Shown: piece after piece, positions 1 through 64,000 of the stretch
Position numbering within the stretch: position 1 is the first letter of the stretch
Layout: the number at the start of each line of letters is the position of its first letter
Assembly (NCBI GenBank): GCA_016869675.1
Contig: VGDP01000008.1
Location: forward strand, 5,147-69,146
Length of the DNA: 64,000 bases
Reading direction: 5' to 3'
Source: Alphaproteobacteria bacterium
GTDB taxonomy: Bacteria; Pseudomonadota; Alphaproteobacteria; SP197
Position numbers and translations under genes: made by a program
Notes under the pieces: generated by a model
The model's input: only the letters and a program-made list of their open reading frames with translations
The model's database searches: none
What the model was told of the DNA's origin: nothing

Positions 1-511
1 AGAGCAGCACCACGAGCGACGTCCAATGCCAGACATCCATGAGGACCATGGTGAACCAGGCGGCGAAGGGCTGGCGCGTGTAGTTGTATTCCAGGCCGAT
101 CGCGTTCAGCGAGCGGCCGAGCAGCCCGATGTCCGGCAGCGCCAGGATGTTCCACATCGAGCCGACCACGTTCCAGGGGATGAGGAGCGGCAAGGCCATG
201 AACACGAGGCAGACCGAGACCCACGGCCCCCGGCGCGGCATGGCAAGGGCGATGGCGAGGCCCAAGGGAATTTCGATTGCCAGGATGATCCCGGTGTAGA
301 GAAGCTGGCGCAGCAGCGCCGCATGGAAGCGCTCGGAGCGCAGCACCTCCTCGAACCAGCGCACCCCGGCCCAGAAGAACACGTTGTCGCCGAAGGTCTC
401 CTGGACCGAGAAGTTCACCACGGTCATCAGGGGGATGACGGCGTTGAACGCCACCAGAGCCACCACCGGCAGGACGAAGAACCAGGCCTTCTGATTGAGA
501 GTCTTGTTCAT
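1..511 (-). CDS. Sugar ABC transporter permease (MalF/UgpA-type; GlpP/GlpQ-like), 5' part only; gene continues beyond the window start
   Basis: My own translation of the reverse strand from ATG at ~509-511 gives MNKTLNQKAWFFVLPVVALVAFNAVIPLMTVVNFSVQETF...WFTMVLMDVWHWTSLVVLL. This is the hydrophobic N-terminus of a CUT1 inner-membrane permease. It starts 4 nt after the upstream ATPase stop. It is absent from the ORF track because no stop lies in the window. Confidence 0.6.
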   Translation of the reverse strand, partial: MNKTLNQKAWFFVLPVVALVAFNAVIPLMTVVNFSVQETFGDNVFFWAGVRWFEEVLRSERFHAALLRQLLYTGIILAIEIPLGLAIALAMPRRGPWVSVCLVFMALPLLIPWNVVGSMWNILALPDIGLLGRSLNAIGLEYNYTRQPFAAWFTMVLMDVWHWTSLVVLL

Positions 512-515
512 CGCA

Positions 516-1583
516 TCAGCCCACCAGCCAGCCATCCTCGTAGACCTGGGTGCGCGTCGGATCGAACTGCACATGCCCGCGGCTGCCCGGAATGGCGGCG
601 CCGTCCGGCACCAGCAGCCGGATCGTCCCTTCGGCGTGGCGCATCTCGACGATGCGGAAGCGGCCGGCATCGGCGACCTTGACCAGGTCGACCGGGATTC
701 CCGTTGGCGCGAACCGCACGAACTCCGGGCGCACGCCGAGTTCGAGCCGTTTGCCGTTGCCGCGATAGGCGGCGGCATTCACCGTCGCCACGGGCGCGCC
801 GGCGAGGAGCGCCTGGCCGTTCTCGACCCGGCAGGGCAGGACGTTCATGCCGGGCGATCCGATGAAGTGCCCGACGAAGACGTGTTTCGGCCGCTCGAAC
901 AGGTCGACCGGCGTGCCGATCTGCATGACCGTGCCCTCCTTCATGACCACGACCTGGTCGGCGAAGGTCAGCGCCTCCGTCTGGTCGTGGGTCACGTAGA
1001 TCATGGTGCGGGCGACGCGGTAGTGCAGTTCCTTGAGCTTCGAGCGCAGCGTCCATTTGAGGTGCGGGTCGATCACGGTCAGCGGCTCGTCGAGCATGAT
1101 GACCACTACGTCCGAGCGCACGAGGCCGCGCCCGAGGGATATCTTCTGCTTGCCATCGGCGGTGAGCCCGGCGGCGCGCTTCTTGAGCATGCGGTCGAGG
1201 TCCAGCATCTGTGCGATCTCCCGCACGGTCCTGTCGACCTCCGCCTCGGCGACGCCGCGGTTGCGCAGCGGAAAGGCCAGGTTGTCGTAGACGGTCATGG
1301 TGTCGTAGATGACCGGGAACTGGAAGACCTGGGCGATGTTGCGTTGCTCGGGCGTCGCATCCGTGACGTCGCGGCCGTCGAAGAAGATGCGGCCCTCCGT
1401 CGGCCGGATGAGGCCGGAAATGACGTTCAGCAGGGTCGTCTTGCCGCAGCCCGACGGTCCGAGCAGGGCATAGGCGCCGCCGTCGTCCCAATCGAGCGAC
1501 AGCCTCTTGATCGCCCAGTCGGCCTCGGTCTTGGGGTCGGGCGCATAGCTGTGCCGCAGATCCTGGAGCGTGATCCGGGCCAT
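516..1583 (-). CDS. ABC transporter ATP-binding protein (MalK/UgpC family), second ATPase of the operon
   Basis: Walker A GPSGCGKTT, Q-loop, LSGGQ-like signature and a C-terminal TOBE-like domain. The likely start is the internal Met (MARITLQDL), which overlaps the upstream stop by 1 nt (TGATG). Confidence 0.85.
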   Translation of the reverse strand: MARITLQDLRHSYAPDPKTEADWAIKRLSLDWDDGGAYALLGPSGCGKTTLLNVISGLIRPTEGRIFFDGRDVTDATPEQRNIAQVFQFPVIYDTMTVYDNLAFPLRNRGVAEAEVDRTVREIAQMLDLDRMLKKRAAGLTADGKQKISLGRGLVRSDVVVIMLDEPLTVIDPHLKWTLRSKLKELHYRVARTMIYVTHDQTEALTFADQVVVMKEGTVMQIGTPVDLFERPKHVFVGHFIGSPGMNVLPCRVENGQALLAGAPVATVNAAAYRGNGKRLELGVRPEFVRFAPTGIPVDLVKVADAGRFRIVEMRHAEGTIRLLVPDGAAIPGSRGHVQFDPTRTQVYEDGWLVG

Positions 1584-2656
1584 CAGGCGTTCCCCGCGAC
1601 GCACCGGCCGTCGGCGCCGAAGAAGAATCCCCGGTCGAGGTCGACATAGAGCCGCGCCATCGATCCGACGGGAAACGGATGGATGCCGTGGGACTGGGAG
1701 ACCCAGGTCTGGCCATTCATGTCGAAATGCAGCACGCTTTCCGAACCCGAGAGCTCAGCGACCAGCACCCGCCCCTCCAGGCTCGCCGCATCCGCCTTTT
1801 GGACGGTCGGCGTGATATGATGCGGGCGAAGGCCGAAGGTGTAGCAACCGTCCGGCAGCGCCGCCGCCGCGCGGCCGGCGCGCCAGGAAAGGCCGCCTTC
1901 GAGACGGAGCGTCTCGCCGCTCTTCTCGACCTTCGCCAGATTGATCGGCGGATCGGAGAACACTTGCGCGCTCGCAACCGTGTTCGGGCTGCGATAGATC
2001 GCGGAGGTCGCGCCGAACTGGGTCACCCGGCCTTCATGCAGGGTCGCCGTATTGCCGCCGAACAGCAGCGCCTCCATGGGCTCGGTGGTTGCGTAGACGA
2101 CGATGCAATCCCGGCCGAAGAAGAGCTTCGGCAGCTCGTCGCGCAGTTCCTCCCTCAGCTTGTAGTCGAGATTGGCGAGGGGCTCGTCGAGCAGGATGAG
2201 GTCCGACTGCTTGGCGAGCGCGCGGGCGATCGCCGTGCGCTGCTGCTGACCGCCGGACAGCTCGTTCGGTTTGCGCTCCAGCATCGGCGTGAGCCGGAGG
2301 AGATCGGCGATCTCGCGAACGCGCGACTCGACGGCCCGGCCGTCCATGCCGGCGACGCGGAGCGGCGACGCGATGTTCTCATAAACGGTGAAATGCGGAT
2401 AGTTGATGAACTGCTGATAGACCATGGAGACGTTGCGCTTCTGCACCGGCACGCCCGCGACGTTCCGGCCGCGGAATCGGATCTCACCCGTCGAGGGCGG
2501 GCTCAAGCCTGCCATCAGCTGCATCAGCGTCGTCTTCCCCGCCAGCGTCGATCCCAGGAGGATGTTGAAACTGCTGGATTCGAGCGTCAGGCTTGTCTCG
2601 TGGATATGCGTTTCACCGCCCACACGCTTCGTCACGCTGCGCAGTTCGAGTGACAT
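1583..2656 (-). CDS. ABC transporter ATP-binding protein (MalK/UgpC family), first ATPase
   Basis: GSTLAGKTT Walker A, LSGGQQQR signature, Walker B LLDEPL. Two non-identical ATPases in one operon, as in the rhizobial glycerol transporter GlpS/GlpT. Confidence 0.85.
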   Translation of the reverse strand: MSLELRSVTKRVGGETHIHETSLTLESSSFNILLGSTLAGKTTLMQLMAGLSPPSTGEIRFRGRNVAGVPVQKRNVSMVYQQFINYPHFTVYENIASPLRVAGMDGRAVESRVREIADLLRLTPMLERKPNELSGGQQQRTAIARALAKQSDLILLDEPLANLDYKLREELRDELPKLFFGRDCIVVYATTEPMEALLFGGNTATLHEGRVTQFGATSAIYRSPNTVASAQVFSDPPINLAKVEKSGETLRLEGGLSWRAGRAAAALPDGCYTFGLRPHHITPTVQKADAASLEGRVLVAELSGSESVLHFDMNGQTWVSQSHGIHPFPVGSMARLYVDLDRGFFFGADGRCVAGNA

Positions 2657-2764
2657 GGTCTCGATCTAAGTCGTTGCGACCTCAGCCTCAGGCGGCGCGA
2701 CCCCCCGGAGGACGCACGCGGCGCCCCCCGGGAGGTCCGACCTTCATACGCCGGTCAGGCCTTG

Positions 2765-4498
2765 CTACTCGGCCCAGCGCTTGACGATCTCCTCATAGGC
2801 GATCGTCTCGCCCTGCGGCTTTTCGTTGTCCAGCTTCGCGGCCGGGCCGTTGTCCTTGCCCAGCCACTCCGCAGTATCCTTTTCTTCGTTGAGGCGCGGG
2901 CCGCAACCGCCGTAGGTCTGGGCCTGCTCGTCCGCCGCCTGCATGCGGGCCATCACCTGGTCCATCTCGCCGGCGAGCCGGTCCATGGCTTCCTGCGGGG
3001 TGAAGGCGCCGGAGTTCACGTCGCCGATCTGCTGCCACCAGATCTGCGCGAGTTTCGGATAATCCGGAACGTTGACGCCCGTCGGCGTCCAGTTCACCCG
3101 GTCGGGCGACCGGTAGAACTCGACGAGGCCGCCGAGCTTCGCCGCCCGCTCGGTGAAGGAGTCATGCCGGATCGTGCTGTCGCGGATGATGGTCAGGCCA
3201 ACCTGGGACTTCTTCACATCGACCGTCTTCGACACCACGAACTGGGCATAGAGCCAAGCGGCCTTGCGGCGATCCACGGGCGTCGACTTGAAGAGCGTCC
3301 ACGACCCCGCGTCCTGGTAGCCCAGCTTCATGCCGTCCTTCCAGTAGGAGCCGTGCGGCGAAGGCGCCATGCGCCAGAGCGGATTGCCCTGATCATCGAC
3401 CGTGTTGTTGCCATCGCTCTTGGCCGCGACCATCGAGGCGGTGAAGGCCGTGTACCAGAAGATCTGTTGAGCGACGTTGCCCTGCGACAGCGCCGGCAGC
3501 GATTGATAGAAGTCGAGGTCGGCCGCGCCCGGCGGCGCGTACTTGCGCAGCCACTCGTCCCACTTGGCGATGGCGTAGACGGAGGCCGGCGCGTTGGCGC
3601 CGCCGCCGCGCGAGACCGACGAGCCCGCGGGATTGCAGGAGCCCTCCTCCATGCGGATGCCCCATTCGTCGATCGGCCGCCCGTTTGGCAGGCCCGCCGA
3701 GGTGGAGCCGGCCATGGAGAGCCAGGCATCGGTCATGCGCCAGCCGAGGTCCGGCGCCCGCTTGCCGTAGTCCATGTGGCCATAGATTCTGACGCCGTCG
3801 ATCTCCTTCACGTCCTCGGTGAAGAACTGGGCGATGTCCTCGTAGGCCGACCAGTTGACGGGCACGCCCAATTCATAGCCGTACTTGGCCTTGAACTTCT
3901 CCTTGAGATCGGCACGGTCGAACCAGTCCTTGCGGAACCAGTAGAGATTGGCGAACTGCTGGTCAGGCAGCTGCCAGAGCTTGCCGTCCGGGCCGGTGGT
4001 GAAGGACTTGCCGATGAAATCATCGACATCCAGGGTCGGCAGGGTGACGTCCGCCCCTTCGCCCGCCATCCAGTCCGTCAGATTGACGGCGCTTTGCAGG
4101 CGAGAGTGGGTCCCGATCAGGTCGGAATCGTTGATGTAGGCGTCATAGAGATTGCGGTTCGTCTGCATCTGCGTCTGAACCGCCTGCACCACTTCGCCTT
4201 CGCCAAGCAGCTGGTGATTGACTTTGATGCCGGTAATTTCCTCGAAGGCCTTGGTCAGCACTTCCGACTCGTAGGTATGCGTCGGGATCGTCTCCGACAG
4301 CACGTTGACTTCCATGCCCTTGAACGGCTCGGCCGCTTTCACGAACCACTCCATCTCCGCGAGCTGTTCGTCCATCGACAAAGCCGAGGGCTGGAACTCG
4401 TTCTCGACCCACTTCTTCGCGGCTTCCATGTCCGCGAAGGCCGGGCCTGCGCCGAACGCCAGCAGCAAGGCCGCGGTCACAATGGTCCTTTTCGACAT
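2765..4498 (-). CDS. Extracellular solute-binding protein, family 1 (577 aa, signal peptide), candidate glycerol-binding protein of the ABC system
   Basis: N-terminal signal peptide MSKRTIVTAALLLAFGAGPAFA. Overall SBP_bac_1-like composition. Sits between glpD and the two ATPase genes on the same strand. GGGAG RBS about 10 nt upstream. Confidence 0.8.
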   Translation of the reverse strand: MSKRTIVTAALLLAFGAGPAFADMEAAKKWVENEFQPSALSMDEQLAEMEWFVKAAEPFKGMEVNVLSETIPTHTYESEVLTKAFEEITGIKVNHQLLGEGEVVQAVQTQMQTNRNLYDAYINDSDLIGTHSRLQSAVNLTDWMAGEGADVTLPTLDVDDFIGKSFTTGPDGKLWQLPDQQFANLYWFRKDWFDRADLKEKFKAKYGYELGVPVNWSAYEDIAQFFTEDVKEIDGVRIYGHMDYGKRAPDLGWRMTDAWLSMAGSTSAGLPNGRPIDEWGIRMEEGSCNPAGSSVSRGGGANAPASVYAIAKWDEWLRKYAPPGAADLDFYQSLPALSQGNVAQQIFWYTAFTASMVAAKSDGNNTVDDQGNPLWRMAPSPHGSYWKDGMKLGYQDAGSWTLFKSTPVDRRKAAWLYAQFVVSKTVDVKKSQVGLTIIRDSTIRHDSFTERAAKLGGLVEFYRSPDRVNWTPTGVNVPDYPKLAQIWWQQIGDVNSGAFTPQEAMDRLAGEMDQVMARMQAADEQAQTYGGCGPRLNEEKDTAEWLGKDNGPAAKLDNEKPQGETIAYEEIVKRWAE

Positions 4499-4581
4499 TC
4501 CTGTTACTCCCTATCTCGCGTGCGGCTTGTTGCTTGCGATGCCGGCCGGAGCGCACGCTTGCCCGGTTAGGCCACGATGCA

Positions 4582-4604
4582 CGCCCGGCCGACATGGCCG
4601 GGCG
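4582..4604 (-). terminator. GC-rich hairpin (9-bp perfect stem cgcccggcc / ggccgggcg, 5-nt loop) 30 nt downstream of the glpD stop
   Basis: A perfect inverted repeat is seen directly. There is no U-tract, as is common in high-GC alphaproteobacteria. It may act as a terminator or attenuator between glpD and the transporter genes. Confidence 0.4.
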
Positions 4605-4633
4605 GGAATATCAGTCGTCGCCGGCGGCCGCCT

Positions 4634-6172
4634 TTATCGCGCCGCCGCCTGGCGCGCCGGAGACGCGCCGCTAAACCAATCCTCCAGTGCTGCGACGGTC
4701 GCCGGCGCAACATGTAGGCCGAGCTTGGAGCGACGCCACAGGATGTCCGCGGCCGTGCGCGCCCACTCCTGATCGACCAGGTACTCAACCTCGCGCAAAT
4801 AGAGATCGTCGCCGAAGCAGCGCCCGAGATCGGCCACCGACCGGGCCGGCCCCATCAGGCACGCGGCGCGCGTGCCGTAGGCGCGGGCGTAGCGCCTCGC
4901 CAGCGCCGGCGGCAGCCAGGGCCGTTCCCTCGCGAGGCCCGCGAGGAAGAGGTCGAACTCGGCACCACCGATGTCGCCGCCGGGCAGAGGCACCGCATGA
5001 GTCCACGCCGCGGCCATCGCGGGAAACCAGGGCTGAAGTTTCGCGAGCGCCTGGAGTGCGAGCTTGCGATAGGTGGTGATCTTGCCGCCGAACACCGAGA
5101 GCAGCGGCGCGCCTTCCTGCGCGTCCAACTCCAGCACATAGTCCCGGGTCACTGCGGAGGCGTCTTCGGTTTCGTCGTCGCGCAACGGACGGACCCCGGC
5201 GTAGGTCCAGACCACGTCGGCCGGCGTCACCGGCCGCCGGAAATGCCGGGTAGCGACATCGCAGAGATAGTCGATCTCGGTCTCGGCTATCGCGACCGCC
5301 GCCGGATCGCCTTCGTAGGCCACGTCGGTCGTGCCGATGAGCGTGAATTTCCGCTCATAGGGAATCGTGAAGACGATCCGCCGGTCGACGTTCTGCAGGA
5401 TGTAGGCGTGATCGCCCTCGTACATCCGGGGGACAACGATGTGGCTGCCCTTGACGAGCCGGAGGCGATGGCAATGGCCGAGGCCGAGGGTCCGGTCGAT
5501 GAAATCGGCGACCCACGGCCCGGTCGCGTTCACCAGGGCGCGGGCGCGCAGCCGGCGACGTTCGCCCGATGAGGCGTCGCCGATCTCGGCTTCCCACAAG
5601 CCATCGATGCGGCCGGCGCCGACGCAGCGGCTGCGGGTCAGCACCTCGGCGCCGCGATCGGCGGCGTCGCGGGCATTCAGGACGACCAGGCGCGAATCCT
5701 CGACCCAGCAGTCGGCGTAGGTGAAGCCGCGCGTGAACTCGGGCTTCAGCGGGGCGCCCAGGAGGCCGTTCCGCAGATCGACCCTGCGCGAGGCCGGCAG
5801 GCGCTCGCGGCCGCCGAGATGATCGTAGAAAAACAGGCCGAGGCGGATCATCCAGGCCGGCCGCAGCGACGCCGCGTGCGGCAGCACGAAGGTCAGCGGC
5901 CAGATCACATGGGGGGCGTTGCGCAGCAGGAGTTCGCGCTCGATGAGCGCTTCCCGCACCAGGCGAAACTCGCGGTGCTCGAGATAGCGCAAGCCGCCGT
6001 GGATCAGCTTGGTGCTGCACGAGGAGGTGGCGCTCGAGAGATCGCCCTGCTCGACCAGGCATACGCGCAAGCCCCGGCCGGCCGCATCGCGGGCGATGCC
6101 AGCGCCGTTGATGCCGCCGCCGACAACAAGAAGATCGACGGCATCGCCGCTGCTCTGGCTGCCGACCGGCAC
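4634..6172 (-). CDS. glpD: FAD-dependent sn-glycerol-3-phosphate dehydrogenase
   Basis: N-terminal DLLVVGGGINGAGIARDAAGRGLRVCLVEQGDLSSATSSCSTKLIHGGLRYLE dinucleotide-binding motif. Length 512 aa. GTG start with GGGGGCGAGG RBS. Confidence 0.9.
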   Translation of the reverse strand: MPVGSQSSGDAVDLLVVGGGINGAGIARDAAGRGLRVCLVEQGDLSSATSSCSTKLIHGGLRYLEHREFRLVREALIERELLLRNAPHVIWPLTFVLPHAASLRPAWMIRLGLFFYDHLGGRERLPASRRVDLRNGLLGAPLKPEFTRGFTYADCWVEDSRLVVLNARDAADRGAEVLTRSRCVGAGRIDGLWEAEIGDASSGERRRLRARALVNATGPWVADFIDRTLGLGHCHRLRLVKGSHIVVPRMYEGDHAYILQNVDRRIVFTIPYERKFTLIGTTDVAYEGDPAAVAIAETEIDYLCDVATRHFRRPVTPADVVWTYAGVRPLRDDETEDASAVTRDYVLELDAQEGAPLLSVFGGKITTYRKLALQALAKLQPWFPAMAAAWTHAVPLPGGDIGGAEFDLFLAGLARERPWLPPALARRYARAYGTRAACLMGPARSVADLGRCFGDDLYLREVEYLVDQEWARTAADILWRRSKLGLHVAPATVAALEDWFSGASPARQAAAR

Positions 6173-6293
6173 GACCTCGCCCCCTGCGCTTCCTCAAACC
6201 AACAGGAGGTTGCCAGCCACGGGTTTGCAACCGCCCTGGCCGCTCCCATTCCTTGTGCCGGGAAAGCTACCGCTGCCCCGGCGCTTTCACAAT

Positions 6294-6329
6294 CGAAAAT
6301 TTCGGTACCCCGGAGGCGCGAAAGCGAAA
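6294..6329 (-). promoter_or_regulatory. Candidate GlpR operator(s) in the glpR-glpD intergenic region: inverted repeat CGAAA-a-TTTCG (6294-6304) and tandem GCGAAA GCGAAA (6318-6329)
   Basis: Seen in sequence. TTCG/CGAA cores resemble enterobacterial GlpR half-sites (WATGTTCGWT). Location is upstream of glpD and just downstream of the DeoR-type regulator gene. Confidence 0.35.
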
Positions 6330-6336
6330 ACGGGCA

Positions 6337-7101
6337 TCAGGCGTCCGCCACATAGAGACAGACGTCGCTCGCATCGATCAGGGCGCGGATCTCGGCCGGC
6401 GGCGGGGCGTCGGTGAAGAAGGCATCCAGATCGGCGATCCGGCCGAGGCGGACGAGGGCGTTGCGGCCGAACTTGCTGTGATCGGCCACCAGGAACACCT
6501 GCCGCGAATTGGCGATGATCGCCTGGGAGACGCGAACCTCCCGCGGATCGAAATCCAGCAGCGAGCCGTCGCCGTCGATGCCGCTGATGCCGATGATGCC
6601 GTAGTCGACCTTGAACTGGTTGATGAAATCGACGGTCGCCTCGCCGATCACCGCGAGGTCGCAGCCGCGCAGCTCGCCGCCGGCGACAACCACCTCCGCG
6701 TCGTCCTTCTCGGCAAAGATGCGCGCGACATGCAGATTGTTGGTGATGATGCGCAATCCCCGATGCAGCAGCAGCGCCTGGGCCACCTCCTCCGTGGTCG
6801 TGCCGATGTTGATGAAGAGCGAGGCTTCGTCCGGGATGTGCTGCGCCACGACGCGCGCGATGCGCCGCTTCTCCTCATGGCCATGCACCTGGCGTTCCCG
6901 GTAGGCGATGTTCTCGACGCTGGACGGCAGGCCGGCGCCGCCGTGATAGCGGCGCAGCAGGTTGCTGTCGCAGAGATTGTTGATATCGCGCCGCACCGTC
7001 TGCGGCGTGACCGCGAAACGGTCGGCGAGCGCCTCGATGGAGACGAAGCCGCGCTGGCGCACGAGGTCGATGATCTTCTGCTGCCGGCCGTTGAGCTGCA
7101 T
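6337..7101 (-). CDS. glpR: DeoR-family transcriptional repressor of the glycerol-3-phosphate regulon
   Basis: N-terminal HTH ([38 protein letters not shown]) and a C-terminal DeoR sugar-phosphate sensor domain. Immediately upstream of glpD. Confidence 0.85.
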
Positions 7102-7273
7102 CGGCGGAAAGCCCGTTCGGTTCGCCGTTCAGGACTGCGGCGGTAGGATAGTTCTCCCCTCCCGGCGTTCGCAAAGGAACATTTCATGACGAACTCGCCC
7201 TGCTGGTCGCCGATTGCCGTACCGCGTTCGCGGCGCTGGGCCAGCCGCGCACGGCGCGCGATCGCGTCGCGCC

Positions 7274-8152
7274 TCAGGCCTTGGCCGTGTTGACCAGGGC
7301 GACGCCAACCACGGCGAGCGCCATGCCGCCAAGCGCCACCCACGACAGGGTCTCGTCGAACAGCCACCAGCCCATGACCGCGGTGACCGGCGGAACCAGG
7401 TAGAACAGGCTGGCGACGCGCGCCGCCTGGCCGCGCCGGATCAGCACGAACAGCAGGATCACCGAGCCGACCGAGAGCGCCAGCACGATCCACGCCATGG
7501 TCAGCGCGAAGGTCGCGGTCCACGTTACACGCACGGTCTCGAACGCGAAGGCGATCGTGGCGATCACCAAGGTCGCCGCGCCGTACTGCACCGCCGTGCC
7601 GGCGATCAGATCGGTGCCGGCGCCGAAGCGCTTCTGGTAGAGCGTGGCGGCGGTGATGGCGAGCAGCGCGCCGGTGTTCAGCACGAAGGCGAAGATCGTG
7701 CCCTCGCCGAGCCCGAGCTTGTCCTCGACCACCAGTCCGACGCCGGCCAAGCCAAGAAGAAGGCCGCACCAGGCTCGAGCGCCGACCCGCTCGCCGAACC
7801 AGCGGCCGACCACCAGCGCGGTCAGCACGGGCTGCAGCCCGACCACCAGCGAGGAGACGCCGGCCGAGACACCGTGCTCGATCGCGGCGTAGACGCCGGC
7901 GATGTAACCCACCTGCAAGGCAATGCCGACCAGCGCCTGGTGGCCGAGCGCGGTCCACGTGGCGGGCCAGCGCGAACCGATGGCCAGGGCGATCGCCGCC
8001 AGCACCGCCGTGGCGCCGGCGAAGCGCAGGCTGAGCAGGGTGGCTGATTCGGCGTAGGGCAAGCCGAAGCGTGCACCGATGAAGCCGGTCGCCCACAGCA
8101 CGACGAACAGCGCGGCGATGGCGCGCAGGCCCATGGGACCGAGGCTAGCCAT
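7274..8152 (-). CDS. DMT superfamily (EamA-like) transporter
   Basis: 292 aa, about 10 predicted TM segments, duplicated EamA-type hydrophobic repeats. Confidence 0.8.
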   Translation of the reverse strand: MASLGPMGLRAIAALFVVLWATGFIGARFGLPYAESATLLSLRFAGATAVLAAIALAIGSRWPATWTALGHQALVGIALQVGYIAGVYAAIEHGVSAGVSSLVVGLQPVLTALVVGRWFGERVGARAWCGLLLGLAGVGLVVEDKLGLGEGTIFAFVLNTGALLAITAATLYQKRFGAGTDLIAGTAVQYGAATLVIATIAFAFETVRVTWTATFALTMAWIVLALSVGSVILLFVLIRRGQAARVASLFYLVPPVTAVMGWWLFDETLSWVALGGMALAVVGVALVNTAKA

Positions 8153-8783
8153 GGTTCACGCGGCGGCGCACGGCGCGGCGCAGGCGGTTCAGCCAGGGCA
8201 CGCGCAACCCCAGCGCCTCCAAATGATCGACGGTGTTTTCCAGGTAGTCGTGGGCGGTGCCCGTGCGCCCGACACCCTGCACGATCAGCTCGACGCAGCG
8301 CTCCATGGGCAGCCGGCCGGCGTACTGCACGTGATCGCCGACGGTGACGTAGGTGTAGGCCGCGACGCGGCGTGGCGTGGCGCTCTTGCCCCCATGGCCC
8401 TCGGCGTGGACGCGGATCGGCACCAATCGCCGCCGGTAGACCTGGTGCGGGATCTCGCGTGCGTCGAGATAGGCAAGCGTGGCGAGGGCATCCATGCCCG
8501 CCACGCGGTACGCGATACCCCGGCAGCTGCCGCCCGGTTCCAGCCCCAGCACCAGTCCCGGTCGCTCGGGCGTCCCACGGTAGTAGTGGCTGTAGACGCT
8601 GAGCATGCGATGATAGCCGTGCAACAGGGCCGGCGCCCGTTCCACGAAGGCGAACCCCGGCTGCCACATGAGCGAGCCGTAGCCGAACACCCAGATGTCG
8701 CCGTCGCTCGATGTAATGGGCGTCGCTATGGCTTTACCCCGCCGTGGACGCGCGGCTATAACGCCACCCTCACGCGGCCGCAA
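8145..8783 (-). CDS. ChaC-family gamma-glutamylcyclotransferase
   Basis: WVFGYGSLMWQPGF motif (YGSL) typical of ChaC/GGCT. The start is uncertain; the N-terminal roughly 25 aa may not be translated. Confidence 0.7.
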   Translation of the reverse strand: MRPREGGVIAARPRRGKAIATPITSSDGDIWVFGYGSLMWQPGFAFVERAPALLHGYHRMLSVYSHYYRGTPERPGLVLGLEPGGSCRGIAYRVAGMDALATLAYLDAREIPHQVYRRRLVPIRVHAEGHGGKSATPRRVAAYTYVTVGDHVQYAGRLPMERCVELIVQGVGRTGTAHDYLENTVDHLEALGLRVPWLNRLRRAVRRRVNHG

Positions 8784-8800
8784 CCCCAGGTTTCCGCCCC

Positions 8801-9808
8801 ATGCTCCGCCGTTTCGCCCTTCCGGTCCTGATCCTCGTCGCCGTCGGGGGCTACGTCGTCTACTGGTACCAGGTCGCCGCCCGCGTGCCCGACTGGATCG
8901 TGCAGTGGGCCGATCAGGCGCGTGCGCGGGGCTATCACGTGGACTATGGCGCCGTCGACGTGGGCGGCTTTCCCTTCAAGCTTCAGGTCAGCGTGGCCGA
9001 CGTGACCTTCGGCCACGATGACGGGCAGGGCACGGCGCTGTGGCGCGGCGCGTTCGTACGCGGCCTGGTCAAGCCGTGGGATTTCGACCGCGCCCTGCTG
9101 ACCATCCCCGACGAACACACGTTGGAGCCGGCGGTCGGTGGCCCACTCACCATACGCCAGGCGGTGAACCAGACCGTGCTGGTGCTCGACGACGGGGCGC
9201 CGCGCGTTGTCGCGGTCGATCTGCGCGACGTGACGATCGAGGACGCGGCGGGCACGCGCTCGACCCTCGGTGCCGTCGAGGTGCGTTTCGAGCGGGACGA
9301 GACCGACGACGACCAGGATCGGCGCACCGTCGGCGTCAAGCTGATCGGCGTCGATCCGGGCGTCGCCATCGCGCCGGGCATGCCGGCTCTGATCGACGAG
9401 TTCACGGCGGTGGCGCGTCTGGTTGGCGCCCCGCCCGAGGCGGTGGCGCGCGAAGCGCTTGGCCGCTGGCGCGATGAGGGCGGCGTGGTCGAGTTCGACG
9501 TGGTGCGGGTGCGCTGGGGCGCGCTTGATCTGGTGGCAGACGGTACCGCGACGCTGGACGACCAGTTCCGGCCGCTGTTCGCCTTCACGGTCGACGCCGC
9601 CGGCTGGGACGTCGGCCTCGAGGCCGCGACCGCCGCCGGCGCGTTGCCACCGGGCCAGGCGTTCGCCATCGGTGCCGCGCTCAACGCCATCGCCAAGCGC
9701 GAAGAAACCGGCGTCGATCACGCGACGATCGCGGTGTCGGCCCAGGACGGACAGGTGTTCGTCGGTCCGCTTGCCGTTGGCCGCCTGCAGGCCCTGGCAG
9801 TGCCCTGA
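8801..9808 (+). CDS. Alphaproteobacterial membrane-anchored protein of unknown function (DUF2125-like)
   Basis: N-terminal TM helix (FALPVLILVAVGGYVVYWY) followed by a roughly 300-aa soluble domain. The family assignment is from memory and tentative. Confidence 0.45.
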   Translation: MLRRFALPVLILVAVGGYVVYWYQVAARVPDWIVQWADQARARGYHVDYGAVDVGGFPFKLQVSVADVTFGHDDGQGTALWRGAFVRGLVKPWDFDRALLTIPDEHTLEPAVGGPLTIRQAVNQTVLVLDDGAPRVVAVDLRDVTIEDAAGTRSTLGAVEVRFERDETDDDQDRRTVGVKLIGVDPGVAIAPGMPALIDEFTAVARLVGAPPEAVAREALGRWRDEGGVVEFDVVRVRWGALDLVADGTATLDDQFRPLFAFTVDAAGWDVGLEAATAAGALPPGQAFAIGAALNAIAKREETGVDHATIAVSAQDGQVFVGPLAVGRLQALAVP

Positions 9809-9812
9809 ACGA

Positions 9813-10694
9813 TCAGGCTTGGCCGGCGTCGATGATGCCGCGGCGCACCGCGCGCGTGCGCATGAACCAGCGCTCCAGCGTCTCGCCATCGCCCCAGCGG
9901 ATGGCGCGCTGAAGCTGCGTCAGGTCCTCGGTGAAGCGCTGCAGCATGGCCAGCACCGCTTCGCGGTTGTTCAGGAACACATCGCGCCACATCACCGGGT
10001 CCGACGCCGCGATGCGCGTGAAGTCGCGGAAACCGGACGCGGCGAACTTGATGACCTCGCGCTGGGTCGCCTGCTCCAGGTCGGTGACCGTGCCGACGAT
10101 GGTGTAGGCGATCACATGGGGGAGGTGCGAGGTGATCGCCAGGATCTGATCGTGATGCCGGGCGTCCATGATCTCGATGGTCGAGCCGGCGGCGCGCCAG
10201 AGCGCCGCCACGCGCTCGACCGCCGCTGGGTCGGTGCCGGGCTCGGGCGTCAGGATGCACCAGCGGTTGCGGAACAGCGTGTCGAACCCGGCCTCGGGCC
10301 CGGAATGCTCGGTCCCCGCGACCGGGTGGCCGGGCACGAAGTGCACGCCCGCCGGCAGGTGGGGCGCCACGTCCGCGATGGCGCACGCCTTCACCGACCC
10401 AACGTCGGTGACGATGGTCCCGGGCGCGAGCGCGGGCGCGAGCGCCTGGACGACGGCGCGGTAAGCGCCGAGCGGCGTCGCGATCACCACCAGGTCGGCG
10501 CCGCGCACGGCCTCAGCCAAGTCGTCGGTCACCGTGTCCGCCAAGCCGAGCTCGACAACCTTGTCGAGCGTCGCGCGCGACCGGGCGGCCGCGACGATCG
10601 AGCGCGCGAGGCCGTCGCGGCGCACGACGCGGGCGAGCGACGAGCCGATCAGGCCGATGCCGATCAGGGCGATCCGTTCGAACGGCGTGGTCAT
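9813..10694 (-). CDS. tyrC: Prephenate/arogenate (cyclohexadienyl) dehydrogenase
   Basis: RIALIGIGLIGSSLA Rossmann motif and TyrA-family catalytic region (HPVAGTE). ATGA overlap with hisC upstream. Conserved hisC-tyrC pair. Confidence 0.8.
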   Translation of the reverse strand: MTTPFERIALIGIGLIGSSLARVVRRDGLARSIVAAARSRATLDKVVELGLADTVTDDLAEAVRGADLVVIATPLGAYRAVVQALAPALAPGTIVTDVGSVKACAIADVAPHLPAGVHFVPGHPVAGTEHSGPEAGFDTLFRNRWCILTPEPGTDPAAVERVAALWRAAGSTIEIMDARHHDQILAITSHLPHVIAYTIVGTVTDLEQATQREVIKFAASGFRDFTRIAASDPVMWRDVFLNNREAVLAMLQRFTEDLTQLQRAIRWGDGETLERWFMRTRAVRRGIIDAGQA

Positions 10695-11785
10695 GGCGCC
10701 CTCATGAAGTCGGTCAGGGCCGCGACGAAGGCCTTGATCTCGGCCGGCTTGCCCACGGTCACGCGCAGGCAATCGGGCAGGCCGTAGCTGCCCAACGGCC
10801 GGACCAACACCTTGCGCGCCGCGAGGAAGCGGTGCGCCGAGCCCGCGTCCTTCGGCGCGGCGCCGAAGCGGATCAACACGAAATTGCCGATCGACGGCAG
10901 CAGCTCGAGCCCGAGCGCCGCGATCGCGCGCGAAAGGCGCGGCAGCCAGCGGCTGTTGTGTTCACGCGCGCGCGTCTCGTGCGCCGTATCGGCCAGCGCC
11001 GCGAGCGCCGCGGCGATGCCGACGTTGGAGACGTTGAACGGCCCGCGCACGCGATTCAGCACGTCGACCAGTGCCGGTGCGCCGTACGCCCAACCCACGC
11101 GCAGGCCGGCCAGGGCGTAGATCTTCGAGAACGTGCGGGTCATCACCACGTTCTCGTGACGCGTGACGAGCTCCAACCCGCTCTCGTACATCGGATCGGT
11201 GGCGTACTCCGCGTACGCCGCGTCGATGACCAGAAGCACCGAGGGCGGCAGGGCCCGGTGCAACCGGGCGATCGCGTCCTTGGTCAGCCAGCTTCCGGTC
11301 GGGTTGTTCGGGTTGGCGATGAACACGATGCGCGTGCGCGGCGTGAGCGCCGCCAGCATGGCATTCGGGTCCGTACACAGGCTCTTCTCGGGCACGCTGA
11401 TGGGGGTCGACCCGGCGCTGCGCGCCGCGATCGGGTACATGACGAAGCCGTGCCGGCTGTAGATCACCTCGTCGCCGGGCCCGGCGTAGGCGCGCGCGAG
11501 GTAGCCGAGCAGCTCGTCCGAGCCGGCGCCGCACACGATACGGTCGGCCGCGATGCCGTGACGTGCCGCCAGCGCCTCGCGCAAGCCCGACGCGCTCGGA
11601 TCGGGGTAGCGGTTGATCGTCGCCGCCGCCTTGCGCGCCGCGGCCACTGCCGCCCGGCTCGGGCCGAAGGGCGACTCGTTGGATGACAGCAGGACCGTGC
11701 CGGGAGCGTCCTCCAAGCCAACGGCCCGACCCGGGACGTAGGGCGCGATGTCCAGGACACCGACGCGCGGAACCAGGGCGCCCAT
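10691..11785 (-). CDS. hisC: Histidinol-phosphate aminotransferase
   Basis: Class-II aminotransferase; PLP-lysine context TRTFSKIYALAGLRVGWAYG; NPNNPTG motif. Confidence 0.85.
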   Translation of the reverse strand: MGALVPRVGVLDIAPYVPGRAVGLEDAPGTVLLSSNESPFGPSRAAVAAARKAAATINRYPDPSASGLREALAARHGIAADRIVCGAGSDELLGYLARAYAGPGDEVIYSRHGFVMYPIAARSAGSTPISVPEKSLCTDPNAMLAALTPRTRIVFIANPNNPTGSWLTKDAIARLHRALPPSVLLVIDAAYAEYATDPMYESGLELVTRHENVVMTRTFSKIYALAGLRVGWAYGAPALVDVLNRVRGPFNVSNVGIAAALAALADTAHETRAREHNSRWLPRLSRAIAALGLELLPSIGNFVLIRFGAAPKDAGSAHRFLAARKVLVRPLGSYGLPDCLRVTVGKPAEIKAFVAALTDFMRAP

Positions 11786-11786
11786 G

Positions 11787-12659
11787 TCAGCGGTCCTGCG
11801 CCTCGATCATTCTGATCGGGATGGCGAAGGAGCCCAGTCGCACGACGCGCGGCAGCGCCTTGCCGATCACGGCCTCCAATTCGGCGAACCGGCGGTCGTC
11901 CGTGCCCACGTGGCCGCTGACTTCGATCAGCGCCAGTCGCGCGCTCTCGTCCTTGGGAGCCGACCAGGCGGCCAAGTCCTTCGCCTCGAAACCCGCCTTG
12001 GCCAGGGATTCACGAAGCCTCGTCCGGCTCAGGTCCTGGTCGAGCTCGAGCGCGAACAGCGTGGCGTCCTCGCCGGTCGGCTCGTAGGCGACACGGGCGA
12101 TGGCCAGCGCGCCCAGGTCCTCGAACCGCCCGGCCGCGTTGTCGACAAAGGGCAGACGCGCCACCACGCGCGGGGTTTCGGCCTCGGCGCCCATCAGCAG
12201 CGGCCACCACGGCTCGGGCTCGCCGTCCGAGGGCAGCGCCAGCACGCCGATCGCCGCGCGCCGCTCGGCCACCTCGCGCACCACGCGGCGGGCCGAACGG
12301 TTCAGGGTCATGTGAGTCGCGCTGCCGAAGTGATCGCGCGCCACGTCCCAGTAGCCGACCGACTTCTCGGGCGCGTGGACGGCCACCGAGAACGACTGGC
12401 CCGAGCGCGCCGCGCCGCTGATCAATTCGCACCAGATGCGCACCAGAGCGTGACCGGGGAAGGGTCCACGGTGCCGGTGCAGCAGGCGGCGCAGGACGGA
12501 GGCCTCGCACGCCGGATGGATCGCCGACGCACCGTCGGCCGAACGCGCGCGGATGCTGGCCGCCAGGTCGGCGCGGCGCATGACCAGGTCGTGCATCGCG
12601 TCGTCGATGGCGTCGATCTCGCGGCGCAGATCGTCGATGGGTGGCTCGGGCGAGGCCAT
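11787..12659 (-). CDS. Chorismate mutase family protein (AroQ-type N-terminal domain plus C-terminal extension), 290 aa
   Basis: The ORF-track 723-aa ORF is an artefact. The real gene starts at MASPEPPIDDLRREIDAIDDAMHDLVMRRADLAASIR, which is AroQ helix-1-like. Its upper part is antisense to metX. Gene order chorismate mutase - hisC - tyrC. Confidence 0.7.
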   Translation of the reverse strand: MASPEPPIDDLRREIDAIDDAMHDLVMRRADLAASIRARSADGASAIHPACEASVLRRLLHRHRGPFPGHALVRIWCELISGAARSGQSFSVAVHAPEKSVGYWDVARDHFGSATHMTLNRSARRVVREVAERRAAIGVLALPSDGEPEPWWPLLMGAEAETPRVVARLPFVDNAAGRFEDLGALAIARVAYEPTGEDATLFALELDQDLSRTRLRESLAKAGFEAKDLAAWSAPKDESARLALIEVSGHVGTDDRRFAELEAVIGKALPRVVRLGSFAIPIRMIEAQDR

Positions 12660-12791
12660 GGTCCGGTGCGGGTTGGCTGAGCGCGTAGTGGTAGCGGACG
12701 CATCCGACAAAATCAAAGAATACATTGACATGGGCAGAGGGCGGGACCTAGTCATGCCGCGATCCGGAAACCCTGGCGAACCATCGCTTCG

Positions 12792-13979
12792 ATGATCGAC
12801 GCCGCGCCCCGACCCGCCGCCTCCGGCGCGACCACGCTCGACAGCCATGCGCTGCCGGGGCCGCGCGTCGTGCTGGGCGTGGACGCGCCGCTCCGGCTCG
12901 ACGGCGGGGCCGAGCTCGGGCCGTTCACGGTGGCCTATCAATCCTACGGCCGCCTGAACGCGGAACGGTCGAACGCGATCCTGGTGTGCCACGCTCTGAC
13001 CGGCGACCAGTACGTGGTCGGGCCGCACCCGGTCACCAGCAAGCCTGGCTGGTGGGAGGCCGTGGTCGGCCCCGGCAAGGTGCTCGACACCCGGCGCTAC
13101 TTCGTGCTGTGCGCCAACGTGCTGGGCGGCTGCATGGGGACCACGGGTCCGCGTGAGATCGACCCGCGCACGGGCCGGCGCTTCGACCTCGGCTTTCCGG
13201 TGATCACGGTCCGCGACATGGTGCGAGCCCAGGCCATGCTGCTCGATCACCTGGGCATCGACAGCCTGTTCTGCGTCATCGGCGGGTCCATGGGCGCCAT
13301 GCAGGTGCTCGAATGGGCGGCCAGCTTCCCGGATCTGGTGTTCAGCGCCGTGCCGATCGCCGGCTCGGCGCGCCATTCGGCTCAGAACATCGCGTTCCAC
13401 GAGGTCGGGCGCCAGGCGATCATCGCCGACCCGGACTGGTGCGGAGGATCCTACGCCGACCAGGGCCGGCGCCCCGAACGCGGCCTGGCCGTGGCGCGCA
13501 TGGCGGCCCACATCACGTATCTGTCCGAGATCGCGCTGCACCGCAAGTTCGGTCGGCAGCTGCAGGATCGCGAGCGGCTGAGCTACGGCTTCGAGGCCGA
13601 TTTCCAGGTCGAGAGCTACCTGCGCTTTCAGGGAGCGAGCTTCGTCGAACGCTTCGACGCCAACTCGTACCTCTACATCACGCGCGCCATGGACTATTTC
13701 GACCTGGCGCGCGACGTGGGCGGCCCGTTGGCCTTGGCCTTCCAGGGCACCAAGACGCGCTTCTGCGTCATCTCGTTCTCCAGCGACTGGCTGTTCCCCA
13801 CCGCCGAGAGCCGCGACGTGGTGCGCGCCCTGAACGCCGCCGCCGCCAACGTCTCCTTCGTCGAGGTGCAGTCGGACAAGGGCCACGACGCGTTCCTGCT
13901 CGAGGAACCGGAGTTCCACGCGACGCTCGCTGGATTCTTGGCCGGCGCGGCCGAGCATCGCGGGCTCGCGCGCGCGTGA
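12792..13979 (+). CDS. metX: Homoserine O-acetyltransferase
   Basis: Alpha/beta hydrolase with MetX signature ([13 protein letters not shown] nucleophile elbow, AYQSYGRLN). 395 aa. Confidence 0.9.
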
Positions 13980-14578
13980 CGGCCGAATTGCGCCGCGACC
14001 TGCGTCTGGTCGCGGATCTGGTGCCGGCGGGTGCCCGTGTCCTCGACATCGGCTGCGGCGACGGGATGCTGCTCGAGACGCTGTGGCGCGAGAAGGGCTG
14101 CGATGGCCGTGGCATCGAGCTCAGCATGGCCGGTGTGAACGCCTGTGTGACGCGCGGCCTGGCGGTGATCCAGGGCAACGCCGACACCGACCTGGCGGAC
14201 TATCCCGACACGTCCTTCGACATGGTGGTGCTCAGCCAGACGCTGCAGGCGGTGCGCCGGCCGCGTCGCGTGTTGGAACAGATGCTGCGCATCGGCAGCC
14301 GGGCGATCGTATCATTCCCCAACTTCGGGCACTGGAGCGCGCGCTGGCAGCTTGCCTGGCGCGGCCACGTGTCCGGTGGCGGCCTGGTCGACGAACCATG
14401 GTACCGCACGGCCAACATCCACCCATGCTCGATCGCCGACTTCGTCGATCTCTGCGTGCGCGCCGAGATCGCCATCGAACGCGGCTGGACCATGGGCCGC
14501 GATGGCCCGCCGCGGCCGATCCGCGCCGGCGCGAACCTGTTCGCGCGCGAGGCCGTGTTCCTGTTGGCCCAGGCCTAG
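13976..14578 (+). CDS. metW: Methionine biosynthesis protein MetW
   Basis: GTG start overlapping the metX stop (GTGA). SAM-MTase-like [14 protein letters not shown] motif. Conserved metXW pair. Confidence 0.75.
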
Positions 14579-14615
14579 GGCGGTTTCCGTCTTTTTGTAG
14601 GCACGAACTGTCACT

Positions 14616-14646
14616 CCCGGGCGCCGCGGACGCGGCGAACCGGGGG
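14616..14646. terminator. Strong imperfect hairpin (cccgggcgccgcg-gac-cgcggcgaaccgggg), first of three consecutive GC hairpins (14616-14710) in the convergent metW / methyltransferase intergenic region
   Basis: Inverted repeats seen directly. Likely bidirectional terminator or REP-like structures. Confidence 0.35.
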
Positions 14647-14748
14647 TCCAGGGCCATTGTTGAGGCGAGCGCCCCTGGATCCCCGGTTCCGCTCTTCGGT
14701 CGGCCCGGGGATGACACATGGAATGGCTCTGGGATTCCTGAAGCCGGT

Positions 14749-15495
14749 CTAGGACAACGTCCGGTCGGCGCGATGCGCGCCCGGCAGCGCCAGGGCGGCG
14801 CGCAGACGGGCGCGCCGCGCCCGCTTCACCGCGGGCGTCGCCAGGTAGATCTGCTTGGTCGCCTCGACCAGGATCACGCCGGCGAAGGGCAGGCCCCAGC
14901 GATGGCCGATCTTCTCCCACGCGCCGGCGGCGCGCAGCGTGAGCCGCAGGTTGCTGGGCGGCACGTAGAGCGCCGCCGACGCGGAGACGGGCGAGAACAG
15001 GCTGTCGCGCAGAAGCCGCGTGAGTTGGCCCTCGCTGTAGGTGTGGCCGTGGGCGAAGGGGTTGTTCTCCACCCGCGCCCACAGGCCGCGGCGGTTCGGC
15101 ACCACCACCAGAAGCCGGCCGTTGCCGGCCATGACGCGCCACACTTCGCGCAGCATGGCGCGCAGGCTCTCGGTCGCCTCGACCGCGTGCACCAGCAGCA
15201 CACGGTCGAACGTCTCATCGGGAAAGGGCAGCTCGATCTCGTCGGCCAGGCATACCCGCGCGGGGCCATCGTCCGGCCAGCGCACCACGCCCTGGGGCGC
15301 CGGCATGGCCGCGACCGTGCGCGCCGCCTCGTCGCGCAGGCCGCGCATGTAGGGCGTGGCGTAGCCGAGACCCAGCACGCTGAGCCCGGCCACCGATGGC
15401 CAATGCTCGCGTATGCGGTTGCGCACCTGGCGCCGCGCCACTTGGCCGAGAAAGCCGTTGTAGAAGACGTTGAGATCGACGACGTCTTGGTACAT
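14749..15495 (-). CDS. Class I SAM-dependent methyltransferase
   Basis: Methyltransf_11-like. Conserved divergent neighbour of gloB in alphaproteobacteria. Confidence 0.75.
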   Translation of the reverse strand: MYQDVVDLNVFYNGFLGQVARRQVRNRIREHWPSVAGLSVLGLGYATPYMRGLRDEAARTVAAMPAPQGVVRWPDDGPARVCLADEIELPFPDETFDRVLLVHAVEATESLRAMLREVWRVMAGNGRLLVVVPNRRGLWARVENNPFAHGHTYSEGQLTRLLRDSLFSPVSASAALYVPPSNLRLTLRAAGAWEKIGHRWGLPFAGVILVEATKQIYLATPAVKRARRARLRAALALPGAHRADRTLS

Positions 15496-15540
15496 CGTCG
15501 CGCGAGATTAGCACAGCTCGCACGGGGCGCCGCGCCGATC

Positions 15541-16311
15541 ATGGGATCGCTCGAGATCGTCCAGATTCCCGTCCTGACGGACAACTATGTCTATCTGGTG
15601 CACGAGCCCTCGACCGGCGCGACCGGCGTGGTCGACCCCGCCGTGGCCGAACCGGTGCTGGCGGCGCTGGGCACGCGCAGCTGGCGCCTCGGCCACATCC
15701 TCAACACCCACCATCACGGCGATCACGTGGGCGGCAACCTGGCGCTCAAGCAAGCGACTGGCGCCACCGTGGTCGGCCCGCGCGCGGATGCCGCACGCAT
15801 CCCCGGCCTCGACGTCGCGGTCGGCGACGGCGAGACCGTGCGGCTGGGCGCCGCCGAGGCGACCGTGTTCGACGTGCCCGGCCACACGCGCGGCCACATC
15901 GCCTACTGGTTCCGCGCGGCCGATGCCCTCTTCTGCGGCGACACGCTGTTCGCGCTGGGTTGCGGCCGCCTGTTCGAAGGCACGCCGGTTCAGATGTGGG
16001 CCAGCCTGACCAAGCTGCGCGGTCTGCCCGACGCGACGCGCGTTTACTGCGCGCACGAGTACACCCAGTCCAACGCCCGCTTCGCCCTGACCGTGGAGCC
16101 CGACAACGCCGCGCTGGTCGCCCGTGCCAGTGCCGTCGATGCCGCGCGCGCCCGGGGTCGGCCCACGGTGCCCTCGACGCTCGTCGAAGAACGTGCGACC
16201 AACCCTTTCCTCAGGCCCGACAGCGCCGCGATCCGCCGCCGTCTTGGCCTGGCCGCCGCCGAGGACGCGGCGGTGTTCGCCGAAGTCCGCCGCCGCAAGG
16301 ATCAGTTCTAG
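15541..16311 (+). CDS. gloB: Hydroxyacylglutathione hydrolase (glyoxalase II)
   Basis: Metallo-beta-lactamase motif NTHHHGDHVGGN, typical 256-aa length. The track's 742-aa ORF is an artefactual upstream extension. Confidence 0.9.
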   Translation: MGSLEIVQIPVLTDNYVYLVHEPSTGATGVVDPAVAEPVLAALGTRSWRLGHILNTHHHGDHVGGNLALKQATGATVVGPRADAARIPGLDVAVGDGETVRLGAAEATVFDVPGHTRGHIAYWFRAADALFCGDTLFALGCGRLFEGTPVQMWASLTKLRGLPDATRVYCAHEYTQSNARFALTVEPDNAALVARASAVDAARARGRPTVPSTLVEERATNPFLRPDSAAIRRRLGLAAAEDAAVFAEVRRRKDQF

Positions 16312-16321
16312 GGAGACTGTC

Positions 16322-16945
16322 ATGCCGATGAAACTGCGCTTTTCGCCAACCTCGCCCTACGTCCGCAAGGTCGTCGTCACCGCCGCCGAAAAGGGGCTCG
16401 CCGACCAGCTCACCCTGGTCAAGACCAACGCCGCCGATCCCGCCTCGGGGCTCGAGCGCGACAACCCGCTCGGCAAGGTGCCGGCGCTCGTGCTGGAGGA
16501 CGGCTCGTCGCTTTTCGACAGCCCGGTCATCTGTGAGTACCTCGACGGCCAGGCCAAGGGTCGCAAGCTGATCCCCGCGCGCGGGCCCAAGCGGTTTGCG
16601 ACGCTCAAGCTGCAGGCGACCGCCGACGGCGTGCTCGACGCCGCCATCCTGGTCATGGGCGAACGGCGTCAGCGCCCCGAGGACAAGCAGCACCAGCCGT
16701 TCATCGAGAAGCAGATGAAAAAAGTCGGCAACGCGCTCGATTCCTTCGAGCGTCTGCTCGAAGCCAAACAGATCGGCCGCGCGCCCACCATCGGCACGAT
16801 CAGCATGGGCTGCGCGCTCGGCTATCTCGACTTCCGCTTCCCCGACTACAAGTGGCGCAAGGGTCGGCCGAAGCTGGCGCGCTGGTACAAGTCCTTCGCC
16901 AAGCGCCCGTCGATGGCCGGCTCGGTGCCCAAGGACGCGGCCTAG
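16322..16945 (+). CDS. Glutathione S-transferase
   Basis: 207 aa; N-terminal thioredoxin-like GST fold (KLRFSPTSPYVRKVVV...VPALVLEDG..LFDSPVICEYL). 10 nt downstream of gloB. Confidence 0.8.
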   Translation: MPMKLRFSPTSPYVRKVVVTAAEKGLADQLTLVKTNAADPASGLERDNPLGKVPALVLEDGSSLFDSPVICEYLDGQAKGRKLIPARGPKRFATLKLQATADGVLDAAILVMGERRQRPEDKQHQPFIEKQMKKVGNALDSFERLLEAKQIGRAPTIGTISMGCALGYLDFRFPDYKWRKGRPKLARWYKSFAKRPSMAGSVPKDAA

Positions 16946-16978
16946 GTTTTCCGGTCACAGGACCGTCGCAAGCAACTT

Positions 16979-17005
16979 GCCCGATCGGACCCGTTCAGAT
17001 CGGGC
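16979..17005. terminator. Bidirectional terminator-like hairpin between convergent GST and phaB (gcccgatc-N11-gatcgggc)
   Basis: 8-bp perfect inverted repeat seen in sequence. Confidence 0.45.
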
Positions 17006-17020
17006 GGGCCGAGCGTAACG

Positions 17021-17743
17021 CTAGGTCAGGTACTGGCCGCCGTTCACCGTCAGCGTCGAGCCGGTGACGAACCCGGCGTCGTCGGCGACCAGGAACAGCA
17101 CGGCGCGCGCGATCTCCTCGGCCTTGCCGAGCCGGCCCACGGGGATCTTGGCGACGATCGCCTTCAGCACGTCCGGCGGCACGGCCTGCACCATCTCGGT
17201 GTCGATGTAGCCCGGGCAGATGGTGTTGACGGTGATCCCCTTGCGTGCACCCTCCAGCGCCAGCGCCTTGGAGAAGCCGATAATGCCGGCCTTGGCGGCG
17301 GAGTAGTTGGCCTGGCCGAACTGGCCGGCCTGGCCGTTGATCGACGAGATGTTGACGATGCGGCCAAAGCTGCGCTCGCGCATGCCGTCGATCACGGCAC
17401 GGCACGTGTTGAAGCAGCTCGACAGGTCGACGCGCACGACCTCGGACCATTGTTCATCGGTCATCTTGTGCAGCGGCACATCGCGCGTGATGCCGGCGTT
17501 GTTGACCAGCACGTCGACGGGGCCTAGATCCGCCGTCACCTTGCCGACGCCGGCCTGGGTCGCGGCGAAGTCGCCGACATCCCAGCCGTAGCTCGGGATA
17601 CCGGTCGTGGCCGTGAATGCGTCGGCCTTCACCTTTTTGCTGCCGTAGTTGGCGGCGACCCGATAGCCGGCGTCCTTGAGCGCGCCACTGATCGCCGCGC
17701 CGATGCCACGCGTCCCACCCGTGACCAGGGCAACCCGAGCCAT
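17021..17743 (-). CDS. phaB: Acetoacetyl-CoA reductase (SDR)
   Basis: ALVTGGTRGIGAAI NADP motif. Very high similarity to PhbB. Downstream of phaA. Confidence 0.9.
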   Translation of the reverse strand: MARVALVTGGTRGIGAAISGALKDAGYRVAANYGSKKVKADAFTATTGIPSYGWDVGDFAATQAGVGKVTADLGPVDVLVNNAGITRDVPLHKMTDEQWSEVVRVDLSSCFNTCRAVIDGMRERSFGRIVNISSINGQAGQFGQANYSAAKAGIIGFSKALALEGARKGITVNTICPGYIDTEMVQAVPPDVLKAIVAKIPVGRLGKAEEIARAVLFLVADDAGFVTGSTLTVNGGQYLT

Positions 17744-17758
17744 CCTTGCCGCCCCCGC

Positions 17759-18946
<1,188 letters not shown>

Positions 18947-18987
18947 TCACGGGTGGCCGAGGACGGATCGCCGACCACCTTTTACCA

Positions 18988-20226
18988 TCACGATGAGGTT
19001 TGCAACCGCACCAGCCAGTCGCCCAACGGGCGCCACAGCGTCACCTCGGCGTTGCGTCCGGCCACCATGCCGACGTGCCCGGCGGCGGGGCGCAGCACGT
19101 CGGGGCCAGGCAGGGCGGCGACCAGCGCCTCGGCCGAGGCAGGCGGCACGATGCGGTCGCGCGCCGGCACCACCACCAGCGTGCGCCCGGTCCACGCGGC
19201 GGGCTCGACCGGCGCGCCGGCGATGCGCCAGGTCCCGCGCACCGGTTCGTTGTCGCCGTACCAGCCGGCCAGGCATTCCTCGGCCACGGGGCCGGCCAGG
19301 GGCACGCCGTCGTTGAGCCAGTCCTCGAGCGCCACGAACACGGCGGTCTCGGGGGCCTCGGGGTCGAGCCGGGCGAAGGCACGCATCTTGCCCGGTACCT
19401 GCAACGGGTCGCTGCCCGCCAGCAGGGTCTGGATCATGTCCACCGGCAGCACATCCAGCGCGCGCAGCGCCGCGCGCGCGCCCGGCAGGGCGAACAGGCG
19501 GGCGAAGGCCGGGGCTTCCTGGTGGAAATCCCACGGTGTCGCCAGCAGGGCGAGGCCCGCGACGTCGCCCGCCCGGCGTAGCGCCAGCGCCAACGCCAGC
19601 AGGCCACCCATGCAGTAGCCGACCACGATTGGCCGTCGGCCCGTGGCGGCCAGCACGGCGTCCAGCGTGCCTTCCAGGCGTCCCGCTACGTAATCCGTCA
19701 GGGTGAAGCGGCGCTCGACCTCGCCGGGCGCGTCCCAATCCACCAGGAACGGGCGCAAGCCGCGCCGCGCCAGGGCGCGCAGCAGGCTGCGCCCCGGCGC
19801 CAAGTCCAGGATGTAGGCGCGGTTGATCAGCGACGGCACGACCAGGATCGGCGCACCGCCGCGCGGCCGGTAGTCCAGGAGCCGCGTGGTGCCGGCGCGC
19901 CAGGCTTCACGCACGCGCGCCGCGCGCCGCGCGTAACCGTGACGGTGATAGGACCCGACGCCGTCCACCAGCTCGCGCAGGCGCCGTTCCGCCTCGGTGG
20001 CGACGGCGTGGGAGAGAGCTTCAGGATCGGCGCGCGCGAGGTCCCGGGCGAGCGCCGCGCCGGCGTCGGCCAGGCTTGGCGTCCAGGGCAGCGAGCCGCT
20101 CCTCGCAAAGGGCAAGGCGGCCAGCGAGCTCGTCGAGACGAGCCACGACGTCGCCAGGTGCAGCGGCAGGGGCCGCGGCCCGCGCCGTGCCGTTGGCGCC
20201 ACCGTCATGGTCGCCGACCGCGCCAT
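18988..20226 (-). CDS. Class III/IV PhaC-like PHA synthase-type alpha/beta hydrolase (start uncertain)
   Basis: Block-by-block similarity to the Allochromatium class III PhaC core: LINRAYILDL (vs LVNRPYMTDI), VDWDAP, TLTDYV, lipase box VVGYCMGG with Cys nucleophile, ATPWDF. It lies between phaR and phaAB. It carries a roughly 60-aa N-terminal extension relative to class III PhaC. Confidence 0.55.
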   Translation of the reverse strand: MARSATMTVAPTARRGPRPLPLHLATSWLVSTSSLAALPFARSGSLPWTPSLADAGAALARDLARADPEALSHAVATEAERRLRELVDGVGSYHRHGYARRAARVREAWRAGTTRLLDYRPRGGAPILVVPSLINRAYILDLAPGRSLLRALARRGLRPFLVDWDAPGEVERRFTLTDYVAGRLEGTLDAVLAATGRRPIVVGYCMGGLLALALALRRAGDVAGLALLATPWDFHQEAPAFARLFALPGARAALRALDVLPVDMIQTLLAGSDPLQVPGKMRAFARLDPEAPETAVFVALEDWLNDGVPLAGPVAEECLAGWYGDNEPVRGTWRIAGAPVEPAAWTGRTLVVVPARDRIVPPASAEALVAALPGPDVLRPAAGHVGMVAGRNAEVTLWRPLGDWLVRLQTSS

Positions 20227-20463
20227 GCGCGGCGGCGAACGGCGCCATGAAGCGCAGCGCCAAGTCGACCAGCGTCGGGTCGGACGCCATGGCCGCCACC
20301 TGCTGCTGCCACAGGTCGAGGAAGCGCCGCGCCAGCTCGGTCGTGTCGTCGGACCCGGTCATGAGCCGAGTATAACCGGTTCGCCCCACTGCGCGCGCGA
20401 AGGCCATCACCCGCGGGGGTCCCACCATGTATGATGGTCGGGCGAAACGAGGGAGGCGCTGAC

Positions 20464-21051
20464 ATGGCCGATGTAACCGAAGGCTCCAAGGAACGCGTCA
20501 CGATCAAGAAGTACGCCAACCGCCGCCTCTACAACACGGCGACGTCCAGCTACGTGACGCTCGACCATCTGTGCCGCATGGTCAAGGAGGGCACGGACTT
20601 CGTTGTCTACGACGCCAAGACCGGCGAGGACATCACCCACGCCGTGCTGACCCAGATCATCGTCGAGGAGGAGACCAAGGGCCCGAGCCTGCTGCCCATC
20701 GGCTTCCTGCGCCAATTGATCGGGTTCTACGGCGACAACCTGCAAAGTTTCGTGCCGCGCTACCTCGAGATGAGCATGGCGGCGTTTACGCGCAACCAGG
20801 AGGACTTCCGCAAGGTGCTCCAGGAGGCATTCGGCGGCTTCTATCCGTTCGGTCAGTTCGAGACCATGGCCAAGGACAACGCCGCCATGTTCCGCAACGC
20901 GCTCGGCATGTTCTACCCGTTCGCGCGGCAGGCCGCGGGCGCCGCGGATCACGAACCCGGCAAGGAAGGCGGCGAGGTCGGCGCGCTGCGCGCCCAGTTC
21001 GACGCGTTGCAGAAGCAGATCGACGCGCTGGCCAAGAAATCCGAACGCTGA
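20464..21051 (+). CDS. phaR: Polyhydroxyalkanoate synthesis repressor PhaR
   Basis: IKKYANRRLYNTATSSYVTLDHLCRMVKEG is the conserved PhaR N-terminal DNA-binding region. GAGGGAGG RBS 8 nt upstream of the ATG at 20464. Divergent from the PhaC-like-phaA-phaB operon. Confidence 0.85.
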   Translation: MADVTEGSKERVTIKKYANRRLYNTATSSYVTLDHLCRMVKEGTDFVVYDAKTGEDITHAVLTQIIVEEETKGPSLLPIGFLRQLIGFYGDNLQSFVPRYLEMSMAAFTRNQEDFRKVLQEAFGGFYPFGQFETMAKDNAAMFRNALGMFYPFARQAAGAADHEPGKEGGEVGALRAQFDALQKQIDALAKKSER

Positions 21052-21058
21052 GTCCGCA

Positions 21059-22378
21059 TCACAACGCCGCGAGCGCCGCCGCCGCGGCCGCCTGGCCGGC
21101 TCGCACCGCCCCGTCCATCTGGCTTAGAAAACGCGTCGCCGCCTCGGCGCCCGCCAAGTGGAGACGACCGCACGCGGCGCGCATCCCGACGCCATACGTC
21201 GTCCAGGTGCCCGTCGCCGCGGTCGACACGCAGCCACGGCTGTAGGGCTCATGCGCCCAGTAGCAGTCGGCGATGCCGAGCGGCCGTCGCGCCGGGGCAC
21301 CCAAGGCGGCGGCAAGTCGGTCGAGCATGATGGCGTGACGCTCGGCCACGGGCATGGCACCCAGCCGCACGGACTCGTCTTAGTCGATCAGGGCCGCGAT
21401 GCGTCCGGTCCCCTGGCCGATCGAACTGTCGAAGGCCTTGAACGCGGGTGTCACCAGCAGGTCGAACGGGGCGCGGTCGCACCAGAAGGGGCGCTCGTAC
21501 ACCACCTCGACCTTGATCTTGCTGCGGATCGGGAAGCGCTGCGTCAGGTAGTCGCGCTCGACCGGCAAGGGCGGGTCGTAGGCGATGCGCCCCGCCAGCG
21601 CCGGCGGCAGGGCGACGATGACTTGGCGGGCTTCGACTGTGGACGTGCGCGTCCACAGCCCCGCGCCGGATCCGTCCTGCGCAAAGCCGTGGACCGGGGC
21701 GTTCAGGCGCACCGCGTCGCCCAGTGCATCGGCCGCACGCATGGCCACGCCTTGGGAGCCGCCGACGAACAGCTCGTTGTCGTGCGGCTCCTGGCCGAGC
21801 CCGAGCATGGCCGCGAAGCCGCCGTTGGCGTGCGCGTAGAACAGCGCGTGCAGCAGCGACACCTCGGCCGGTCGGCCCATGAACCCCTCGACCACGGCGC
21901 TGACGAGCCGCTTCGCTCCATCGTGCAGGTCGGCGTCCGAGAGCCAGGACGCGACCGTCTCGCGGTCCCAGGCGCGTGCCTGGGGTGCGGTCCACGGCGC
22001 CTCGGCGGGGACCGTCGCGGCCATGGCGTCGACGGCGGCGATGCCCTCGGCGGCGGGCCCGGTGCGGGGCAGGGCGGGAACCGGCTCGGCGGGGCCCAGG
22101 TCGCGGTCGGCCGACAGGTCCTGGCCCGCGTCGGGCTTGGTGACGACGGCGATGCCCAGCTCGGCCGCCAGGGTCTTGATGGCGTCCTGGCCGGGGCCGG
22201 TCCATTCGGCGCCCAGATCCACGGCCTCGCCGCCGAGGATGGGGCTCCAGGTTCGGCCGCCCACGCGGTCGCGCGCTTCGAGCACGACGACACTGCGGCC
22301 GGCCCGAGCCACCGCGCGCGCCGCCGCCAAGCCCGACAAGCCCGCCCCGACGACGGCCACATCGACACGCTGACTCAT
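21059..22378 (-). pseudogene. Flavin-containing amine oxidase gene interrupted by an in-frame TAA (nonsense) at 21380-21382
   Basis: The N-terminal part, from MSQRVDVAVVGAGLSGLAAARAVARAGRSVVVLEARDRVGGR, is an FAD amine-oxidase. The ORF immediately downstream (21059-21370) is in the same frame. It encodes the amine-oxidase C-terminus (LHLAGAEAATRFLSQMDGAVRAGQAAAAAAL). The two are separated only by TAA. Combined length is about 440 aa, a normal MAO-family size. Confidence 0.6.
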
Positions 22379-22426
22379 GGGACAACCCGGGCTACAAGGA
22401 TGCGTATACAAGACCGAGGGTACGAA

Positions 22427-23547
22427 ATGGCCGATCGTCTTGCATCCGTGATGAGCGAAGCCGAGCGTCGGGCGGTCCGCGCGCCGCTTGCCAACGCGCT
22501 GACCTTGCCCGCCCAGGCGTTCACATCGCCCGACCTCTTCGCGCTAGAGGTCGAGCGCATCTTCCGCCGGCGTTGGACCGCCGTGATGTTCGCCGCCGCG
22601 CTACCCGGTTCCGGCGACGCGCGCCCATTCGAACTCTTCGGCATGCCGCTGTTCGCGGTGCGCGGGGCTGACGGCCGGCTCCGCGTCTTTCACAACATCT
22701 GCCCCTACGACGGCTGCTCGCCGCGCCCTACTGGGATGGCACGCCCGAAGGCCGGCCCGAAGGTCTGGGCGGACGTTCCGTGGATTTGGTCAAAGTGCCG
22801 AGCGCCGAACGGCTCGGCGTCATGTTCGTCGATCTGGACGGCGCGGCGGGTTCCATCGATTCCTGGCTCGCCCCGCTGCGCGCGCTGATCGGCCAGGACT
22901 TCGCAATCGATGCCGTCGTCGCGGCGCGTGATGCTGACGGCACCGCCCTGATCGAGGAACGCACGGTCCGCGCCAACTGGAAGACGTACCAGGAGAACGC
23001 GTCGATCAACGTTCTCCACGAATCGTTCACCCACGAGCTCTACCACAAGTCACCGGAGGTGCCGCGCATCGCGAGCGGCAAGCCCAAGTTCACCAACCAT
23101 CTCGATGGCTCACTCGTCGCCTTCAGCTATGCCGACGAGGACACGGCCAACACCTACGAACGCCTGCCGCTGCCTCACGCCGGACTTGCGCCCGACCGGC
23201 CGCCCCGACGTGGCTACTTCGCCACGCTCTACCCCAACATCAACGTTCCCACCCATAGCGTGTTCGTGAAAGTCAACCTGTGCGTGCCCATGGCGCCGGC
23301 CGAAAGCCGCCTGCATCACCTGTTCTTCTTCCGGCCCGAGGCAGTCACGCGGCCCGACTTCAACGCGATCGAGCGCCATCTGCGCGAATCGTTCCATCAG
23401 GTCTACGGCGAGGACAAGGTGGCCATCGAAGCGGTGCAGAAGGCACGCGCCTCGCCGGTCGCGCGCCAGCACTTCTACGCGCCCTTGTGGGATGCCCAGC
23501 ATCATCGCTTCAACCAACTCGTGCTGGACGACCTGGAGCGACCCTGA
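22427..23547 (+). pseudogene. Rieske-type ring-hydroxylating oxygenase alpha subunit (GbcA/stachydrine-demethylase-like), disrupted: Rieske ligands missing and frameshifted
   Basis: The N-part (frame A) runs up to ...RVFHNICPYDGC. It lacks the CxH...CxxH motif; the His ligands are absent, consistent with a deletion of about 50 aa. The C-terminal catalytic domain (22780-23547) is in a different frame. Together they total about 365 aa, against about 420 aa for intact homologues. Confidence 0.5.
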
Positions 23548-23559
23548 GGCGCACCGCCG

Positions 23560-24726
23560 CTACGCCGTGTCGCCCGCCTTGCGGTAGGGCGAGTGGTGCT
23601 CGGTCAACAAGCGGATCTCGCGGTCCACATGGGCGGCCTCGCGGCGCACGAAGTCCTCGACCGCGTGGCGCAGGCCAGCGTGGGCGATCCAATGCCCGCT
23701 CCAGGTGGGTCGGGGCAGGTAGCCGCGCGCGAGCTTGTGTTCGCCCTGGGCGCCCGCCTCGACGCGCTTCAGCTTGTGGGCGATGGCGAACTCGATCGCC
23801 TGATAGTAGCACGCCTCGAAGTGCAGGAACCGGTGGTCCTCCAGACAACCCCAGTTCCGGCCGTAGAGCACGTCCGCCCCGATCAGGTTGAGCGCGCCGG
23901 CCACAGGGACCTCGTCGCGGAACGCCATGACCAGGGCGATCCGGTCGGCCATGGTCGCGCCGATCGCTTCGAAGAAGGGACGCGTCAGGTAGGGGCGCCC
24001 CCACTTGCGTCCGCCCGTGTCCATGTAGAACGCGAAGAACGCGTCCCAGTGCGCCGGCTTGATGTCCGCTCCGGTCAGCACCGCCAGGCGCACGCCGGCT
24101 TCGGCCACGGCGCGCCGCTCGCGCCGGATCGCCTTGCGCTTGGGTGATTTCAGCGCACCCAGGAAATCGTCGAACGTGGCGTAGCCCGCGTTGTCCCAGT
24201 GGAACTGGTAGCCCTCGCGCAGCAGCAGGCCGGCCCCGGCCATGGCGGCGCGGTCCGCCTCCTCGGCGAAGGTGATGTGCAGCGACGAGACGCCTGATTC
24301 CCGGGCGATGCGGACCATCGCGTCGAGCAGCGCGCGGCGTAACCCCACGTCGCTGTCGCGCACCAGCAGGCGTGGACCCGGCACCGGCGTGAATGGCACC
24401 GCGACCTGGAGTTTGGGGTAGTAGTCGCCGCCGGCACGCTCGAAGGCGTCCGCCCAACCGTGGTCGAACACATACTCGCCCTGGGAATGGGACTTGGCGT
24501 ACATGGGCCCCACGGCGACGACGCGCGGGCCGTCCTCGACCACCACGTGGCGCGGTGCCCAGCCGGCACGCGAGGAGACGCTGCGCGACCCCTCGAGCGC
24601 CGAAAGGAACGCGTGGCAAAGGAACGGGTTGGCCGCGCCGGCGCAGGCATCCCAGTCGTCGGCCGAGATGTCACCGATCGCTCCGACGACGCGGGCGTCG
24701 AGGATCCTGGCTTCGCGGTCACCCAT
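23560..24726 (-). CDS. FemAB-like / BioF2-like GNAT-fold N-acetyltransferase (DUF482 family)
   Basis: HFEACYYQAIEFAI and GAQGEHKLARGYLP motifs as I recall them for this family. 389 aa from MGDREARI. Downstream of the ThDP enzyme on the same strand. Confidence 0.6.
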   Translation of the reverse strand: MGDREARILDARVVGAIGDISADDWDACAGAANPFLCHAFLSALEGSRSVSSRAGWAPRHVVVEDGPRVVAVGPMYAKSHSQGEYVFDHGWADAFERAGGDYYPKLQVAVPFTPVPGPRLLVRDSDVGLRRALLDAMVRIARESGVSSLHITFAEEADRAAMAGAGLLLREGYQFHWDNAGYATFDDFLGALKSPKRKAIRRERRAVAEAGVRLAVLTGADIKPAHWDAFFAFYMDTGGRKWGRPYLTRPFFEAIGATMADRIALVMAFRDEVPVAGALNLIGADVLYGRNWGCLEDHRFLHFEACYYQAIEFAIAHKLKRVEAGAQGEHKLARGYLPRPTWSGHWIAHAGLRHAVEDFVRREAAHVDREIRLLTEHHSPYRKAGDTA

Positions 24727-24760
24727 CACGCACCCCCGGTCCGCGTCGAGGCGGGGCCGA

Positions 24761-26398
24761 TCAAACGTCGAGCGCGCCCATGGCCGAGATGTCACGTACG
24801 TCGAGCATCAGGTGGATCACCGAAACGCCGTCGTGGGCGCGTGCCTCGGCCAGAGCGGGCGCGAACGCTTCGGTGCTCTCGACGCGCCACGCCTTGGCGC
24901 CGTAAGCGCGCGCCAGGCCCGCGAAATCCGGGCTGCGCAGCGCGACGCCGTGGTACTGGCCCTTGCCGGCGTAGCGGTGCTGGTGCGCCATGATCGTACC
25001 ATAGGCGCCGTTGTCGCCGACGATGACCGTCAGCTTCAGGCCTTCCTGCACCGCGGTCGCCAGCTCCTGGCCCGACATGCCGAAGCCGCCGTCGCCTACG
25101 AAGGCGGTGACGTCGGCCGTGGGGCGCGCCAGCTTGGCGCCGATCGCCGCCGGCACCGCGTAGCCCATGGAACCGATCATGGGCGCCGCCTGGGACGCCG
25201 GGTGGTCGAACGGCACGTAGCGATGGACCCAGCCCGTGAAGTTGCCCGCGTCGTTGGTTACGACACGGTCCGCCGCGAGCCCGTCGACGAACCGGCCCAT
25301 GACGGCGGGCATCGCCACCTTTCCCACAGTATGCGCCGGCGCGGCCCGGAAGTCCAGAAATTCCCGGCGCAGACCGGCGCGCCACGCCCGCCGCTCGGCC
25401 GCCGGCGGCTTGGCCAGGGCGGCGGTCAAGGCGCGCAAGCTGGGTCCGACGTCGGCCGCAATCGCCACCTCGGCCATGCGGCCGCGCGCGTGCACGTCCG
25501 GGTCGGGGTGGATCGCGATCATGGTCTGGTCGGCGCGCGGCAGCTTGTAGTCCTCGCTGGTGATAGCATCCAGGCGATTGCCCGCCACGACCAGCAGGTC
25601 GCAGCAGTCCCACAGGGCCCTCTGGTAGGGCGGCCGGCCGATGCCGAAGTGCCCCAGATAGGCCTCGTGGTCGTTGGGGAACGCGTCCTGGCAGCGGAAG
25701 GCGGAGACGACGCCCGCGCCGCCCGCCTCGGCGAAGGCGACCAGATCCGCGCCGGCGTTCTCGAAGCCGACCAGCTCGCCGGCCAGCACCAGCGGATGCC
25801 GGGCCGCCGCGATCAGCCGCGACGCCGCGGCGATGCGCTCGACGGTGGGCGCCGCCGTCGGGCGCGGGCGGGGCGCGGGGATCGCCGCGTCGCCGGCCTC
25901 GCCCTCGGTCACGTCCTCGGGCAGCGACACCACCACGGGGCCGGGGCGCCCGGCCATCGCGATCTGCAGCGCGCGCGCCGTAACCGCCGCCACCTGGTCG
26001 GCCGAGCTCGGCTCGAACACCGCCTTGGCCATGGTACCGAACATGGCGCGGTAGTCGATCTCCTGGAACGACTCGCGGTCGCGCTCGGCGGTCGGCACCT
26101 GGCCGACGAACAGCACCAGCGGCACCGAATCCTGCATGGAGCAGTGGACGCCGATCGAGGCGTTGGTGGCGCCGGGCCCGCGCGTGACCAGGGCGATGCC
26201 CGGCTTGCGCGCGATGCGGCTGTAGCCGCAGGCGGCGTAGGTGGCGCCCGATTCGTGGCGGGTCACCACCAGGCGGATGCGGTTAGCGTTCTGGCGCAAC
26301 GCCTCCAGCACCGCCAGATAGCTTTCGCCGGGCACGCAGAACGCCGTGTCGACCCCGTGGGCGACGAGGGTCGCGACCAGCGCGTCGCCGCCGTTCAC
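24761..26398 (-). CDS. Thiamine-diphosphate-dependent enzyme (acetolactate-synthase-like / benzoylformate-decarboxylase-like), about 545 aa
   Basis: TPP_enzyme N-, central and C-terminal domains; ThDP-binding motif GDGGFGMSGQELATAVQEGLKLTVIVGDNGAYG. Real start is GTG at ~26398 (VNGGDALVATLVAHGVDTAFCVPGE). The upstream 130 aa of the track ORF is low-complexity artefact. Confidence 0.75.
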   Translation of the reverse strand: MNGGDALVATLVAHGVDTAFCVPGESYLAVLEALRQNANRIRLVVTRHESGATYAACGYSRIARKPGIALVTRGPGATNASIGVHCSMQDSVPLVLFVGQVPTAERDRESFQEIDYRAMFGTMAKAVFEPSSADQVAAVTARALQIAMAGRPGPVVVSLPEDVTEGEAGDAAIPAPRPRPTAAPTVERIAAASRLIAAARHPLVLAGELVGFENAGADLVAFAEAGGAGVVSAFRCQDAFPNDHEAYLGHFGIGRPPYQRALWDCCDLLVVAGNRLDAITSEDYKLPRADQTMIAIHPDPDVHARGRMAEVAIAADVGPSLRALTAALAKPPAAERRAWRAGLRREFLDFRAAPAHTVGKVAMPAVMGRFVDGLAADRVVTNDAGNFTGWVHRYVPFDHPASQAAPMIGSMGYAVPAAIGAKLARPTADVTAFVGDGGFGMSGQELATAVQEGLKLTVIVGDNGAYGTIMAHQHRYAGKGQYHGVALRSPDFAGLARAYGAKAWRVESTEAFAPALAEARAHDGVSVIHLMLDVRDISAMGALDV

Positions 26399-26406
26399 GG
26401 GCGGCC

Positions 26407-26871
26407 TCAATCGATCTGGAAGATGGCGTCGACCTCGACGGCGACGCCCAGCGGCAGGCTGCTCGAGCCCACGGCCGCGCGGGCGTGCCGGCCCTTGTCG
26501 CCGAACACCTCGACCATCAGGTCCGAGGCGCCGTTGACGACCTTCGGATGGTCCTTGAAATCGGCGCCGGCGTTGACGAACCCGGTCAGCTTGACGCAGC
26601 GCGCCACAAGGTCCAGGTCGCCCAGCGCGGCCTTGACCTGGGCCAGGATGTTGATCGCGCACAGCCGCGCTGCCTTGGCGCCGTCCTCGACGGTGAAGTC
26701 GCGGCCGACCTGGCCGACGAACTGCGGCTTGCCGTCGGCCAGGGTCACCTGGCCGGCGATGAACAGCAGGTTGCCGCTGATGACCCAAGGCACGTAGTTC
26801 GCCACGGCCGCCGCCGGCGCGGGCAGGGTGATGCCGAGTTCGGCGAGACGGGCTTCGACCTTGCCGGCCAT
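26407..26871 (-). CDS. RidA/YjgF-family reactive-intermediate deaminase
   Basis: 154 aa, typical RidA length and pattern. It is the first gene of the minus-strand operon. Confidence 0.8.
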   Translation of the reverse strand: MAGKVEARLAELGITLPAPAAAVANYVPWVISGNLLFIAGQVTLADGKPQFVGQVGRDFTVEDGAKAARLCAINILAQVKAALGDLDLVARCVKLTGFVNAGADFKDHPKVVNGASDLMVEVFGDKGRHARAAVGSSSLPLGVAVEVDAIFQID

Positions 26872-27002
26872 TGCCGACCTCCGAGGGCTGCGATTGCCCG
26901 CAGGTGTCTAAGGACTTTGCCGGGGTGAGTCAAACCACCCCGGCCTTGACCCACATGGGGACGACCTGCAAGCTTGATGCGGGAGAAGGGGCGGCCAGTA
27001 CC

Positions 27003-28064
27003 ATGACCGATCATCGAACCCCGGGCCAGGATAGCCTGGAGATGACGCCGGCCTGGGCCGCGCACGACCGCTGCTTCATGGCGTGGCCGTGCCGCCCCGA
27101 AAGCTGGGGCGGCGAGGAGGCCATGGCGTACGCCCGCGACGCCATTGCCGCCGCCGCACGTGCCATCGCCCGGTTCGAGCCCGTGACCATGCTGGCGGAC
27201 CGGCCCCTGGTGGCCGGGGCGTCGCTTGCGTGCGGCACCGGCGTCGCCGTCATGCCGATGCCCATGGACGATTCCTTCGTGCGCGACATCGGCCCGACAT
27301 TCGTCATGGGCAAGGCCGGCGTGGCCGGGGTCGCGTGGGATTACGACGGCTACGGCGAGGCGGGCGCCGAGGGGGCGGACGACGATCGTGCGTTCGCCGG
27401 CCGTCTGCTCGACGAACTGGGGATGCGCCGCTACGCCGGTCCCATGGTCCTCGAGGGCGGCGCCATCCTGGTCGACGGCGAAGGCACGCTGATCACGACC
27501 GAATCGGTGCTGCTGGACGAGCGACGCAACGGCGGGCGCGACCGCAAGGACGTGGAAGCCGTCTTGGTCGAACAACTCGGCGTCCATCGCGTCGTCTGGC
27601 TGGCCGGCGGGCTCGAGAACGACAGCACGCGCGGCCACGTCTCGCTCGTGGCGGCGATCGCGGCGCCGGGCGTGGTGTTGGCGCTCGCCACCACCGACCA
27701 CAACGACGTCAACTACCCGATGCTCAACGAGAACATCGAACGCCTGCGCAAGGCGACGGACGCGCGCGGCCGGGTGTTCGACATCGTGCCCGTGCAGCAG
27801 CCGTCGCCCCATCGCCATGACGGCCGGCGCCTGCCGCTCAGCTACGTCAACCTTCATGTCGCCAACGGCGCGGTGATCCTGCCCACCTTCGACGACCCGC
27901 TGGACGAACAGGCGTCCCAGGTGGTCATGGCGGCGTTCGGAGAGCGCAAGGTCGTGCGCCTGCCCGCGCTCGATCTGTTCGCCTCGGGCGTCGGGCTCAC
28001 CGCCGTGACCCTGCCGCTCCCGACGGGTGCTATCCTGCCACCGGTGCCGACCTCGGAGACCTAG
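27003..28064 (+). CDS. Agmatine deiminase family protein (PAD_porph; guanidino-group-modifying enzyme superfamily)
   Basis: About 353 aa from MTDHRTPGQD. Conserved blocks of agmatine/porphyromonas-type deiminases (WLAGGLENDSTRGHV, HVANGAVILPTFDD). Substrate unknown. Confidence 0.7.
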   Translation: MTDHRTPGQDSLEMTPAWAAHDRCFMAWPCRPESWGGEEAMAYARDAIAAAARAIARFEPVTMLADRPLVAGASLACGTGVAVMPMPMDDSFVRDIGPTFVMGKAGVAGVAWDYDGYGEAGAEGADDDRAFAGRLLDELGMRRYAGPMVLEGGAILVDGEGTLITTESVLLDERRNGGRDRKDVEAVLVEQLGVHRVVWLAGGLENDSTRGHVSLVAAIAAPGVVLALATTDHNDVNYPMLNENIERLRKATDARGRVFDIVPVQQPSPHRHDGRRLPLSYVNLHVANGAVILPTFDDPLDEQASQVVMAAFGERKVVRLPALDLFASGVGLTAVTLPLPTGAILPPVPTSET

Positions 28065-28067
28065 GCC

Positions 28068-28844
28068 ATGGCCACGACCCTGCCCCGCGCGCGCTCGATC
28101 GCCACGGCTGCTCGCTTCGACGACGGCACCGGCACCCGGGCCCGCATCGGGCTGATCGCCCTGGCCGGCGACGCGACGGTCGAGCAGGACTTCCGCAGCC
28201 TGGGGCTGGGCGCCGACATCGGCCTCTATGTCAGCCGCGTGCCGTCGCTCGCGGTTACGGTCGAGAACCTGTTGATGACCGCCAAGGGCCTGGGCGGGGC
28301 GACGGCGCTGCTGTTGCCGGACCAGAGGCTCGACGTGGTCGCCTACGCCTGCACGTCGGGCGCCGTCATCGCCGGCGACGACAACGTGGCCACGGCGATC
28401 CGCGCGGTGCGACCCGGCATCCCAGTGACCACGCCGATCGGCGCGGCGCTGGTCGGCCTGGCGCGCCTGGGTGCCCGCCGCGTGGCGATGCTCACGCCCT
28501 ACGTCGAGGAGATCAACGCACCCGTGGTGCGCCACATGGCGGCCAAGGGCGTCGACGTGGTCGACATCGCGACGTTCGACCTGCTGGCCGAGGACGACAT
28601 GGCCCGCGTGACCCAGGACGCCATCGTCGAGGCGGTCGCCGGGTTGGACCACGCGCGGGCCGACGCGGTGTTCGTCAGCTGCACGGCGCTGCGCGCCATG
28701 GGCGCGATCGAGCGGCTCGAGGCTCGGCTCGGCAAGCCCGTGCTGTCGAGCAACCTCGCACTCTATTGGCACGCCCTGCGGCTGGCCGGCATCGACCTGG
28801 CGATCCCCGGCTTCGGCCGGCTGATGCGCACCGGCCTCGCGTGA
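28068..28844 (+). CDS. Maleate cis-trans isomerase / arylmalonate decarboxylase-family protein (Asp/Glu/hydantoin racemase superfamily)
   Basis: 258 aa. Two catalytic-Cys contexts: YACTSG and VSCTALR. IGLIALAGDATVEQDF N-terminal block. Confidence 0.7.
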   Translation: MATTLPRARSIATAARFDDGTGTRARIGLIALAGDATVEQDFRSLGLGADIGLYVSRVPSLAVTVENLLMTAKGLGGATALLLPDQRLDVVAYACTSGAVIAGDDNVATAIRAVRPGIPVTTPIGAALVGLARLGARRVAMLTPYVEEINAPVVRHMAAKGVDVVDIATFDLLAEDDMARVTQDAIVEAVAGLDHARADAVFVSCTALRAMGAIERLEARLGKPVLSSNLALYWHALRLAGIDLAIPGFGRLMRTGLA

Positions 28845-29629
28845 GGCGCGCGCTCGGCGGCGCGTTCCTGGCCGCCTGGCTCGCCGGTCTCGCGCCGGCG
28901 GCGGCCGACGGCCTCTTGGCCCACCGGGCGGAGTTCACCCTCGCCTTGGCCAGCCCGCGCGGCGAGGGCGGCATCACCGATGTCAGCGGCCGCATGTCGA
29001 TCGAACTCGCCGATGTGTGCGACGGCTGGACCGTGGACCAGCGGCTCGTGCTTGACATTGCCTTCGAAGGCGAGGCGGGCTTCCGCTCGATCTCGTCCTT
29101 CGTCAGCTGGGAGTCCAAGGACGGCACCCGGTTCCGCTTCGAGGACCGCACCTGGCACGACGCCGGCCTGATCGAGGAGGTCAGCGGAAACGCTTCGCTC
29201 GAGGCGCCCGACGGCCCGGGCCGCGTGGTGCTGAGCGCCCCCGAGGCGGCCACGCTGGACCTTCCGCCCGGTACGCTGTTCCCGACCCGGCACACCGCAG
29301 TGCTGATCGAGCACGCGTCCACCGGCCAGACCTACCTGCTGCGTCCGCTGTTCGACGGCACCTCGGCTGAGGGCCCCGTCGATGTCGGTGTCGCCATCGG
29401 CAAGGCGCGCGACGTGCCGGCCGAACTCGGGGCGGGCGCCGGACGCGCCCGGCCGATGCGGCTCGCCTTCTTCTCGGGCGGCGAGGAACCGGACCTGCCC
29501 GCCTTCGAGGTCGCCGTCCTGATGCAGGACAACGGCGTGGCGCGCGCGATGACGCTGGATTATGGCGATTACGCCGTGCGCGCGACCCTGGTGCGCGTCG
29601 AACCGCTGCCCAAGCTGGACTGCCAATAG
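28841..29629 (+). CDS. Periplasmic protein, DUF1849/EipB-like (tentative)
   Basis: GTG start overlapping the upstream stop (GTGA). Signal peptide RRALGGAFLAAWLAGLAPAAADG. About 260 aa, alphaproteobacterial-type. The family assignment is from memory only. Confidence 0.4.
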   Translation: MRRALGGAFLAAWLAGLAPAAADGLLAHRAEFTLALASPRGEGGITDVSGRMSIELADVCDGWTVDQRLVLDIAFEGEAGFRSISSFVSWESKDGTRFRFEDRTWHDAGLIEEVSGNASLEAPDGPGRVVLSAPEAATLDLPPGTLFPTRHTAVLIEHASTGQTYLLRPLFDGTSAEGPVDVGVAIGKARDVPAELGAGAGRARPMRLAFFSGGEEPDLPAFEVAVLMQDNGVARAMTLDYGDYAVRATLVRVEPLPKLDCQ

Positions 29630-29633
29630 CGAT

Positions 29634-30296
29634 TCAGGGGCCTTCGGGCCCCAGCGCGCGCTCGATCAGGCCGACGATGTCGGGCCACGCCTCGGCGCGG
29701 GCGTGGCTGTCGGGTGCAGGGCCGATCAGCCCCGAAAGGCGCGCGTGGCCGACGAAGTGGATGCGCGTCACGGCCGCGGCGTGGGTCGCGACGTCCGCGT
29801 GGTGCGTCGGGCTGTCGTCGATGAAGAAGACCGGTGCCCCGGCACGACACGCCAGGGCCGCCACGGCCGGACCCTTGGCACCGAGGTTGGCGACCAGTGG
29901 AAGGTCTGTTCCCAGCCGCGCGAGCGCGCGGCAGCGGGCGTCCCGGCAGGCGAGCGGCAGGTTGCTCAGCACCACCACTTGGGTCCGTCGCGCCAGCCGT
30001 GCCAGGCCCTCGGCGGCGCCGTCGATGGCGGCCATGGTCTCGGTATGCCGCGCGAAATAGCGCTCGACCGCGCCCCGAACCTGGTCGGCGGCCAGGGGCG
30101 AATCGTCGGGTCGATGCAACAGATTGCCGTTCAGCCGGTATTCACGCCAGGTGAAGTAGACGCCCTCGGCCCCCAGAAACGCCTCGAAACCGCTCATGAA
30201 GTCGAACAACACCTCGTCCGCGTCGCACACCACCAGCGGCCGCGCTGGGTCAACCGGCACGGCATCGATCTGGCTGGCGACGTCGGGGTGCAGCAT
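29634..30296 (-). CDS. HAD-superfamily hydrolase-like protein
   Basis: Motif I VVCDADEVLF (DxDx[T/V]). About 220 aa. Divergent from divK. Confidence 0.55.
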   Translation of the reverse strand: MLHPDVASQIDAVPVDPARPLVVCDADEVLFDFMSGFEAFLGAEGVYFTWREYRLNGNLLHRPDDSPLAADQVRGAVERYFARHTETMAAIDGAAEGLARLARRTQVVVLSNLPLACRDARCRALARLGTDLPLVANLGAKGPAVAALACRAGAPVFFIDDSPTHHADVATHAAAVTRIHFVGHARLSGLIGPAPDSHARAEAWPDIVGLIERALGPEGP

Positions 30297-30335
30297 GGTG
30301 TCTTCGGGGCCCAATGAGCGCGGCGCCGCGCCGTC

Positions 30336-30351
30336 TTAGCGCAACGTTAAC
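30336..30351 (+). promoter_or_regulatory. CtrA-box-like motif TTAG-N7-TTAAC about 57 nt upstream of divK
   Basis: ttagcgcaacgttaac seen in sequence. One mismatch to the Caulobacter CtrA consensus TTAA-N7-TTAAC. divK is a known CtrA-regulon member in Caulobacter. Confidence 0.35.
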
Positions 30352-30407
30352 TGCACCGCCGCTATACCATCCGAACGGCCTTTCGCAACCGGGGAAAAGG
30401 CGCGCCG

Positions 30408-30820
30408 GTGCCCAAAGCGTCGAAGATTGGCTTTGTCAACTCGGTCGTCGCCGACCGCGCGGCGACGATTCTGGTGATCGAGGACAACGAGCTCAACCGC
30501 AAGCTGTTCCGCGATCTGCTGGGCGCTCATGGCTACGATGCCCTGGTCACGGTCAACGGGAGGAAGGCTTTCGCGTCGCGCGCGAGCGCCAGCCCGACCT
30601 GATCGTCATGGACATCCAGCTTCCCGGCGCGTCGGGCCTGGACGTCACGGGCTGGATCAAGGGCGATCCCGCGACCCGCGAGATCCCGGTCATCGCCGTC
30701 ACGGCCCTGGCCATGTGCGGCGATGAGCAGCGCGTCATGGCGGCAGGGTGCGACGCCTACGTTTCCGAGCCGATCAGCTGCGGTGACTTCCTGGACATTG
30801 TCGCGCGATTCCTTCGCTGA
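30408..30820 (+). pseudogene. divK: DivK-like single-domain response regulator split by a 1-nt frameshift in a G-run (~30566-30569); possible sequencing error
   Basis: Frame 1 gives MPKASK...ILVIEDNELNRKLFRDLLGAHGYDALVTVNG, then a spurious tail ending at 30602. The -1 frame continues EEGFRVARERQPDLIVMDIQLPGASGLDVTGWIKGDP...AVTALAMCGDEQRVMAAGCDAYVSEPIS, matching DivK end to end. Adding one G to aacGGGaggaagg restores VNGEEGFRV. Confidence 0.6.
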
Positions 30821-30833
30821 ACGAGGCGGGGGC

Positions 30834-32198
30834 ATGAGCGCGCGCATCCTCGTGGTCGACGACCAACCGCTCAACATCCGCCTCATGGAGGCGAAACTCG
30901 GCGGCGAGTACTACGACGTCCGCAGCGCCGGCGGTGGCGAGGCGGCGTTGCGCACCATGGCCGAGGACCAGCCCGATCTGACCGTGCTCGACATCATGAT
31001 GCCCGGCATAGACGGCTTCGAGGTGTGTCGACGCATCAAGGCGGATCCGACGATCCAGCACATTCCCGTGGTCATGGCGACGGCCCTTGACGCACCGGAA
31101 CAGCGGGTGCGTGGGCTCGACGCCGGGGCCGACGACTTCCTTACGCGCCCTGTGGACGACCTGGCGTTGTTCGCCCGCATCCGTTCGCTGCTGCGCTGGA
31201 AGCAAACCCACGACGAACTGCGCACGCGGCTTGTCACCTCGCGCGAGTTCGATCTGCTCGACGTCGTCGTCGTCGGCGAGGCCTCGGCGCGGCCGCGCAC
31301 CGCGATCGTCAGCGACTTCTCCATCGAAGCCGATGACATCGCGCGCATCCTGGGCCCCCAGTACGACGTCACCATCGTCGAGGATGTGCCGCAGGCGACG
31401 AGCGTGGTCACCGAGTCCATGTGCGACCTGGCGATCGTCAGCCTGGTGTCCACGACGTTCGATGGTCTGCGCCTGTACTCGTCGATCCGGTCCAACCCGG
31501 CGTCGCGTCAGGTGCCCATCATCGCGATCATCGAGGAGGGCGATCGCGCGCGGCTGGCCAAGGCGCTCAATCTCGGCGTCAGCGACTACGTCGTCGCGCC
31601 GATCGAGGCCAATGAGTTGACGGTGCGTGTGCGCAACCAGGCCCGCCGCTATCGCGCCCACAGTCGGCTGTGCGCCGACTACGAGCGCAGCCTGAGCGCG
31701 GCGGCGAGCGACGTCCTGACCGAGCTCTACGGCCGGCGCTGTCTGTTGTCCCATCTGGCACGCCACCTGGCGGTCAGCGCCGCCGAGGATAAGCCGCTGG
31801 CGGTGGTCATGGTCGACGTCGACCATTTCAAGGCGATCAACGACCGGCACGGCCACCTGTGCGGCGACCGCGTGCTGCAAGAGATCGCCCGGCGCATCGA
31901 GCACGAGGTACGCGTCACGGACCTTGCCGCGCGCTACGGCGGCGAGGAGTTCACTGTCGTCATGCCGGCGACCGACGAGCCGACCGCCAGCGCCGTCGCC
32001 GAGAGGGTGTGCAACGCCATCCACGCGCGCGCCATCGTGGTCAAGGACCCACGGGTGACCTTGCCGGTGACGGTCAGCATCAGCGTCGCCATCCGGGCCA
32101 AGGGCGACGACGTGGAGGCGATTCTGGATCGCGCCGACAAGGCGCTCTACCGCGCCAAGAGCGTGGGCCGCAACCGGGTCGTGGCCGCGACCGCCTGA
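30834..32198 (+). CDS. pleD: Response regulator / diguanylate cyclase PleD (REC-REC-GGDEF)
   Basis: Two receiver domains (ILVVDDQPLNIRL..., DLAIVSL...). The GGDEF domain has RYGGEEF and an upstream RxxD I-site-like region. Conserved divK-pleD arrangement. Confidence 0.85.
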   Translation: MSARILVVDDQPLNIRLMEAKLGGEYYDVRSAGGGEAALRTMAEDQPDLTVLDIMMPGIDGFEVCRRIKADPTIQHIPVVMATALDAPEQRVRGLDAGADDFLTRPVDDLALFARIRSLLRWKQTHDELRTRLVTSREFDLLDVVVVGEASARPRTAIVSDFSIEADDIARILGPQYDVTIVEDVPQATSVVTESMCDLAIVSLVSTTFDGLRLYSSIRSNPASRQVPIIAIIEEGDRARLAKALNLGVSDYVVAPIEANELTVRVRNQARRYRAHSRLCADYERSLSAAASDVLTELYGRRCLLSHLARHLAVSAAEDKPLAVVMVDVDHFKAINDRHGHLCGDRVLQEIARRIEHEVRVTDLAARYGGEEFTVVMPATDEPTASAVAERVCNAIHARAIVVKDPRVTLPVTVSISVAIRAKGDDVEAILDRADKALYRAKSVGRNRVVAATA

Positions 32199-32223
32199 CG
32201 CGCGAGCGGCGCCCGGCCCGCGC

Positions 32224-32390
32224 TACTTCAGCTTGGTTTCCTTGAACGCGACGTGCTTGCGCGCGACCGGGTCGTACTTCCGGAAGCTCAGCTTCTCGGT
32301 CAGCTTCTTCGGGTTCTTCTTCGCGACATAGAAGAAGCCGGTGTCCGCCGTGCTTTCCAGCTTGATCAGAATGGTGTTGGGCTTGGCCAT
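32224..32390 (-). CDS. rpmG: 50S ribosomal protein L33 (55 aa, Cys-less form)
   Basis: My own translation: [55 protein letters not shown]. Below the ORF-track size cut-off. Confidence 0.85.
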
Positions 32391-32444
32391 GGCCGGGTCC
32401 TGGATCCTGGGTTCGGCGCGACCATAGCGGCCGTGCCGCGCGAG

Positions 32445-33608
32445 TCAAGACTTGGCCGCCTCGGCCGGGCGAAAGATCAGGAGTACCAAGTACATGGTAC
32501 ACGCCGTAGCGACCACGGCGACCATGCCGTGGGGGTCCCAGGCGTCCATGGCCGCGCCGCCGATCGTGGGGCCGACCGTGCTGCCGATGCCGAACATGAC
32601 GACGAACACCGTGTTCGCGGTCAGAAGGTCGGGGCCGTCGTAACGCCGGCCCAGCAGCACCATGCCGACCGTGAAGAAGCCGCCCATGACACCACCCCAC
32701 ACGCACAGGACGGCGATCAGCGCCAGGCGAATGTCGATCACGAAAGGAAGCACGACGGCCGCGAGAGCCGCGACGATCGTACATCCGACCAAGACACGCG
32801 CTGGGCGCACCCGATCGCACAGCCAGCCGATGAGTAACTGACACCCAATGGCACCAATCACGGTGAGCGAGATCAGGCGCGCGATGGTGCCTTCGTCGAG
32901 GCCCGAGCGAAGCCCGTAGACCGGGAAAAGCGCCAGCACGATGACGTCGACGAAGCCGTACATCGCGCCGGCCAGCATGATCGCCGGCGTGGCGCGCAGG
33001 AACGTCAGGATGCTGCCGGAGGGGCGGCCCTCGAGCGCCGGTCCGACCCGCCGCACGAGCCACAGCGGAACGGCGGCGAGCGCCGCGCACGCGACACCGC
33101 CCAGAAACGGCGCCCAACCCTGGGAGCCGACCGCGTCGATGATCAGCGGACCACCCGCGAAGCCCAGGAAACCGAACGCGGTGTAAACGCCCAGGATGCG
33201 GCCCCGTTGTCGTTCGGGCGCGAGCTGGATGACCCAGGCATCCGACAGGATGAACAGGATTTCGACGCCCGCACCCAGCAGGAATCGCAGCACGAGCCAC
33301 GAGGCGTAGCTCTCCCACGCTGCCATGGCGAGCAGCACGGCGATCGAGTTGGCCACGGCCAGCAACATCAGCCGGGTGGCGCCGACGGCTCGCGCGAGCC
33401 ACGGCACCACGGGCGCGATGATGATCATCGCCGCGGTCTGCGCCGCGGTGCTGAGGCCGATCGCCGTGCCGGCGTGGCCCATGGCCTCGAGCCGGAACGA
33501 CAGCAGCGGCCAAACCAGACCCGACATCATGGTGACGATGGCCCCGGCGCCCATCACGGCGGCGAGGCTCAGCAGGCGACCGGGCGCTCCGTCATTCGTA
33601 GATGACAT
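32445..33608 (-). CDS. MFS transporter
   Basis: About 12 TM helices, MFS-type repeats. Start is uncertain because the track ORF overlaps the NUDIX gene by 35 nt. Confidence 0.75.
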   Translation of the reverse strand: MSSTNDGAPGRLLSLAAVMGAGAIVTMMSGLVWPLLSFRLEAMGHAGTAIGLSTAAQTAAMIIIAPVVPWLARAVGATRLMLLAVANSIAVLLAMAAWESYASWLVLRFLLGAGVEILFILSDAWVIQLAPERQRGRILGVYTAFGFLGFAGGPLIIDAVGSQGWAPFLGGVACAALAAVPLWLVRRVGPALEGRPSGSILTFLRATPAIMLAGAMYGFVDVIVLALFPVYGLRSGLDEGTIARLISLTVIGAIGCQLLIGWLCDRVRPARVLVGCTIVAALAAVVLPFVIDIRLALIAVLCVWGGVMGGFFTVGMVLLGRRYDGPDLLTANTVFVVMFGIGSTVGPTIGGAAMDAWDPHGMVAVVATACTMYLVLLIFRPAEAAKS

Positions 33609-34281
33609 GGGCGGTGCCACCGACATAGTGCCACAGCGGTATGCGCTGCCCGGCTTCGCCGGCCAGATGGGCGGCCACGGTGCGCAGCACGAACTCGGTG
33701 ACGTCGACGATGGGCAGGATGCGTGTCGCTTCGGTCAGCCGCACCCAGCGCAGATCCAAGAGCTCGCTCTGAGGCAACAGATTGCCGCGTGCGTGTTCGG
33801 CGTCGGCCATGAAGAACCGGGTGTTGAAACGTCGCGGCGACATGGTCGGCGTGATCGCGCGCGCGACGTAGCGCAGGCGACCCATGCCCGGGGCCGCGCG
33901 TGCTTGCGTCAGCGCGTGCCACAGCGGCGATTCCGCGTGGCCGGTCGGCGCCCGCCAGGTCGGGTCGTCCTCGGCGATCAGAAGGCCGGTCTCCTCGAAC
34001 GTCTCGCGGATCGCGGCAACCAGCAGACCGTGCGGCGGCGTGCTGCCGCGCCGCCGGGTCAACGACTCCGAGACGACGTCGGGCAGTGTCATGGCGCGGC
34101 CGGCGGCGATATCGGACGGGTCGACCCGGCCACCCGGGAAGACATAGATGTTAGGCAGGAACGCGGCCTTGCGCCGCCGCCGTCCCATCAGCACCTCGGC
34201 CGCCGGACCGGCGCCGCGCACCAGCACGACGCTGGCGGCGTCGCGGGGTCGCACGGGCTTGGGGCGCTCGGGCATGGTCAT
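33592..34281 (-). CDS. NUDIX hydrolase (CoA pyrophosphatase-like)
   Basis: NUDIX box region GGRVDPSD...AAIRETFEETGL (REx2EE). Confidence 0.7.
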   Translation of the reverse strand: MTMPERPKPVRPRDAASVVLVRGAGPAAEVLMGRRRRKAAFLPNIYVFPGGRVDPSDIAAGRAMTLPDVVSESLTRRRGSTPPHGLLVAAIRETFEETGLLIAEDDPTWRAPTGHAESPLWHALTQARAAPGMGRLRYVARAITPTMSPRRFNTRFFMADAEHARGNLLPQSELLDLRWVRLTEATRILPIVDVTEFVLRTVAAHLAGEAGQRIPLWHYVGGTAHVIYE

Positions 34282-34313
34282 GGGTCAAGGGGGCGCCGGA
34301 CGCGCCCGAACGA

Positions 34314-34580
34314 TCAGGGTTCGGCGTCGCCGCCCAGCGCGCGCCGGCCCGCGTCGGTCAGCCGGCAGACGAGCCAATCGGGCTTGATCGGGTTGGCAAT
34401 CCAGGGCTCGGCCCAGCCCTGGCGCAGGCACGCCTGCACGGTGCGCGGGTCCACCTGTTGGCCGTCGCCGTCGAACAGCGGCAGTTTGCCGCCGGGCTCG
34501 CCCAGCCCGCGCGCGAGCCAGCGACGCTGGGCGTCGGTCGGTCGGGTCTCGGTACGCGACCGTGCGGCCTCGGCTGCCAT
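34314..34580 (-). CDS. DUF983 domain protein
   Basis: 88 aa, between the NUDIX gene and rnr as in other alphaproteobacteria. Family call from memory. Confidence 0.5.
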   Translation of the reverse strand: MAAEAARSRTETRPTDAQRRWLARGLGEPGGKLPLFDGDGQQVDPRTVQACLRQGWAEPWIANPIKPDWLVCRLTDAGRRALGGDAEP

Positions 34581-34608
34581 AGATGCTCCCCGGCACCCTT
34601 ATAGCCGA

Positions 34609-36759
34609 TCAACGTCGCTTCGTGCCACGGCCTCGCCGACGTGGCCCCGCCTCGGCCGGGTCGAAGCGCAAGCTGGCGGTCAGTGTGTCGATTTCGACCA
34701 GTTCCACGTCCAGGGGATCGCCGACACGCATCGTTATCCCGCGCCCTTCCAGGACGAAGCCGCCGGGATCGGCGTGGAACGGGCCGCCGTGCAGGCGGCT
34801 GGCCGGCACCAAGCCCTCGGCGCCGGTCTCCTCCAGACGGACGAACACGCCGAAGCGCCCGACACCCGTGATGCGCGCGGCGAACGTGGCGCCCACCTGA
34901 TCCGCCAGGAAACCGACCAGGTAGCGGTCGATCGCGTCGCGCGTCGCGCGGTCCGCCCGTCGTTCGGTGGTCGTGATGTGCAGGCCGGTCGCCGGGTACG
35001 CGGCGGCCTCGGCGTCGCTCTGGCCGTCCGGGCCCAGGCCCAGTCCGGCGATCAGCGCGCGGTGGACCAGCAGGTCGGCGTAGCGCCGGATGGGCGAGGT
35101 GAAGTGGCAGTAGCGGCGCAGGGCCAGGCCAAAATGCCCGATGTTCTCGGGGTTGTACTCGGCCTGCGCCTGGCTGCGCAGGATCGCCTCGTGGACGGTC
35201 GGGCCATAGGCCTTGTCGTGCACGGCGTGCAGCAGGCCCTTGAAATCGCGTGCACTCAGCCGCTGGCCAGGCTTGAGCTTCAAGCCGAAGGCGTCGAGCA
35301 CCTCGCGCAACGCCTCGACCTTGGCCGCCGCCGGCTGGTCGTGGACCCGGTACATGGCCGGGCGCCGGCGCGATTCCAGGGTCTCGGCCGCGGCCACGTT
35401 GGCCGCGATCATCAGCTCCTCGATCAGGCGATGGCTGTCGAAGCGCGGCCGGGGCCGGATGGCCACCACGCGGCCCTCGGCGTCCAGGTGCACGCGCCGT
35501 TCTGGCAGGTCGATGTCGAGCGCGCCGCGTTGTTCGCGGGCCGCGCGCAAGGCACGGTAGAGATCGTAGAGCGGCGCGATCGGCAGGCGATCGGGCGCGC
35601 CGCCATGATCGGCCCAGTCCTGCACCTGGCGGTAGGTCAGGCGCGCGGCCGAGCGCATCAGGCCGCGCACGAAGCGGTGGCGGATCAGGTGCCCGTCCGC
35701 GCCGAAGGCGAGCTCGACCGCCAGGCAGGGGCGCGGCTCGTCGGACTTCAGCGAGCAGAGCTCGTTCGACAGCGCCTCGGGCAGCATGGGCACGACACGG
35801 TTGGGGAAGTACGCCGAGTTGCCGCGCTCGCGGGCCTCGCGGTCCAGCGCGCTGCCCGGCCGCACGTAGTGGGCCACGTCGGCGATGGCCACCAGGGCGT
35901 TCCAGCCGCCGCCCTGGGCCGCCTCGGCCCACACCGCGTCGTCGAAGTCGCGGGCGTCGTCGTCGTCGATGGTGACCAGGGCCGTGGCGCGCAGGTCCGC
36001 GCGCTTGCCTGGCGTGATCACCGGCTTGGCGCGCTGCGCCTCGGTCAGCGCGGCCTCGCCGAACACCGTGGGCAAGCCGTGGCTCGCGATGGCGATCAGG
36101 CTGGCGACCTTGGGCTGGTCCGGCGCGCCCAGCACCTCGACCACGCGCGCCTCGGGCAGGCCCAGCCGTCGCCCGGGCAGCGGCTCGGCCAGCACCAGTT
36201 CGCCGGCGCGCGCGGGATTCGGGCACGAGAGCGAGAAATCGCCGCCGAGCCGGCGGTTGGTCGGGCTGAGCCGCGCCCCGCCGGGCACGGCGCGCACCAG
36301 GCCCACGATGTGGCCTTCGGCGCGCGGCAGGCGTCGCATCACGTGGCCGAGCCAGCCGCCCTCGCGCGACCGGCGCAGGCGCAGCAGCACTCGTTCCTTG
36401 GGGCCGGGGGCGCGGCCGCGCACCGCGTCGGGCAGCACCAGGATGCGCGGCGCGGCGCCGGGGCCAGGCCAGGCGACCGGCTCGGCCCATGGCTCGCCGT
36501 CCTCGTCGATCGCCACGATCTCGGCGACGGTGAATTCCTCGAGCGCGCCGGGTGCCGCGAAGCCGCGCGTGCGCCGCCGCTCCAGGGCGCCGGTATCGGC
36601 CAGGTCGCGCAGCAGGGCCTTCAGCGCGACGCGGTCCGAGCCCTTGATGCCGAAGGCGCGCGCGATCTCCTGCTTGCCGACGCGGCCGGGTGCCTCGCGG
36701 ATGAACTCGAGCAGGGCCTCGCGCGTGGGCAGTCCGGGGGCGCGCTTGGCGCGGGCCAC
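34609..36759 (-). CDS. rnr: Ribonuclease R
   Basis: 716 aa with an RNB catalytic domain and a C-terminal S1 domain with a basic tail (RRRGRGTKRR). Confidence 0.9.
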   Translation of the reverse strand: MARAKRAPGLPTREALLEFIREAPGRVGKQEIARAFGIKGSDRVALKALLRDLADTGALERRRTRGFAAPGALEEFTVAEIVAIDEDGEPWAEPVAWPGPGAAPRILVLPDAVRGRAPGPKERVLLRLRRSREGGWLGHVMRRLPRAEGHIVGLVRAVPGGARLSPTNRRLGGDFSLSCPNPARAGELVLAEPLPGRRLGLPEARVVEVLGAPDQPKVASLIAIASHGLPTVFGEAALTEAQRAKPVITPGKRADLRATALVTIDDDDARDFDDAVWAEAAQGGGWNALVAIADVAHYVRPGSALDREARERGNSAYFPNRVVPMLPEALSNELCSLKSDEPRPCLAVELAFGADGHLIRHRFVRGLMRSAARLTYRQVQDWADHGGAPDRLPIAPLYDLYRALRAAREQRGALDIDLPERRVHLDAEGRVVAIRPRPRFDSHRLIEELMIAANVAAAETLESRRRPAMYRVHDQPAAAKVEALREVLDAFGLKLKPGQRLSARDFKGLLHAVHDKAYGPTVHEAILRSQAQAEYNPENIGHFGLALRRYCHFTSPIRRYADLLVHRALIAGLGLGPDGQSDAEAAAYPATGLHITTTERRADRATRDAIDRYLVGFLADQVGATFAARITGVGRFGVFVRLEETGAEGLVPASRLHGGPFHADPGGFVLEGRGITMRVGDPLDVELVEIDTLTASLRFDPAEAGPRRRGRGTKRR

Positions 36760-36762
36760 CGG

Positions 36763-39441
36763 TCAGACCGACCGCGCGCCCTTGGCGCGCGGCTTCGTCG
36801 TGCCCGCCGCCTTGGCTCTGGCCGCGGGCTTGGCGCCTTTGGTCGCGCGCGGCGCCTTGGCGGGGGTCTTGGCCGCCTTCGCACCGCTTGCCTTGCCCGC
36901 CGTGACCCGACCCTTGGCGGCCCGGCCGCGCTTGGCGCCACCCTTGGCCGCGCGCGCCGCGACCAGCGCCACCGCCTCCTCGAGCGTGACGTCCTCCACA
37001 GCGCGATCCTTCGGCACGCTCGCGAACGTGCGGCCGTGCTGGATGTACGGCCCATAGCGACCCGACTTGATGACCAAGGGCTGACTGTCCTCGGGGTGCG
37101 CGCCCAGCTCGCGCAGCACCTCGCCCTGGGCGCGGCGGGGCTTGGCGTTGGCGATCACGTCCATGGCGCGGTTCAGACCGATGGTCAGCACGTCCTCGCC
37201 GGCGGGCAGTCCGACATAGCGATCGCCCAGCCGCAGGTAGGGGCCGAACCGGCCGATGCCGGCCTGGATCGCCTCGCCGCTCTCGGGGTGATGCCCAACG
37301 GTGCGCGGCAGCGCCAGCAGCGCCAACGCCGTGTCCAGGTCCACGCCGTCGGCGGCGGTGCCCTTGGGCAGCGACACGCGCTTGGGCTTGGCCTCGCCGC
37401 CAGTCGCGCCGAGCTGGACGTAGTCGCCGTAGGGGCCTTGGCGCACGGAGACCGGCAGGCTGGTCGTCGGGTCGGGGCCGAGTTCGCGCGGGCCCTCGTC
37501 GGCGCCGTTGCCCTCGCCGTTGCCGGCCACGGCGAGGCGCCGGGTGTAGCGGCACTCGGGGTAGTTGGAACAGCCGATGAAGGCGCCGAAGCGGCCGAGC
37601 TTCAGGCTCAGCCGGCCTTCGCCGCAGCCCGGGCAGCGGCGCGGGTCGACGGCCGGGTCGTTCGACGTGAAGAAGTGCGGGCCGAGCAGCGCGTCCAGCG
37701 CGTCCAGCACGTCCTTGACGCGCAGCTCGCGGGTGTCCTCGACCGCGCCCGAGAACTCGCGCCAGAACGCGCGCAGCACGTCCTTCCAATCGACGCGGCC
37801 GTTGGACACCTCGTCGAGCCGGTCCTCGAGGTCGGCGGTGAAGCCGTACTCCACGTAGCGCCGGAAGAAGCTCTCCAGGAACGCGGTGACCAGGCGGCCG
37901 CGATCCTCGGGGACGAAGCGCTTGCGCTCGAGGCGCACATAATCGCGGTCCTGCAGCACCGAGATGATCGAGGCGTAGGTCGACGGCCGACCGATGCCCA
38001 GCTCCTCGAGCTTGCGCACTAGACTCGCCTCCGTGTAGCGCGGCGGCGGCTCGGTCATGTGCTGCTCGGGCCGAACGCCGCCAAGGCTCAACTCCTGGCC
38101 TGGCGCCAGGGCCGGCAGCATGCGGCCGTCCTCGTCGCCGTCGGCGTCGTCGCGGCCCTCCTCGTAGAGCTTGAGGAAGCCGTCGAAGGCGATGCGCGAG
38201 CCCGTGGTGCGCAAGGCCGCGGCGCCGTGGCCGGCGTCGATGTCGGCGCTCATGCGGTCGTAGACGGCGCTGGTCATCTGGCTGGCCAGCGTGCGTTTCC
38301 AGATCAGCTCGTAGAGCCGCGCCTGATCGCCATCGAGCGCGCGGCCGACTCTGCCCGGCCGGCGCTCGAGCGAGGTGGGACGGATCGCCTCGTGGGCTTC
38401 CTGGGCGTTCTTGGCGGTGGCGCTGTAGGCACGCGGCTCACGCGGGCGATAGGCGTCGCCGTAGTCCCGGGCGATGACCTCGCGCGCCTCGCGGACCGCC
38501 TCGCGCGAGATGGCCACGCTGTCGGTCCGCATGTACGTGATCAGGCCGACCCGCTCGCCGTCCAGGTCGATGCCTTCGTAAAGCTGCTGGGCGAGCTGCA
38601 TGGTGCGCTTGGCGCCCAGGCCCAGCTTGCGCGACGCCTCCTGCTGCAGGGTCGAGGTGGTGAAGGGCGGCGGCGGGTTGCGCAGCACGTCCTTGCGCTC
38701 GACGTTGCGCACGACGAACCCGTCCTCCGCGAGCACGGCCGCCGCCGCTTGCGCAGCGGCCTCGTTGGCTAGGTCGAACTTGTCCAGCTTGGCGCCATTC
38801 AGGTGGGTCAGGCGCGCGGCGAACCGCTCGTCGCCGCGGGTGATCAGGTCGGCATCGACCGTCCAGTACTCGCGCGGGCGGAACGCCTCGATCTCGGCCT
38901 CGCGCTCGCAGATCAGGCGCAGCGCCACCGATTGCACGCGCCCGGCCGAGCGCGCGCCGGGCAGCTTGCGCCACAAGACCGGCGACAGGGTGAAGCCGAC
39001 CAGGTAGTCGAGCGCCCGGCGCGCCTGCTGGGCGTTGACCAGGTCCGGGTCGATGGTGCGCGGGTGAGCGATTGCCTGGGTCACCGCGCTCTTGGTGATC
39101 TCGTGGAACGCGACCCGGTGCACCGGCTTGCCGCGCATGGCGTTGTGGCTCTTGAGCGCCTCGAGCACGTGCCAGGCGATGGCCTCGCCCTCGCGGTCCG
39201 GGTCGGTCGCCAGGTAGAGCGCCTCGGCCTTGCCGAGCGCGTCGGCGATCGCCTTCAGGTTTTTGGCCGCGCGCGCCTCGACCTCGTAGGTCATGGCGAA
39301 GTCGTCGTCGGGACGCACCGAGCCGTCCTTGGCCGGCAGGTCGCGCACGTGGCCATAGCTGGCCAGCACGGCGTAGCCGGGGCCCAGGTACTTCTCCAGG
39401 GTCCGCGCCTTGGTGGGCGATTCGACGACGACGACGTTCAT
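36763..39441 (-). CDS. topA: DNA topoisomerase I
   Basis: TOPRIM N-terminus (VVVESPTKARTLEKYLG), active-site Tyr region, C-terminal Zn-ribbon/basic repeats. 892 aa. Confidence 0.95.
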   Translation of the reverse strand: MNVVVVESPTKARTLEKYLGPGYAVLASYGHVRDLPAKDGSVRPDDDFAMTYEVEARAAKNLKAIADALGKAEALYLATDPDREGEAIAWHVLEALKSHNAMRGKPVHRVAFHEITKSAVTQAIAHPRTIDPDLVNAQQARRALDYLVGFTLSPVLWRKLPGARSAGRVQSVALRLICEREAEIEAFRPREYWTVDADLITRGDERFAARLTHLNGAKLDKFDLANEAAAQAAAAVLAEDGFVVRNVERKDVLRNPPPPFTTSTLQQEASRKLGLGAKRTMQLAQQLYEGIDLDGERVGLITYMRTDSVAISREAVREAREVIARDYGDAYRPREPRAYSATAKNAQEAHEAIRPTSLERRPGRVGRALDGDQARLYELIWKRTLASQMTSAVYDRMSADIDAGHGAAALRTTGSRIAFDGFLKLYEEGRDDADGDEDGRMLPALAPGQELSLGGVRPEQHMTEPPPRYTEASLVRKLEELGIGRPSTYASIISVLQDRDYVRLERKRFVPEDRGRLVTAFLESFFRRYVEYGFTADLEDRLDEVSNGRVDWKDVLRAFWREFSGAVEDTRELRVKDVLDALDALLGPHFFTSNDPAVDPRRCPGCGEGRLSLKLGRFGAFIGCSNYPECRYTRRLAVAGNGEGNGADEGPRELGPDPTTSLPVSVRQGPYGDYVQLGATGGEAKPKRVSLPKGTAADGVDLDTALALLALPRTVGHHPESGEAIQAGIGRFGPYLRLGDRYVGLPAGEDVLTIGLNRAMDVIANAKPRRAQGEVLRELGAHPEDSQPLVIKSGRYGPYIQHGRTFASVPKDRAVEDVTLEEAVALVAARAAKGGAKRGRAAKGRVTAGKASGAKAAKTPAKAPRATKGAKPAARAKAAGTTKPRAKGARSV

Positions 39442-39481
39442 CGTGGGATGGTCCGTTGGCGCGTAGAGGAGGGCCTTGGCG

Positions 39482-40594
39482 TTAACGAGTGGTGAACGAC
39501 AGCGCCACCCTGTTGCCCGGATGACGCTCGATGCGGCCCGCCAGCTCGAGTTCCAGGAGCACGATGCGGGCCACGGCGGGCGTTATCTGGCACTGGCGCA
39601 GGATTTCGTCAACCTCGACCGGCGTCGGACCCACGACCTCGAGCACCAAGGCGCGCACTCGTTCGAGCCCCGTGGACTCGCCCTCCGACCCGAACAGCGG
39701 CTCGCCCAGCGCCTCGGGCTCGCGCGCGCGCGGGCGCCAGCCGCGCAGGCCCACGATGACATCCTCGGCCGATTCGGTCAGCACCGCGCCGTCGCGCAGG
39801 AGCCCGTTGGCACCGCGCGCCCGCGGGTCGAGCGGCGAGCCCGGCACGGCGAACACCTCGCGCCCCTGCTCGGCCGCCAGGCGCGCCGTGATCAGCGAGC
39901 CCGAGCCCAGCGCCGCCTCGACCACCACTACGCCCTGGGCCAAGCCCGAGATGATGCGGTTGCGCCGTGGAAAGTGGGTCGCCTGGGGTTGCATGCCCAG
40001 CGGCTGCTCGGCGACGACAACGCCCTCATGCACGATGCGCTCGTGCAGGCGGGCGTTCTCCTGCGGGTAGACCACGTCCAGGCCGCCGGCCACGACGGCG
40101 ACCGTGCCGGCGGCCAGCGCGGCTTCGTGCGCCGCCGCGTCGATGCCGCGCGCCAGCCCCGAGACGACCACGTAGCCGGCGACGCCCAGGTCGGCTGCGA
40201 TCATGGCCGCCATGCGCCGTCCGGCGGCCGAGGCGTTGCGCGCGCCGACGATCGCCACGGCGGGGCGGTCGAGCAGCCCGGCGCGGCCGCGCACGGCGAT
40301 CAGCGGTGGCGCGTCGGCGACCTGGGCGAGCAGGGGCGGAAAGCCGGGCTCGGCGCACTCGATCAGCGCGGCACCCAGGCGCGCCAGGCCCGCGATCTCG
40401 TCCTCGGCGAGCGAACGCTGGCACAGATGGATGGGCCGCCCACCGCCGCGCCGCGCCAATTCGGGCACCGCCTCGAGCGCGCGGCGGCCGTCGCCGTAGG
40501 CCGCGATCAGGCGGCGGTAGAGCACCGGTCCGATCCGCTCGGAGCGGATCAGGCGCAACCGTGCGATCTGCTCCTCGTCGTCGAGCCGCGTCAC
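39482..40594 (-). CDS. dprA: DNA-processing protein DprA (Smf)
   Basis: Rossmann-like DprA core (VAIVGARNASAAGRRMAAMIAADLGVAGYVVVSGLARGIDAAAHEAAL). GTG start overlapping the plsY stop by 4 nt. About 370 aa. Confidence 0.8.
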   Translation of the reverse strand: MTRLDDEEQIARLRLIRSERIGPVLYRRLIAAYGDGRRALEAVPELARRGGGRPIHLCQRSLAEDEIAGLARLGAALIECAEPGFPPLLAQVADAPPLIAVRGRAGLLDRPAVAIVGARNASAAGRRMAAMIAADLGVAGYVVVSGLARGIDAAAHEAALAAGTVAVVAGGLDVVYPQENARLHERIVHEGVVVAEQPLGMQPQATHFPRRNRIISGLAQGVVVVEAALGSGSLITARLAAEQGREVFAVPGSPLDPRARGANGLLRDGAVLTESAEDVIVGLRGWRPRAREPEALGEPLFGSEGESTGLERVRALVLEVVGPTPVEVDEILRQCQITPAVARIVLLELELAGRIERHPGNRVALSFTTR

Positions 40595-41202
40595 GGCTTG
40601 CCGACGCGTGGCTCCTCGCCCTTGAGGAGCCGGCGGATGTTGGCGTGATGCCGTGCGATCACCAGCGCGCCGAGCATCAGCGCGATCTCGCCGATCTGGG
40701 GGTCGGCGAGGCCGTAGGCGAAGGCCGGCGCGGCAGCCATGGCGGCCAGCGCGCCGACCGAGGAAATGCGCGCCAGCGCGAAGGTGACCAGCCAGACGGC
40801 GCAAGCACCAACGCCCACGACGGGTGCAAGGGCCAAGTACGCGCCCAGCGTCGTGGCGACGCCCTTGCCGCCCCCAAAGCCGAGCCAGACCGGCGCCATG
40901 TGGCCGACCACCGAGGCGAGGGCCGCGATCACCGCCATGTCCGGGCCGAAGCGCCAGCCCAGCACGACGGCCACAGCGCCCTTCGCCCCGTCCAGCAGGA
41001 GCGTCAGCGCCGTCAGCCCCTTGCGCCCGGTGCGCAAGACGTTGGTCGCGCCGATGTTGCCGGACCCGATACGCCGGATGTCGCCAAGGCCCGCCAAGCG
41101 CGTCACGATCAGGCCGAAGGGAACCGATCCGATCAGATACGCCACCAACGCGCCGGCGAACAGGGGCCAGGTGTAGGCGAACCCGCCCAGTGGATCCGGC
41201 AC
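40591..41202 (-). CDS. plsY: Glycerol-3-phosphate acyltransferase PlsY
   Basis: 203 aa membrane protein with the SGNIGATN motif. Confidence 0.85.
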   Translation of the reverse strand: MPDPLGGFAYTWPLFAGALVAYLIGSVPFGLIVTRLAGLGDIRRIGSGNIGATNVLRTGRKGLTALTLLLDGAKGAVAVVLGWRFGPDMAVIAALASVVGHMAPVWLGFGGGKGVATTLGAYLALAPVVGVGACAVWLVTFALARISSVGALAAMAAAPAFAYGLADPQIGEIALMLGALVIARHHANIRRLLKGEEPRVGKP

Positions 41203-41205
41203 GGC

Positions 41206-42558
41206 TCAGCCGCCGAGCGCGAATACGGTGCGGCCGCCAACCACCGTGCGCAGCGCGCGGCCGCGCACCGCGCGACCACCAAAGGGCGAGTTCTTGGACT
41301 TGCTCTGGAACTGCGCCGCGTCGATACACCACGGCCGGTCGATGTCGATGACCGTCAGGTCCGCTGGCCGGCCCTTGGCCAGCACGCCGCGGTCGAGCCC
41401 CAGGAGCCGCGCGGGGTTGGACGTGACCGCCGCCAGGGCCCGGCGCAGGTCGAGTTGCCGCGCGTGCACGAGCTCGAGGGTCAGAGGCACCAGGGTCTCC
41501 AGGCCGACCACGCCGTTGGCGGCGTGGGCGAAGGGCAGACGCTTGCTGTCCTGGTCGTGCGGCGCGTGGTCGGTGGCGATGGCCTCGACGGTGCCGTCGG
41601 CCAGGCCCTCGACGATCGCCTGGCGGTCGGCCTCGGAGCGCAGCGGCGGCGCCATCTTGGCGAACGTCAGGTAATCGCCCACCGCCGTCTCGTTCAGCAC
41701 GAAGTGGTGCGGCGCCGCCTCGGCGCTCACGCGCACGCCGCGCGCGCGCGCCTCGCGCACCGCCGCCACCGCCTCGGCGGTCGAGATGTGCGCGACGTGG
41801 TAGCGCCCACCCGTGATTTCGGCCAGGCGGATGTCGCGCTCGACGACGATCGCCTCGCTGGCGTTGGGGATACCGGGCAGGCCCAGCCGCGTCGCCGTCT
41901 CGCCCTCGTTCATGCAGCCGCACGCGGACAGCTTAGGGTCCTCGGCATGCTGGATCACCAGCGCGTCGAACGCGGTCGAATAGCTGAGCGCCCGGCGCAT
42001 GACCAAGGTGTCGTAGACGGGGAGCCCGTCGTCGGAAAAGGCGACGGCGCCGGCCTCCTTCAGCATGCCCATCTCGGCCAGCTCGGCGCCCTTCAGGCCG
42101 CGCGTGATCGCGGCGATCGGGTGGATGCGCACGATCGCGGTTTCGCGCGCGCGCCGTTCGATGAAGTGGACCAGCGCTACGTCGTCGATCACGGGGTCCG
42201 TGTTGGGCATGCACGCGACGGTCGTGACGCCGCCGGCCGCGGCCGAGCGGCTGCCGGTCTCCAGCGTCTCCTTGTGCTCGTGGCCGGGCTCGCGGAAGTG
42301 GACGTGCATGTCGATCAGGCCGGGGGACAGCACATGGCCCCAGCAGTCGACCACGTCGATGCCCTCGGGCACGCCGTCGGCGAACAGGCGCGGCCCCAGG
42401 TCGGCGATCTGGCGTCCTTCGGTCAGCAACGCGCCCGGCGCGTCCAGCCCACTCTCGGGGTCGATCAGGCGCGCGTTGATGTAGGCGACGCGCCCGGGGC
42501 GCGGCGCCTTGGGGTCGGGGCTGGCGAAGGTCGCGGCGACGGTCACGGACGCGCTCAC
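41206..42558 (-). CDS. pyrC: Dihydroorotase (amidohydrolase)
   Basis: [13 protein letters not shown] metal-binding motif. GTG start overlapping the pyrB stop (GTGA). The upstream half of the track ORF is pyrB read in another frame. Confidence 0.8.
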
Positions 42559-43535
42559 TGGTTGTGCTGCAGGCTGGGCAGGTTGCGCGCCAGCACCTCG
42601 AGGCACGCCTGGCGCACCGCGACGCCCAGCTCGACCTGCTCCAGGATGACGCTGCGCGTGATGTCGTCGGCGACCGCGCTGTCGATCTCGACGCCGCGGT
42701 TCATGGGCCCGGGGTGCATGATCAGGGCGTCCGGCTTGGCCTTGGCCAGCTTGTCGTAGGTCAGCCCGTAGAAATGGAAGTACTCGCGCCCCGAGGGCAC
42801 GAAGGCGCCCTGCATGCGTTCGGTCTGCAGGCGCAACATCATGACGATGTCGCACCCCTCCAGGCCCGAACGCATGTCGTGGTGCACCTCGACGCCCATG
42901 CGCGCGATCGCGGCGGGCAGCAGGGTGGGCGGCGCCACCAGGCGCACGCGCGCACCCATGGTTGTCAGCAGGTGGATGTTCGAGCGAGCGACCCGGCTGT
43001 GCATGATGTCGCCACAGATAGCGACCAGCAGGCCGTCCAGCCGGCCGCGATGGCGGCGGATGACCAGGGCGTCCAGCAGCGCCTGGGTCGGGTGCTCGTG
43101 GCTGCCGTCGCCGCCGTTGATGATGGCGCACGCGACGTGGTTGGCCAGCAGGCGCACCGCACCGGAATCCGGGTGGCGCACCACCAGCACGTCCGGGCGC
43201 ATGGCGTTCAGCGTCAGCGCCGTGTCGATCAGCGTCTCGCCCTTCTTGATCGACGAGGACGAGGTCGACATGTTGATGACGTCGGCGCCCAGCCGCTTGC
43301 CCGCCAGCTCGAAGGACGTGCGCGTCCGGGTCGAGCTTTCGAAGAACATGTTGATCAGCGTGCGGCCGCGCAGCAGGTCCTTCTTCTTGTCGGCGCGGCG
43401 GTTGAGCGCGATGTAGGACTCGGCTAGGTCGAGCAGCAGCGTGATCTCGGCGGGCGAAAGCCCTTCGATACCCAGCAGGTGCTGGTGTGGATAGGTGATG
43501 GCCACTGCGACGGCGCTCGACACGGGCGCAGTCAT
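42555..43535 (-). CDS. pyrB: Aspartate carbamoyltransferase catalytic subunit
   Basis: STRTR and HPTQ (HEHPTQAL) motifs. 326 aa from [11 protein letters not shown]. The track ORF has 76 spurious N-terminal residues. Confidence 0.9.
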
Positions 43536-43570
43536 AGCGCGCGCGTCGCGGTCCGTCCAGAAGGCCGCTG

Positions 43571-44485
43571 TCAGCGAAGCAGCGCCAGCATCAGCGGCAT
43601 GGTCGCGATCGCCGCCACGGTGGTCGCGGTGATGATCGCGGCGATCAGGGCCGTGTCGCCGCCCAGTTGTCGCGCCAGCACGAACCCGGCGGGCGAGGTG
43701 GGCAGCGCGGCGTAGAGCACCGCGACCTGGGTCTCGAAGGCGCCGACGCCCACCAGACGGCACGCCACGGCCACTAGCACGGGCAGCGCCAGCAGCTTGA
43801 CCGCGCTCGCCAACCCGAGCAGCGGCAGCGACGTGCGCAGGCCACGCAACGTCAGGCCCGCGCCCGTGACCAGCAGCGCGACACCCAGGGCCGCGCGGCC
43901 CAGGATGTCGAGCACGCCTTGGGCCACCGACGGCAGGTCGAACCCAGCGACGTTGATCGTGATGCCCACGACACAGCCCAGGATGAACGGGTTGCGCGCG
44001 ATCTCAGCCAGCGCGGCGCGCACGCCCAGGCCGCCCGCGTGGCGCACCAACGCAGCGATCGAGAGCACGTTCAGCAGCGGGATCATGACGGCGATGACCA
44101 GCGCGAACAGTGCCAGGCCGCCGCCGCCATGCAGGGCCGCCACGGCGGCGAGGCCCGCGTAGGTGTTGAAGCGGATCGACCCCATGAACGCCGTGGCGAA
44201 GCTGGCGGGCGGGAAGCCCAGCCGCGGCCCGAGGACCAGCATCACGGCCGACGCCGCCAGGTAGGTGCCGACCAGCGCCAGCAGCAGCGGCGGGATGGCG
44301 AACGCGCCGAGTTCGGCGCCACCGATCTCCTTGATCAGCATCGCCGGCAGCAGGACGTAGTAGGACAGGCGCTCGGCCGGCAGCCAGAAGCCCTCGCCAG
44401 GGAAGCCCGCGCGCTTCATCGCCAGACCGGCGCCGATGATCAGGAAGATCGGCGCCAGCGCGGCCAGGATGTCCGCCCGGATCAC
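43571..44485 (-). CDS. AEC-family (auxin efflux carrier / MdcF-like) membrane transporter
   Basis: 304 aa, about 10 TM helices, Mem_trans-type. Confidence 0.75.
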
Positions 44486-44958
44486 GACCGCCCCATGGCG
44501 TCGAGCGCGCCCTGGAGGATCCAGGCGGCGGCCAGCTTGTCGTTGAGCGCGGCGCGGCGCCGGCGGCTGACGTCGGCCTCGATCAGCAGACGTTCGACCG
44601 CGCGGGTCGACAGCCGTTCGTCCCAGAACGCGAGGGGCCGGTCGACCACCGCCAGCAGGTTGGCGGCGAACTGGCGTACCGACTGGCAGCGCGGCCCCTC
44701 GGACCCGTCCATGTTGATCGGCAGGCCGACCACGATCGCGCCCACGCCGCGCTCCTCGATCAAGCGACGCAGGGCCGCCGCGTCGTCGCGGAAGCGGCCG
44801 CGTTTCAGGGTGGCGAGCGGCGTCGCCACGGTGCGTCCGACGTCCGACAGCGCCATGCCGATGGTCTTCGTGCCGACGTCGAGCCCGAGCACCCGCTGCT
44901 CGCCGCCGAGCCGGGCGGCAAGAAGCGCGACGGAGGCCAGCGGCTTGTGGGGTTCCAT
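44482..44958 (-). CDS. ruvX: Holliday-junction resolvase-like RNase RuvX (YqgF)
   Basis: 158 aa from MEPHKPLASV...LGLDVGTKTIGMALSD (RNase H-like fold). 4-nt overlap with the downstream AEC gene. Confidence 0.85.
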   Translation of the reverse strand: MEPHKPLASVALLAARLGGEQRVLGLDVGTKTIGMALSDVGRTVATPLATLKRGRFRDDAAALRRLIEERGVGAIVVGLPINMDGSEGPRCQSVRQFAANLLAVVDRPLAFWDERLSTRAVERLLIEADVSRRRRAALNDKLAAAWILQGALDAMGRS

Positions 44959-45042
44959 GGCGGGTGTTAGATTCGCGCGACCCGGGGCGGGCAGGTTCCG
45001 GGTCCTTCCGGACGTCTGAATTGACGGTGGAGACAATGACCG

Positions 45043-45330
45043 ATGTCTCTCGATAAGGCCACCGTGGCCCGTATCGCGCGGCTGGCGCGGCTGCGCATCG
45101 AGGCCCAGGACCAGGAGCGGATGGTCGGCGAGCTGAACGGCATCCTGACCTGGATCGAGCAGTTGCGCGCGGTCGACGTGGAGGGTGTGGAGCCCATGAC
45201 CAGCGTCGTCGCCATGGATCTGGTCCTGCGCGAGGACGTGGTCACGATCCCCGGGGACCGGGACGCCGTGCTGGCCAACGCGCCGGCGAAGGAGCACGGC
45301 TTCTTCGTGGTGCCCAAGGTCGTCGAGTAG
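45043..45330 (+). CDS. gatC: Asp/Glu-tRNA amidotransferase subunit C
   Basis: 95 aa; typical GatC. Confidence 0.85.
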
Positions 45331-45349
45331 GCGGGAACGGACGGTCATT

Positions 45350-46825
45350 GTGGCGGCTTTGACGGACCTGACCATCTCGGAGGCGCGCGCGGGTCTTCGT
45401 GCGCGCTCGTTCTCGGCGCGCGAGCTGGCGGACGCCCATGTCGGCGCGATGGAACGGGCGCGCGAACTCAACGCCTTTATCACCGAGACCGCGGACGCCG
45501 CGCGCGCCGGCGCGGGTGCGTCCGACGCCCGGCTTGCGCGCGGCGAGGCCGGACCACTCGAGGGCATCCCGCTCGCCATCAAGGACCTGTTCTGCACCAA
45601 GGGCGTGACGACCACCGCCGGCTCGCACATCCTGCACGGCTTCGCTTCGCCCTACGAATCGACGGTCACGGCCAACCTGTGGCGCGCCGGCGCGGTCATG
45701 CTGGGCAAGACCAACCTGGACGAGTTCGCCATGGGTTCGTCCAACATGACCAGCTACCACGGGCCGGTGGTCAGCCCGTGGCGGCGCAAGGGCTCCAACG
45801 CCCGCCTGGTACCCGGCGGCTCGTCGGGCGGCTCGGCCGCGGCGGTCGCCGCCCGGCTCTGCCTCGGCGCCACGGGCACCGACACGGGCGGCTCAATCCG
45901 CCAGCCAGCGGCGTTCTCCGGCATCGTCGGCCTGAAGCCCACGTACGGGCGCTGTTCGCGCCTCGGCATCGTGGCGTTCGCCTCGTCGCTGGACCAGGCC
46001 GGGCCGCTCGCGCGCAGCGTGCGCGATTGCGCGATCCTGCTCGGTGCCATGGCGGGGCACGACCCGCTCGATTCCACGTCCGTCGATCGCCCAGTGCCCG
46101 ACTACGAGGCGGCGCTCGTTCGCCCGCTCAAGGGCCTCAGGGTCGGCGTGCCCAAGGAATACCGCGTCGACGGCATGCCGGCCGAGATCGACGCGCTGTG
46201 GCGCCAGGGCGTCGCCTGGCTGACCGACCAGGGAGCGACGGTGCGCGAGGTCAGCCTACCGCACACCCGCCACGCCCTGCCCACGTACTACATCGTGGCG
46301 CCGGCCGAGGCCTCGTCGAACCTGGCGCGCTACGACGGCGTGCGCTATGGGCTGCGCGTGGCCGGCGACGGCGTGGACGGGCTCTACGAGGCGACGCGCG
46401 CCGCCGGCTTCGGCGCCGAGGTCCAGCGCCGCGTGCTGATCGGCACCTATGTGCTCTCGGCCGGCTACTACGATGCCTATTACCTGCGCGCCCAGCGCGT
46501 GCGCACCTTGATCGCGCGGGATTTCGCCCGTGCCTACGAGCAGGTCGACGTGCTGCTGACGCCCACCGCGCCGTCGGCCGCCTTCGCCATTGGCGAGAAG
46601 ATGGACGATCCGGTCGCCATGTACCTGAACGACGTGTTCACCGTGCCGGCCAGCCTGGCCGGCCTGCCGGCGATCTCGGTGCCGGCCGGGCTCAGCGCCG
46701 ACGGCCTGCCGCTGGGGCTGCAGATCATCGGCCGCGCCTTCGACGAGGAAACCGTGATCGCCGCCGGCGCCGCGCTCGAGCGCGCCGCCGGTTTCTCCCA
46801 TCGGCCCGACGGGATCGCGCCATGA
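45350..46825 (+). CDS. gatA: Glu/Asp-tRNA amidotransferase subunit A (amidase signature)
   Basis: [13 protein letters not shown] amidase-signature motif. 491 aa. ATGA overlap with gatB. Confidence 0.9.
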
Positions 46826-48279
46826 CCGCGCCGCTGGTCGAGGGCGCGACCGGGCCGTGGGAGGTCGTCATCGGCCTCGAGGTCCATGCCCAGGTCGTCT
46901 CGAACGCCAAGCTTTTCTCAGGCGCGGCCACTGCCTTCGGCGCCGAGCCCAACAGCCAGGTCTCGTTCGTCGACGCGGCCATGCCCGGCATGCTGCCGGT
47001 GATCAACCGCCATTGCGTCGAGCAGGCGGTCAAGACCGGCCTGGCGCTGGAGGCCCGGATCAACCTGGTCTCGGTGTTCGACCGCAAGAACTACTTCTAC
47101 CCCGATCTGCCGGCCGGCTATCAGATCTCCCAGTACAAGAACCCGATCGTCGGCACGGGCACGATCCGGCTCGACATGAAGGACGGCTCGACGCGCACCA
47201 TCGGTATCACCCGGCTGCACCTGGAACAGGACGCGGGCAAGAGCCTGCATGATGTCGCGCCGGGCGCCAGCCACGTGGATCTCAACCGCGCCGGTGTCGC
47301 GCTGATGGAGATCGTCTCGGAGCCGGACCTGCGCTCGGCCGAGGAAGCCGGCGCCTACCTCAAGAAGCTGCGCGCGATCCTGCGCTACATCGGGACCTGC
47401 GACGGCAACATGGAGGAAGGCAGCCTGCGCTGCGACGCCAACGTCTCGGTGCGTCGACCGGGCGGAGCGCTGGGCACGCGCTGCGAGATCAAGAACGTGA
47501 ACTCGATCCGCTTCCTGCAGCGCGCCATCGAGTACGAGACCCAGCGCCAGATCGAGCTGATCGAGGGCGGCGGCACCGTCGTCCAGGAGACCCGGCTCTA
47601 CGACGCCAACAAGGGCGAGACGCGCGCCATGCGCTCGAAGGAAGAGGCGCACGACTACCGCTACTTCCCCGACCCAGACCTGATGCCGCTGCGCCTGGAC
47701 CCGGCGTGGGTCGCGCGCCTGAAGGCCGGCGTGCCGGAACTGCCCGACGCCAAGAAGGACCGCTTCATGGCCGCCTATGGGCTTTCCGCCTACGACGCGG
47801 GCGTGCTGGTCGGCGACCAGGTGGCGGCGGACTATTTCGAGACCGTGGCCAAGGGCCGCGACGCCAAGCTCGCGGCCAACTGGGTCATGGTCGAGCTGTT
47901 CGGCGCGCTGAACCGGCTCGGCAAGGAGATCGACGCCTCGCCGGTCTCGGCCGTCCAGCTCTGTGGGCTGCTGGACCTCATGGCCGATGGCACGATCTCG
48001 GGGCGGCTGGCCAAGGACGTGTTCGCCGCCATGGTCGAGACCGGCAAGGACGCGGCCATCGTGGTCGAGGAGAAAGGCCTGCGTCAGGTCACCGACACGG
48101 GCGCCATCGAGGCGGCGATCGACGCGATCATGGCGCGCGAGGCGGCCAAGGTGGCGGAGTACCGCGCCGGCAAGGACAAGCTGTTCGGCTTCTTCGTCGG
48201 CCAGGTCATGCGCGCCATGGGCGGCAAGGCCAACCCCGCCCAGCTCAACGACCTGCTCAAGCACAAACTCGCCGGCTGA
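46822..48279 (+). CDS. gatB: Glu/Asp-tRNA amidotransferase subunit B
   Basis: N-terminus [13 protein letters not shown]; C-terminal GatB_Yqey domain. The track ORF 45679-48279 is an artefactual in-frame extension across gatA. Confidence 0.9.
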
Positions 48280-48343
48280 CGCGACGGTTCACTGGACGAA
48301 TCGACCGCCGCCGGGAATCCCCGGCGCGCCGCGCGTCAGCCGA

Positions 48344-49978
48344 CTACTGCGCGTCCTTGGCGTAGAGGTAGTCGTACCAGATCGGGATGTGGACCGGCGA
48401 AACGAAGAACTGGTTGTCGCCACCGATGCGCGCCGAATGGATGAGCACCCCCTTGTCGTGGAAAATGGGCACCCAAGGCGCGTCCTTCATCGCGTCCAGG
48501 AAGATGCCGCGCCATTCCTCCGTGCGCTGGGCGGCAAGCGCCGGGTCGACCATGGCGTCCGCCTTGGCCGCGCGATCATCGAGCGCCTGGTTGCAGTACT
48601 TGGCCCAGTTCCAACCTCCGGGCACCGCGCTGTCGCAGCCGAGGATCGGCCAATAGAACCCCGACGGATCGGGAAAGTCCGAGATCCAGGCCATGCCTCC
48701 CGACCACAGCATCGGAGCACTGCCCTGACCGCCGGCGTCGATGACGACCGCCTGCGATAGCGATTGCACCGAGGCCGTGATCCCGACATTGGCCAGGTCC
48801 TGCTGGATCGCCTGCGCGATGCGCGGGTTCGGATCGACGTTCATGGCGTAAAGTTCGGTCTCGAAGCCGTCGGGGTGCCCGGCTTCGGCCAAGAGGGCCC
48901 GCGCCTTGTCCGGATCGAACGGATACCCGCCATGGCTCGGGTCGTGCCCGGGCATCAGGGGCGGCAATGCCTGGTTCGCGGGGACCGCGCGGTTGTTGAT
49001 GATGCGGACGACGTTGGCCTTGTTGATCGCCATGTTGACGGCCTGGCGCACCAGGACGTTGTCGAAGGGAGGCATCGTCGTGTTGAGCGTCACGTACCCG
49101 GTCTGCAACTGATCGCTGAGAACGACCAGATCCTTTGTGGCGTCGCCGGTCGTCATCTCGACGTACTGGGCCGGCGGAATCCCGTCGCCCGCGATGTCGA
49201 TCTCGCCCTGTTGCAGGCGCAGCAGCACCACGGTCGGATCCTGGCCGATCTCGAAGACGATCTTGTCCAGGTAGGGCACGCCGGGCTTGAAGTAATCCTC
49301 GTTGCGGTCGAACACGAGCCGCTGTCCGGCGGTCCACTCCGTCAACCTGAAGGCGCCGGTACCGACGACGTGGTGTCCGAAGTCATCGCCCCACCGCTCG
49401 ACCTCCTCCCTGGGCACGATCGAGCCGAAGTGCATGGCGAGGACGTTGAGGAAGGGCGCCGTGGCACGCGACATCCTGATGATCACGGTGTAGGCGTCGG
49501 GCGTCTCGACCCCGCTCAGTCCATCGCTCGTCCCAGCGGCGAGCTCGTCGAACCCGGCGATCGAACTGAAGTAGCTCTGCCCCGGGCTACGGGTCGCGGG
49601 ATTGGCGAGGCGCTCCAGGGTGTACTTCACGTCGGCGCTCGTGAGTTCGCGGCCGTTGTGGAACTTGACGCCCTGGCGAAGCGTGAAGGTGTACGTCAGG
49701 CCGTCGGTGGAGACATCGACGCTTTCCGCGAGATCGGGCGTCAGTTTCGTCGTACCGGGCTCGTAGTCCATCAAACCGTCGAACAGCGCCTGCATCATCG
49801 ACGGGTTCTGCCAGTCGTAGCCGATGGCCGGGTCGAGCGTCGTAGTGTCGTCGAAGTAACTGACCACCATCGTCCCGCCCTGCTTGGGCTGATCGGCGTG
49901 GCCGGTGCTGGCGGACCCGGCGATCGCCATGGCGATCCCGGCAACGAACGACATCGACCACTTCATGATGTTCCTCAT
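48344..49978 (-). CDS. ABC-type substrate-binding protein, family 5 (DppA/OppA-like), apparently orphan
   Basis: Signal peptide MRNIMKWSMSFVAGIAMAIAGSASTG. GAGGGGGG RBS. SBP_bac_5-like. No permease or ATPase genes adjacent. Confidence 0.75.
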   Translation of the reverse strand: MRNIMKWSMSFVAGIAMAIAGSASTGHADQPKQGGTMVVSYFDDTTTLDPAIGYDWQNPSMMQALFDGLMDYEPGTTKLTPDLAESVDVSTDGLTYTFTLRQGVKFHNGRELTSADVKYTLERLANPATRSPGQSYFSSIAGFDELAAGTSDGLSGVETPDAYTVIIRMSRATAPFLNVLAMHFGSIVPREEVERWGDDFGHHVVGTGAFRLTEWTAGQRLVFDRNEDYFKPGVPYLDKIVFEIGQDPTVVLLRLQQGEIDIAGDGIPPAQYVEMTTGDATKDLVVLSDQLQTGYVTLNTTMPPFDNVLVRQAVNMAINKANVVRIINNRAVPANQALPPLMPGHDPSHGGYPFDPDKARALLAEAGHPDGFETELYAMNVDPNPRIAQAIQQDLANVGITASVQSLSQAVVIDAGGQGSAPMLWSGGMAWISDFPDPSGFYWPILGCDSAVPGGWNWAKYCNQALDDRAAKADAMVDPALAAQRTEEWRGIFLDAMKDAPWVPIFHDKGVLIHSARIGGDNQFFVSPVHIPIWYDYLYAKDAQ

Positions 49979-50193
49979 GACGTCCCCCCTCGGTCGGGCC
50001 GAAGCGCCACACCCGGCGCTCCAAAGAACCGAACGTCGCACGCTCGAGTTCGATCCCTGACCGTATACCTGAAACGGCATGCAAGTCTTGGTCCATATGA
50101 GACCTTCGGTCGATCGCGCTGTCGCGCGTCGCCTGGCGGAGGGCTGACGACAAGTTCAGTAGTGCGTGATCGACGGTGCTGCCATGGTCTGGC

Positions 50194-51040
50194 CATGCCC
50201 TCGTCCGTCATCGCCCGCCGCGCCTTGCTCGGCAGCGGCCTTGTGCTCGCGCTCGGCGCGTTCCGGTCGGGCGAAGGTCTGTTCGCACCATCCGCCGAAC
50301 CGTGGGACCGCTGGGCCACGCACAACCCGGACTCGACCGCGACCGTCGATCACGGCCCGTGGGATGCGTTCCTCGACGCGAACCTGATCGTCGGCGCCGA
50401 CGGTATCAACCGCATCGCCTATGGGCGGGTGGTCGATCGTGCGACCCTCGACCGTTATCTGGACGCACTGGCGGACACCGCCATCGACACCCTGGCGCGG
50501 TCCGAACAGTTGGTGTTCTGGATCAACCTCTACAACGCGCTGACCGTGCGCGTGGTGCTTGACCACTATCCGGTCGCATCGATCCGCGACATCGACATCG
50601 CGACCGGCCTGTTCGGCGACGGCCCCTGGGACGCACGCCTGATCGCCGTGGCCGGCCAGGACTTGACCCTTAACGACATCGAGCATCGGATCCTGCGGCC
50701 GTTGTGGCGCGATGCGCGCGTGCACTACGCGGTCAACTGCGCCGCGCTCGGCTGCCCCAACCTGGCCGCCACGGCCTACCGGGGCGCCACGGCCGAGGCC
50801 ATGCTCAAGGACGGCGCCCGGACCTACATCAACCATCCGCGCGGTGTCGCGGTGAACGGCGAAGCGGTCACGGTGTCGCGCATCTACGACTGGTACATCG
50901 AGGACTTCGGTGGCGACGAAGCGGGCGTCATCGCCCATCTGACGCGTTACGCGGCGCCGGACATGGCAGGCCGCCTGGAGGCCATCGGACGACTTGCTGG
51001 CACGGCCTACGACTGGGCGCTCAGCGACGCTGCGGCCTGA
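50194..51040 (+). CDS. DUF547 domain protein with Tat-type signal peptide
   Basis: MPSSVIARRALLGSGLVLALGAF twin-arginine-like N-terminus. C-terminal DUF547 pattern. The track's 758-aa ORF is an artefact. Confidence 0.55.
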
Positions 51041-51102
51041 CCGCGGGACCGCTGCTTGGCGCGGTGTCCGGCCGTCTGGTACGTTCGGACCAGTCCCTGG
51101 AC

Positions 51103-52265
51103 GGCCGCCCATGCCCGATTCCCGCGATCTACGCCCCGAAACACTCGCCGCCCAGGCGCTCGGCTGGATCGAGACGGGGACGCGGGCGATCGTGCCGTCG
51201 ATCGTGCCGGCGACGACGTTCGAGCGTGGCAGCGACCTCGGCTACCCCGGCGGCGCCAGCTACGGCCGCCATGGCGATGCCCTGGCGACGCGCCAGGCCG
51301 AGGCGCTGCTGGCCCGCCTGGAAGGTGGCGAACGCGCGCTGCTGTTCGCCTCGGGCATGGCCGCCATGGCGGCTGTGTTCCAGACGCTGCGCGTGGGCGA
51401 TCACGTGGTCGTGCAGCAGCCCTGCTACTACGGCGTCGGCCAGTGGGTGCGCGGCCAGGGGGTGGCGCGCGGGCTCAGCCATACCTTCGTGCCCGCGGGC
51501 GATATGGACGCGCTCGACGACGCCGTGCGTCCCGGCGAAACGCGTGTCGTGTGGATCGAGACGCCGACCAACCCGACATGGGACGTGGTCGACATTGGCG
51601 CGGCGGCGGCGATCGCGCGCGGCGCCGGCGCGCTCCTGGTGGTCGACAGCACGGTCGCCACGCCGGTGCTGACGCGGCCGATCGCGTCGGGCGCCGATAT
51701 CGTGATGCACTCCGCGACCAAGTACCTCAACGGCCACAGCGACGTGCTGGCCGGTGCGCTGGTCGTGCGCGCGGCGCGGCGCGACGTGATCGAGCGGCTG
51801 ATCGCCGTGCGCAACGACAACGGCGCGGTGCTGGGCCCGTTCGAGGCGTGGCTGCTGCTGCGCGGCATGCGCACCTTGTTCCCTCGGGTCCGGCAGGCGT
51901 CGGCCAGCGCCGCCGCCATCGCCGAACGGCTGGCCGATCATCGGGCCGTCGTGCAGGTGATGTACCCAGGGCTGGCCAACCGGCCGGGCCACACGATCGC
52001 GGCGCGCCAGATGGCGGGCGGATTCGGCGGCATGCTGTCGTTCCGGCCACGCGGGGGCCGTGCCGGCGCGCTCGCGGTGCACGGTCGGCTCGCGGTGTTC
52101 AAGCGGGCGACGTCGCTGGGCGGCGTCGAGAGCCTGGTGGAGCACCGCGCCAGCATCGAACCCGCGGGCAGCAAGGTGCCCGAGGATCTCTTGCGCCTCT
52201 CGGTCGGGCTCGAGCATCCCGACGACCTGATCGCCGATCTCGATTTGGCGCTCAACTCACTCTGA
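51103..52265 (+). CDS. Trans-sulfuration PLP enzyme (cystathionine gamma-synthase / O-succinylhomoserine sulfhydrylase family)
   Basis: Cys/Met-metabolism PLP family; PLP-Lys context SATKYLNGHSDVLAG. 387 aa. Confidence 0.75.
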
Positions 52266-52283
52266 CCTCCGGAGTCCTTCATC

Positions 52284-53384
52284 GTGTCGGCCTTGTTCGA
52301 GCCCCTGACGTTGCGTGACGTGCGCCTGCGTAACCGTGTCGGCATCTCGCCCATGTGCATGTACGCGTGCGTGGATGGCCTGGCCAACGACTGGCACCTG
52401 GTGCACCTGGGCAGCCGGGCGGTCGGCGGCGCCGGACTGGTCATCGTCGAGGCCAGCGCAGTCGAGCCGCGCGGCCGCATCGCGTCCGAGGACCTGGGCA
52501 TCTGGTCCGACGCCCACGCCCAGGCGCTCGCCCCGATCGCCGCCTTCATGGCGCGGCACGGCGCCCAGCCGGCGATCCAGGTCGCCCATGCGGGGCGCAA
52601 GGGCAGCACCAACCCACCCTGGCGGGGGGACCGGTCCCTGACGACGGCCGAAGGCGCCTGGACGACCATCGCGCCCTCGGCCGAGCCGTTCGATCCTCCG
52701 GGCGGCACGGTCGATCAGGTGCCCGCGGCCATGACCGAGGACGACATCCGCGCGGTCATCGCGGCCTTCGCCGCCGCGGCGCGGCGCGCCGACCAGGCCG
52801 GGTTCACGGTGCTCGAGGTCCATGCCGCCCACGGCTACCTGCTGCACGAGTTCCTCTCGCCGCTCGCCAACCGGCGCGACGACCGCTGGGGCGGTTCGTT
52901 CGACGGGCGGGCGCGGCTGGTGCTTGAGGTCGTGCGCGCGGTGCGCGGTGTGTGGCCCGACGCTAAGCCCCTGCTGGTGCGCTTCTCGGCGGTGGATTGG
53001 CTACCCGGCGGCTGGACCCTCGAGGACTCGGTCGCGCTCGCCCGCCGGCTGAAGGCGGAAGGCGTCGACATGATCGACGCCAGTTCCGGCTGGGTGGTGC
53101 CGGGCGAGGCGCCGCCCTTCGGTCCCGGCTGGCAGGTGCCGCTGGCTGCGCGCATCCGGCGCGACGCCGCGATACCGACCGCGGCGGTGGGCGCGATCAG
53201 CGATCCCGCCCAGGCCGAGGCGATCGTCGCCGAAGGCCACGCCGACCTGGCGCTGATCGCCACGGCCAGCCTGCACGATCCCTACTGGCCGTTCCACGCG
53301 GCACGGGCGCTCGGCGCGCTCGACCGCCTGCCGCTGCCGCCGTCCTACGACTACGTGCTGCGGCCGCCCGCGAGGAACCCATGA
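52284..53384 (+). CDS. NADH:flavin oxidoreductase (Old Yellow Enzyme family)
   Basis: OYE TIM-barrel; the [14 protein letters not shown] active-site region matches the YqjM/NamA type. GTG start. Confidence 0.8.
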
Positions 53385-53995
53385 TCGACCTCTACACCGA
53401 CGCGACGCCCAACGGGCGCAAGGTCTCGATCATGCTCGAGGAGGTCGGCCTGCCCTACACGGTGCACCACATCGATATCGGCAAGGGCGACCAGTTCACG
53501 CCCGCGTTCGTGCGCATCAACCCCAACAGCAAGATCCCGGCCATCGTCGATCGCGACGCCGAGGGCGGCCCGCTCGCGGTGTTCGAATCCGGCGCGATCC
53601 TGGTCTATCTGGCCGAGATCACCGGCCGGCTCATGCCGCGCGACCGGCGCGGACGCACGGTGGTCCTGCAGTGGCTGATGTTCCAGATGGGCGGGGTCGG
53701 GCCGATGTTCGGCCAGGCCAACCATTTCCGCCGCTTCGCCAAGGAACAAGTGCCCTACGCCATCGAGCGCTACACGAAGGAGGCGCACCGGCTCTACGGC
53801 GTGCTCGATCGTCGGCTCGCCGAGGTGCCGTTCCTGGCCGGCGACTACTCGATCGCCGACATCGCGACCTGGCCGTGGGTCGCCCGGTGGGAATGGCATG
53901 GCATCGACATGGCGTCGATCCCCAACGTCAAGCGCTGGTTCGACGAGATCAGCGCGCGCCCTGCGGTCCAGCGCGGCCGCGCCGTACCGGGATGA
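53381..53995 (+). CDS. Glutathione S-transferase (YfcG/YghU-like)
   Basis: 204 aa GST fold. ATGA overlaps with both neighbours. Confidence 0.75.
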
Positions 53996-54495
53996 GCGGC
54001 CCGCTGGCCAGCGCCTCGGTCGAGCGCGTGCGCGCGGCGCTGGTTGCCGCCTCCGCGCCCGACACCATCGTCGCCCTGGACCATACGGCCCGCACGGCCG
54101 AGGACGCGGCGAAGGCCGTGGATTGTCCGCTCGGCGCCATCGTCAAGACGCTCGCCTTCATGGTCGATGATCGGCTGGTGCTGGCATTGGTGGCCGGCGA
54201 TCGGCGCTGCGATGCCCTGGCCCTGGGCCGCGCGTTCGGGTCAGCCAGCGCGGCGGCGCGCGCCGATGCCGACCGCGTGAGGGCCGCGACCGGCTTCGCC
54301 ATCGGCGGCGTCGCGCCGATCGGGCATCCCCAGTCCTTGCCCGTGGCCGTCGATCCGAGTCTTGCCCGCTTCGCCACCCTTTACGCCGCCGCCGGCCACG
54401 CGCACTGCGTTTTCGTCACCGCCTACGACAGCCTGCTCGCCATGACCGGGGGAACGCCCGTACCGGGCCTGGGCATCGAGGCGCGGCCGGGTTGA
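53992..54495 (+). CDS. YbaK/ProX-family aminoacyl-tRNA deacylase-like protein
   Basis: About 167 aa; overall YbaK/EbsC-like pattern ([23 protein letters not shown]...[12 protein letters not shown]). Confidence 0.6.
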
Positions 54496-54551
54496 CGGAG
54501 CGGGGTCGCTCGCCTATAAGACCGCCTCTCGCGCGGCACGGGGCCGGTATC

Positions 54552-54677
54552 ATGAAGATTCGCAATTCCTTGCGCTCGGCGAAGCAGCGCCACGGCAAGT
54601 GCCAGATCGTGCGGCGGCGCGGGCGGCTCTACGTCATCAACAAGACCGCGCGCCGCTTCAAGGCGCGCCAGGGCTAG
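54552..54677 (+). CDS. rpmJ: 50S ribosomal protein L36 (41 aa, single-Cys alphaproteobacterial/YkgO-like type)
   Basis: [41 protein letters not shown], embedded in the 54492-54677 ORF. Confidence 0.85.
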
Positions 54678-54775
54678 AGCCCCAGGGCTACAGCCCAAGC
54701 CCATTCGCTTCTGTTAGGATACGCCCCGCCGTGGCCCCAGGGCCCGCGGCGCCGATTGGCTTGGGGCGAGGCACC

Positions 54776-56257
54776 ATGGCGGGCACCGATCTGACCGGTC
54801 TGAGCGCGGCCGAGACGGCGCTCCTGGTGCGTCGGCGTAGCGTCTCGCCGGTCGAGGTGGTCGAGGCCGCGATCCGGCGGATCGAAGCGCGCAACCCCTC
54901 GCTCAACGCCTTCGTCCATCTGGGGTTCGACGACGCGCGCCAGGCGGCGCGCCAGGCCGAGCAAGCAGTCATGACCGGGGCGGCGCTGGGGCCGCTCCAC
55001 GGCGTGCCGGTCGCCATCAAGGACCTGTTCGACTTCAAGCCCGGTTGGCCGGCGACGCTCGGCGGCATCCGCGCCCTCAGGAACTTCGTGGTCAACGCCC
55101 ACTGCGGCTTCTCCGAACGCATCGAGCAGGGCGGGGCGATCATCGTTGGCAAGACCAACAGCCCCGTGCTCGGCTTCCGCGGCGTGTGCGACAACTACCT
55201 GTTCGGGCCGTCGCGCAACCCGTTCGACACTCGACGCAACACGGGCGGCTCGTCGGGCGGCAGCGCGGGCGCCGTGGCCGACGGCATGGTGCCCCTGGCC
55301 GAAGGCACCGACGGCGGTGGCTCGACGCGCATCCCGGCCGCGTGGTGCGGGGTCTACGGCTACAAGGCGTCGTTCGGCCGCGTGCCCCGGCTCAGCCGGC
55401 CCAACGCCTTCGGCTCCGCGACGCCGTTCCTGTTCGAAGGCCCGATCACGCGCACGGTCGAGGACGCGGCGCTCGCCATGTCCGTGCTGGGCGGCTACCA
55501 CAGTCGCGATCCGTTCAGCCTGGACCAGGACGTCGACTACCTGGGCGCGCTGCGCCGCCCGGTGCGTGGGATGCACATCGCCTATAGCCGCGACCTGGAT
55601 GTTTTTCCGGTGGACGCGCGCGTCACGGCCGTCGTGGACAAGGCGGTGCGCGCCTTCGAGGAGGCCGGCGCCCATGTCGAGGAGGTCAAGGTCGGCATCA
55701 CGCGCTCGCAGCAGGAGCTGAGCGACCTGTGGTGCCGGCTCATCGTGCCCTTGAGCGTGCAGGGCTTCGAGGGGTTGAAGCGCGCTGGCATCGACCTGAT
55801 CGGCGACCACCGCGATGATCTGCCGCCCGAGTTCCTGCACTGGTACGACGTCGGCGTGCGGCTCACGGTGGCCGAGCACTACCGCGACCAGGAGATGCGC
55901 ACCGAGGTATTCGACGCCATCCAGGGCGTGTTCGACCGGTTCGATCTGCTGGTCACGCCGACGCTGGCGTGCCTGCCGGTCGAGAACACGACCGACGGCA
56001 ACACGCTAGGACCGCGCGCCATCAACGGCCAGCCGGTCGATCCGTTGATCGGCTGGTGCCTGACCTACCCGATCAACTTCACCGGCCATCCGGCCGCGTC
56101 GATCCCGGCCGGTCTCGCCGAAGGCAACCTGCCGGTGGGCATGCAGATCGTCGGGCGGCGCTACGCCGACTGGGACGTGCTGGCGGCCAGCGCCGCGTTC
56201 GAGCGCCTGCGCCCCTGGGCCGCCACGTACGCCATCCCGGCGGCCAGGCCCCTTTAG
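54776..56257 (+). CDS. Amidase (amidase-signature family)
   Basis: [14 protein letters not shown] signature with a Ser-cisSer-Lys triad context. 493 aa from [21 protein letters not shown]. Confidence 0.8.
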
Positions 56258-56267
56258 GTTCCACGCC

Positions 56268-57755
56268 GTGCAGATGCCCGCGCCCGACTTGGCCGTGCTG
56301 GCGCGCCGCGCCGCGCTGGTCGCCCGTTTGCGCTCGCTTGTCCCCGGCGAAGGCGTCATCGCCGACGAGGTGGGCCTGCGCGCCTACGATTGCGACGGCC
56401 TGACCGCGTACCGGCAGGTGCCGCTCGCCGTCGTGCTGCCCGAGCGGACCGAGCAGGTCTCGGCGGTCCTCCGTTTCTGCCAGAGCGAAGGCGTCAAGGT
56501 GGTGCCGCGCGGCGCCGGCACGGGCCTGTCGGGCGGCGCGCTGCCGCTGACCGACGGCATCGTGCTCGGACTCGGCAAGTTCAACCGCATCCTCGAGGTC
56601 GATGCGGCGAACCGCTGCGCCGTGGTGCAGCCGGGCGTCACCAACCTGTCGGTCAGCCAGGCCGCGGCGCCCCACGGCCTCTACTACGCACCGGATCCGT
56701 CCAGCCAGATCGCCTGCACCATCGGCGGCAACGTGGCCGAGAACTCGGGCGGCGTGCATTGCCTGAAGTACGGCGTCACTGCAACCAACCTGTTGGGCGT
56801 CGAGCTGGTGCTGATGGACGGCACCGTGGTCCGCCTGGGTGGCAAGGCGGGCGATGCGGGCGGCTATGACCTGCTCGGCGTCGTCACCGGGTCCGAGGGG
56901 CTTCTGGGTGTCGTGACCGAGGCGACCGTGCGGCTCCTGCCCGCGCCCGCGACGGCGCGCGCCCTGCTGCTCGGCTTCACGACCAGCGCCGATGCCGCGC
57001 GTTGCGTCGCCGCGGTGATCGCGGCCGGTATCGTCCCGGCCGGCATGGAGATGATGGACAAGCCGGCGATCGACGCGACCGAGGCGTTCTGCCACCCGGG
57101 CTATCCCATGGACGCCGGTGCGATCCTGATCGTCGAGCTGGACGGCCACGCGGTCGAGGTGGACGAGCTTGTGGAACGCGTCGCGACGATCGCCCGCGAC
57201 GGTGGCGCCACCACCGTGCGCGCCAGCGCCGACGAGGACGAACGGCTGCTGTTCTGGAAGGGCCGCAAGTCGGCGTTCCCGGCGGTCGGACGCATCACGC
57301 CGGACTATCTGTGCATGGACGGCACGATCCCGCGCGCCCGCGTCGCCGAGGTGCTGGAGCGCATGACGGCCCTGGCCGCGGCGCGCGGCCTGCGCGTGGC
57401 CAATGTCTTTCACGCCGGCGACGGCAACCTGCACCCGCTGATCCTCTACGACGCCAACGAGCCGGGTCAGCTCGAGGCGGCCGAGGCCTTGGGCGCCGAT
57501 ATCCTGAAGCTCTGCGTCGAGGTCGGCGGCGTGCTGACCGGCGAACACGGCGTGGGCATCGAGAAGCGCGACCTGATGGGCACCATGTTCAGCGACGCCG
57601 ATCTGGCCCAGCAGCAGCGGCTCAAGTGTGCCTTCGACCCCGACGGCCTGGCCAACCCGGGCAAGGTGTTCCCGACGCTGCACCGCTGCGCCGAACTCGG
57701 CCGCATGCATGTGCACGAGGGCCAGCTCAAGTTCGCCCACCTGCCCCGGTTCTGA
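56268..57755 (+). CDS. glcD: Glycolate oxidase FAD-binding subunit
   Basis: FAD_binding_4 plus FAD-oxidase C-terminal domains. 495 aa. First gene of glcDEF. Confidence 0.85.
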   Translation: MQMPAPDLAVLARRAALVARLRSLVPGEGVIADEVGLRAYDCDGLTAYRQVPLAVVLPERTEQVSAVLRFCQSEGVKVVPRGAGTGLSGGALPLTDGIVLGLGKFNRILEVDAANRCAVVQPGVTNLSVSQAAAPHGLYYAPDPSSQIACTIGGNVAENSGGVHCLKYGVTATNLLGVELVLMDGTVVRLGGKAGDAGGYDLLGVVTGSEGLLGVVTEATVRLLPAPATARALLLGFTTSADAARCVAAVIAAGIVPAGMEMMDKPAIDATEAFCHPGYPMDAGAILIVELDGHAVEVDELVERVATIARDGGATTVRASADEDERLLFWKGRKSAFPAVGRITPDYLCMDGTIPRARVAEVLERMTALAAARGLRVANVFHAGDGNLHPLILYDANEPGQLEAAEALGADILKLCVEVGGVLTGEHGVGIEKRDLMGTMFSDADLAQQQRLKCAFDPDGLANPGKVFPTLHRCAELGRMHVHEGQLKFAHLPRF

Positions 57756-57762
57756 GACGGCA

Positions 57763-58963
57763 CGCCATGGCGGCCCTTAACCCCGCCGACGCGCACGAGG
57801 TGCGCGCCATCGTGGGCGAAGCCATGGCGGCCGGTGCGACGCTGGCCGTCGAAGGCGGCGGCAGCAAGCGCGGGCTTGGCCGACCGGTCGCGGCGACGCA
57901 CACCCTGAGCCTGGTGCGACTCGACGGCATCATCGACTACGCGCCGTCCGAGCTGGTGCTGACCGCGCGGGCGGGAACCGCGCTTTCGGTCATCGAGGCA
58001 CTGCTCGCCCAGCATGGCCAGCACCTGGCGTTCGAGCCGCCCGACACGTCGGCGCAGCTCGGGCCTGGCGCGCCGACGCTGGGTGGCCTGGTGGCGTGCA
58101 ACCTAGCGGGGCCGCGCCGCCTGCGCGCCGGCGCCTGCCGCGACCATGTGTTGGGCATCGAGGCGGTCACCGGATTCGCCGAGATCGTCAAGGCCGGCGG
58201 CAAGGTGGTGAAGAACGTCACGGGCTACGACCTGCCCAAGCTGTTCGCCGGCAGTTTCGGCACGCTCGGTGTCATGACCGCGATCACGATGAAGGTCCTA
58301 CCGCGCCCTGAGAAGACGCGCACCGTGCTTGTCTTCGGCCTGGACGGCGCCGCGGCCGGATCCCTGATGATCGAGCTCGCGCGCGGACCGCTCGATGTCT
58401 CGGCGCTCGCCTACGTGCCGCGCGCGGTCGCCGCGCGCTCGGCCGTGGGTTACGTGGCCGGTGCCGGATCGTCGGTGCTGGCGGCGCGGCTGGAGGGGCC
58501 GCCGCGCTCGGTGCTGGCGCGCACCGAGGCGGCGCGTGCGCGGCTCGGTGCGCACGCGCCGGTCGAGGAGCTGCACGGCCACAACTCGGCCGCTCTGTGG
58601 CGTGAGATCGGCTTCGGCGCCCTGCTGGCCGCGCCGGCCTCGCGCCCGGTCTGGCGCCTGGGGGTACCGCCGGCGGACGGCGCGGCGGCGCTGCGCGCGT
58701 TGGAACAGGCTGGCGCCGAAGGCTATCTCGACGCCGCGGGCGGCACCCTCTGGGCCGCGGCGGAGGAACCGGTCCCGGTCCACGACCTCGCCGCGCGGCA
58801 CGGCGGTACGGCGATGCTGGTCCGCGCCCCGGCCGAAGCGCGCGCGCGCATGCCCGTCTTCGCGCCCCAGGCCCCAGCGCTCGCCGCGCTCGAGCGGCGC
58901 GTCAAGCAGGCGTTCGACCCCAAGGGCGTGTTCGAGCCCGGCCGCCGCGTCGAAGGCGTCTGA
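57763..58963 (+). CDS. glcE: Glycolate oxidase subunit GlcE (FAD-binding)
   Basis: 400 aa FAD-binding PCMH-type protein between glcD and glcF. Confidence 0.8.
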
Positions 58964-58965
58964 CC

Positions 58966-60276
58966 ATGCGCACCAGCTTCGCCCCGCACCGGCTCGACGA
59001 CCCGGACATCCGCGAAGCCAACGGCATCCTGCGCACGTGCGTGCACTGCGGGTTCTGCACGGCGACGTGCCCGACCTACGTGTTGACCGGCGACGAGCGC
59101 GACAGCCCGCGCGGGCGCATCGTCCTGATCAAGGAGATGCTGGAGCGCGACGAACCGGCGGACGCCACGGTCACGCGCCACATCGACCGTTGCCTCGGTT
59201 GCCTGGCGTGCACCAGCACGTGCCCGTCGGGCGTCGACTACATGCACCTGGTCGATCTGGCGCGCGACCGCATCGAGCGCACGTACCACCGACCCGCGGC
59301 CGATCGTGTGCGCCGCTGGGCGCTTGCCCACGTGCTGCCCTACCAGCACCTGTTTCGATGGGCCATGGGCCTGGGGCGGCTGACGCGGCCCGTCGCGGCT
59401 TGGCTGCCCGCCGGCCTGTGCGCCATGATCGAACTGCTGCCCGCGCGGGAGCCCGTGCCCGCCGCCGAGGCCGCGCCCGCGACCGTCGCGACGCCGGTCC
59501 TGCGCGTGGCGCTGGCGCCGGCCTGCGTGCAGCCGGCGCTCGACCCGGCGATCGACGCCGCGTGTCGGCGCCTGCTCGCGCGGCTCGGTGTCCAGGTCGT
59601 GGCGGTTCCCGGCACGGGGTGCTGTGGTGCGCTCACACACCACATGGGTCGGCGCGAGGACGCGCGCGCCGCCGCCCGGCGCAACGTCGCGGCGTTCCGC
59701 CCCTGGCTGGCCGCCGGTCGGTTGGACGCGATCGTCGTCACCGCGTCCGGCTGCGGCACGCTGCTCAAGGACTATGGCCACCTGCTGGCGGACGACCCGG
59801 ACTTCGCCCACGATGCCCGGCGCCTCGCCTCGCTCGCGCGCGACGTGACCGAGGTACTCGACCCCCTGATGCGGGCGCGGACTCCGCCGGCCGGCGATCA
59901 CACGGGCCTCTCCGTCGCCTATCACGCCGCCTGCTCGCTGCAGCATGGCCAGAAGATCGCCGGCCTACCGGAAGCCCTGCTGCGGTGCGCCGGCTTCGAG
60001 GTGCGACCCATCGGCGAAGGCCACCTGTGCTGCGGCTCGGCCGGCACCTACAACCTGCTGCAACCCGCCTTCGCCACGGCCCTGCGTGATCGCAAGGCGC
60101 GCAACATCGCGGCGACAGGCGCCAAGGCCCTCGCCGCCGGCAACATCGGCTGCCTCGTGCAGTTGCGCGGAGTCGTCGGCGTTCCGGCGGTGCACACGGT
60201 GGAGCTGCTCGACTGGGCTTGGGGCGGCCCGGCACCGGCCGCGTTCGCCCGCGCCGTCGATCACGAGACTGTGTAG
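58966..60276 (+). CDS. glcF: Glycolate oxidase iron-sulfur subunit
   Basis: Two 4Fe-4S ferredoxin motifs (CVHCGFCTATCP, CLGCLACTSTCP) and C-terminal CCG domains. Confidence 0.85.
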   Translation: MRTSFAPHRLDDPDIREANGILRTCVHCGFCTATCPTYVLTGDERDSPRGRIVLIKEMLERDEPADATVTRHIDRCLGCLACTSTCPSGVDYMHLVDLARDRIERTYHRPAADRVRRWALAHVLPYQHLFRWAMGLGRLTRPVAAWLPAGLCAMIELLPAREPVPAAEAAPATVATPVLRVALAPACVQPALDPAIDAACRRLLARLGVQVVAVPGTGCCGALTHHMGRREDARAAARRNVAAFRPWLAAGRLDAIVVTASGCGTLLKDYGHLLADDPDFAHDARRLASLARDVTEVLDPLMRARTPPAGDHTGLSVAYHAACSLQHGQKIAGLPEALLRCAGFEVRPIGEGHLCCGSAGTYNLLQPAFATALRDRKARNIAATGAKALAAGNIGCLVQLRGVVGVPAVHTVELLDWAWGGPAPAAFARAVDHETV

Positions 60277-60320
60277 GCCACGCGCTTGCGGCGCAGGATC
60301 GCAATCCCTAACCTCGGGCC

Positions 60321-60869
60321 ATGAAGCGCGCCCTTGCACTTGCCCTCGCCCTTTGGGCGACCCTCGGCCCGGCCCTGGCGGGCCAGGACGACCCCCGGCT
60401 GCTTGAAATGTTCGTCCGCCTCCAGGGCCATCTGGACCAGACGGAAGCCGAGCGATTGGAAACCGAAATCTGGTCGGTTTGGTATCAGAACGACGACAGC
60501 GCGATCACGTCCCTCATGCACCAGGGGCGCGCCGCCATGTCGATCGGCGACTTCGACGACGCCGAGGCGTACTACAGCCAGGTGATCGAGCGCGATCCCG
60601 CCTTCGCCGAGGGCTGGAACCGTCGGGCCACGCTCTACTACCTGATGGGGCGCTACGAGGATTCCATCGCCGACGTGACCAGGACCCTGGAGCTGGAGCC
60701 GCGCCATTTCGGCGCGCTGAGCGGCATGGGCCTGATCTACACGGCGCTCAAGGACGAGGAGACGGCGCTTGTCTGGTTCGAGAAGGCGCTGGAGGTCAAC
60801 CCGCACATGGCGGGCGTGCGCTACCGCGTCGAGTTGATCAAGAAGCGCCTGGCCGGTGAACCGACCTGA
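60321..60869 (+). CDS. Secreted tetratricopeptide-repeat (TPR) protein
   Basis: Signal peptide MKRALALALALWATLGPALAG; three TPR-like repeats (AEAYYSQVIERDPAFAEGWNRRATLYYLMGRYEDS...). Confidence 0.65.
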   Translation: MKRALALALALWATLGPALAGQDDPRLLEMFVRLQGHLDQTEAERLETEIWSVWYQNDDSAITSLMHQGRAAMSIGDFDDAEAYYSQVIERDPAFAEGWNRRATLYYLMGRYEDSIADVTRTLELEPRHFGALSGMGLIYTALKDEETALVWFEKALEVNPHMAGVRYRVELIKKRLAGEPT

Positions 60870-60882
60870 CAACGGGTTCGAC

Positions 60883-61683
60883 CTAATTCAACGCGTCGAG
60901 CAGCGCTCGGGCTTCCTTCAAGTCGCGTGTCTCGACGCCCTCGGTGAACCAGCCGTGAATCGGCGCGAGCAGGTCGTGAGCGCGACGTCGTTCGCCCCGC
61001 TCCGTCCACAGCCGCGCCAAGCCCATGGCCGCACGGAGCCCCCACAGGCGAGCCTTCTGCTCCCGCGCCGTCGCCAGCGCGCGCTGGAACGCGGCCTCCG
61101 CCTCGTCCTGTGCGTCGGGGCGTAGGAGGACGAGGACCACGCCTTGCCGCCGTTGAATCTCGGCACGGGCGAAGAGAGCCCCGCTTTGCTCCGCCTGCGC
61201 TTCGGCCTCGAGACTCGTCGCTATCGCCGCGTCGTCCTCGTGCGCCTGGGGGTAGCCGAAGTAGACCAGCACCCCGTCGCCCATGTACTTCGCGACATGG
61301 CCGCCGTAGCGCGCCACCTCCGCCCCCAGCGCGTCCTGGTACGCGCCCAGCAGATCCCGTAGCTCCTCAGGGTCCAGCGTCAGCGCCAGCTCCGTAGACC
61401 CCACAAGATCCACGAACATCACCGTCAGCTGCCGGCGCTCCGCCGGAGACGAGGCGGTGCGCGAGGGCGACGGGGCGGCGGCCCCCTGGTCCCGGATCGC
61501 CTTCAGCAGTTTGAGGCGGGCGCCCAGCGGCAGGCCGAGTTCCTTGAGATGCTCGTCGCTGAGCTCGCGCAGCGAATCGCCGTCGATCTCCGCCGCGGCG
61601 AAGGCCGGCGCGTACTTCTCGAGCCCGAGTGATGTCAGCCACGCCGCAAGGTCACGCAAGATGCCCCGGTCTTGGGTCGTCAC
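60883..61683 (-). CDS. Internally deleted remnant of a SAM-domain / class III nucleotidyl-cyclase / STAND-ATPase / TPR protein (266 aa; intact ORF but domain-incomplete)
   Basis: N-terminal SAM domain ([50 protein letters not shown]). First half of the cyclase domain ([17 protein letters not shown]...[20 protein letters not shown]). Then only the characteristic C-terminal tail of the >1000-aa homologues ([14 protein letters not shown]...[24 protein letters not shown]). Confidence 0.55.
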
Positions 61684-61699
61684 GACACGCTAGCATCCC

Positions 61700-63136
61700 T
61701 CACGCGCGGCGTGCCAGGCCCTCGATCCAGGCGACGTGGAGCGTGTTGGTGGCACCGGGCGTGCCCACGGGCATGCCGGCGGTGATCACGATGCGCTGGC
61801 CCGGCGTCGCGAACCCTTCGGCCACGGCCAGCTGGCAGGCACGCACGATCATGTCGTCGAAGCTGTGCGCGTCATCGGTCAGCACCGAGTTGACGCCCCA
61901 CGCGAGCGCCAGCCGGCGGGCGACCGCGATGCTTGGCGTCAGGCCCAGGATCGGCGCCTCGGGCCGTTCGCGCGCGGCGCGCAGCGTGGTTGAACCGCTG
62001 ACCGAGTAGGTCGCGATCGCCGCGGCGTGCAGGGTCTGCGCCACCTGGCGGGCGGCCGCGGTGATGGCGTCGGGGCCGGTGCGCTCGGGGTCCGCCTGGG
62101 CCATGTCGAGCATGCGGCGGTGCCGCTCGTCGCGCTCCACGGTCGTGATGATGCGGTCCATGATCGCCACCGCCTCGACAGGGAAGTCGCCGCTGGCGGT
62201 CTCGGCCGACAGCATCAGGGCGTCGGCGCCGTCGTAGGCGGCGGTCGCCACGTCGGACGCCTCGGCGCGCGTCGGCGCCGGCGACCGCACCATGGACTCC
62301 AGCATCTGCGTCGCGACCACCACGGGTTTGCCCGCCTGGCGCGCCACGCCCACGATGCGCTTCTGCAGGCCCGGCACCTCCTCTGGTGGCACCTCGACGC
62401 CCAGATCGCCGCGCGCGATCATCACCGCGTCGGCCATGTCGACGATGTCCTCCAGGTGCTCGATGGCCGACGGCTTCTCCAGCTTGGCCATCAACGCCGC
62501 GCGGCCGGCGATCAGCCGGCGCGCCTCGGCCACGTCGTCCAGGTGCTGCACGAAGGAAAGCGCGATCCAGTCGGCCCCGTTGTCCAGGCCAAACTGCAGG
62601 TCGCGGCGATCCTTGTCGGTCAGGGGGCCCAGCGGCAGGCGCACGCCGGGCAGGTTGACGCCCTTGTTGTCGCTGAGCGCACCACCGACCACCACGGTGG
62701 TCTCCGCCGACCGCGCGTCGCATCGTTCGACGCGCAGCCGTACCCGGCCATCATCCAGCAGCAGCAGGGCGCCGGGCTCGAGCGCGGCGAACACTTCGGG
62801 GTGAAGCAGCGGCGCGCGCGTCGCGTCGCCCGCCGCCGCGTCCTGATCCAACCGGAATGGCTGGCCGCGGATCAGCTCGACCAGCCCGCCGGCGAACTTG
62901 CCAACTCGGATCTTCGGGCCCTGCAGGTCGACCAGGATGCCGAGCGGCCGGCCAATGGATGCTTCGAGCGCGCGAATGGCCGCGACGCGAGCCTTCTGGT
63001 CGTCGTGGCTCCCATGGCTCATGTTGAGCCGGAAGACGTCGACCCCGGCCTCGACGAGCGCGCGGATCTCGGCCGCCGTCGAGCTCGCGGGGCCCAGCGT
63101 CGCGACGATCTTCGCCTGGCGGGTGCGGCGCGTCAC
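61700..63136 (-). CDS. pyk: Pyruvate kinase
   Basis: KIVATLGPAS...motifs of pyruvate kinase. 478 aa. GTG start immediately after the upstream stop codon. Confidence 0.9.
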   Translation of the reverse strand: MTRRTRQAKIVATLGPASSTAAEIRALVEAGVDVFRLNMSHGSHDDQKARVAAIRALEASIGRPLGILVDLQGPKIRVGKFAGGLVELIRGQPFRLDQDAAAGDATRAPLLHPEVFAALEPGALLLLDDGRVRLRVERCDARSAETTVVVGGALSDNKGVNLPGVRLPLGPLTDKDRRDLQFGLDNGADWIALSFVQHLDDVAEARRLIAGRAALMAKLEKPSAIEHLEDIVDMADAVMIARGDLGVEVPPEEVPGLQKRIVGVARQAGKPVVVATQMLESMVRSPAPTRAEASDVATAAYDGADALMLSAETASGDFPVEAVAIMDRIITTVERDERHRRMLDMAQADPERTGPDAITAAARQVAQTLHAAAIATYSVSGSTTLRAARERPEAPILGLTPSIAVARRLALAWGVNSVLTDDAHSFDDMIVRACQLAVAEGFATPGQRIVITAGMPVGTPGATNTLHVAWIEGLARRA

Positions 63137-64000
63137 TCAAGTCCCCGTGGTAGTCGGCGCGACGAGTATGGCACGGAAGTCGTTGACGTTGGTGCGCGTC
63201 GGGCCGGTGACGACGGCATCGCCCAGCGCGGCGAACAGGCCACCGGAATCGTGGCTCGCCAGGTCGGCGCGCGGATCGCGCCCCAGCGCACGGGCGCGCG
63301 CCAGCGTGTCGGGCGTCACGATGGCGCCCGCGGCGTCGGGCGTGCCATCGATGCCGTCGGTGTCGGCGACCAGGGCGCTGATCGCCGGATGCCCGTCGAG
63401 CCCGAGGGCAAGGGCGAGGGCGAACTCGCGGTTGCGCCCGCCGAAGCCAGGATCGGGCGTGCCGACCGTCACCGTCGTCTCGCCGCCGGACAGCAACACG
63501 CAGGGCGCCGCCGCCGGCTGGCCGCGCCGCGCGGCGTGGAGCGCGATGCCGGCCAGCGCGCGGCCGACCTCGCGCGCCTCGCCCTCCAGGCAATCCGACA
63601 GGAGGACCGGCGTCACACCTCGCTGGCGCGCCGCTTCCGCCGCGGCGTCCAGCGAACGGGCTGCCGAGGTGATGATCGACGCCGTGGCGCGCGCGAGCCG
63701 CGCATCGCCGGGCTTCGGCGTCTCCTCGCCTTCGTCCAGCCAGCACGCGGCGCCTGGCGGGGCGACGATACGGTACTTGGCCAGGATGGCGCGCGCGTCC
63801 GCTTTGGTAGTCGGGTCGGGCAGCGTCGGTCCCGAGGCGACGAAGGCCGCGTCGTCGCCGGGGATGTCGGACACGATCAGGGCGTGCACGGCGGCCGGCG
63901 CCGCCGTGGCGCCCAGCCGCCCGCCCTTGATCGCGGAGAGGTGTTTGCGCACCATGTTGATCTCGTGGATCGCGGCGCCCGAGGCGAGCAGGGCGCGCGT
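63137..64000 (-). CDS. Glycerate kinase (GckA/TtuD, MOFRL family), C-terminal part; gene continues beyond the window end
   Basis: MOFRL C-terminal domain pattern (VLLSGGETTVTV...GGRNREFALA...DTDGIDG). Confidence 0.75.
   Translation of the reverse strand, partial: TRALLASGAAIHEINMVRKHLSAIKGGRLGATAAPAAVHALIVSDIPGDDAAFVASGPTLPDPTTKADARAILAKYRIVAPPGAACWLDEGEETPKPGDARLARATASIITSAARSLDAAAEAARQRGVTPVLLSDCLEGEAREVGRALAGIALHAARRGQPAAAPCVLLSGGETTVTVGTPDPGFGGRNREFALALALGLDGHPAISALVADTDGIDGTPDAAGAIVTPDTLARARALGRDPRADLASHDSGGLFAALGDAVVTGPTRTNVNDFRAILVAPTTTGT

What the first reader, a model, noticed from the sequence alone, without database searches (positions are those of the whole stretch)
21059..23547. 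Two adjacent, divergently oriented catabolic genes (amine oxidase and Rieske oxygenase) are both disrupted
The flavin amine oxidase (22378→21059) carries an in-frame TAA at 21380-21382 that splits an otherwise full-length MAO-family protein of about 440 aa. Only 48 bp away the divergent gene (22427→) encodes a Rieske non-haem-iron oxygenase alpha subunit. Its [2Fe-2S] ligand region is collapsed to ...FHNICPYDGC, with both His ligands absent. Its catalytic domain is in another frame (22780-23547). The oxygenase/oxidase pair looks like an N-methyl or amine catabolic module, possibly betaine or stachydrine type. It appears to be decaying inside an otherwise intact housekeeping region, wedged between phaR and the FemAB-like gene with only 7-12 nt convergent spacers.
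Basis: partly seen in the sequence, partly recalled or inferred. Interest (0 to 1): 0.55.

Follow-up and report, generated by a model that had tools for sequence, protein, structure and literature searches.

The report
Two freshly broken neighbouring catabolic genes
A flavin amine oxidase gene and the divergent Rieske-type oxygenase gene next to it are real, recently formed pseudogenes, each killed by one mutation; this is ordinary gene loss, but the oxygenase belongs to an apparently undescribed family that never had the usual iron-sulfur ligands.

Summary
The amine oxidase (22378->21059) has an in-frame TAA at 21380-21382. The oxygenase (22427->23547) changes frame at 22711-22717.

These are not assembly errors. 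At least 22 contigs from independent metagenomes carry the truncated oxidase product. The 11 contigs I aligned are 99.8-100% identical to the window, have no indels, and carry both lesions.

A sister lineage (L041-L044, about 85-89% nucleotide identity) has both genes intact in the same slot between phaR and the FemAB-like gene. Against it, each gene has exactly one lesion:
- Oxidase: TAC (Tyr) changed to TAA.
- Oxygenase: an 85-nt deletion between 7-nt direct repeats (CGGCTGC).

The inactivation is recent. dN/dS against the sister is 0.11-0.15, like the neighbouring genes. Present-day polymorphism is 7 nonsynonymous to 1 synonymous in the broken pair, against 2 to 9 in the flanking genes (p=0.005).

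FHNICPYDGC is not a collapsed ligand region. It is the native, conserved motif of the whole family, which lacks two of the four Rieske ligands and the bridging carboxylate but keeps the His-His-Asp iron site. In 15 of 38 other genomes this oxygenase sits directly after an amine oxidase, and no reductase was seen in the three annotated neighbourhoods.

Verdict: ordinary paired gene decay, with a more interesting uncharacterised enzyme family behind it.

The parts
21059..22378 (-). Flavin amine oxidase pseudogene (MAO / putrescine oxidase family). It is 439 codons long and colinear with the intact 439-codon orthologue.
   Evidence: Translation. Pfam PF01593 matches positions 1-442 of 443. Gap-free 1320-nt alignment to L041 at 85% identity. 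Best solved relatives are 8p84 monoamine oxidase (E=1.7e-88) and putrescine oxidase 2yg7 (E=1e-63).
21380..21382 (-). Nonsense codon TAA replacing Tyr (TAC in the sister lineage). It cuts off the last 106 residues, including the conserved HWAGxETA...DGA FAD-binding segment.
   Evidence: The same codon is present in L001 and in every contig that carries the 332-aa product P0122.
22379..22426 (.). 48-bp divergent intergenic region shared by the two genes. It is 47 bp in the sister lineage.
   Evidence: No sigma-70 consensus match was found.
22427..22717 (+). Oxygenase pseudogene, N-terminal part in frame 1. It covers residues 1-97 of a family that is about 402 aa long, and ends with the native FHNICPYDGC motif. 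Frame 1 then runs out of frame to a stop at 22886-22888.
22711..22717 (+). Deletion junction. This is the single remaining copy of the 7-nt direct repeat CGGCTGC. An 85-nt segment (28 codons plus 1 nt, encoding LALLRDARGLKAIEVYYHGWRYDLTG in the orthologue) lay between the two copies.
   Evidence: Alignment to the intact L041 gene shows one 85-column gap and no other indel. The result is the same against the more distant L002.
22711..23547 (+). Oxygenase pseudogene, C-terminal part in frame 3. It holds the end of the Rieske-fold domain and the whole catalytic domain with the LHESFTH...ED iron site. Gene callers report a 255-aa ORF from GTG 22780.
20464..21051 (+). phaR (195 aa). Intact flanking gene, convergent with the oxidase with a 7-nt spacer.
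   Evidence: dN/dS 0.094 against L041.
23560..24726 (-). FemAB-like gene (388 aa). Intact flanking gene, convergent with the oxygenase with a 12-nt spacer.
   Evidence: dN/dS 0.145 against L041.

Best explanation
The two genes are genuine, young pseudogenes. They are the remains of a two-gene module made of a flavin amine oxidase and a Rieske-fold non-haem-iron oxygenase-like protein. The ancestor carried this module, intact, at this exact position.

What is shown:
- Each gene was inactivated by a single event. The oxidase suffered a C-to-A change that turned Tyr TAC into TAA. The oxygenase suffered an 85-nt deletion between two 7-nt direct repeats.
- The deletion removes 28 codons, including the invariant YHG residues, and shifts the reading frame.
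- Both lesions are present in every sampled member of a natural population.
- The genes evolved under purifying selection for most of the time since the split from the sister lineage. They now accumulate mainly amino-acid-changing polymorphisms, as expected without selection.

What is inferred:
- The deletion arose by replication slippage or microhomology-mediated repair, as its repeat-flanked form suggests.
- The two enzymes act in one pathway, so loss of one removed selection on the other, or the pathway as a whole became dispensable.
- The substrate is an amine, possibly N-alkylated.
For: 1. The lesions are real.
- L001, an independent ENA assembly, is 99.9% identical to the window over 10.8 kb with no gaps, and has the same TAA and the same junction.
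- The 332-aa truncated oxidase product occurs on at least 22 contigs from JGI, Logan/SRA, ENA and NCBI samples. All 10 places shown have the same 332 + 98 aa split, and 9 have the 255-aa oxygenase ORF; in the tenth (L052) that ORF is cut by the contig end.
- The 11 contigs I aligned (L001, L045-L054) show no indels.
- All 6 oxidase variants in the 90% cluster are 332 or 326 aa. Of 15 listed members of the 17-member oxygenase cluster, 14 are 255 aa and one is the 393-aa sister-lineage protein. No intact near-identical allele appears.

2. The ancestral state was intact and syntenic.
- L041-L044 carry FemAB-like, then the oxygenase (393 aa as called, 401 aa from its GTG start), then the oxidase, then phaR.

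3. There is one lesion per gene.

4. The inactivation is recent.
- dN/dS against L041 is 0.146 for the oxidase and 0.107 for the oxygenase. Flanking genes give 0.094-0.145.
- Lineage-specific amino-acid changes are nearly symmetric: 5 versus 3 for the oxidase and 4 versus 3 for the oxygenase.

5. Selection is now absent.
- Segregating SNPs are 7 nonsynonymous to 1 synonymous in the pair, against 2 to 9 in the phaC-like, FemAB-like and TPP-enzyme genes. Fisher p=0.005.
- The variants include G41R in the RVGGRT FAD motif and R64S in the RANWKTYQEN motif.

6. The two genes form a module.
- An oxidase homologue lies directly upstream on the same strand in 15 of 38 species-level genomes that carry the oxygenase family.
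Against: - No read-level data were available, so the evidence is agreement among assemblies rather than pile-ups.
- The contigs were found through the truncated proteins themselves. A rare intact allele in the population cannot be excluded.
- The polymorphism counts are small (19 SNPs).
- In 23 of 38 genomes the oxygenase family has no oxidase within 7 kb, so the functional coupling is not universal.
- The order of the two lesions, and whether the loss was neutral or selected, cannot be told.
Confidence: 0.9

Rival explanations
1. The stop codon and the frameshift are sequencing or assembly errors, and both genes are intact in the organism.
For: The window appears to come from a metagenome-assembled genome (NCBI MAG accessions). 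Single-base errors and collapsed repeats do occur in such assemblies.
Against: The 11 aligned contigs from different samples, assemblers and projects are identical at both sites and have no indels, and the truncated oxidase product is on at least 22 contigs. All cluster variants are truncated. An 85-nt deletion flanked by 7-nt repeats is not a typical assembler artefact. The excess of nonsynonymous polymorphism confined to these two genes is a biological signal.
Confidence: 0.01
2. The genes still work in altered form. Possible routes are stop-codon readthrough or ribosomal frameshifting, a split oxidase of 332 + 98 aa, or a stand-alone 255-aa catalytic-domain protein analogous to NdmC, which works without its own Rieske cluster.
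For: The 255-aa ORF has a GTG start, contains the complete His-His-Asp catalytic domain, and has no further stops. NdmC is a precedent for a catalytic subunit without a Rieske cluster (PMC10380055). The family's Rieske-fold domain carries no cluster anyway.
Against: The deletion removes invariant residues (Y114, H115, G116 in the numbering of A2), so frameshifting could not restore them. The truncated oxidase lacks the C-terminal FAD-binding segment. Polymorphism in the oxygenase is 6 nonsynonymous to 1 synonymous and hits conserved motifs. Among the listed hits, the only 255-aa oxygenase and 332-aa oxidase products were these near-identical ones; other shorter hits look like fragments, though their contig ends were not checked.
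Confidence: 0.05
3. These are old pseudogenes that have been decaying for a long time, for example since before the split from the sister lineage, or through a long genome-reduction process.
For: dS is higher for the pair (0.47-0.51) than for the flanking genes (0.24-0.30). There are a few window-specific substitutions at conserved sites: oxidase R300C and W408L, and oxygenase E144K, L154M and R228H.
Against: There is only one lesion per gene over 1.1-1.3 kb. dN/dS is 0.11-0.15, the same as functional neighbours. The sister lineage is intact. Lineage-specific changes are symmetric.
Confidence: 0.04

Closest known systems
Group V (quaternary-ammonium / N-methyl) Rieske monooxygenase alpha subunits: CntA (PDB 6y8j, 6zgp), stachydrine demethylase Stc2 (3vca, 4qup) and GbcA
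   Same: Two-domain architecture with a Rieske fold and a catalytic domain. They are the best Foldseek matches to a high-confidence model of an intact family member (TM 0.70-0.74). The iron ligands equivalent to CntA His208, His213 and Asp323 are conserved.
   Different: Only about 20% identity. The CntA cluster ligands Cys86, His88, Cys106 and His109 correspond to C/V, Y/F, V/T/I and H in this family. The bridging Glu205 is an invariant Asn. No reductase or ferredoxin gene was seen in the three annotated neighbourhoods. The NCBIfam GbcA score is 63 bits against a cut-off of 670. In the window the gene is also broken.
NdmC of the caffeine N-demethylase NdmCDE complex
   Same: It is a Rieske-oxygenase catalytic subunit that has no Rieske [2Fe-2S] cluster of its own (PMC10380055).
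   Different: NdmC lacks the cluster at its N-terminus and receives electrons from an extra Rieske domain on the reductase NdmD, with NdmE as scaffold. The present family keeps a well-folded Rieske-type domain (pLDDT 95-98) that lacks the ligands. Its recurrent neighbour is a flavin amine oxidase, not a reductase.
Bacterial flavin monoamine / putrescine oxidases (PDB 8p84, 2yg7; Pfam PF01593)
   Same: Full-length colinear homology (E=1.7e-88 to 8p84), an N-terminal GxGxxG motif, and the C-terminal HWAGxETA segment in the intact orthologue.
   Different: The window copy ends at residue 332 of 439. The substrate is unknown. The gene is usually coupled to the cluster-less oxygenase-like gene.
Unitary pseudogenes from loss of a dispensable accessory pathway in free-living bacteria
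   Same: Single inactivating lesions (a nonsense change and a repeat-flanked deletion), fixed in the population, with relaxed selection, inside conserved synteny.
   Different: Nothing essential. The case is unusually clean because both partners of a two-gene module each carry exactly one lesion and an intact sister copy exists.

Membership tests
Rieske non-haem-iron oxygenase alpha subunit (PF00355 + PF00848) | Rieske-fold N-terminal domain followed by the ring-hydroxylating alpha catalytic domain | tested here: met
   Pfam hits to both domains in the window pieces. AlphaFold model of the intact homologue P0004 has pLDDT 94. Foldseek finds CntA and Stc2 with TM 0.70-0.74.
Rieske non-haem-iron oxygenase alpha subunit (PF00355 + PF00848) | Cluster ligands C-x-H ... 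C-x-x-H | tested here: not met
   Alignment to HcaE and CntA pairs C-R/P-H with C-P-Y, and C-P-Y-H with V-Y-Y-H. Among 117 full-length homologues, none has His at ligand 2 or Cys at ligand 3, and 28 also have Val at ligand 1. The same holds in all representatives scoring about 176 bits or more.
Rieske non-haem-iron oxygenase alpha subunit (PF00355 + PF00848) | Bridging Asp/Glu three residues before the first iron His (CntA E205) | tested here: not met
   An invariant Asn occupies this position (I-N-x-L-H). E205 is essential in CntA (PMC7948474).
Rieske non-haem-iron oxygenase alpha subunit (PF00355 + PF00848) | 2-His-1-carboxylate mononuclear iron site | tested here: met
   LHE[AGS]FTH and E-D are invariant or nearly so. 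They align to CntA H208, H213 and D323.
Rieske non-haem-iron oxygenase alpha subunit (PF00355 + PF00848) | Dedicated reductase or ferredoxin partner | tested here: inconclusive
   None appears among the annotated neighbours in three contexts or among the recurrent neighbour clusters I inspected in 39 loci. A partner encoded elsewhere cannot be excluded.
Rieske non-haem-iron oxygenase alpha subunit (PF00355 + PF00848) | Uninterrupted reading frame in this window | tested here: not met
   85-nt deletion with frameshift at 22711-22717.
Glycine betaine monooxygenase GbcA / stachydrine demethylase Stc2 | Score above the curated family cut-off | tested here: not met
   NCBIfam NF058607 gives 63.1 bits for the intact orthologue, against a cut-off of 670. 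Identity to Stc2 is 18-19% in Foldseek.
Flavin-containing amine oxidase (PF01593, MAO family) | Full-length match, including the N-terminal dinucleotide-binding motif and the C-terminal FAD-binding segment | tested here: met
   At the level of the reconstructed sequence, the profile matches positions 1-442 of 443 at E=1.5e-53. The alignment to 8p84 covers residues 2-439.
Flavin-containing amine oxidase (PF01593, MAO family) | Single uninterrupted polypeptide | tested here: not met
   TAA at codon 333.
Pseudogene (unitary, recent) | Disruption relative to an intact orthologue at the syntenic position | tested here: met
   L041-L044 are intact in the same slot.
Pseudogene (unitary, recent) | Lesions reproducible in independent data | tested here: met
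   The truncated oxidase product is on at least 22 contigs from many samples; 11 contigs were aligned at the DNA level and carry both lesions. All cluster variants are truncated.
Pseudogene (unitary, recent) | Relaxed selection after inactivation | tested here: met
   Polymorphism N:S is 7:1 in the pair and 2:9 in the flanks, p=0.005. The numbers are small.
Pseudogene (unitary, recent) | No expression or no functional product | not testable with these tools
   This needs transcript or protein data.

The most novel reading that the evidence does not exclude
The broken pair may be a relic of an undescribed two-enzyme system. In it, a flavin amine oxidase works with a Rieske-fold, His-His-Asp iron oxygenase that has lost two of its four [2Fe-2S] ligands and the bridging carboxylate, and has no dedicated reductase. 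The oxygenase would therefore have to obtain its oxidising equivalents in another way. One possibility is that it uses the H2O2 released by the adjacent oxidase through the peroxide shunt that canonical Rieske oxygenases such as CntA can run. Another is that it acts on the oxidase's imine or aldehyde product without any external electrons. The family is a sharply bounded, diverse clade, with about 35 full-length clusters at 50% identity, and its non-canonical motifs xPYDGC and xxYHGW are conserved.
Probability: 0.3. Interest if true: 0.6.

Novelty: new member of a known kind. Interest (0 to 1): 0.3.

Why it matters
For the window itself, the result is a correction to annotation. Public records list the fragments as separate proteins: MBM3583894.1 as 'FAD-dependent oxidoreductase' and MBM3583895.1 as 'hypothetical protein'. 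They are two pseudogenes.

It is also a tidy natural example of a whole two-gene module being lost. Each partner carries one lesion, an intact sister copy exists, and the switch from purifying selection to neutral drift can be measured. Joint loss is itself evidence that the two genes work together.

The wider value lies in the family that this exposed. These are Rieske-type oxygenase homologues that keep the catalytic iron site but lack the cluster ligands, the bridging residue and any visible reductase, and they often travel with a flavin amine oxidase. If they are active, they would show a way of driving Rieske-oxygenase chemistry without the canonical electron-transfer chain.

Tried and rejected
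- Assembly error. Rejected by agreement among independent contigs.
- 'Collapsed ligand region', meaning a fusion of CPH... with CPYH. Rejected because the intact orthologue and the whole family have FHNICPYDGC natively.
- Additional hidden lesions. None were found. The oxidase alignment has no gaps, and the oxygenase alignment has a single 85-nt gap.
- Long-standing decay. Rejected by dN/dS and by relative-rate counts.
- A compensating paralogue in the window. None was found.
- Membership in GbcA, Stc2, HcaE or the anthranilate and benzoate dioxygenase families. All scores are far below the curated cut-offs.
- Promoter and terminator scan of the locus. It found nothing informative.
- Literature searches for a described cluster-less Rieske oxygenase paired with an amine oxidase, and for PDB entry 8p84. 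Nothing relevant turned up beyond the NdmC precedent and the CntA mechanism paper. The absence of hits does not prove that the family is undescribed.
- tRNA and Rfam scans of the whole window. No hits.
Full report
**1. Observation**

The region reads as the first-stage reader described it.

- On the minus strand, a 439-codon reading frame runs from the ATG at 22378 to the stop at 21059. It is interrupted once, by an in-frame TAA at 21380-21382.
- Joined across that stop, the frame matches Pfam Amino_oxidase over profile positions 1-442 of 443 (E=1.5e-53).
- Forty-eight base pairs away on the plus strand, an ATG at 22427 opens a frame that encodes a Rieske-type N-terminus ending in ...LRVFHNICPYDGC. 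After that the frame loses all homology and stops at 22886-22888.
- The rest of the homology is in frame 3, from 22711 to the stop at 23545-23547. It contains the ring-hydroxylating alpha catalytic domain.
- The convergent spacers are 7 nt to phaR and 12 nt to the FemAB-like gene.

**2. Are the lesions real?**

Yes.

- An independent ENA assembly (L001) is 99.9% identical to window 17780-28547. It differs at 11 positions, has no gap, and carries the same TAA and the same junction sequence.
- The 332-aa truncated oxidase product (P0122, 100% identical) is recorded on at least 22 contigs from JGI, Logan/SRA, ENA and NCBI data sets. All 10 places shown have the 332 + 98 aa split, and 9 have the 255-aa oxygenase ORF; in the tenth (L052) that ORF is cut by the contig end.
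- Ten of these contigs are 99.8-100% identical to the window across the stretches they cover, with no indels.
- In the 90%-identity clusters, all six oxidase variants are 332 or 326 aa. Of 15 listed members of the 17-member oxygenase cluster, 14 are 255 aa. The exception is the 393-aa protein of a sister lineage.
- No intact near-identical allele turned up in a search of 5.8 billion proteins.
- The NCBI records are MBM3583894.1 ('FAD-dependent oxidoreductase') and MBM3583895.1 ('hypothetical protein FJX36_05535'), from an alphaproteobacterial MAG.

**3. Ancestral state and the exact lesions**

- Four JGI contigs (L041-L044) are about 85-89% identical to the window at the nucleotide level.
- They have the same gene order as the window: Amdase, PAD-like, RidA-like, TPP enzyme, FemAB-like, oxygenase, oxidase, phaR, PhaC-like, thiolase. 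Both genes of interest are intact in them.
- The oxidase genes align over 1320 nt without a single gap. The only disabling difference is TAC (Tyr) in the sister against TAA in the window.
- The oxygenase genes align with one 85-column gap and no other indel.
- In the sister, the deleted segment is flanked by two copies of CGGCTGC. The window keeps one copy, at 22711-22717.
- A more distant intact homologue (L002, 78% identity) gives the same 85-nt result.
- Because 85 = 3x28 + 1, the deletion explains the shift from frame 1 to frame 3.
- A repeat-flanked deletion of this kind is the classical product of replication slippage or microhomology-mediated repair. That is an inference from its form.
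- The sister's oxygenase really starts at a GTG eight codons upstream of the called ATG (MHDRLASLMSAAER...). This matches the window's MADRLASVMSEAER and the family length of about 402 aa.

**4. Age and selection**

- Nei-Gojobori dN/dS between the window and L041 is 0.146 for the oxidase and 0.107 for the oxygenase. The flanking genes give 0.094 (phaR), 0.145 (FemAB-like) and 0.133 (TPP enzyme).
- When amino-acid changes are polarised with outgroups, the two lineages are nearly symmetric: 5 versus 3 for the oxidase and 4 versus 3 for the oxygenase.
- Both genes were therefore under purifying selection for most of the divergence, and the inactivation is recent.
- Within the present population the picture reverses. 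Among 11 near-identical contigs, the two broken genes carry 7 nonsynonymous and 1 synonymous SNPs. The flanking PhaC-like, FemAB-like and TPP-enzyme genes carry 2 and 9 (Fisher p=0.005).
- The protein variants include G41R inside the RVGGRT FAD motif, W44C, and R64S inside the almost invariant RANWKTYQEN motif.
- The numbers are small, but the direction is what loss of constraint predicts.

**5.

Homologues show that it is the native sequence.
- In 117 full-length relatives the first motif is [CV]-P-[YF]-D-G-x, with Cys last in 108 of them, and it never contains His. The second motif is x-x-Y-H-G-[WL], and it never has Cys at the ligand position.
- Residue-by-residue alignments to HcaE and CntA pair C-x-H with C-P-Y, and C-P-Y-H with V-Y-Y-H.
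- CntA's ligands are Cys86, His88, Cys106 and His109. Its bridging residue is Glu205, and its iron ligands are His208, His213 and Asp323 (PMC7948474).
- In this family the equivalents are C/V, Y/F, V/T/I and H for the cluster positions, an invariant Asn for the bridge, and H, H, D for the iron site.
- An exhaustive HMMER search of 1.84 billion representatives shows a sharp boundary. Every full-length hit down to about 176 bits has the non-canonical pattern, and the hits below that are canonical CPH...CPYH enzymes.
- A model of an intact member is confident throughout, including the Rieske-fold domain (pLDDT 94, pTM 0.92). Its best solved neighbours are CntA, TM1040_3219 and Stc2.
- So the fold is that of a group V Rieske oxygenase, but two defining features of the class are not met: the cluster ligands and the bridging carboxylate. 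I therefore do not file the protein as a true Rieske oxygenase, nor as GbcA or Stc2 (63 bits against a cut-off of 670).
- The deletion in the window did remove the one retained ligand-position His and the invariant Y-H-G.

**6. The module**

- In 15 of 38 species-level genomes that carry this oxygenase family, an amine oxidase homologue lies directly upstream on the same strand.
- In about ten genomes a 234-aa alpha/beta-hydrolase precedes the oxidase. In nine genomes a TetR regulator is encoded on the opposite strand upstream of the cluster.
- No reductase or ferredoxin gene appears in the annotated neighbourhoods I inspected.
- The oxidase is closest to bacterial monoamine oxidase 8p84 and to putrescine oxidase.
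- In the window lineage and its sister, the pair stands alone and is divergent.

**7. Mechanism**

Shown:
- Two single-hit pseudogenes, fixed in the population.
- Intact synteny in a sister lineage.
- A shift in the selection regime.

Inferred:
- The two products acted in one amine-catabolic route, so when the route became dispensable, or one gene broke, the other drifted too.

Speculative:
- How a cluster-less Rieske-fold oxygenase is driven. One testable idea is that it uses the H2O2 produced by its oxidase partner through the peroxide shunt, which CntA itself can run without its reductase (PMC7948474).
- NdmC is the only precedent I found for a catalytic subunit without its own cluster. It borrows a Rieske domain from its reductase (PMC10380055), and no such partner is seen here.

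**8. Verdict**

The finding is real and now precisely defined, but as a phenomenon it is ordinary gene decay, hence the interest score of 0.3. The more novel lead is the PYDGC clade and its link to amine oxidases, which I give as the novel case. Literature searches did not find it described, but that is weak negative evidence.

Noticed in passing
window 22688-22717; loci L003-L041; proteins P0003-P0120, P0260-P0292: The whole oxygenase family natively lacks two of the four Rieske [2Fe-2S] ligands (His changed to Tyr/Phe, Cys changed to Val/Thr/Ile), and about a quarter also lack the first Cys. It has Asn in place of the bridging Asp/Glu but keeps the His-His-Asp iron site. The clade is sharply bounded from canonical Rieske oxygenases at about 176 bits.
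   Followed up: yes
L008, L011, L016, L019, L020, L022, L025, L035, L040 (about 2-3 kb upstream of the oxygenase gene in each locus): A recurrent gene cluster in other genomes: a TetR regulator (opposite strand, upstream), a 234-aa alpha/beta-hydrolase, a flavin amine oxidase and the cluster-less oxygenase. In L021, L030 and L034 the hydrolase directly precedes the oxygenase with no oxidase between them. A different subgroup (L003, L006, L007, L009, L010, L012-L014, L038, L039) instead has a convergent Metallophos protein of about 700 aa.
   Followed up: partly
L011 6159-7336; L012 5364-5744; L013 5074-5810: L011 has a second copy of the oxygenase, apparently frameshifted, directly upstream of an intact copy. 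L012 and L013 have oxygenase fragments upstream of the intact gene. Duplication and decay of this family may be recurrent.
   Followed up: no
window 21059-23547 compared with 20464-21051 and 23560-26398 (against L041): Synonymous divergence from the sister lineage is about 0.47-0.51 for the oxidase/oxygenase pair but only 0.24-0.30 for the flanking phaR, FemAB-like and TPP-enzyme genes. The cause is unresolved. It could be recombination of the cassette or stronger codon-usage constraint on the flanks.
   Followed up: no
window 21383-22378 and 22780-23547: Public annotation (NCBI MBM3583894.1 'FAD-dependent oxidoreductase'; MBM3583895.1 'hypothetical protein FJX36_05535') and several gene callers list the fragments as ordinary proteins rather than as pseudogenes.
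   Followed up: yes
window 1-64000: No tRNA or tmRNA gene and no Rfam family at gathering threshold anywhere in the 64-kb window.
   Followed up: yes
L026 (DATLAB010000018.1, 2.1 kb): A full-length member of this otherwise proteobacterial oxygenase family sits on a 2.1-kb contig binned as 'Patescibacteria group bacterium'. The contig is probably mis-binned.
   Followed up: no

Follow-up and report, generated by a model that had tools for sequence, protein, structure and literature searches.

Does the organism that this DNA comes from still make DivK? In Caulobacter and in Sinorhizobium, DivK is the essential link between the polarity kinases and the master regulator CtrA; elsewhere it is dispensable or absent. 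In the stretch of DNA that we analyzed (64 kb in all, and hereafter the window), a divK orthologue lies directly upstream of an intact pleD, and it is split over two reading frames by a 1-nt deletion in glycine codon 51 (Table 1). An earlier reading of the window, made without database searches (the sequence-only reading), had described a divK homologue with a G missing from a G-run. It had suggested sequencing error or programmed slippage as the cause, rather than a genuine frameshift.

Table 1. Features of the divK-pleD region, with positions numbered from the first nucleotide of the window.
Feature	Position	Strand	Remarks
Conserved 220-aa gene, divergent from divK	29634..30296	-	Shares a 111-nt intergenic region with divK
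CtrA-box-like TTAG-N7-TTAAC, TTAGCGCAACGTTAAC	30336..30351	+	57 nt upstream of the divK start codon
Putative -10-like element, CTATAC	30362..30367	+	10 nt after TTAAC
5' divK fragment	30408..30602	+	Starts at a GTG; codons 1-51 are native, and the 13 codons up to a premature TGA (30600-30602) are out of frame
1-nt deletion in the Gly51 codon	30558..30560	+	AAC GG- GAG; intact orthologues have GGC GAG (DNA alignments with L001-L003 and L111)
3' divK part, -1 frame	30560..30820	+	Codons 52-137 and TGA (30818-30820); contains the phospho-acceptor D69 and T99
R104C (TGC)	30716..30718	+	Basic (K or R) in 116 of 120 homologues, Cys in none
K121E (GAG)	30767..30769	+	Invariant receiver lysine; aligns to K105 of C. 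crescentus DivK (1m5t)
Intact pleD, 454 aa, Rec-Rec-GGDEF	30834..32198	+	13 nt downstream of the divK stop codon

The two frames together encode a complete receiver domain. Frame 0 begins with MPKASK at the GTG and runs to LVIEDNELNRKLFRDLLGAHGYDALVTVNG before the out-of-frame codons; its in-frame stretch translates as MPKASKIGFVNSVVADRAATILVIEDNELNRKLFRDLLGAHGYDALVTVNG. This fragment holds β1-α1-β2 and the acidic pair (E25/D26), and by itself it is a weak, partial match to Pfam's Response_reg (E = 0.006, profile positions 1-36). The -1 frame reads EEGFRVARERQPDLIVMDIQLPG / EEGFRVARERQPDLIVMDIQLPGASGLDV from 30560 and ends with DIVARFLR. The codon for D69 is at 30611-30613. Gene callers annotate this 3' part as a 70-aa ORF that starts at the ATG at 30608, and the 3' part alone matches profile positions 33-109 of Response_reg (E = 1.4e-13). 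If one base is added after 30559, then the result is a 137-aa protein that matches Response_reg (PF00072) from end to end (E = 1.7e-21). That match, to residues 21-131, is the only one in the repaired protein. There is no output domain, as expected for a stand-alone receiver. So the lesion is a one-base frameshift, as the sequence-only reading had it, but at 30558-30560 and not at about 30566.

Is the repaired protein DivK? No DivK-specific NCBIfam model passes on it, so its membership in the family rests on similarity to a protein of known structure and on synteny. The best match in the PDB is DivK from C. crescentus (1m5t; E = 8.8e-39), followed by the first receiver domain of PleD (about 5e-20). 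Intact 137-aa proteins encoded at the syntenic position, with DivK as their JGI annotation, share 92-96% identity with the repaired protein. (A comparison with divK of relatives had been proposed as a check.) The match to 1m5t spans 117 residues, and the identity in a MAFFT alignment is 54%. C. crescentus DivK is likewise a single-domain receiver with the E/D acidic pair and the equivalents of the Asp and the Thr, and its gene also has pleD directly downstream and a CtrA-type box upstream (PMC2877005). The differences are that the window's ORF is broken at codon 51, that the equivalent of Lys105 is a glutamate, that there is an N-terminal extension of about 20 poorly conserved residues, and that the first half of the box reads TTAG. 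In particular, the active-site quintet is incomplete: it retains E25, D26, D69, and T99 but has Glu in place of Lys121. Overall, the gene is a divK homologue as had been claimed, but its frame is interrupted by both the deletion and the TGA that follows it.

The other half of the pair is intact. The downstream protein passes the cut-off of NCBIfam's equivalog model for PleD (NF007135; 512.7 bits vs. a cut-off of 474), which bears out the proposed divK-pleD pair. Pfam identifies two Response_reg domains and a GGDEF domain. The protein matches structures of C. crescentus PleD over its full length (E about 1e-109), and it retains the GGEEF motif and the RxxD I-site (compared with 9g85). On the contigs from other members of the clade with the split divK, PleD has 454 amino acids wherever it is complete. 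A simple scan of 30150-32450 called no terminator between divK and pleD. The synteny of divK and pleD is kept in those relatives with flanking sequence (L001, L099-L101, L104, and L111). It is also kept in a sister lineage (L103), in which pleD, instead of divK, has a frameshift and a stop codon. Within the 64-kb window, we found no second DivK-like receiver and no histidine kinase, and also no Rfam families or tRNAs.

The source is an uncultured, deep-branching, Rhodospirillales-like freshwater alphaproteobacterium that is found in metagenomes from Lake Tanganyika and elsewhere. A protein encoded on a 334.5-kb JGI contig matches the window's TopA at 100% identity, whereas the proteins from the named taxa that come nearest (Stellaceae, Aliidongia, Vineibacter, Dongiaceae, and Caenispirillum) are only about 65% identical to it. 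The GC content of the window is 70.5%. The surroundings of divK are those of an ordinary chromosome, with genes for an ABC transporter and for GlpD-like, TyrA, HisC-like, thiolase/SDR/PhaR, PlsY, DprA, TopA, RNase R, PyrB, RuvX, and amidase proteins among others.

We then asked if the deletion is real. The alternative is that the organism has an intact divK and that a base was dropped from a G homopolymer. We compared the stretch from the intergenic region through divK to pleD (30315-32198 in the window, 1,884 bp) between the window and 21 related loci. These loci were retrieved via the exact PleD protein of the window, the exact 70-aa ORF, and two further variants of the 70-aa protein. They are from JGI IMG 3300020197 and 3300020198, which are metagenomes from the water column of Lake Tanganyika (bioRxiv 10.1101/834861); from ENA ERZ27247963; and from Logan assemblies (SRR161086xx, SRR7052xxx/7053xxx, SRR79905xx, ERR147899xx, and ERR14822406).

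First, the identical deletion is present in all 21 of the related loci, which come from three data sources with their own pipelines and represent 18 or more metagenome runs, each assembled separately. The string CGGTCAACGGGAGGAAGG is the same in the window and in every one of these loci. The sequences are not copies of each other, as the 19 that are full-length (the window and 18 loci) represent 11 haplotypes.

Second, gene callers give the same split into 64-aa and 70-aa proteins on the retrieved contigs. In a collection of 15 billion proteins, the exact 64-aa fragment is present on 39 contigs (26+13), and three variants of the 70-aa fragment (P0125-P0127) are present on 26 contigs (17+5+4). 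That collection contains no intact full-length protein with the residues of this lineage at positions 104 and 121 (C104 and E121). The nearest intact proteins (P0122, with 6 differences, as well as P0001 and P0121) all have R104 and K121.

Third, the deletion occurs together with K121E, a substitution that no indel error could make. Fourth, the rest of the window shows no frameshifts. About 30 other genes have full-length, single-frame matches to known domains, so the assembly is not generally error-ridden.

These matches also rule out pervasive frameshifting in the assembly, which we had considered. Lineage-specific 29- to 40-mers from around the deletion had no match in one collection of metagenome contigs, but that collection evidently lacks contigs from this lineage; the JGI contigs carry these sequences.

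It is true that the lesion now lies within a run of three Gs, and that single-base indels are a common artefact. Nevertheless, with the deletion in every locus and in 11 haplotypes, the error that the sequence-only reading had favored is effectively refuted, and the genuine frameshift that it had considered as the alternative is what we find. In contrast to the window, the intact syntenic orthologues with the same flanks (L001 and L111) lack this disabling lesion, and the lesion is reproducible in independent data. These are two of the features expected of a unitary pseudogene.

Which base was lost? In L001 and L111, which are the closest of the intact orthologues, this site reads AAC GGC GAG. 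They differ from the window's divK at 8.9% and 6.9% of nucleotides, respectively, and L111 has the same intergenic region and has pleD downstream. Because codon 51 is GGC in the intact orthologues, the most parsimonious choice for the lost base is C. The deletion probably removed the C of GGC and fused GG and GAG into GGGAG, in which case the GGG run was created by the deletion and was not its cause. This also means that there was probably no homopolymer at the site for sequencing to stumble over. Codon usage fits with this, as GGC greatly outnumbers GGG among the glycine codons of five sampled genes (218 vs. 25). A different order of events, with a synonymous change from GGC to GGG and then the loss of a G, is conceivable. 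The idea of a G missing from a G-run does not hold up well, as the ancestral codon was probably GGC.

If the frameshift is genuine, then might the cell read through it? Full-length DivK (with E121) would be restored if ribosomes shifted by -1, or if transcription slipped, at GGG-AGG. The shift that is needed is indeed -1 and exactly at the glycine codon, and the two frames are otherwise undamaged. Also, the next codon in frame 0, AGG, is very rare (2 of the 283 arginine codons in five sampled genes) and could pause ribosomes. This rare codon is the sole feature that could favor slippage. However, nowhere in the divK ORF is there a slippery heptamer of the form X XXY YYZ or a homopolymer of 5 or more. 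The 100 nt downstream of the site (30561-30660) are predicted to fold with an energy of -43 kcal/mol, which is no better than dinucleotide shuffles of the same sequence (z = -0.71). Even with recoding, the product would still be without the invariant lysine. Furthermore, the two-frame divK is confined to a species-level clade: all of the diverged relatives encode DivK in one frame, so there is no conserved recoding site. The known sites of programmed -1 frameshifting, in dnaX and in IS elements, resemble the window in that two overlapping frames jointly encode one protein. They differ from it in having a slippery heptamer, a stimulatory structure, and an arrangement that is conserved in relatives. 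Given the lack of these features here, programmed slippage, which had been the other suggestion of the sequence-only reading, is so improbable that we set it aside.

The substitutions in divK point in the same direction as the deletion: the gene seems to have lost its function. The lysine at position 121, which corresponds to Lys109 of CheY, is needed in CheY-like receivers for phosphorylation-dependent switching. This position is a lysine in all 120 of the best homologues, and it is encoded by AAG in the intact orthologues. Glutamate replaces it in every 70-aa fragment, in all of the variants from the split clade (P0125-P0127). R104C is derived on the window's branch as well, and the residues A45, C104, and E121 are each derived and found in none of the 120 homologues. 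(Neither K121E nor R104C was mentioned in the sequence-only reading.) C104, E121, and the deletion are common to all members of the split clade, and any of these three changes could have come before the others.

To compare the rates of change, we polarised the substitutions with L104 as the outgroup. On the window's branch, divK acquired 7 nonsynonymous and 7 synonymous changes, compared with 1 and 8 on its sister branch (L001). Five of the nonsynonymous changes on the window's branch are within the domain (V45A, A48T, R104C, K121E, and T131I). This contrast is suggestive of relaxed constraint, although the counts are small and the difference is not significant by itself (Fisher's exact test, p = 0.086). 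A caveat is that the ratio of nonsynonymous to synonymous changes is also somewhat raised for pleD in the window's lineage (22/47 vs. 9/29). Within the split clade, two nonsynonymous variants (T131I and V132F) and two synonymous sites segregate, which implies that amino acid changes kept accumulating after the frameshift. Apart from the deletion and K121E, divK is little degraded, and some residual use of the remnant is conceivable.

What might a residual use be? The fragments could have kept a function or gained a new one. For instance, the 70-aa ORF could be translated by termination and reinitiation at the ATG at 30608, as the premature stop codon and this ATG are just 5 nt apart. Alternatively, the two pieces could complement each other, or they could act as decoys for DivJ, PleC, or DivL, or their translation could prevent Rho-dependent polarity on pleD, whose expression depends on transcription through the divK region. 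In none of the 21 loci is either ORF disrupted, which favors these proposals, but a young pseudogene, at about 7% from its nearest intact orthologue, would be expected to have few further lesions. There is no Shine-Dalgarno-like sequence before the ATG at 30608. The C-terminal fragment lacks β1 through α2 and carries both K121E and R104C, and the new nonsynonymous variants (T131I and V132F) segregate within it. Taken together, these proposals, including reinitiation, seem highly improbable to us.

A related scenario is that a low-efficiency -1 shift at GGG-AGG, or reinitiation at TGA-N5-ATG, would yield DivK(K121E), either full-length or in two pieces, as a phosphorylation-insensitive modulator of DivL and PleC. 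We doubt this very much. If it were true, then the DivK switch would have been naturally rewired at this locus and not lost. In a milder version, considering the pleD pseudogene of L103 as well, the clade would be in the process of losing the DivK-PleD module one part at a time. Such a series of natural losses could be used to ask why DivK is essential.

We return to the reading that divK has been lost. As there is neither an intact frame nor the active-site lysine, divK is best described as a unitary pseudogene. We think it very likely that this pseudogene is genuine, fixed, and evolutionarily young, and that it sits in a divK-pleD operon whose promoter has been retained.

The evidence for a retained promoter is the TTAG-N7-TTAAC element upstream of divK, which had been noticed for its resemblance to the CtrA box. 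Within the 64 kb, TTAR-N7-TTAAC occurs once, as TTAGCGCAACGTTAAC. By chance, 0.02 occurrences would be expected, and just 2 of 100 shuffled sequences contained one. The element matches 8 of the 9 positions of the CtrA consensus (TTAA-N7-TTAAC), and the same change from A to G is found in all seven members of the clade. We compared the orthologous loci L001, L111, L104, L099, L100, L101, and L103, whose proteins are 62-96% identical. In every one of them, the box is found on the strand of divK, 60-118 nt before its annotated start. Seven promoters of the clade align with a mean column identity of 51%, and what is invariant is TTAG, TTAAC, and a few scattered bases. The 7-nt spacers vary (CGCAACG, CGCATCG, CTCCACG, GCTCCGA, CGCCGGA, and CACGCGG). 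In other words, the two half-sites are conserved while the spacer and the flanks diverge, which makes the element a phylogenetic footprint.

We also compared the repaired DivK to the contigs of the GTDB-representative genomes, among which the source lineage is not included. This identified 80 distant divK-like loci (at most 57% identity) from Caulobacterales and assorted phyla. In 27 of these loci, all from Caulobacterales-type MAGs, a perfect TTAA-N7-TTAAC is present on the + strand and 124-145 nt before the start of the match. Elsewhere in the set of divK loci, the canonical box occurs just 5 times in 614 kb. The box of the window's clade is like the Caulobacterales box in having two half-sites of 4-5 nt that are separated by 7 variable bases, in the same orientation upstream of divK. 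It differs in its first half-site, which is invariantly TTAG. In C. crescentus, divK is known to be controlled by CtrA, and the same control was predicted for related genomes (PMC2877005). The comparisons support a conserved CtrA-type operator, to which CtrA is predicted to bind, and so the noted resemblance to the CtrA box is upheld on comparative grounds.

Could the box be the operator of another regulator, or could it serve the divergent 220-aa gene instead? The conserved departure from the CtrA consensus in the first half-site would fit with another regulator; neither ctrA nor other genes of the pathway are visible within the 64 kb; and in the window, the box is only 40 nt from the start of the divergent gene. 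That gene, which has no match in Pfam or NCBIfam, is present in all of the contigs from the split clade and in L001, L099, and L100, but it is absent upstream of divK in L101 and L103. In these two loci, the upstream gene is a different one and is co-directional with divK, yet the box is still present directly upstream of divK. This implies that the box belongs to divK and not to the divergent gene. The canonical box at the equivalent place and orientation in 27 Caulobacterales loci, and the established control of divK by CtrA in C. crescentus, also argue against another regulator. Overall, we consider another regulator or a role for the divergent gene to be unlikely.

How might the box act? 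In six of the seven aligned promoters, TTAAC is followed 9-10 nt later by a CTA core; the exception, L100, has CTC. We infer that this core is the -10 element and that the box lies over the -35 region. A simple consensus scan (30150-32450) called no sigma-70 promoter upstream of divK, but such scans are uninformative for alphaproteobacterial promoters.

An ancestor of the lineage lost one base of Gly codon 51, either before or after K121E arose. The observations above suggest the following consequences. Translation from the GTG would then stop after 64 residues, before the phospho-acceptor Asp69, and so no functional DivK would be made from this locus. The box would overlap the -35 region as a dimer-type operator of the operon promoter, and transcription from this CtrA-type promoter would still run through the remnant of divK and into pleD. 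The promoter and its box have probably been retained because the full-length pleD still needs them, that is, by selection for the expression of pleD. The lineage would thereby run its CtrA and cyclic-di-GMP circuitry without feedback from DivK on DivL-CckA. In Caulobacter, phosphorylated DivK inhibits DivL-CckA, and DivK stimulates PleC and DivJ; the loss of DivK would remove both of these effects (PMC7003649; PMC2877005).

DivK is essential in Caulobacter, and yet the window's lineage seems to persist without it. The sequence-only reading had argued from the essentiality of divK that a genuine frameshift would be biologically significant. The frameshift is genuine, but it matters less than this argument would suggest, since several other alphaproteobacteria can do without DivK or lack it altogether. 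Hyphomonas neptunium does not need DivK (PMC7200025), a ΔdivK mutant of Agrobacterium tumefaciens is viable (PMC7003649), and the DivJ-PleC-DivK module was lost repeatedly, in the Rhodobacterales, many Rhodospirillales, the Rickettsiales, and the Sphingomonadales (PMC2877005). Since the loss or dispensability of DivK was already known in these groups, the novelty of our finding is modest. What these bacteria share with the window's lineage is viability without the DivK module. But in H. neptunium and A. tumefaciens the gene was deleted in the laboratory, and the losses in the DivK-less orders are ancient and complete. In the window's lineage, the loss is recent: the pseudogene is still recognisable, and intact orthologues are just 6-9% diverged at the DNA level. 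This lineage also retains pleD and the promoter. Among the titles and abstracts that a literature search listed, none described a naturally occurring divK pseudogene.

By itself, a pseudogene of a known gene is of moderate interest. The value of this one is that the loss is recent and well polarised and that there are very close relatives with an intact divK. Also, the box extends the evidence for an ancient connection between the CtrA box and divK to a deep-branching uncultured group outside of the Caulobacterales and the Rhizobiales. The split clade offers a dated natural loss-of-function event, and comparisons of very close genomes there could reveal the genetic background in which DivK is expendable.

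The repaired DivK of the window begins with an extension of about 20 amino acids ahead of the receiver domain. This extension is poorly conserved, with 5 amino-acid differences in 20 codons between the window and its intact-divK relative L001. A start codon is available at the aligned position in all clade members. (Some DivK annotations begin further downstream, which gives proteins of 123-125 amino acids.)

When a metagenome contig collection was scanned with exact 29-40-mers of the divK locus, there was no match. JGI contigs that carry the locus do exist, and were retrieved by a search for contigs encoding its proteins. The collection and the protein-linked contig resource do not overlap for these samples.

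A conserved gene next to divK (see the table) encodes a protein of 220 amino acids that has no match in Pfam or NCBIfam. By eye, its N-terminus (VVCDADEVLFDF) resembles a HAD-type DxD motif. In L001 and in L002 and L003, which also have intact divK, a gene for a GNAT acetyltransferase of 158 amino acids lies between the EipB-like gene and the 220-amino-acid gene. The window lineage lacks it at the corresponding site, so an indel difference adjoins the divK locus.

Features discussed here, in window coordinates unless another locus is named
Feature	Position	Strand	Remark
Flavin amine-oxidase gene (PF01593)	21059-22378	-	
Premature stop in this gene	21380-21382		in frame
255-aa PF00848 gene	22780-23547	+	
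Site without GNAT gene	29630-29634		
220-aa conserved protein gene	29634-30296	-	divergent from divK in window, L001, L099, L100
DivK N-terminal extension	30408-30467		
PleD codon 105	31146-31148		
GNAT gene of L001	4569-5045 (L001)		
pleD of L103	3904-4922 (L103)		

Besides divK, the window lineage has a second disrupted gene, which encodes a flavin amine oxidase. Its premature stop (...GRIAALID*DESVRLG...) causes it to be called as pieces of 332 and 98 amino acids, and the same split recurs in independent contigs (L089-L092 and L097). For another gene, of 255 amino acids, the sole match is to the catalytic domain found in the alpha subunits of ring-hydroxylating oxygenases; no Rieske domain was called in it. 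Because a gap of about 400 nucleotides lies upstream, this gene may be truncated.

In PleD, codon 105 encodes arginine (FLTRPVD) at the position of the Rec1 lysine (FLTKPID in C. crescentus PleD). Every aligned clade relative (L001, L104, L099, L100, and L101) also has arginine, so this clade-wide substitution at a conserved receiver lysine is not decay.

The pleD of relative L103 is broken by two lesions, one a frameshift at about residue 70 and the other a stop codon in frame (RVRN*LRR), and is called as three pieces of 81, 188, and 187 amino acids. This relative is represented by L103 and a contig from ENA ERZ1305449, two assemblies that may not be independent. Its DivK (P0012) is intact and shares 62% identity with the repaired DivK of the window. 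At the L103-type locus the divK-pleD pair has decayed the other way round, with pleD broken and divK intact.

Follow-up and report, generated by a model that had tools for sequence, protein, structure and literature searches.

An open reading frame of 266 aa downstream of pyk as an in-frame deletion derivative of a large SAM–cyclase–AAA_16–TPR gene in an alphaproteobacterial lineage

A short open reading frame, here called ORF266, lies behind the pyruvate kinase gene pyk in the alphaproteobacterial window (the whole 64-kb stretch of DNA that was analysed), and the evidence supports its being the product of an in-frame internal deletion in a gene of about 1,100 aa encoding a SAM–cyclase–AAA_16 (STAND-like)–TPR protein. 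It is an internally deleted derivative of a multidomain family that is already known but uncharacterised, and it forms a lineage-specific insertion between pyk and a convergent TPR gene. The product cannot be a nucleotidyl cyclase or a nucleotide-driven switch, because the cyclase half with the Asn/Arg motif, the second substrate-specifying residue and the whole P-loop NTPase are gone and no cyclase fold is predicted. We are inclined to regard ORF266 as a recent, still-open gene remnant that has no function of its own.

The coordinates of ORF266, of its parts and of its neighbours are listed in Table 1. The initial annotation had placed an ORF of 266 aa 16 nt downstream of pyk, and this was confirmed, since the pyk stop codon occupies 61700-61702 and the gap to the ORF266 start is exactly 16 nt. 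The TTG start at 61659 fits the usual N-terminus of the family and is used in the NCBI/Logan gene calls P0121 and P0123. The GC contents at the three codon positions of ORF266 are 0.78 (GC1), 0.48 (GC2) and 0.85 (GC3), the last being within the range of the window's genes (GC3 0.877 ± 0.036), a pattern normal for the genome, and the opposite-strand ORFs that overlap it are the usual by-product of 70% GC. Neither promoter-like nor terminator-like sites were found around ORF266 by consensus search, no family was matched in an Rfam search at the locus, and no flanking direct or inverted repeats hinting at a mobile element were found beside it. Judging from the 16-nt spacing, ORF266 is probably co-transcribed with pyk, and with no detectable promoter of its own it would be expressed by read-through from glxK–pyk. 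On the plus strand, a glcD/glcE/glcF-like glycolate oxidase operon at 56268-60276 is followed by the signal-peptide-bearing TPR gene of 182 aa, which is a conserved convergent neighbour of pyk in several alphaproteobacterial orders.

Table 1. Positions of ORF266, its domains and junction, and the adjoining genes and spacers in the window.
Feature	Position (nt)	Strand	Description
Convergent TPR gene, 182 aa	60321..60869	plus	Signal-peptide-like N-terminal segment; conserved pyk neighbour in Alphaproteobacteria
Spacer of 13 nt	60870..60882		ORF266 stop to stop of the convergent TPR gene
ORF266	60883..61683	minus	266 aa; GTG start, TAG stop included; supported as in-frame internal-deletion derivative of a SAM–cyclase–AAA_16–TPR gene
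C-terminal module, residues 153-266	60886..61227	minus	Corresponds to the last ~113 residues of full-length proteins (final TPR-like helices and conserved tail); 18/18 conserved residues
Deletion junction, residues 153-158	61210..61227	minus	Directly after the AHEDDA motif; placed by free-gap dynamic programming and tblastn HSP ends
N-terminal ~40% of class III nucleotidyl cyclase domain, residues 80-152	61228..61446	minus	Pfam positions 7-78 of 183; 30/31 conserved residues
SAM (sterile alpha motif) domain, residues 10-64	61492..61656	minus	SAM_1 51 bits, E 1.7e-13; pLDDT 83-90; 9/9 conserved residues
Alternative TTG start, ORF266 codon 9	61657..61659	minus	Product of 258 aa, N-terminus MRDLAAWL
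Spacer of 16 nt	61684..61699	minus	pyk stop to ORF266 start; resembles the entire 12-nt pyk–TPR spacer of relative L182
pyk (pyruvate kinase, 478 aa)	61700..63136	minus	Same-strand upstream neighbour of ORF266; adjoins the TPR gene in relatives

The SAM domain and about half of a cyclase domain, both of which the initial annotation had recognised, were recovered by Pfam. SAM_1 was matched with 51.2 bits against a cut-off of 23 and over model positions 6-61 of 64, which assigns the segment to the SAM families (PF00536/PF07647), and AlphaFold gives it five short helices. Guanylate_cyc was matched over residues 84-155 only, with 19.8 bits, below the gathering score of 21.9, and the complete catalytic domain of ~180 residues (PF00211) is not present; the NCBIfam and PADLOC matches (TOMM kinase/cyclase, LipJ, PycC) are confined to the same N-terminal half of the cyclase. 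Class III cyclases rely on six catalytic residues, namely two metal-binding Asp, a substrate Lys with Asp/Thr, and the transition-state Asn and Arg. ORF266 retains D92, K132 and D136, which in class III cyclases are the two metal-binding aspartates and the substrate lysine, and the set of six is incomplete: with the deleted part went the Asn/Arg motif (family consensus GETPNLAARL) as well as the second substrate-specifying residue. The AAA_16 P-loop NTPase, which homologues carry at 282-468, gave no Pfam match in ORF266 and no tblastn match in the window, and only the last ~113 residues are left of the region that holds the C-terminal TPR array (~230 residues). The conserved tail of the large proteins, LLAPVYGWFTEGFDTxDLKEAKALLDEL, is present in all of its 18 conserved columns. 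The AlphaFold2 model of ORF266, built on a 16-sequence alignment, has a mean pLDDT of 64 and a pTM of 0.29, with values of 83-90 in the SAM domain, below 50 at residues 135-199 and 58-88 in the C-terminal helices, so that disorder is predicted for the half-cyclase segment and around the junction. A complete cyclase domain in a structural model, which had been named beforehand as an outcome that would overturn the deletion proposal, did not appear.

The exhaustive HMMER search covered 1.84 billion representatives and yielded 1,556 matches at E ≤ 1e-30. About 140 of the best 150 of these 1,556 representatives are 1,049-1,158 aa long and align with ORF266 in two or three disjoint segments, among them one at the N-terminus and one at the C-terminus, which bears out the earlier proposal of an in-frame internal deletion in a SAM–cyclase–STAND ATPase–TPR protein of >1000 aa. 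Three full-length homologues have the architecture SAM_1 (~3-60), Guanylate_cyc (~87-260), AAA_16 (~282-468) and TPR/TPR_MalT (~860-1090). The N-terminal 152 residues of ORF266 are 50-61% identical and its C-terminal 113 about 45-61% identical to these large SAM (PF00536)–cyclase (PF00211)–AAA_16 (PF13191)–TPR proteins; however, ORF266 is devoid of the family residues ~155-1000, that is, of the second cyclase half, the whole P-loop NTPase and almost all TPRs. Against 12 full-length homologues the absent segment amounts to 827-857 aa, typically ~845, in keeping with the roughly 800 aa of central cyclase half, ATPase and TPR array that the initial annotation had reported as missing, and the signature C-terminal tail that it had noticed can be aligned, free of internal gaps, with the final ~113 residues of the 1,100-aa homologues. 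ORF266 is truncated relative to all of its closest homologues, with loss of essential parts. A SAM + cyclase + AAA multidomain family with no known function has been described as over-represented in root-nodule bacteria (Seshadri et al. 2015, PMC4653623). A single large deletion inside a gene of the ~1,100-aa family, in frame and about 2.5 kb long (about 845 codons), would account for ORF266. It would have fused the cyclase domain, just past AHEDDA (residue 152), to the last ~113 residues, and would have taken out the entire NTPase, nearly all TPRs and the second catalytic half, in which GETPNLAARL and the second substrate-specifying residue lie.

The junction was located by dynamic-programming alignment with one free long gap between ORF266 and 12 full-length homologues, in which the best split falls after residues 150-158 for nine homologues and after residues 183-193 for three. 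When 25 full-length proteins were compared with the window by tblastn, the HSP of the N part ended at 61228 and that of the C part started at 61209. No internal gap is needed to align residues 159-194 with the penultimate TPR-like helices (family TGERWxEAELxRxxGExL), with a conservation within the leave-one-out range of genuine members. A BLAST extension into residues 159-190 had suggested that residues 173-188 correspond to the cyclase strand beta4 (RVGIATGxVVVG), but this register fails in 6 of 12 conserved columns. By sequence comparison, residues 159-194 thus derive from the penultimate TPR-like helices and not from strand beta4. Because of the best split, the failed beta4 register, the gap-free fit to the TPR-like helices and the tblastn HSP ends, we place the junction at residues 153-158, about 30 residues earlier than the breakpoint near residue 185 that had been proposed in the initial annotation. 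No ATPase or TPR sequence of the parent family was left elsewhere in the 64-kb window in any frame (tblastn).

A number of other family members, truncated or deleted independently of one another, likewise have an N part that ends at full-length position ~158-178, just past the AHEDDAERAVRAGL motif, as seen in loci L128, L139, L150, L143, L110 and L123 and in proteins P0249, P0014 and P0108. The N part of ORF266 ends at this place too, and mid-cyclase may be a hotspot for breakpoints.

Short homologues that combine SAM, a partial cyclase and the tail were also found (P0007, P0011-P0016, P0018, P0020, P0033, P0108 and P0249, with longer ones being P0006, P0022, P0131, P0143, P0144, P0162 and P0217), and about 20 short in-frame proteins of this N+C kind are known in the family besides ORF266. 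Their junctions, mapped on full-length proteins, vary substantially, with the N part ending from ~155 to ~370 and the C part starting from 844 to 1082, though in several independent short forms the C part begins at a common position, about 993-1006, perhaps because a module able to fold was selected. Most of them group nearest the full-length protein P0136 and share 40-49% identity with ORF266. Like ORF266, the forms P0007, P0011, P0012, P0014, P0108, P0249, P0006 and P0022 carry SAM and a partial or complete cyclase that continues in frame into the conserved tail; they differ in having junctions of their own in lineages of their own, and none has the 152/153 junction of ORF266. In the protein searches, that junction was found in no protein outside its own ≥90% cluster. 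The N part of ORF266 is 61% identical to a full-length protein versus 57% to the nearest short form. As the junctions differ and the N part of ORF266 is nearest a full-length protein, the short N+C forms are, on the sequence evidence, independent deletion products and not one short family; a shared junction or monophyly, expected of a single short family, was not observed.

Among the best 150 representatives the lengths are bimodal (213-628 or 1,049-1,158 aa), with no moderate internal deletions, and every short form is without the NTPase. P0011, P0013 and P0027 have one junction in common (AHEDDAERAV/STAQRQSAKLWELRAA; DDAERAV/STAQRQ) and are nearly identical from the cyclase onward, with SAM domains only ~70-80% identical, a pattern suggestive of exchange between paralogues through recombination or gene conversion. 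A full-length paralogue of 1,109 aa is located ~1.4 kb upstream of the P0011 form, and one Peripla_BP_6 gene separates the two (loci L173-L179). The P0011/P0125 alleles contain only two synonymous and one non-synonymous variable sites, too few SNPs for pN/pS. A word-index protein search listed no match >461 aa, whereas the nearest relatives in the exhaustive search are mostly of ~1,100 aa; the word-index search thus seems to be biased toward short proteins for the ORF266 query, which inflates the apparent share of short forms.

Across orders of Alphaproteobacteria, pyk adjoins the convergent TPR gene in many genomes, with the stops -4 to 112 nt apart in 13 of the 21 loci that have both genes. 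In the pyk search of genome contigs, the best relatives among the matches listed were only 64% identical, and closer ones (77-82%) were obtained through a protein search combined with contig look-ups. Of the six closest relatives, four have pyk next to the TPR gene at a spacing of 12-76 nt (38 nt in L184, 12 nt in L182, 76 nt in L180 and 22 nt in L183, with pyk identities of 82%, 81%, 78% and 77%, respectively), and different genes follow pyk in the other two. A SAM–cyclase gene, long or short, was found at the pyk/TPR site in none of these six relatives. The initial annotation had proposed a check of whether relatives carry the full-length gene downstream of pyk, and these relatives do not. 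Because pyk and the TPR gene are adjacent and no SAM–cyclase gene lies there in the closest relatives, ORF266 is a lineage-specific insertion. The inserted DNA is essentially ORF266 plus at most ~17 nt, in a spacer of ~12-76 nt, and occupies a tight, operon-like position. Either ORF266 or its full-length parent would have been inserted between the two genes in one lineage only; insertion of the full-length gene followed by deletion in place and the arrival of an already shortened gene both fit the data. Relative L180 belongs to the same MAG (GCA_009694045.1) that carries the P0024 remnant elsewhere, and its pyk/TPR site is empty.

Unrelated insertions are present in the same spacer in other alphaproteobacteria, two examples being an alpha/beta-hydrolase of 335 aa (Parvibaculum MAG) and a stretch of ~3.3 kb of other DNA (Xanthobacteraceae MAG; loci L022 11435-12442; L078 11428-14708; L034, L065, L076), and the site seems to be permissive to gene insertion.

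In addition, an unbiased sample of 80 metagenomic loci was picked by N-terminal motifs only. Intact full-length genes number about 30 in it; also present are tandem arrays (L102, L161), numerous copies with apparent frameshifts, remnants of the N part alone that stop at ~158-170 (L128, L139, L150) and one large-deletion allele with the tail out of frame (L143), a single allele being too few for a test of frame bias. No in-frame N+C forms were found among the 80 loci. As these forms are absent from this unbiased sample, in which N-only remnants and an out-of-frame deletion are present, their prominence in the protein searches is largely a ranking effect. The closest homologue of the N part of ORF266, P0024, is 67% identical to it. 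The SAM–cyclase–STAND–TPR family of Alphaproteobacteria thus shows itself to shed many truncated derivatives.

Several features of individual loci were also recorded. P0024 (301 aa; L091 6963-7868) is a 3′-truncated SAM–cyclase–AAA_16 remnant in a Lake Baikal MAG (GCA_009694045.1), at a locus unrelated to the pyk/TPR site. On the soil metagenome contigs L102 and L161, two to four full-length paralogues stand in tandem, head to tail, ~12-400 nt apart. Copies that read as frameshifted, with one or two frameshifts, and are otherwise full-length were seen in JGI soil contigs (L093, L094, L100, L124, L125, L131, L132, L141, L145, L153 and L169), and these could be pseudogenes or sequencing errors.

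ORF266 was found identical and in the same pyk–ORF–TPR context on 18 contigs. Of these, 10 were inspected, each from a sample of its own (nine Logan runs and one ENA assembly), and they show zero mismatches in ORF266 and pyk. The same protein with V for M at residue 1 is present on 10 JGI contigs, the longest being 334 kb, and the NCBI MAG record MBM3583931.1 holds it under the shorter TTG-start call (258 aa). The allele P0123 differs by T17I. ORF266 is identical and fixed in all sampled populations, and pN/pS could not be computed for it because the 10 contigs show zero DNA differences and hence no polymorphism.

Given these records, the chance that ORF266 is an assembly or chimera artefact of a metagenomic contig is negligible; members of the family occur in multiple copies and metagenomes are the source of many short forms, as such an artefact would have it, but the identical DNA and context in 10 independent ENA/Logan samples and the recurrence of the protein, with the alternative start call or the V for M, in JGI and NCBI MAG records reject it. 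The initial annotation had named homologues of about 266 aa with the same architecture as evidence for a bona fide short family. Such homologues do exist, with those of 201-330 aa covering 95-97% of the query, as would be expected if SAM, half cyclase and tail were the native state of an ancestral short family. A family of this kind is nevertheless very improbable as the source of ORF266 and is in effect refuted by the junctions, which differ in most short homologues, and by the full-length protein that is the nearest relative of the ORF266 N part; moreover, the half cyclase domain is not predicted to fold and is not a known folding unit. A deletion across two tandem paralogues, joining the middle of the cyclase of one gene to the last TPRs of the next, would agree with the arrays of two to four full-length paralogues that are common in the family (L102, L161) and with the best full-length match being P0140 for the N part and P0157 and P0133 for the C part. 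We consider such a chimera quite unlikely, as the difference in best match is within noise at 45-61% identity and no trace of any family member, let alone an array, was seen at the pyk/TPR site in relatives.

Whether the shortened product does something is the more evenly argued matter. The retained parts show no sign of neutral decay: the frame is open, the native C-terminus and stop are kept, and the residues conserved at the 90% level are retained at 9/9 in the SAM domain, 30/31 in the cyclase part and 18/18 at the C-terminus, compared with leave-one-out means of 0.95-0.97 for full-length members. Such retention agrees with a recent deletion as well as with a SAM/C-tail adaptor still under constraint. 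By analogy with truncated plant NLRs, ORF266 might be a functional mini-protein whose SAM domain and C-terminal helical module are kept by selection; without catalysis of its own, it would co-oligomerise with full-length SAM–cyclase–STAND proteins as their adaptor, decoy or dominant-negative partner, which we consider possible though doubtful. This would suit the conservation at the full-length rate, the open frame with normal codon bias, the fixation of an identical gene in at least 10 samples, the tight, ORF-sized insertion directly behind pyk, and the bimodal lengths in the best 150 representatives, in which no intermediate deletion falls between 628 aa and 1,049 aa; it would also suit the about 20 other in-frame N+C forms, among which P0011, P0013 and P0027 have one junction in common despite diverged SAM domains and the P0011 form lies ~1.4 kb behind a full-length paralogue with one gene between. 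However, the ORF266 junction occurs in no protein outside one clonal population, no full-length SAM–cyclase–STAND paralogue was found in the 64-kb window, disorder is predicted in the half-cyclase and around the junction, the 80 unbiased DNA loci contain N-only remnants and an out-of-frame N+C deletion but no in-frame N+C form, and the P0011 alleles have too few SNPs for an informative pN/pS. The broader proposition that in-frame N+C mini-versions are recurrently made and retained as non-catalytic regulators or decoys, ORF266 being one that was captured into the glxK–pyk transcription unit, appears unlikely to us. The remnant reading is favoured because of the catalytic death, the predicted disorder at the junction, the confinement of the junction to one clonal population, the lack of a paralogue in the window and the fragment-shedding habit of the family, though the tight, ORF-sized insert, the open frame, the normal GC3 of 0.85, the retained family-conserved residues, the C-part start at about 993-1006 common to several short forms and the fixation of an identical ORF speak against it. 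We infer from these lines together that ORF266 lacks a function; at most it would yield a soluble SAM-domain protein.

The finding is of use chiefly for annotation, as public records name ORF266 and other short forms of this kind "class 3 adenylate cyclase" or "hypothetical protein", although none of them can be a cyclase. Should the in-frame N+C forms prove to be under selection, they would parallel, in bacteria, the truncated NLR regulators, and would suggest that the family interacts through its SAM domain and C-terminal tail; the present evidence does not require such selection.

Among known systems, the mycobacterial cyclase–ATPase–TPR–LuxR proteins (Rv0386 type) fuse a class III cyclase to a STAND-like NTPase and helical repeats. 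They share this fusion logic with the parent family of ORF266, but they have no SAM domain, a C-terminal HTH and another tail, and ORF266 retains nothing of the common NTPase part. The cyclase N-half of ORF266 also matches the Pycsar PycC cyclases (PADLOC models) at E 2e-12 to 1e-8; unlike these, ORF266 has only half a domain, no effector gene nearby and no defence-system context, and the PycC matches were rejected as a sign of a defence system, being generic class III cyclase homology only. In plants, truncated NLR/STAND proteins act as adaptors or decoys, and the likeness of ORF266 to them is a functional analogy, in that an N-terminal interaction domain is kept without the NTPase.
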